A stretch of 3,823 nt of DNA. It comes from a virus. Taxonomy: Duplodnaviria > Heunggongvirae > Uroviricota > Caudoviricetes. Of this stretch, positions 1 to 3,823 are shown one piece after another (positions within the stretch are counted from its first letter, which is position 1; every line of letters starts with the position of its first letter). The notes below the pieces were generated by a model, which was not told the DNA's origin, ran no database searches, and was given only the letters and a program-made list of their open reading frames with translations. A program made the position numbers and the translations under genes. The stretch is from the IMG/VR virus record IMGVR_UViG_2698536480_000005, positions 1 through 3,823 of that record; one strand, written 5' to 3'.

Positions 1-201
1 TTACCCATTGGCGCGGCTTAAGAGCTTATTTTTGAATTCACAATGGTCACGATATAACCATCTTGCTCGCCCGTGGATAACTTTGGCTTTTGGCAGGTCG
101 CCGGACTTAATCCGGTCATAGATGAAGGTTTTACCGAAGCCAGTATCGGCCATGATGAATTTCAAATCAACCAGTGAATCAGGCTGTAGTTCGTGTTGCA
201 T
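1..201 (-). CDS. xis: Excisionase-like / AlpA-family phage DNA-binding protein (66 aa), complete
   Basis: ATG at 201..199, TAA at 3..1. SD-like GGAGA 8 nt upstream of the ATG. Protein has the HTH core typical of AlpA/Xis (MerR-like) excisionases (LVDLKFIMADTGFGKTFIYDRIKSGDLP...GRARWLYRDHCEF). Assignment from memory of the family, not a search. Confidence 0.8.
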   Translation of the reverse strand: MQHELQPDSLVDLKFIMADTGFGKTFIYDRIKSGDLPKAKVIHGRARWLYRDHCEFKNKLLSRANG

Positions 202-242
202 GAGTGCTATCTCCGAATAGGGAATCGAACCTGCAAATCAGG

Positions 243-268
243 TAATAAAAAACCGCCATCAGGCGGCT
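243..268 (-). terminator. Rho-independent terminator (minus strand)
   Basis: Minus-strand RNA AGCCGCC-UGAU-GGCGGUU forms a 7-bp GC-rich stem (one G.U) with a 4-nt loop, followed by UUUUUUAUUA (plus strand 243-252 is A-rich). The TGA stop of the 55-aa ORF (261..259) lies in the loop. Confidence 0.6.
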
Positions 269-426
269 TGGTGTTCTTTCAGTTCTTCAATTCGAATATT
301 GGTTATGTCTGCATGTGCTATCTGCGCCCATAGCATCCAGTGGTCATAGCAGTCATTGATGTTCTCTGCTTCGATAACTCTGTTGAATGGCTCTCCATTC
401 CATTCACCTGTGACTCGAAAGTGCAT
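259..426 (-). CDS. Small hypothetical protein, 55 aa (MHFRVTGEWNGEPFNRVIEAENINDCYDHWMLWAQIAHADITNIRIEELKEHQAA); not in the ORF track
   Basis: Hand-translated: ATG at 426..424, uninterrupted frame to TGA at 261..259. Strong SD GGAGA (plus 433-437 revcomp) 6 nt upstream of the ATG. Stop sits in the loop of the downstream terminator. Mixed, non-repetitive amino-acid composition. No homology evidence. Confidence 0.45.
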   Translation of the reverse strand: MHFRVTGEWNGEPFNRVIEAENINDCYDHWMLWAQIAHADITNIRIEELKEHQAA

Positions 427-437
427 TTATCATCTCC

Positions 438-464
438 ATAAAACAAAACCCGCCGTAGCGAGTT
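438..464 (-). terminator. Rho-independent terminator (minus strand) downstream of the 93-aa gene
   Basis: Minus-strand RNA AACUCGC-UACG-GCGGGUU forms a 7-bp stem (one U.G) with a UACG tetraloop, followed by UUGUUUUAU (revcomp of plus 438-446). Lies 51 nt after the stop of the 515..796 CDS. Confidence 0.5.
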
Positions 465-514
465 CAGATAAAAGAAATCCCCGCGAGTGCGAGGATAGTT
501 ACTTGTTCATATTA

Positions 515-796
515 TTAATCGTCAATGTATTTTGAGCATTGTGGGCAATCATCAATCCCACAATACGATTCATATGCATCCTTTATTGCGTCGCGGGCTT
601 CAGTAAGAGTATTGAATAAGTTGCAGCTATTATCTTTTTGATATAGGTAAGTTCCTAATTTATAAGCAGAAGAAGCATCATTTCCGCTGTCTAAAATTAC
701 ATCGTTATGGATTCTGCACCTTGCAAGAACTCCTGATCCCATAAGGGTCTGCATAGCCCATTGCTCTTGATCTTCACACAAATCATGAATGCTCAT
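515..796 (-). CDS. Hypothetical small Cys-containing protein, 93 aa (moron-like cargo gene)
   Basis: Track ORF 515..814 starts at GTG; I prefer the ATG at 796..794 because GAGAGG/GAGGTG SD lies 5-7 nt upstream. TAA at 517..515. Gene looks AT-richer than its neighbours by eye. C-terminal YCGIDDCPQC (C-x4-C-x2-C) plus three other Cys. No family recognised. Confidence 0.7.
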   Translation of the reverse strand: MSIHDLCEDQEQWAMQTLMGSGVLARCRIHNDVILDSGNDASSAYKLGTYLYQKDNSCNLFNTLTEARDAIKDAYESYCGIDDCPQCSKYIDD

Positions 797-829
797 TTCA
801 ACACCTCTCTTCACGTTTCACACACGTTA

Positions 830-859
830 AGATTAACAGTGTTTTTACATGCTTTGGAA
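830..859 (-). promoter_or_regulatory. Candidate sigma70-type promoter for the 93-aa gene (tentative)
   Basis: In the AT-rich 114-bp gap between the DUF551 stop (911) and the 93-aa gene. On the minus strand: TTCCAA (plus 854-859) - 18 nt - TAATCT (plus 830-835). Sequence-pattern only; other AT-rich hexamers nearby are alternative candidates. Confidence 0.2.
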
Positions 860-910
860 GATTTATTTTATAAAAACTCTTTTAATACAAATAGATATAA
901 TAGTTCACTA

Positions 911-1579
911 TTATAGCTCCTTTAATCGAGGCGGTTCTGGTAGAGGCATCCAGTGGGTTACCTCTTTGAGATACAGGTCTTCGCCATCACCGTCATCCCA
1001 AGTTGGATTGCCATCATTAAACCAGTCGCCATATACGCCGACCTGAGTGTTGGGGATGTTTGGTGGGTAGTTGTTTTTAAAGTCAGCTGCTAACACATAG
1101 CATTGTCGCTCTCCCATTTCTGGCATTCGCTCACTACAGCTTATCCAACCATCCGGAGTTACCGGATAGTTGCCGGGTTCTTTAATGTGCAAGCGAGGCT
1201 CACCATCTTTTGGCTCAGGCCACTGGCGCTCCATGTTGATCTTCAATTTATCTTCCATAGCAGCGGTAATTTCAGCATCGCTGATGCCAGCACGGCGCTG
1301 TGCATCCCACAACAGAAACTGCATATCAGCCCACTCGCTAAGATCGTCTGGTTCGGCTGCGGCTTCCAGTGCCTCTTTTGAGAGATGTTTCAGCGGACCA
1401 ATGGGGCCAACGCAGCCAAATGTGGAGTCAGACCATTTGGCATGCTCGTGGCGAATCTGTTCGCGTTCCAGTGATGCCAGTGCAATTCGTGCCAGTTCCA
1501 TTTGTTCGCCACGAGTAAGTCCGTTATCAAGCGGATTTTTAATGAATAATTTGATACGTTCTTTGGTTATAGCGCTCAT
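911..1579 (-). CDS. DUF551-domain phage protein, 222 aa
   Basis: Track ORF 911..1612 begins at TTG; I prefer ATG at 1579..1577, preceded by AAAGGAGAG SD and sitting 1 nt after the TGA of the upstream ea22-like gene (TGAtATG coupling). C-terminus ...YGDWFNDGNPTWDDGDGEDLYLKEVTHWMPLPEPP matches the DUF551 signature as I recall it. N-terminal ~130 aa unrecognised. Confidence 0.8.
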   Translation of the reverse strand: MSAITKERIKLFIKNPLDNGLTRGEQMELARIALASLEREQIRHEHAKWSDSTFGCVGPIGPLKHLSKEALEAAAEPDDLSEWADMQFLLWDAQRRAGISDAEITAAMEDKLKINMERQWPEPKDGEPRLHIKEPGNYPVTPDGWISCSERMPEMGERQCYVLAADFKNNYPPNIPNTQVGVYGDWFNDGNPTWDDGDGEDLYLKEVTHWMPLPEPPRLKEL

Positions 1580-1580
1580 A

Positions 1581-2132
1581 TCACTCTCCTTTGATGCGAA
1601 TGCCTGTTGCAATGCTGTTTATGATGCTGTCAGTGCATGGGGTAGAAAGCTGGGCATCTCCAGCAATTCTCATGACCTCAACATCTGCATATCGAATACC
1701 GAGGTGTATCAGACCGGCTATACCTGACTTAAGCCGAGCATTTTCCATAAACAGATCCTTTGCCCGCTGTTTTTCTGCCTCAAGCTCAACGCGCAACTTC
1801 CCTACCGTTAACGCAATCTCCTCGTTCTCCTGGTCGCGGCGTTTGATGTATTGCTGGTTTCTTTCCAGCTCATCCAGCAGCGCCAAGACGGTAGCGGGAT
1901 TGGCTGCGGCGATGAATTCAGCATTGGCCTGCTGTTCCATTTGGAAATCTTCATCGAAACCGCTTTCTGGATGCGCTCCTTCAATTCTGCAAATAGGAAT
2001 ATATCCAGCAACTTCACGATGAATTAGCGCATCATCACCATCAAATCGGCTCTCTCCATATTCGAGCGACCACTCACCACACGTTGCTTTTTCTGCCTTA
2101 GCACGCAGTGCCTGATAGTCAATCTTGCTCAC
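1581..2132 (-). CDS. ead/Ea22-like family phage protein, 183 aa
   Basis: GTG start at 2132..2130 with a strong AGGAGG SD 6 nt upstream; the GTG overlaps the TGA of the upstream gene (GTGA). N-terminus [21 protein letters not shown] and the NPATVLALLDELE motif followed by a coiled-coil segment are characteristic of Ea22-like proteins of E. coli lambdoid prophages (recalled, not searched). Confidence 0.8.
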   Translation of the reverse strand: MSKIDYQALRAKAEKATCGEWSLEYGESRFDGDDALIHREVAGYIPICRIEGAHPESGFDEDFQMEQQANAEFIAAANPATVLALLDELERNQQYIKRRDQENEEIALTVGKLRVELEAEKQRAKDLFMENARLKSGIAGLIHLGIRYADVEVMRIAGDAQLSTPCTDSIINSIATGIRIKGE

Positions 2133-2560
2133 TGGTTGCCTCCTTTGCGAAGCTGGGCGGCAAAAGCTACTGCGTGATCATGATGCTCAAGTGTGTATGC
2201 TCGCTCCGCAAACATCTCCACCCCCTGCGCCCGTACTTCAGCCAGGAAAGCATCGGTAGCTGGAGTTTCAGTAACATCATCTTCCCATTCGCTAAACTCC
2301 TCACGACAAAAGTCATTAAATTCCTTCTCAGATTGCTTAAGCGATGTATTTTCAGCAGCCATCTTCGCGCATTTAGCCTCAAGGTTATCAATCGTGATTC
2401 CAGCAGAACGACACTCCCGCAACTCCGTTTCCAGTTTTGATTCAAGCTCACCGAACTTACGCACCAGATATTCAGCGTTTGTTTCGTTAACCTTTAAATC
2501 TCGTGGGATGCATTTACCTTTCAGAAAACCATCCATCTCAATTAGTGACATTTGTTTCAT
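2129..2560 (-). CDS. Hypothetical phage early protein, 143 aa, coiled-coil rich; possibly an Ea22-like module
   Basis: ATG at 2560..2558 overlaps the TGA of the 54-aa ORF (ATGA); TGA at 2131..2129 overlaps the next GTG start. Central heptad-like segment ([50 protein letters not shown]). Weak SD (GGAG 9 nt upstream). Confidence 0.7.
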
Positions 2561-2721
2561 TTCTTCCCACTCCGCAACATCGCATTCAGATATTTGTTTT
2601 GATTCACTGATGGAAAAGAATTTCTCTTAAGCAATTCCTCTCTCGATGGCATTGGCTTTACGCGTTGGCGAATAATCATTTCTGCCGGAAGAATGCCTGG
2701 ATTGTATGCAAGTCCTCTCAT
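2557..2721 (-). CDS. Small hypothetical protein, 54 aa ([54 protein letters not shown]); not in the ORF track
   Basis: Hand-translated: ATG at 2721..2719, 17 nt after the stop of the 104-aa gene, with SD AGAGGA 7 nt upstream. TGA at 2559..2557 overlaps the ATG of the next gene (ATGA). No homology evidence. Confidence 0.45.
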
Positions 2722-2737
2722 GGTAAATTCCTCTTTG

Positions 2738-3052
2738 TTAATTTATTCGTATGCCTGCTCTTTCTTCATCGAGTTTTTTTAGCTTGTATCGCATAGCTCT
2801 CACTGAATAAATTGAGCGGCAGGTTGCAATTGCTATTTCTTCTGCGGAGAACTTACCGAAAAGTGATACTTCGGCTCTTGTCCATCGTCTTCCACGAAGT
2901 CGGCTAACAATGTCAGCGCCAATCCTTGTTGCTTTCGCCATTACTGCTTTTTCAGTCCTTTCCAGTTTTTCAGCGATAACTTCAACTGGCATTGTCGCCG
3001 CCACTTCGCGCAAGAAATCGACTTCCCATTTCTCCCATGGAGTCTTTTTCAT
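2738..3052 (-). CDS. Hypothetical protein, 104 aa, with an internal tandem repeat resembling two HTH/Myb-like units; putative DNA-binding
   Basis: ATG at 3052..3050, TAA at 2740..2738. Two related segments ([36 protein letters not shown] and [35 protein letters not shown]) with a conserved aromatic-acidic-hydrophobic pattern. SD is weak. Functional call is inference. Confidence 0.65.
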
Positions 3053-3063
3053 AGTCGATACCG

Positions 3064-3546
3064 TTATTTGATAAGAAGTGAAGGTTTCCCAACTTTGAGT
3101 TGAGCGCCAGGGATATTTATTCCTGCTTTTAGTTGGTGTTTGATTGCCAGTTTGTCGGCTTTAATTATCGTTTCAAACTCAACGTATTCAGGAGGAAGGG
3201 CGCTTGAGTCGATGATTTCTACAGTTTCTGACGGTTTGCGGATTGTTACCTGGTGAATACCTGCTCGAATATTTTTCTTGCCAACCATTTCAAGCGATGA
3301 CGCTATATATGATTTGATGCTGTCAATCTTATTTTGAATTACTGCGGCTCGCTCATTCAGCGACTTTGCCTCTTCCTTGAGGCGTTCAGCATAACCAGAT
3401 TCATTTTTAATGACGGAAAGAAGTTGCTCTATTTTATCGGTAAATTCTCCTTCCATGCCTTCTATTGTGTCAGCAATCATCTCTGGTTCTAAATCTGAAT
3501 CCATCAATTTTGCGTATTCATTGGCAATTTCATACAGTTTGCTCAC
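3064..3546 (-). CDS. Siphovirus Gp157 (Sipho_Gp157) family protein, 160 aa
   Basis: Track ORF 3064..3552 starts at TTG directly abutting a GGAGG; the GTG at 3546..3544 has that GGAGG 6 nt upstream and is the more plausible start. TAA at 3066..3064. Pattern SKLYEI...DTIEG.EGEF.DK.E....VIKNE....ERLKEE.K.L.ER...I..KID..K.Y....LE..G.K.I..G...V.IRK.P..VEI.D...LP.EYV......K.DK.AIK..LKAG..IPGA.L fits the Gp157 family as I recall it. Confidence 0.75.
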   Translation of the reverse strand: MSKLYEIANEYAKLMDSDLEPEMIADTIEGMEGEFTDKIEQLLSVIKNESGYAERLKEEAKSLNERAAVIQNKIDSIKSYIASSLEMVGKKNIRAGIHQVTIRKPSETVEIIDSSALPPEYVEFETIIKADKLAIKHQLKAGINIPGAQLKVGKPSLLIK

Positions 3547-3787
3547 TGGCAACCTCCAGTTTCGCTTTGCATTCTGCGTAAATGGCTTGTACGTTCTGCT
3601 GCAATTTCATTCCAGATGTCAGGCGATATGCTTCTGCAAAATATCGCTTCAAATCATCCATGTTTTCTGCCTGAGCCATTTCATCACAAAGAAGTTGTGC
3701 TTTTTCCATTATTTCCTGCTGGCGTTTCCGTTCATCTTCGCGGATATCTTCCTCTGATTTGTGCGGCATAACTGGTTCCTGATGCAT
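3530..3787 (-). CDS. Hypothetical phage early protein, at least 85 aa; 5' end uncertain and may extend beyond the window
   Basis: TGA at 3532..3530, 17 nt inside the start of the Gp157 gene. In-frame ATGs at 3787 and 3769 (the latter with AGGAA 5 nt upstream). The frame stays open with no stop from 3787 to the window edge at 3823. Charged, helical-looking composition. Confidence 0.5.
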   Translation of the reverse strand: MHQEPVMPHKSEEDIREDERKRQQEIMEKAQLLCDEMAQAENMDDLKRYFAEAYRLTSGMKLQQNVQAIYAECKAKLEVASEQTV

Positions 3788-3823
3788 ACCTTCATCTTCG
3801 TTAAGCAGGTGTGAACCGCCCCG

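Follow-up and report, generated by a model that had tools for sequence, protein, structure and literature searches.

The stretch of DNA analysed here, called the window throughout, is 3,823 nt long, and all of its credible genes lie on the minus strand. Read from left to right, it carries the following genes, with one translation signal:

1..201, minus strand: torI, a complete ORF of 66 codons (ATG at 201-199, stop codon TAA at 3-1)
211..214, minus strand: Shine-Dalgarno sequence GGAG of torI, 9 nt upstream of the ATG, read from the sequence
259..426, minus strand: conserved phage ORF of 55 aa (phrog_676), function unassigned, which occurs beside lambda-type Exc/Int modules (contig L004)
515..796, minus strand: Ea8.5-family gene, 93 aa as called (Pfam PF20735, E=1.1e-15; gene call in contig L003)
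911..1579, minus strand: dATP/dGTP pyrophosphohydrolase and DUF551 protein, 222 aa as called (Pfam PF04447, 6e-42, and PF04448, 3e-20)
1581..2132, minus strand: Ead/Ea22-like protein of 183 aa (Pfam PF13935, 8e-34)
2129..2560, minus strand: phage protein of 143 aa (phrog_614), function unassigned
2557..2721, minus strand: DUF2737 protein of 54 aa (Pfam PF10930, 3e-32)
2738..3052, minus strand: protein of 104 aa related to 'D5-like' phage regulators (phrog_323, phrog_11492)
3064..3546, minus strand: Gp157/Mu Gam-like end-protection protein, 160 aa as called (Pfam PF05565, 2e-37; phrog_253)
3530..3823, minus strand: 3' part of recT, which runs off the right edge (phrog_148; a 300-aa RecT is called in L003)

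The start of the pyrophosphohydrolase-DUF551 gene varies with the gene call. The longest ORF at this place (911-1612; 233 aa) uses a TTG start and overlaps the Ead/Ea22 gene by 32 nt, and the calls of identical contigs place the start at the ATG at 1579 (222 aa). The contigs L005 and L006 are base-identical at this gene, yet it is called shorter in them (181 and 189 aa).

The 66-aa product of torI matched PDB entry 1Z4H, the 'Tor inhibition protein', at 66/66 residues (E=6.6e-43). The same protein is entered in RefSeq as 'response regulator inhibitor TorI' (WP_001163428.1) and is the product of hkaC in phage HK620, and a search of PHROGs assigned it to phrog_66, 'excisionase and transcriptional regulator' (E=2.7e-8). 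These matches confirm that the product of positions 1-201 is TorI, the excisionase (recombination directionality factor, RDF) of KplE1, HK620 and Sf6. A preliminary description of this DNA, made from the sequence alone, had placed an excisionase gene at the left edge of the window and at the end of a leftward operon. The complete identity to 1Z4H and the phrog_66 assignment bear out the first statement, and the second agrees with the gene order, an all-minus-strand block that passes through recT, the gam-like gene and the ea-type genes and then reaches torI. The identity of TorI and its last place in this block are far beyond chance.

The label 'AlpA/Xis-type' given in that description is apt as regards the excisionase but loose as regards the AlpA family, since both Pfam models concerned scored TorI below their gathering thresholds (Phage_AlpA, PF05930, 12.7 bits against a cut-off of 21; HTH_17, PF12728, 16.9 against 27). 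In NCBIfam, TorI and four of the five other window proteins tested had no match, and the remaining one gave a sub-threshold chance match. AlpA of CP4-57 and the Phage_AlpA and HTH_17 families are likewise small MerR-like/winged-helix DNA binders tied to prophage excision, with weak sequence similarity to TorI. AlpA is a transcriptional activator of an integrase gene. TorI, in contrast to AlpA, represses intS (PMC2951348), and it additionally inhibits the TorR response regulator.

Contigs sharing the gene order of the window were found by exact-protein look-up with the 143-aa window protein and were compared by BLAST. One contig of a draft E. coli assembly (L008; GCA_001575385.1, contig LOOD01000015.1) matches the whole window with 100% identity (3823/3823 bases), and two others (L003 and L005) are 100% identical over 3811/3811 bases. 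In all three, the host gene dsdC lies on the opposite strand, 183 bp beyond torI. It is followed in L003 and L005 by dsdX, dsdA, emrY, emrK and evgA, and in L008 by the same series of Pfam domains, on into evgS. An integrase domain was found in none of these genes. At the other end, window positions 3812-3823 match L008 and not L003 or L005; L008 ends 2 nt beyond the window, so that the right window edge corresponds to an assembly break inside recT.

The DNA between torI and dsdC is an attachment site. With bases left of position 1 numbered negatively, its features are:

-89..-74 (L008 3899-3914): 16-nt core ATGGTGTCCCCTGCAG, which is the HK620 attP core and the 3' end of argW, a gene for tRNA-Arg
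6..-4 and -7..-16, no strand assigned: two copies of the repeat GGGTAAAATA, found by a repeat search; the first copy holds the torI stop codon
1..24, no strand assigned: the functional attR fragment ends here on its phage side, within the 3' end of torI; primer attR-IHF2 is the reverse complement of window 5-24

The attR that adjoins torI in L008 thus carries the 16-nt argW-derived core, CTGCAGGGGACACCAT. The stretch of L008 from the core to torI matches the HK620 attP arm, and the opposite (left) side of the core is host DNA. At the empty site of strain CFSAN061761, 95 nt separate dsdC from the tRNA-Arg gene argW, and the host identity between L008 and this empty site stops exactly at the last base of the core. 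In our reading, the layout runs, from left to right, from host DNA on the dsdC side through the core and a 73-nt phage arm with the two GGGTAAAATA repeats to the torI stop codon, the core at attR being a duplicated copy of the argW 3' end.

A published 135-bp attR substrate made with primers attR-XbaI and attR-IHF2 supports excision in vitro (PMC3509656, section 3.6). On the present sequence these primers delimit exactly 135 bp, at -111..+24, and the fragment thus includes window 1-24. Window positions 1..6 are the inner 6 nt of the first GGGTAAAATA repeat, and the HK620 annotation labels the repeat stretch an attP repeat (1441-1463). The motif TAAA is also present in the P' arm-type sites of IntS on attL that were mutated by Panis et al. 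(PMC2951348, section 8). Because the GGGTAAAATA repeats have this motif in common with those sites and because of the HK620 annotation, we call them arm-type-like, and these copies would be putative binding sites of IntS.

The preliminary description had also expected an integrase and an att site (a tRNA/tmRNA or other direct repeat) to the left of position 1. The att site is there, its core only tens of nucleotides away and its functional fragment reaching window position 24. No integrase domain and no tRNA (ARAGORN) were found in the 7.9 kb of L008 to the left of torI; the left neighbour in the three identical contigs is dsdC, and argW stands at the opposite prophage end in related complete genomes. 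Judged by what the description had named as refuting it, the lack of an integrase or att site in the nearest few kb on the left, the att half therefore stands and the integrase half fails.

The place of the integrase can be read from related phages and genomes. In HK620, int (50-1207), the attP core (1368-1383) and hkaC/torI (1457-1657) follow one another, and a contiguous int-attP-torI layout was found in 17 phage records. With attP situated between int and the RDF gene, the two genes are parted on integration, and intS, together with argW, comes to the far prophage end. The best complete-genome match to the window is that of E. coli A65EC (88% coverage, 97% identity). Its lambdoid prophage of ~45 kb has a copy of the core at either boundary, the second at position 35703 of locus L011, and intS stands at the far end from torI. 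The corresponding coordinates are:

E. coli A65EC: torI 1422756-1422956, beside dsdC; intS 1466384-1467541; tRNA-Arg 1467703-1467777; distance from torI to intS, 43.4 kb
E. coli K-12 (locus L015): torI 12090-12290, beside dsdC; intS 20898-22055; tRNA-Arg 22217-22291; distance from torI to intS, 8.6 kb

In A65EC and K-12, intS and argW are found at the end opposite torI; L008 itself ends in recT. On the basis of these related complete genomes and of published work, intS and argW are most likely at the far end of the window's prophage. In the integrated state, torI would be the last prophage gene, at attR by dsdC, and intS the first, at attL by argW, so that intS would lie tens of kb beyond the right edge of the window. 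The int-attP-RDF layout has already been described as an 'unusual organization' by Panis et al. 2010 (PMC2951348). The arrangement is thus known, and the module, its sites and its regulation have previously been dissected by experiment. With high confidence, we read positions 1-201 as the TorI RDF of the KplE1/HK620/Sf6 module in a lambdoid prophage at argW, the window starting inside attR.

The closest relatives agree with this reading at the left end and diverge from the window further right. KplE1 (CPS-53) of K-12 has a TorI that is 100% identical, the same 16-nt core, the same dsdC host junction and a 135-bp attR fragment that is identical at 133/135 positions, and torI is likewise its last prophage gene. 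KplE1 is a 10.2-kb defective remnant without a repressor, whereas the early-left operon of the window's prophage is a full lambdoid one, with an N-like gene, cIII, kil, recT, the gam-like gene and ea genes. KplE1 and the window part at about position 250, which is the site of a hairpin at 250-269, and many other prophages share the window sequence only from position 244-247 onward. HK620 (hkaC) and Sf6 (gene 18), of the genus Lederbergvirus, have the same attP core, arm repeats and RDF, and their ea-type genes are partly common with those of the window. HK620 covers 37% of the window; from torI up to the recombination genes, most accessory genes are different ones, and HK620 has other recombination genes.

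The records of HK620 and Sf6 represent the excised form, in which int, attP and xis are contiguous, and the window could have been taken from a non-integrated phage of this kind. An intact attP would then lie on its left with intS ~250 bp away across attP, and the prediction of a neighbouring integrase would be literally right, but with att between xis and int. The 17 records with the contiguous layout speak for such an origin, as does the 99.3% identity of window 1-305 to HK620. However, the phage record with the highest coverage spans 60% of the window and none reaches 80%, the three bacterial contigs of 100% identity show the dsdC prophage junction, and one of them, L008, breaks off 2 nt past the window. 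We consider it very unlikely that the window derives from a non-integrated phage.

The expectation of an adjacent integrase corresponds to the arrangement known from lambda. Lambda Xis is likewise a small RDF of the winged-helix type; it bends DNA, makes contact with the integrase and directs excision, and its gene is distal in the pL operon (PMC3509656, PMC2951348). The lambda order is attP-int-xis, so that xis and int are adjacent in the prophage and co-transcribed from pL, and pI lies inside xis. In the TorI module, by contrast, the two genes are separated by attP, intS is transcribed from an autoregulated promoter of its own in attL, and TorI binds attL and not attR. If the window had the classical layout, xis would be co-transcribed with an int directly to its left, att would lie beyond, and the window would be the integrase-proximal end. 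This is the textbook arrangement, and it is real in three prophages (L004, L007 and L009) with the 143-aa and 55-aa ORFs, in which a lambda-type Exc (PF07825) and a 356-aa integrase stand beside the host gene ybhC (12779-14045 in L004, with equivalents in L007 and L009). In the window, however, the RDF is TorI and not a lambda-type Exc; attR and then dsdC, not int, follow on the left of torI in every contig identical to the window; and an int gene could not fit into the mere 73 nt that separate the torI stop codon from the core. A lambda-type layout is thereby refuted for the identical contigs and has a negligible probability for the window.

The prophages L004, L007 and L009, in which the rule of an excisionase followed by an integrase does hold, encode a 143-aa protein identical to that of the window and a closely similar 55-aa ORF. 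The presence of window-type cassettes beside Exc and Int in these prophages points to the same accessory cassettes being shuffled between two recombination-module layouts. Pieces of the window match 3967 of the 5426 E. coli genomes, and at least 80% of the window is covered in one genome only. The preliminary description had assigned the accessory genes to the integrase-proximal variable region; their content is indeed highly mosaic, but in the prophage they lie at the attR/RDF end. On the prophage map they are attR/RDF-proximal and integrase-distal, and they are integrase-proximal on the circular phage map only.

Base composition varies along this region. Positions 501-900, which contain the Ea8.5-family gene, have 35-37% G+C, against 42-54% elsewhere, and an AT-rich non-coding stretch of 96 nt lies at 815-910 (114 nt when counted from the 93-aa start at 796). 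A moron, as an independently transcribed lysogenic-conversion cassette, would be flanked by a promoter and a terminator of its own and deviate in composition. The segment 501-900 is moron-like in composition, and terminator-like hairpins occur around the 55-aa ORF and after the ea8.5 gene; all genes have the orientation of the pL operon, and a search of positions 1-950 found no sigma-70-like promoter.

Among 5426 complete E. coli genomes, torI with its arm and core is present in 1405, and 858 of these have the same torI-core-dsdC junction as the window-identical contigs. The other ~547 torI-bearing genomes have another left flank, and three of them were sampled. One has another host flank at this place, the csc sucrose genes. 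In the other two (strains NIID080884 and EC7518; loci L013 3636-4826 and L014 3562-4824), a tyrosine recombinase is encoded ~260 bp to the left of torI, and a copy of the core lies between the two genes, exact in L013 and changed at three positions in L014. The EC7518 recombinase is 420 aa long and 32% identical to IntS. The extra recombinase probably belongs, as integrase, to a second island in tandem at argW, and in such genomes a naive 'xis beside int' reading would match torI with the wrong integrase. These two strains also provide a precedent for tandem elements at the window's own locus, where a core copy and then the integrase of a second integrative island would come just left of torI. 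In the window-identical contigs, however, dsdC stands directly at this position and agrees base for base with the empty-site flank, and it is extremely improbable that a second element adjoins the window's torI.

The work on KplE1 and HK620 provides a mechanism for the module at argW. IntS is produced constitutively, in low amounts, from PintS, which lies inside attL and is repressed by IntS and TorI (PMC2951348; PMC3509656). The intS promoter overlaps attL, and the RDF gene has no promoter in common with int. Through contact with IntS, and together with IHF, TorI drives the recombination of attL and attR into attP and attB, and production of the RDF is the switch that controls excision (PMC2951348; PMC3509656). 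A protein identical to that of the window is required for, and directs, the excisive recombination with IntS in KplE1/HK620 (PMC2951348, PMC3509656), and TorI most likely directs excision in the window's prophage as well. TorI binds five 8-nt sites on attL (PMC2951348; PMC3509656), which we mapped from the published coordinates as CAGTTCGC, CAGTCCGC, CAGTTCGT, TGGTTCGC and CAGATCGT.

The promoter of torI itself, PtorI, has been termed 'non-characterized' (PMC2951348, Fig. 1 legend). The scan of window 1-950 returned intrinsic-terminator-like hairpins at 5 sites, counting both strands, against 0.7 expected; hairpins of this kind stand on both sides of the 55-aa ORF and after the ea8.5 gene. Those lying upstream of torI in its own orientation are:

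250..269, minus strand: terminator-like hairpin AAGCCGCC TGAT GGCGGTTT followed by TTTATT, just upstream of torI
446-465 and 477-496, minus strand: two terminator-like hairpins, found by the sequence scan

The head of the same operon is seen in contig L006, which is identical to window 574-3811 and encodes there an N-like antiterminator and an S24-peptidase repressor. A search of Rfam around torI at E<=1 gave a chance miRNA as its sole match, so that no known RNA element was recognized there. In K-12, Menouni and colleagues (2013) reportedly found that torI is kept silent by Rho-dependent termination. From the arrangement of these elements, torI appears to be the distal gene of the leftward pL operon, behind three intrinsic-terminator-like hairpins. 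Given this position at the end of the operon, torI would be made only by N-antiterminated transcription after loss of the repressor, and such an antitermination-dependent expression would couple excision to induction.

A second piece of argW lies on the other side of torI:

221..236, plus strand: 16-nt exact copy of the T arm of the tRNA-Arg gene argW, GGAATCGAACCTGCAA (TTGCAGGTTCGATTCC in the torI sense), 19 nt upstream of the torI ATG

This copy agrees at 16/16 positions with argW in L011, L015 and L016, and 200 shuffles gave no match to the T arm, even with 2 mismatches allowed. It has the same orientation as the core 73 nt past the torI stop codon. In argW, the T-arm and core pieces are directly contiguous, with one base in common; near torI they are parted by ~293 nt that hold the ribosome-binding site, torI and the P arm, so that the 3' half of the tRNA gene looks split. 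A longer degraded copy of the tRNA gene or of an att site at 221-236 was also considered and is excluded, as local alignment of window 195-275 with the empty attB region revealed no similarity beyond the 16-mer. The T-arm copy is kept in K-12, in HK620 and in five other loci. It is absent upstream of the TorI homologue in the Klebsiella phage Chronis, which has an 80% identical module with a core that differs from ATGGTGTCCCCTGCAG, so that not every form of the module includes the fragment.

Two explanations can be proposed for the T-arm copy. It may be a relic of the insertion of an RDF gene into an ancestral attP tRNA-identity block or, because it contains the GGTTCG of the published TorI site I4 (TGGTTCGC), it may act as a TorI operator at the torI promoter. 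Both proposals are speculative, and we regard it as unlikely that either is correct; if the copy were such a relic, it would explain the origin of the unusual int-attP-xis order.

For the annotation of prophages and their boundaries, the position of torI calls for caution. The rule 'excisionase, integrase, att' fails for the large argW-integrating KplE1/HK620/Sf6 group, which roughly one in four complete E. coli genomes carries. Here an excisionase gene signals the prophage end opposite the integrase, and the last part of this gene lies within the att site.

Follow-up and report, generated by a model that had tools for sequence, protein, structure and literature searches.

Transcripts from pL become resistant to termination through N acting at nutL (gp24 in P22-like phages), and only such complexes cross the terminators of the exo-xis region. 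At the xis-proximal end of this region phage lambda carries a small gene, orf55 (lambdap35, NP_597778; 29118-29285), and the GenBank record of phage 434 from the 1990s (M60848) names the homologue in the same place ORF55. Three terminators of lambda, t3, t4 and t5, were predicted with ARNold (Bloch et al., 2014, PMC4195576, Table 4); the mRNA measurements in that study concerned genes upstream of orf55, and orf55 itself was left out (PMC4195576). The 434 record labels one terminator, 't-L4', upstream of ORF55 and another, 't'-I', before xis. A CRISPRi screen of lambda skipped orf55 for want of a PAM. A passage in an mBio paper, citing Sergueev et al. (2002), attributes to orf73, ea22, ea8.5 and orf55 a role in blocking the initiation of host replication.

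The window analyzed here (the whole stretch of 3,823 nucleotides, positions 1 to 3,823 of IMG/VR record IMGVR_UViG_2698536480_000005) contains a 55-codon open reading frame in the same position. A preliminary description had presented this ORF as unlisted. The comparisons below lead us to identify it as phage lambda orf55 (lambdap35, PHROG 676), which is already catalogued: it is annotated as lambdap35/orf55 in lambda, as ORF55 in 434 and, by PGAP, as a hypothetical protein in E. coli RefSeq genomes. The gene and its flanking terminators already stand in the lambda literature and in GenBank, and the finding is in that respect correct but ordinary.

Gene Order and Identity of the Reading Frame

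All substantial ORFs of the window lie on the minus strand and represent the leftward early region of a lambdoid or P22-like phage. From the upstream end they are as follows, with the start signal of orf55 included:

3530-3787, minus strand: RecT-like fragment
3064-3552, minus strand: Gp157/Mu Gam-like protein
2738-3052, minus strand: HTH protein
2557-2721, minus strand: DUF2737
2129-2560, minus strand: 143-aa protein
1581-2132, minus strand: Ead/Ea22-like protein
911-1612, minus strand: dATP/dGTP pyrophosphohydrolase-DUF551 fusion
515..814, minus strand: Ea8.5-like gene, upstream neighbor of orf55 (Pfam Lambda_ea8_5, E 1.1e-15; PHROG 6325, E 7e-57)
434..437, minus strand: Shine-Dalgarno sequence GGAG, 7 nt before the ATG (426-424)
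259..426, minus strand: orf55, 55 aa, ATG start
1..201, minus strand: excisionase/TorI-like gene of the HK620 hkaC type, downstream neighbor of orf55 (PHROG 66 excisionase, E 2.7e-8)

This order, from the RecT-like fragment through the Ea22-like and Ea8.5-like genes to orf55 and the xis-like gene, is that of the leftward early operon at its xis/int-proximal end, past the ea genes, and the same layout surrounds orf55 in lambda, HK140, HK022 and Klebsiella-type loci. The downstream gene is labeled excisionase or TorI in Kapi1, HK620 and Sf6. Among phage genomes the closest to the window are Kapi1, Gally, HK140 and 611R6, with at most 60% of the window covered by any single phage record, and this patchy coverage is typical mosaicism.

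The ORF and its Shine-Dalgarno sequence (GGAG, 437-434) are present as first described. The encoded protein is 96.4% identical over 55 amino acids to the product of lambda orf55 (J02459, 29121-29285), from which it differs at two residues, and likewise to 434 ORF55. A homology search, one of the checks proposed at the outset, recovered full-length PHROG 676 (E 9.4e-40, residues 1-55 on profile positions 1-55 of 55) and 86 phage records that match the 55-aa protein; the copy in HK140 is annotated as 'similar to lambdap35', citing NP_597778. The lambda and 434 genes share with the window gene their length, their Shine-Dalgarno sequence and three flanking hairpins, and the GGAG is unchanged in an alignment of the window with lambda, 434 and HK140. 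The neighbors differ, in that the window has an Ea8.5-like gene upstream and the HK620/TorI-type excisionase downstream, whereas lambda has its own xis downstream and 434 has ORF114.

Terminator-Like Hairpins Flanking orf55

Two hairpins followed by U-tracts had been reported to bracket the ORF, and both are there. The one on the upstream side (465-438) had been taken for a single terminator; it is real, but a second hairpin in tandem with it (496-467) had been missed. The three elements, whose sequences are near-identical to those of lambda t3, t4 and t5, are:

467..496, minus strand: distal terminator (lambda t3), stem AUCCUCGC/GCGGGGAU (496-489, 484-477), loop ACUC, U-tract UUCUUUUAU (476-468)
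438..465, minus strand: proximal terminator (lambda t4), stem 465-446, GAACUCGC/GCGGGUUU, loop UACG, U-tract UGUUUUAU
243..269, minus strand: downstream terminator (lambda t5), stem 269-250, AAGCCGCC/GGCGGUUU, four-base loop UGAU (261-258), then U-run UUUAUUAC

All three have a canonical GC-rich stem and a U-tract, on the transcribed strand only. Predicted folding energies were -12.1 kcal/mol for the distal hairpin (z -4.0), -11.0 kcal/mol for the proximal hairpin (z -4.1) and -13.0 kcal/mol for the downstream hairpin (z -4.0), and none of 200 shuffled controls folded as well as the real hairpins, including the two for which such a check had been suggested. All three were positive in a terminator scan, and the distal hairpin aligns by position with the 434 feature t-L4. 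The proximal terminator was detected in 57 of the 72 unique orf55 modules, and the downstream hairpin is annotated as a rho-independent terminator in the HK140 record. The tandem hairpins come right after the TAA stop of the Ea8.5-like gene (517-515), and on this evidence orf55 follows a tandem terminator pair rather than a single terminator.

The U-tract of the proximal hairpin ends at position 438 and the Shine-Dalgarno sequence begins at 437, so the two abut and there is no room for a promoter between them, as the preliminary description had noted. No promoter-like (sigma-70-like) site was called in positions 427-500. At the other end of the gene, the downstream hairpin overlaps the final codons of orf55, and the TGA stop codon (261-259) makes up three of its four loop bases, which agrees with the earlier placement of the stop in the terminator loop. 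This hairpin sits before xis and pI in the window and in lambda, as t'-I does in 434; the hairpin labeled t'-I in 434 is nevertheless another one, which lies beyond the extra gene ORF114, and the hairpin at the stop codon of 434 ORF55 has a mismatch in its stem (GGAGG).

Evidence That orf55 Encodes a Protein

The variation at the locus was analyzed in 118 sequences (117 fetched loci and the window), which contained 45 distinct full-length coding sequences. Of the 80 sites that vary among these 45 variants, 46 are third, 24 first and 10 second codon positions, the synonymous-biased pattern that had been proposed as a test of conservation. The pooled Nei-Gojobori dN/dS was 0.14 in the orf55 frame; the two remaining sense frames gave 1.38 and 2.14. 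A value of 0.18 was obtained for the antisense frame whose wobble positions coincide with those of orf55; that frame is not open across the region, and its low value is the expected artifact of shared third positions. One and the same protein is encoded by about 30 distinct DNA variants of orf55.

Homologues extend well beyond these close relatives. Full-length members at 38-54% identity retain W9, N10, F14, E19, E21, D22, D25 and W33, and an exhaustive profile search of 1.8 billion representatives returned only 52 orf55 clusters, consistent with orf55 being a small protein family. A scan of IMG/VR yielded homologues at 96-100% identity only and served for counts of synonymous sites, not for depth. 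In a scan of genome collections the matches were mostly lambda-identical DNA in unrelated taxa, which we read as contamination with control DNA, and one distant locus was added. An AlphaFold2 model of the protein had a beta-beta-alpha-beta fold with a pLDDT of 89.2, in which residues 53-55 are disordered (pLDDT <50) and the rest is ordered.

The preliminary description had also left room for a spurious ORF, in which case the interval would act as a structured 3' UTR or yield a small RNA about 200 nt long. A discrete RNA could be bounded by the hairpins on either side, and the whole 273-nt interval folds somewhat better than its shuffles (z -2.3). No Rfam family reached its gathering score in positions 1-1000 of the window, searched at a permissive E-value, the best being STnc130 with 24 bits against a threshold of 55; ARAGORN found no tRNA, and a T-arm-like string is present. 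Against a noncoding interval stand the third-position bias and a dN/dS of 0.14 that among the sense frames is confined to that of the ORF, the protein-level homologues down to 38-54% identity, the confident fold prediction and the want of an Rfam match. We set this alternative aside on these grounds, the coding signature first among them, and regard it as scarcely credible. orf55 is in our assessment a genuine protein-coding gene under purifying selection.

A Mosaic Cassette With Terminators at Its Junctions

When the window is compared with lambda, 434 and HK140, a near-invariant block begins at the distal hairpin and runs through to the U-run that follows the stop codon, and similarity collapses on both sides of it. 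Of 5426 complete E. coli genomes, 2645 carry this cassette (about 250 bp, window positions ~245-500), in up to eight copies per genome; it is absent from phi24B (PMC8614690). Immediately past the U-run the sequence continues into at least five different contexts, including lambda xis, the HK620-type xis of the window, ORF114, an AlpA-type gene and another ORF; a methylase operon is also found downstream of the cassette. The placement of the gene next to xis/int in the preliminary description is accordingly right for the window but does not describe the cassette elsewhere. In HK620 and Sf6 no more than the final ~60 nt of orf55 are left, still followed by the terminator, pI and xis, and the Sf6 annotation marks a 'boundary sequence' whose end lies at the pI promoter and does not quite reach the downstream terminator. 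The terminators thus coincide with module junctions between phages.

The signals immediately beyond the cassette were located by mapping the HK620 features 'promoter, phage integration' (1664-1702) and 'cII protein' (1689-1701) onto the window at an offset of 1456:

208..246, minus strand: putative pI-type integration promoter, transferred from the HK620 annotation, beginning right after the terminator U-run
245-233, minus strand: putative cII-type site, TTAC-N5-TTGC in the window and TTGC-N5-TTGC in HK620

In lambda, TTGCGTGTAATTGC (the cII site of pI) comes immediately after the U-run of the hairpin over the orf55 stop, and the start of xis lies beyond it.

The coincidence of hairpins and junctions allows the hairpins to be read mainly as module-boundary or RNA-stability elements, either recombination junctions or 3' stem-loops that protect processed mRNA, instead of working terminators. 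The mosaic junctions do fall exactly at the hairpins, downstream similarity stops right after the U-run, the boundary sequence of Sf6 ends at the pI promoter, and in the E. coli group the distal hairpin is sometimes swapped for other, unrelated hairpins while its U-tract, UUUCUUUUAUCUGAAC, is kept. The same exchanges, in which the replacements are again terminator-like hairpins, also speak for termination, as do the canonical GC-rich stems with U-tracts on the transcribed strand only and the changes that preserve pairing: the commonest polymorphism of the proximal stem in the E. coli group, a G-to-A change, replaces a U-G wobble with a U-A pair. The roles of boundary and terminator are not exclusive, and a boundary or stability role would be compatible with termination; we consider it quite unlikely that the hairpins serve mainly as boundary or stability elements.

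A cassette of this kind also recalls a moron, an autonomous promoter-gene-terminator unit that is transcribed from the prophage. orf55 is patchy among related phages, has its own terminator at its end and mosaic junctions on its flanks, and is very widespread in E. coli prophages. What such a unit would need is a promoter, and the 70 nt that separate the distal hairpin from the ATG, where the proximal U-tract touches the Shine-Dalgarno sequence, contain none of the sigma-70-like kind; the gene is moreover co-oriented with the pL operon and preceded by terminators instead of a promoter. A moron with a promoter of its own was rejected for lack of that promoter, and we hold this reading to be very improbable.

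Conservation of the Stop Codon Within the Hairpin

A stop codon inside a hairpin with a U-tract was found in five divergent lineages of orf55, each with a different stem. The stems (and loops where given) are, with protein identities in brackets:

E. coli-type genes: GCCGCC / UGAU / GGCGG
Klebsiella-type genes (74% identity): CCGCC / CACUGA or AACUGA / GGCGG
Flyfo siphovirus Tbat2_3 (53%): GGGUCGCU / AGCGGCUU
'Pseudomonas phage 15b' (51%): UCGUUC / GAGCGG
Bacillales-labeled MAG (48%): AGGUCGC / GCGGCCU

In the lineage comparison the homologue of Proteus phage Brookers was the only one that did not have its stop codon in a hairpin, and a strict scan recovered the arrangement in 64 of the 72 unique modules. 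In 18 related loci, 163 sense-strand ORFs reach 50 aa or more; 14 of them had their stop inside a terminator-like hairpin and 12 of these 14 were orf55 homologues, which compares with a base rate of about 1% among the other ORFs of the same loci. The arrangement is therefore more than chance. The upstream side is less uniform: a terminator abutting the Shine-Dalgarno sequence is also present in Klebsiella-type loci and in Stx2-converting phage 86 (Stx2-86), built there from hairpins of unrelated sequence, and some copies of orf55 come directly after the preceding gene.

A ribosome near a terminator can reduce termination. This raises the question of whether the position of the stop codon is functional: a ribosome finishing orf55 would cover the 5' arm, block or melt the hairpin, and make read-through into the next module dependent on orf55 translation, as in pyrBI-type attenuators, where an ORF is likewise translated into an intrinsic terminator hairpin. 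If true, such coupling would provide a second, antiterminator-independent gate on the excision genes. In addition to the established effect of a nearby ribosome, the idea is favored by the conservation of the arrangement with different stems in five lineages, by its rarity (~1%) among neighboring ORFs and by the predicted disorder of residues 53-55, as if the terminal codons may serve the stem rather than the protein. The comparison with pyrBI-type attenuators fails at two points, in that orf55 specifies a folded, conserved protein in place of a disposable leader peptide, and in that there is no constant downstream target gene, the cassette having at least five downstream contexts, ORF114, the methylase operon and several xis types among them. 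Polymerases arriving at the hairpin would presumably already be antiterminated, which would leave little for the ribosome to do, and the overlap of stop codon and hairpin may be mere genome compaction. We therefore judge control of read-through by orf55 translation to be unlikely, and a functional role of the stop codon in melting the hairpin to be equally doubtful.

Predicted Fold and Possible Function of Orf55

Orf55 is an acidic protein of 55 aa, and its conserved surface in the model is the acidic RVIEAED..D segment at the junction of strand 2 and the helix. The protein had no matches in Pfam, NCBIfam or PADLOC, and a sequence profile search of the PDB gave chance matches only (E ~0.8). 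In a Foldseek search the top PDB matches were T7 Gp2 (4lk0_M, E 0.044, TM ~0.6) and then YkzG (4njc), none of them at E <= 0.001; a fold search of BFVD likewise gave no match at E <= 0.001, and its weak matches were mostly uncharacterized small phage proteins.

A modeling paper from 2021 likened Orf55 to three proteins, T7 Gp2, phi29 p56 and the epsilon subunit of RNA polymerase, presented a model of it docked to RNA polymerase, and equated the two critical arginines of Gp2 with N43 and R45 of Orf55 (PMC8614690). T7 Gp2 and the Gram-positive epsilon subunit (YkzG/RpoY) have a small beta-beta-alpha-beta fold that the Orf55 model may share, but no sequence homology with Orf55. Our own model partly, and weakly, reproduces the published resemblance to Gp2. 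At position 45, arginine is found in close relatives only, distant homologues having V/E/E/H/N/D/D, and position 43 is never arginine across the family; the conserved arginine pair on strand 3 by which Gp2 contacts the beta' jaw is absent from the orf55 family. The published hypothesis of a Gp2-like RNA polymerase inhibitor rests on a weak, non-specific fold match with a key residue that is not conserved.

Many small acidic phage proteins bind and inhibit host proteins, and by analogy with these our best guess is that Orf55 may do the same. RNA polymerase is the leading published candidate for such a target, though a candidate and not a conclusion.

Probable Expression Within the pL Operon

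In the gene order described above, the cassette would close the series of accessory modules in the pL operon, immediately ahead of the pI promoter and the xis/int block. Our reading of terminator activity and N-dependence draws on the sequence, on annotation and on established lambda biology; neither an antiterminator gene nor a nut site lies in the 3,823-nt window. In the Flyfo siphovirus Tbat2_3 the orf55 homologue is found ~1.1 kb downstream of a gene for an N protein, on the same strand, which is consistent with antitermination.

Most likely, the accessory genes of the antiterminated pL operon end with orf55, which the terminators silence, together with xis/int, when antitermination is lacking. 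The N or gp24 antiterminator acting at nutL would produce the resistant RNA polymerase that is alone able to read through the hairpins, and orf55, followed by xis/int, would be transcribed from pL only in lytic growth or upon induction. Unmodified polymerases, such as those from leaky or read-in transcription in a lysogen, would be halted at the hairpins, while cII-activated pI could fire independently, from its position just downstream of the last terminator. The earlier proposal of a real small protein that requires terminator read-through is upheld for the protein by the dN/dS of 0.14, the homologues to ~45% identity and the pLDDT of 89, and for the read-through it is made plausible by the lack of a promoter and by the location in the leftward early operon, which in lambdoid and P22-like phages is known to depend on N/gp24 antitermination.

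Taken as a whole, it is highly probable that the feature is lambda orf55, a real gene in a mosaic, terminator-flanked cassette that ends the pL operon and is read through by antitermination. This gating is not specific to orf55 and reflects the general logic of the pL operon. The terminator-gene-terminator layout, including the stop codon in the hairpin, is kept to a divergence of ~50% protein identity, and orf55 itself, carried by about half of the complete E. coli genomes, is under strong constraint.

Terminators and leader fold around orf55

The preliminary description placed two terminators around orf55, the 55-aa ORF of the lambda lambdap35 family at 259-426 (minus strand). A third terminator-like hairpin was found in tandem with the upstream one, and is the counterpart of the feature 't-L4' of phage 434 and of lambda t3. 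The elements considered here are as follows:

467-496, minus strand: distal terminator-like hairpin
473-478, minus strand: AUUUCU, in the U-tract of the distal terminator
432-437, minus strand: GGAGAU, the Shine-Dalgarno (SD) region of orf55
250-273, plus strand: weak terminator-like site over the downstream terminator

When the leader is folded to minimum energy, AUUUCU is predicted to pair with the SD region. This helix is weak, comprising 6 bp including G-U pairs, with only three of the six pairs left in the centroid structure. In read-through transcripts its effect could be that of a mild anti-SD element. The terminator downstream of orf55 also drew a weak terminator-like call on the plus strand in the terminator scan. 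It might be bidirectional, countering transcription that enters from the int side as well.

The pI-like promoter region

The cII-type site (233-245, minus strand) reads TTAC-N5-TTGC in the window, compared with TTGC-N5-TTGC as annotated in phage HK620, a difference of one base in the first tetramer; TTGC is kept at this position in many related loci. The spacing also differs from that of the lambda pI site, which is N6 rather than N5. Within the same region, the string GCAGGTTCGATTCCC (219-233, minus strand) resembles a tRNA T-arm; it may be left over from a former integration site, or the likeness may be due to chance. ARAGORN identified no tRNA in the window.

Start codon of the gene after the Ea22-like gene

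At 1577-1583 (minus strand), the heptamer TGATATG leaves one base between the TGA stop of the Ea22-like gene and the ATG of the next gene. This ATG is likely the true start (MSAITK...), so the listed 233-aa ORF, which begins with a TTG at 1612, is probably overextended by about 11 codons.

Distribution and truncation of orf55

orf55 DNA identical to that of lambda was present in assemblies of Shewanella, Kitasatospora, Oceanobacillus, Bradyrhizobium, Paenibacillus and others (genome-collection contigs L087-L104), often on low-coverage contigs of ~48.4 kb, and also in 'Campylobacter phage CJLB-4' (MW057783.1, 48,361 bp). These matches look like contamination with lambda control DNA rather than real hosts. 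Among E. coli prophages, a protein search recovered many orf55 fragments, either truncated or fused. In HK620 (L005, 1700-1761) and Sf6 (L002), orf55 is reduced to about its last 60 nt, and the remnant stays joined to the terminator, the pI promoter and xis. Retention of only the orf55 end in these two phages puts a mosaic junction within the gene, near window position 305.

What the first reader, a model, noticed from the sequence alone, without database searches (positions are those of the whole stretch)
515..910. Moron-like autonomous unit: AT-rich 93-aa Cys-containing gene with candidate promoter and terminator
The 93-aa gene sits between the early operon (DUF551 stop at 911) and the excisionase-like gene, preceded by a 114-bp AT-rich gap with promoter-like hexamers and followed by an intrinsic terminator (438-464). 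It looks AT-richer than the neighbouring genes by eye. A promoter-gene-terminator cassette of atypical composition next to int/xis is the classic moron architecture, where prophages carry lysogenic-conversion, superinfection-exclusion or anti-defence cargo. The protein has a C-x4-C-x2-C motif and no family I recognise.
Basis: partly seen in the sequence, partly recalled or inferred. Interest (0 to 1): 0.55.

Follow-up and report, generated by a model that had tools for sequence, protein, structure and literature searches.

The report
Lambda ea8.5 homologue in prophage
The 93-codon gene is a variant of the long-known phage lambda accessory gene ea8.5, identical to a protein whose structure is already solved and sitting where lambda keeps its copy, so it is ordinary; whether it has its own promoter stays open.

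Summary
The physical observation holds. There is a 93-codon ORF (515-796, minus strand) with a Shine-Dalgarno sequence, a 114-bp leader at 27% GC, low gene GC (38%), and strong terminator hairpins downstream.

The statement "no family I recognise" is wrong. The protein matches Pfam PF20735 (Lambda_ea8_5) and is 93/93 identical to PDB 2M7A, the NMR structure of a prophage Ea8.5 homologue.

The locus is the lambda exo-xis arrangement: upstream gene, leader, ea8.5, tandem terminators t3/t4, orf55, t5, xis. Window 244-561 is 90% identical to lambda DNA.

- **Mobility:** Leader plus gene travel as a mosaic module (429-953). It occurs in 111 of 5426 E. coli genomes, with different flanking genes and three different integration sites among the loci inspected.
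- **Terminators:** They belong to a shared backbone present in 2218 genomes. Other phages place unrelated genes in the same slot.
- **Promoter:** The promoter-like hexamers are no better than chance, both here and across seven family loci (combined p = 0.11).
- **Expression:** Literature places lambda ea8.5 in the pL early transcript. One paper relays that it is also expressed in uninduced lysogens.

The "moron" reading is therefore partly supported but unproven. The element itself is already known.

The parts
515..796 (-). ea8.5-family gene (93 aa). It encodes a small acidic zinc-binding protein with a homeodomain-like/zinc-finger hybrid fold.
   Evidence: ORF. PF20735 at 58.7 bits, above the 27-bit cutoff. 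93/93 identical to PDB 2M7A_A. 40.9% identical to lambda Ea8.5 over full length. phrog_6325. pI 4.33. Invariant residues C27, H30, C84, C87.
804..807 (-). Shine-Dalgarno core GAGG, 7 nt upstream of the ATG at 796.
   Evidence: Read directly from the sequence.
797..910 (-). AT-rich leader (27.2% GC) that always travels with this ea8.5 allele. It may hold a weak promoter or act as a 5' UTR, but this is unproven.
   Evidence: GC. No consensus promoter above chance. No stable RNA structure, z = +0.23. At least 99% identical in all 111 genomes carrying the allele. 0 of 114 changes in the 96%-identical variant locus L024.
897..925 (-). Best sigma-70-like candidate: TTAAAG (925-920), 17-nt spacer, TATTAT (902-897). 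It is not statistically distinguishable from shuffled sequence. A perfect TATAAT at 915-910 lacks a -35 element.
   Evidence: 41-52% of shuffles score as high.
911..953 (-). The last 14 codons and stop of the upstream DUF551-domain gene. This is the right-hand edge of the shared mosaic module and a likely recombination junction.
   Evidence: blastn boundaries are 429-953 in the O111:H- 11128 prophage and 239-961 in strain LR-50, and sequences diverge beyond these points.
477..496 (-). Intrinsic terminator hairpin, homologue of the lambda predicted terminator t3. Its U-run extends to about 467.
   Evidence: Fold. Same sequence motif as t3-lambda in Bloch 2014, Table 4. Lambda scan.
446..465 (-). 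Second intrinsic terminator hairpin, homologue of lambda t4. Its U-run extends to about 437.
   Evidence: The 430-506 segment is 96-97% identical in many phages that lack ea8.5.
259..426 (-). Homologue of lambda orf55 (55 aa), lying between ea8.5 and xis.
   Evidence: 53/55 residues identical to lambda orf55. phrog_676. Window 244-561 is 90% identical to lambda 29103-29420.
250..269 (-). Third terminator hairpin, homologue of lambda t5. It is bidirectional in form.
208..246 (-). Context: the cII-activated integration promoter (pI-type), inferred by transferring the HK620 annotation.
   Evidence: HK620 features 1664-1702 (promoter) and 1689-1701 (cII site). Window 1-305 is 99.3% identical to HK620 1457-1761. 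Sequence comparison.

Best explanation
This is the ea8.5 gene of a lambdoid (P22/HK620-like) prophage. It is an allelic variant of the phage lambda accessory gene, in the same place as in lambda: the distal 'exo-xis' part of the leftward early operon, just upstream of tandem terminators, orf55, xis and int.

**Shown here**
- The protein is identical to the solved prophage Ea8.5 homologue. It is a 93-residue acidic protein with invariant Cys27/His30/Cys84/Cys87, which I take to be the zinc ligands.
- The leader plus gene (with the last 14 codons of the upstream DUF551 gene) form a mosaic module. That module has been exchanged among prophages with different integrases.
- The terminators are shared backbone, not cargo.

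**Inferred from the lambda literature**
- During infection or induction, the gene is transcribed by N-antiterminated RNA polymerase from pL. That polymerase reads through t3/t4/t5 into xis-int.
- Any non-antiterminated transcript, including one starting weakly in the AT-rich leader in a lysogen, stops at t3/t4 and so does not reach xis/int.
- The protein most likely acts by binding proteins rather than DNA. Proposed effects are perturbing the host cell cycle or replication initiation and lowering cII-dependent promoter activity, which would bias development towards lytic growth.
For: **Identity**
- PF20735 at E = 9e-16.
- 93/93 identity to PDB 2M7A.
- 40.9% identity to lambda Ea8.5 over full length.
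- Invariant C27, H30, C84, C87 in 40 diverse members.

**Synteny**
- Window 244-561 is 90% identical to lambda 29103-29420, covering orf55, t5, t4, t3 and the 3' end of ea8.5.
- The terminators equal the t3/t4/t5-lambda predicted by Bloch 2014.

**Module**
- 429-953 is 99.8-100% identical in prophages at dsdC/torI, sbcB and wrbA, with different flanking genes.

**Expression and function (literature only)**
- The exo-xis genes are transcribed from pL early after infection or induction, and ea8.5 RNA has been measured.
- ea8.5 on a plasmid represses paQ strongly and pI weakly.
- Early functional work (ref. 18 of Donaldson 2021) linked Ea8.5 to synchronised cell division. Yeast two-hybrid partners include MinE, Q, Ren and Int.
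- The family is acidic, with median pI 4.7. I read this as favouring protein partners over DNA binding.
- ea8.5 is non-essential in lambda.
Against:
- The window allele shares only about 41% identity with lambda Ea8.5, so lambda functional data may not transfer.
- The lambda functional data are mostly multicopy-plasmid or yeast two-hybrid results. The authors of the yeast two-hybrid study flag Ea8.5 as promiscuous.
- A 114-bp noncoding leader is unusual in this tightly packed operon. Leaders recur with ea8.5 genes in other operon positions, which hints at autonomous regulation that the pL-only view does not explain.
Confidence: 0.8

Rival explanations
1. True moron. The leader contains a promoter that is active in the repressed prophage. 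The transcript covers only ea8.5 and ends at t3/t4. The protein would then serve the lysogen, for example through cell-cycle modulation, control of Int/Xis activity, exclusion or anti-defence. This adds to pL read-through rather than excluding it.
For: - The gene is variably present in a hot-spot slot.
- It has low GC relative to its flanks, here and in other enterobacterial family loci: gene 36-44% against flanks 47-55%.
- ea8.5-family genes carry 104-286-bp AT-rich leaders in the exo-xis region and in the nin region. The alternative DUF4752/TM-type slot genes overlap their upstream gene.
- A terminator follows the gene in 5 of 6 enterobacterial loci examined for terminators.
- Bloch 2014 states that ribosome profiling found lambda ea8.5 expressed in non-induced lysogens.
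- ea8.5 was reported as up-regulated in BL21(DE3), a lysogen.
Against: - No sense-strand promoter with 9 or more of 12 matches is found in the leaders of the window, lambda, L008, L015 or L018.
- PWM best hits are at chance level in the window (p = 0.41-0.52) and across seven loci combined (p = 0.11).
- The terminators are shared with phages lacking ea8.5, so they are not cassette parts.
- No empty site was found.
- There is no hit to defence models.
- The lysogen-expression claim is second-hand and could reflect spontaneous induction in a subpopulation.
Confidence: 0.35
2. Plain operon gene. ea8.5 is expressed only by pL read-through. The AT-rich gap is a functionless recombination scar or spacer left by mosaic exchange, and the low GC simply reflects the history of the module.
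For: - The literature assigns the exo-xis region to pL.
- No promoter signal lies above chance.
- The leader has no RNA structure and no Rfam family above threshold.
- Module junctions fall in conserved coding ends.
- Leaders of different alleles share no sequence similarity.
Against: - Leaders recur with family members in unrelated operon positions.
- Expression of lambda ea8.5 in uninduced lysogens has been reported.
- A terminator directly after the gene also recurs in nin-region copies.
Confidence: 0.4
3. Ea8.5 is a sequence-specific DNA-binding transcription factor, with the homeodomain-like helices plus the zinc finger contacting DNA. It would directly repress cII-dependent promoters such as the nearby pI.
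For: - The fold combines two classes usually associated with nucleic-acid binding.
- Plasmid-borne ea8.5 lowers paQ and pI activity.
- The gene lies about 270 bp upstream of the pI-type promoter.
Against: - The protein is strongly acidic: pI 4.33, 16 Asp/Glu against 7 Lys/Arg. The family median pI is 4.7.
- From my own recollection of Kwan et al. 2013 (not read here), its authors argued from amino-acid composition against nucleic-acid binding.
- The other papers read here treat both nucleic-acid and protein-protein roles as open.
Confidence: 0.12

Closest known systems
Bacteriophage lambda ea8.5 (exo-xis region, lambda 29374-29655)
   Same: - Same Pfam family, same length (93 aa), and the same invariant Cys/His/Cys/Cys set.
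- Same position and orientation upstream of t3/t4, orf55, t5 and xis.
- The last 47 nt of the gene and the downstream 270 nt are about 90% identical at DNA level.
- Both genes are about 38% GC next to neighbours of about 49% GC, and both have a noncoding leader.
   Different: - Only about 41% amino-acid identity.
- The leader is 114 bp at 27% GC here, against 191 bp at 39% GC in lambda, with no sequence similarity.
- The upstream gene is a dATP/dGTP pyrophosphohydrolase-DUF551 fusion instead of ea22.
- This allele is absent from all 50,697 phage records searched and is seen only in prophages.
PDB 2M7A (Kwan et al. 2013, NMR structure of a prophage Ea8.5 homologue; hybrid homeodomain/zinc-finger fold)
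   Same: The sequence is identical over all 93 residues. It is cited as the Ea8.5 structure by Donaldson 2021.
   Different: None at the protein level. The PDB chain carries 8 extra N-terminal residues, presumably from the expression construct.
Morons of lambdoid phages (e.g. lambda lom and bor, HK97 gp15). The concept is Juhala, Hendrix and colleagues 2000, cited from my own knowledge.
   Same: - Variably present accessory gene.
- Lower GC than its neighbours.
- Noncoding DNA upstream and terminator(s) downstream.
- The lambda homologue is reportedly expressed in uninduced lysogens.
   Different: - No demonstrable promoter.
- The terminators are backbone shared with phages lacking the gene.
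- There is no empty-site comparison, because the slot always holds some alternative gene.
- The gene is co-oriented within an early operon that can express it by read-through.
Alternative cargo of the same slot: the 279-nt DUF4752/TM gene (Kapi1_004, mEp213 gp29, Dewey, JEP4) and Eag (HK620 hkaD, P22 eaG)
   Same: They occupy the same position between the Ead/DUF551 block and xis. The DUF4752-type genes sit upstream of the same t3/t4 and orf55.
   Different: - The proteins are unrelated.
- The DUF4752-type genes overlap their upstream gene with no leader and are 43.7% GC.
- The HK620 Eag replaces orf55 and t3/t4 as well.

Membership tests
Lambda Ea8.5 family (Pfam PF20735) | Profile match above the curated gathering score over the full domain | tested here: met
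   58.7 bits against a 27-bit cutoff. Residues 8-93 match profile positions 1-90 of 90. Also phrog_6325 at E = 5.6e-57.
Lambda Ea8.5 family (Pfam PF20735) | Conserved zinc-ligand set (Cys-x2-His in the N-terminal half, Cys-x2-Cys near the C-terminus) | tested here: met
   C27, H30, C84 and C87 are invariant in a 40-sequence alignment of members at 25-41% identity. Actual zinc coordination was not checked against the PDB coordinates.
Lambda Ea8.5 family (Pfam PF20735) | [quoted passage not shown] | tested here: met
   The sequence is 100% identical to PDB 2M7A chain A. That fold is described in the literature.
Lambda Ea8.5 family (Pfam PF20735) | Single-domain protein of about 85-100 aa encoded in a non-essential region of a temperate phage | tested here: met
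   93 aa. Most of the 89 cluster representatives are 84-106 aa. Contexts found are exo-xis, the nin region, and next to an Ea47-like gene.
Lambdoid exo-xis region | Located between the recombination genes and xis/int, co-oriented with the pL operon | tested here: met
   The window order on the minus strand is RecT 3' end, Gp157..., Ead/Ea22, DUF551, ea8.5, orf55, xis/TorI.
Moron (autonomous promoter-gene-terminator insertion) | Present in some and absent from other closely related phages at the same site | tested here: met
   The allele is in 111 E. coli genomes, while the adjacent backbone segment is in 2218. Kapi1, mEp213, Dewey, JEP4 and HK620 carry other genes there.
Moron (autonomous promoter-gene-terminator insertion) | Precise insertion between genes that are adjacent in relatives (an empty site exists) | tested here: not met
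   No relative with an empty slot was found among the loci inspected. The slot is always filled by an alternative gene. Only about ten loci were inspected.
Moron (autonomous promoter-gene-terminator insertion) | Own promoter upstream of the gene | tested here: inconclusive
   No site with 9 or more of 12 matches. The best PWM hit is at chance level. Sequence scans cannot exclude a weak or non-consensus promoter in 27%-GC DNA.
Moron (autonomous promoter-gene-terminator insertion) | Own terminator downstream, belonging to the inserted unit | tested here: inconclusive
   Two strong hairpins are present. However, they are 96-97% identical in phages without ea8.5 and so belong to the backbone. Nin-region family members do have a terminator right after the gene.
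Moron (autonomous promoter-gene-terminator insertion) | Nucleotide composition different from the neighbours | tested here: met
   The gene is 38.3% GC and the leader 27.2%, against 45-49% in adjacent genes (z about -2.1). The Gp157 gene in the same operon is 39.8%.
Moron (autonomous promoter-gene-terminator insertion) | Transcribed from the repressed prophage | not testable with these tools
   Only second-hand literature for the lambda allele: Bloch 2014 citing Liu 2013. The primary paper is not held.
Known anti-phage defence proteins (PADLOC-DB) | Profile match to a defence-system component | tested here: not met
   No family at E of 0.01 or below.

The most novel reading that the evidence does not exclude
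Ea8.5-family genes may be self-contained cassettes (AT-rich leader with a weak non-consensus promoter, gene, terminator). They would move between the leftward (exo-xis) and rightward (nin) early operons of lambdoid prophages and be expressed in the lysogen. There, the acidic zinc protein would bind a host or phage partner to tune the cell cycle or prophage stability. Int is one candidate partner: yeast two-hybrid detects an Ea8.5-Int interaction, and one metagenomic ORF joins an integrase catalytic domain to an Ea8.5 domain. This would make ea8.5 an overlooked lysogen-phase gene rather than an early lytic gene.
Probability: 0.25. Interest if true: 0.4.

Novelty: already known. Interest (0 to 1): 0.15.

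Why it matters
It matters little as a discovery. The gene family, the protein structure, the locus layout and the predicted terminators are all published.

The residual value is modest.
- Ea8.5 still has no established biochemical function.
- The comparative pattern seen here sharpens one testable question: is ea8.5 an independently transcribed, lysogen-expressed gene?
- That pattern is that the gene always travels with a noncoding leader, usually sits before a terminator, and occurs in both the pL and pR operons.

A yes answer would add a sixth prophage-expressed lambda gene class. It would also redirect functional work towards lysogen physiology.

Tried and rejected
- **Searches for related loci:** The search for related loci with the 40-member family alignment failed on both genome and viral contigs, because no stretch was conserved enough. 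I used the look-up of encoding contigs on individual members instead.
- **RNA families:** The Rfam scan of the whole window gave only a below-threshold miRNA chance hit inside the leader. I rejected a known RNA element.
- **Leader structure:** The leader RNA fold is no more stable than shuffles, z = +0.23. I rejected a structured riboregulator.
- **Protein libraries:** PADLOC and NCBIfam gave no hits.
- **Homologue search:** The word-index search returned only near-identical E. coli proteins. The exhaustive representative search was needed to see the family.
- **Leader conservation:** I looked for constraint using a 96%-identical variant. It had 0 of 114 leader changes against 4 of 282 gene changes, too few to conclude anything.
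- **Papers not held:** Liu et al. 2013 (PNAS) and a second look-up by a PMC id I recalled for Casjens & Hendrix 2015 were not available. The lysogen-expression claim is therefore second-hand.
- **Spurious hit:** The 1784-aa hit P0015 with six matched stretches is a repetitive surface protein and is spurious.
- **Other checks:** I looked by eye for a cII-type TTGC-N6-TTGC site in the leader and found none.

Full report
**What is in the window**

All real genes run on the minus strand. They form the distal part of the leftward early operon of a P22/HK620-like lambdoid prophage. The order is:
- the 3' end of recT;
- a Gp157/Mu-Gam-like gene;
- a D5-like regulator;
- a DUF2737 gene;
- a 143-aa ORF;
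- an Ead/Ea22 gene;
- a dATP/dGTP-pyrophosphohydrolase + DUF551 fusion (911-1579);
- the 93-aa gene of the finding (515-796);
- a 55-aa ORF (259-426);
- a TorI/excisionase-like gene (1-201).

An identical copy of 430-930 lies in E. coli E308, in a prophage next to dsdC. Kil, cIII and a LexA-family repressor lie further upstream there.

**Checking the observation**

- The ORF, its ATG at 796 and a GAGG Shine-Dalgarno core 7 nt upstream are real.
- The 114-bp gap is 27.2% GC and the gene is 38.3% GC (GC3 31.9%).
- The adjacent genes are 45-49% GC. The lowest-GC 396-bp window of the sequence starts at 506. Against the other nine ORFs the gene is about 2 standard deviations low. The Gp157 gene (39.8%) is nearly as AT-rich, so the contrast is real but not extreme.

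- A stronger hairpin lies at 496-477, only 18 nt after the stop codon.
- A third hairpin lies at 269-250. The 430-520 RNA folds far better than shuffles, z = -3.3.
- The orf55-like gene lies between this gene and xis.

**Identity of the gene**

The protein is not an orphan:
- It matches Pfam PF20735, 'Bacteriophage lambda ea8.5-related domain', at 58.7 bits against a 27-bit cutoff.
- It is identical at 93 of 93 residues to PDB 2M7A chain A. [quoted passage not shown] 2013 as cited there).
- It is 40.9% identical to lambda Ea8.5 over its full length.

An exhaustive search finds 89 family clusters, most of them 84-106 aa. In an alignment of 40 diverse members the invariant residues are M1, C27, H30, C84 and C87. 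C84 and C87 belong to the conserved Cys/His/Cys/Cys set. C79 is not conserved and is Gly in lambda. The protein is acidic (pI 4.33) and the family median pI is 4.7.

**The locus is the lambda ea8.5 locus**

Window 244-561 aligns to lambda 29103-29420 at 90% identity. That stretch covers orf55 (53/55 residues identical), three terminator hairpins, and the last 47 nt of ea8.5. The three hairpins have the same sequences as the terminators t5, t4 and t3 predicted in lambda by Bloch et al. 2014, Table 4.

Lambda ea8.5 is also AT-rich. It is 38.7% GC, against 48.5% for ea22 and 48.9% for xis. A 191-bp noncoding gap precedes it.

**Mosaic structure**

- **This allele.** Its specific DNA (562-910) occurs in 111 of 5426 complete E. 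coli genomes, always at 99% identity or more.
- **The lambda allele.** It occurs in 244 genomes.
- **The terminator segment.** Some part of 430-930 matches in 2218 genomes. I attribute most of these to the terminator segment, because 430-506 alone is 96-97% identical in many phages.
- **Phage records.** No record among 50,697 phage genomes carries this allele.

The same module is found in prophages integrated at dsdC/torI, sbcB and wrbA. Their upstream and downstream genes differ. The shared block is 429-953, ending inside the last 14 codons of the upstream DUF551-type gene.

The left end of the module is less cassette-like. Segment 430-506, containing both terminators, is 96-97% identical in phages that lack ea8.5. 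In Kapi1, mEp213, Dewey and JEP4, a 279-nt DUF4752/TM gene sits in the slot. It overlaps its upstream gene with no leader, and it is 43.7% GC. HK620 has Eag instead and lacks orf55, t3 and t4. I found no relative with an empty slot.

**Is there a promoter?**

- The tool's sigma-70 scan finds nothing with 9 or more of 12 matches in the gap.
- My PWM scan of 960-780 gives TTAAAG-17-TATTAT (925-897) as the best hit. This score is reached in 41-52% of dinucleotide shuffles.
- A perfect TATAAT at 915-910 has no -35 element.
- Across the leaders of seven independent family loci, the combined p-value is 0.11.
- The tool finds no sense-strand site in the leaders of lambda, L008, L015 or L018.
- The leader RNA is unstructured and matches no Rfam family at threshold.

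Sequence analysis therefore gives no positive evidence for a promoter. In 27%-GC DNA it cannot exclude a weak one.

**Evidence that keeps the moron idea alive**

- Distant family members sit in other non-essential slots. P0012, P0013 and P0014 lie in the nin region of the rightward operon. P0016 lies next to an Ea47-like gene.
- In the enterobacterial cases the gene again has a 104-286-bp AT-rich leader and a lower GC than its flanks.
- In five of the six enterobacterial loci examined for terminators, a terminator directly follows the gene.
- In L018/L019 the order DUF551, 116-bp gap, ea8.5 recurs inside the nin region.
- Bloch et al. 2014 state, citing the ribosome-profiling study of Liu et al. 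2013, that ea8.5 is among the lambda genes expressed in non-induced lysogens. I could not read the primary paper.

**How it most likely works**

Shown here: the gene's identity, its fold by identity to a solved structure, the conserved Cys/His set, the mosaic module and the backbone terminators.

Inferred from the literature:
- The gene is transcribed early from pL. In lambdoid phages this requires N antitermination to pass terminators. That point is established knowledge of lambda and was not tested here.
- t3/t4/t5 would stop any non-antiterminated transcript before it reaches xis/int. The cII-activated pI-type promoter, annotated in HK620, maps to window 208-246.
- Reported activities of lambda Ea8.5 come from several sources. 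On a plasmid it represses paQ and, weakly, pI. It has been linked to synchronised cell division. Yeast two-hybrid contacts include MinE, Q, Ren and Int, although the bait is flagged as promiscuous.
- It is non-essential.
- Its acidity favours protein partners over DNA.

**Verdict**

However, the thing itself is a known gene with a solved structure in its canonical position, and the promoter remains undemonstrated.

Novelty is 'already known' and interest is low.

Noticed in passing
window 911-1579 (-): The gene upstream of ea8.5 fuses a dATP/dGTP pyrophosphohydrolase domain (PF04447, E = 5.5e-42) to a DUF551 domain. In other prophages the same 3' end (911-953) is attached to different N-terminal parts, such as Ead/Ea22-like or DUF551-only. 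This suggests domain shuffling by recombination within the DUF551 coding end.
   Followed up: partly
window 208-269 (-): The t5-like hairpin (250-269) sits immediately upstream of the stretch that HK620 annotates as the cII-activated integration promoter and cII site. These map to window 208-246 and 233-245. A terminator butted against pI would insulate int/xis from upstream transcription.
   Followed up: partly
L023 (phage mEp234) 1501-1629: mEp234 matches window 433-561, including the last ~47 nt of ea8.5. There, these bases form the 3' end of a different 65-aa gene annotated as HK97 gp40-like. This indicates a recombination junction inside the zinc-knuckle coding end.
   Followed up: no
L015 1180-1208; L018 4316-4344; L008 4331-4359: In three nin-region loci carrying ea8.5-family genes, the same promoter-like motif (TTGATT-17-CATAAT) recurs downstream of the gene, after the terminator in L015 and L018. 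It lies in a conserved stretch upstream of ninB-like genes.
   Followed up: no
L017 3582-3610 (-): The 286-bp leader of one distant family member contains an 11-of-12 consensus promoter (TTGTCA-17-TATAAT) on the strand opposite to the ea8.5-like gene, pointing away from it.
   Followed up: no
protein P0034 (343 aa): One metagenomic ORF joins a tyrosine-recombinase C-terminal catalytic region to a complete Ea8.5 domain at residues 259-343, which begins with the family's usual MSFAKR start. It may be a read-through gene call. It does place int directly upstream of an ea8.5 homologue, and it echoes the yeast two-hybrid Ea8.5-Int contact.
   Followed up: no
E. coli genomes H158-H163: Six poultry-associated E. 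coli genomes match only window 601-910 in one place and have a second matching place. This suggests the gene is interrupted or rearranged in that lineage. H164 has only 562-743, next to a DUF2528 gene.
   Followed up: no
window 3530-3787 (-): The 85-aa ORF at the right edge is the C-terminal part of a RecT-type recombinase gene cut by the end of the window (phrog_148; Kapi1_012). It is not a separate small gene.
   Followed up: yes
L024 2501-2782 versus window 515-796: A 96%-identical variant differs at 4 nucleotides in the gene and at 4 amino acids, so the changes appear to be all non-synonymous. There are none in the 114-bp leader. The numbers are too small for a selection test.
   Followed up: partly
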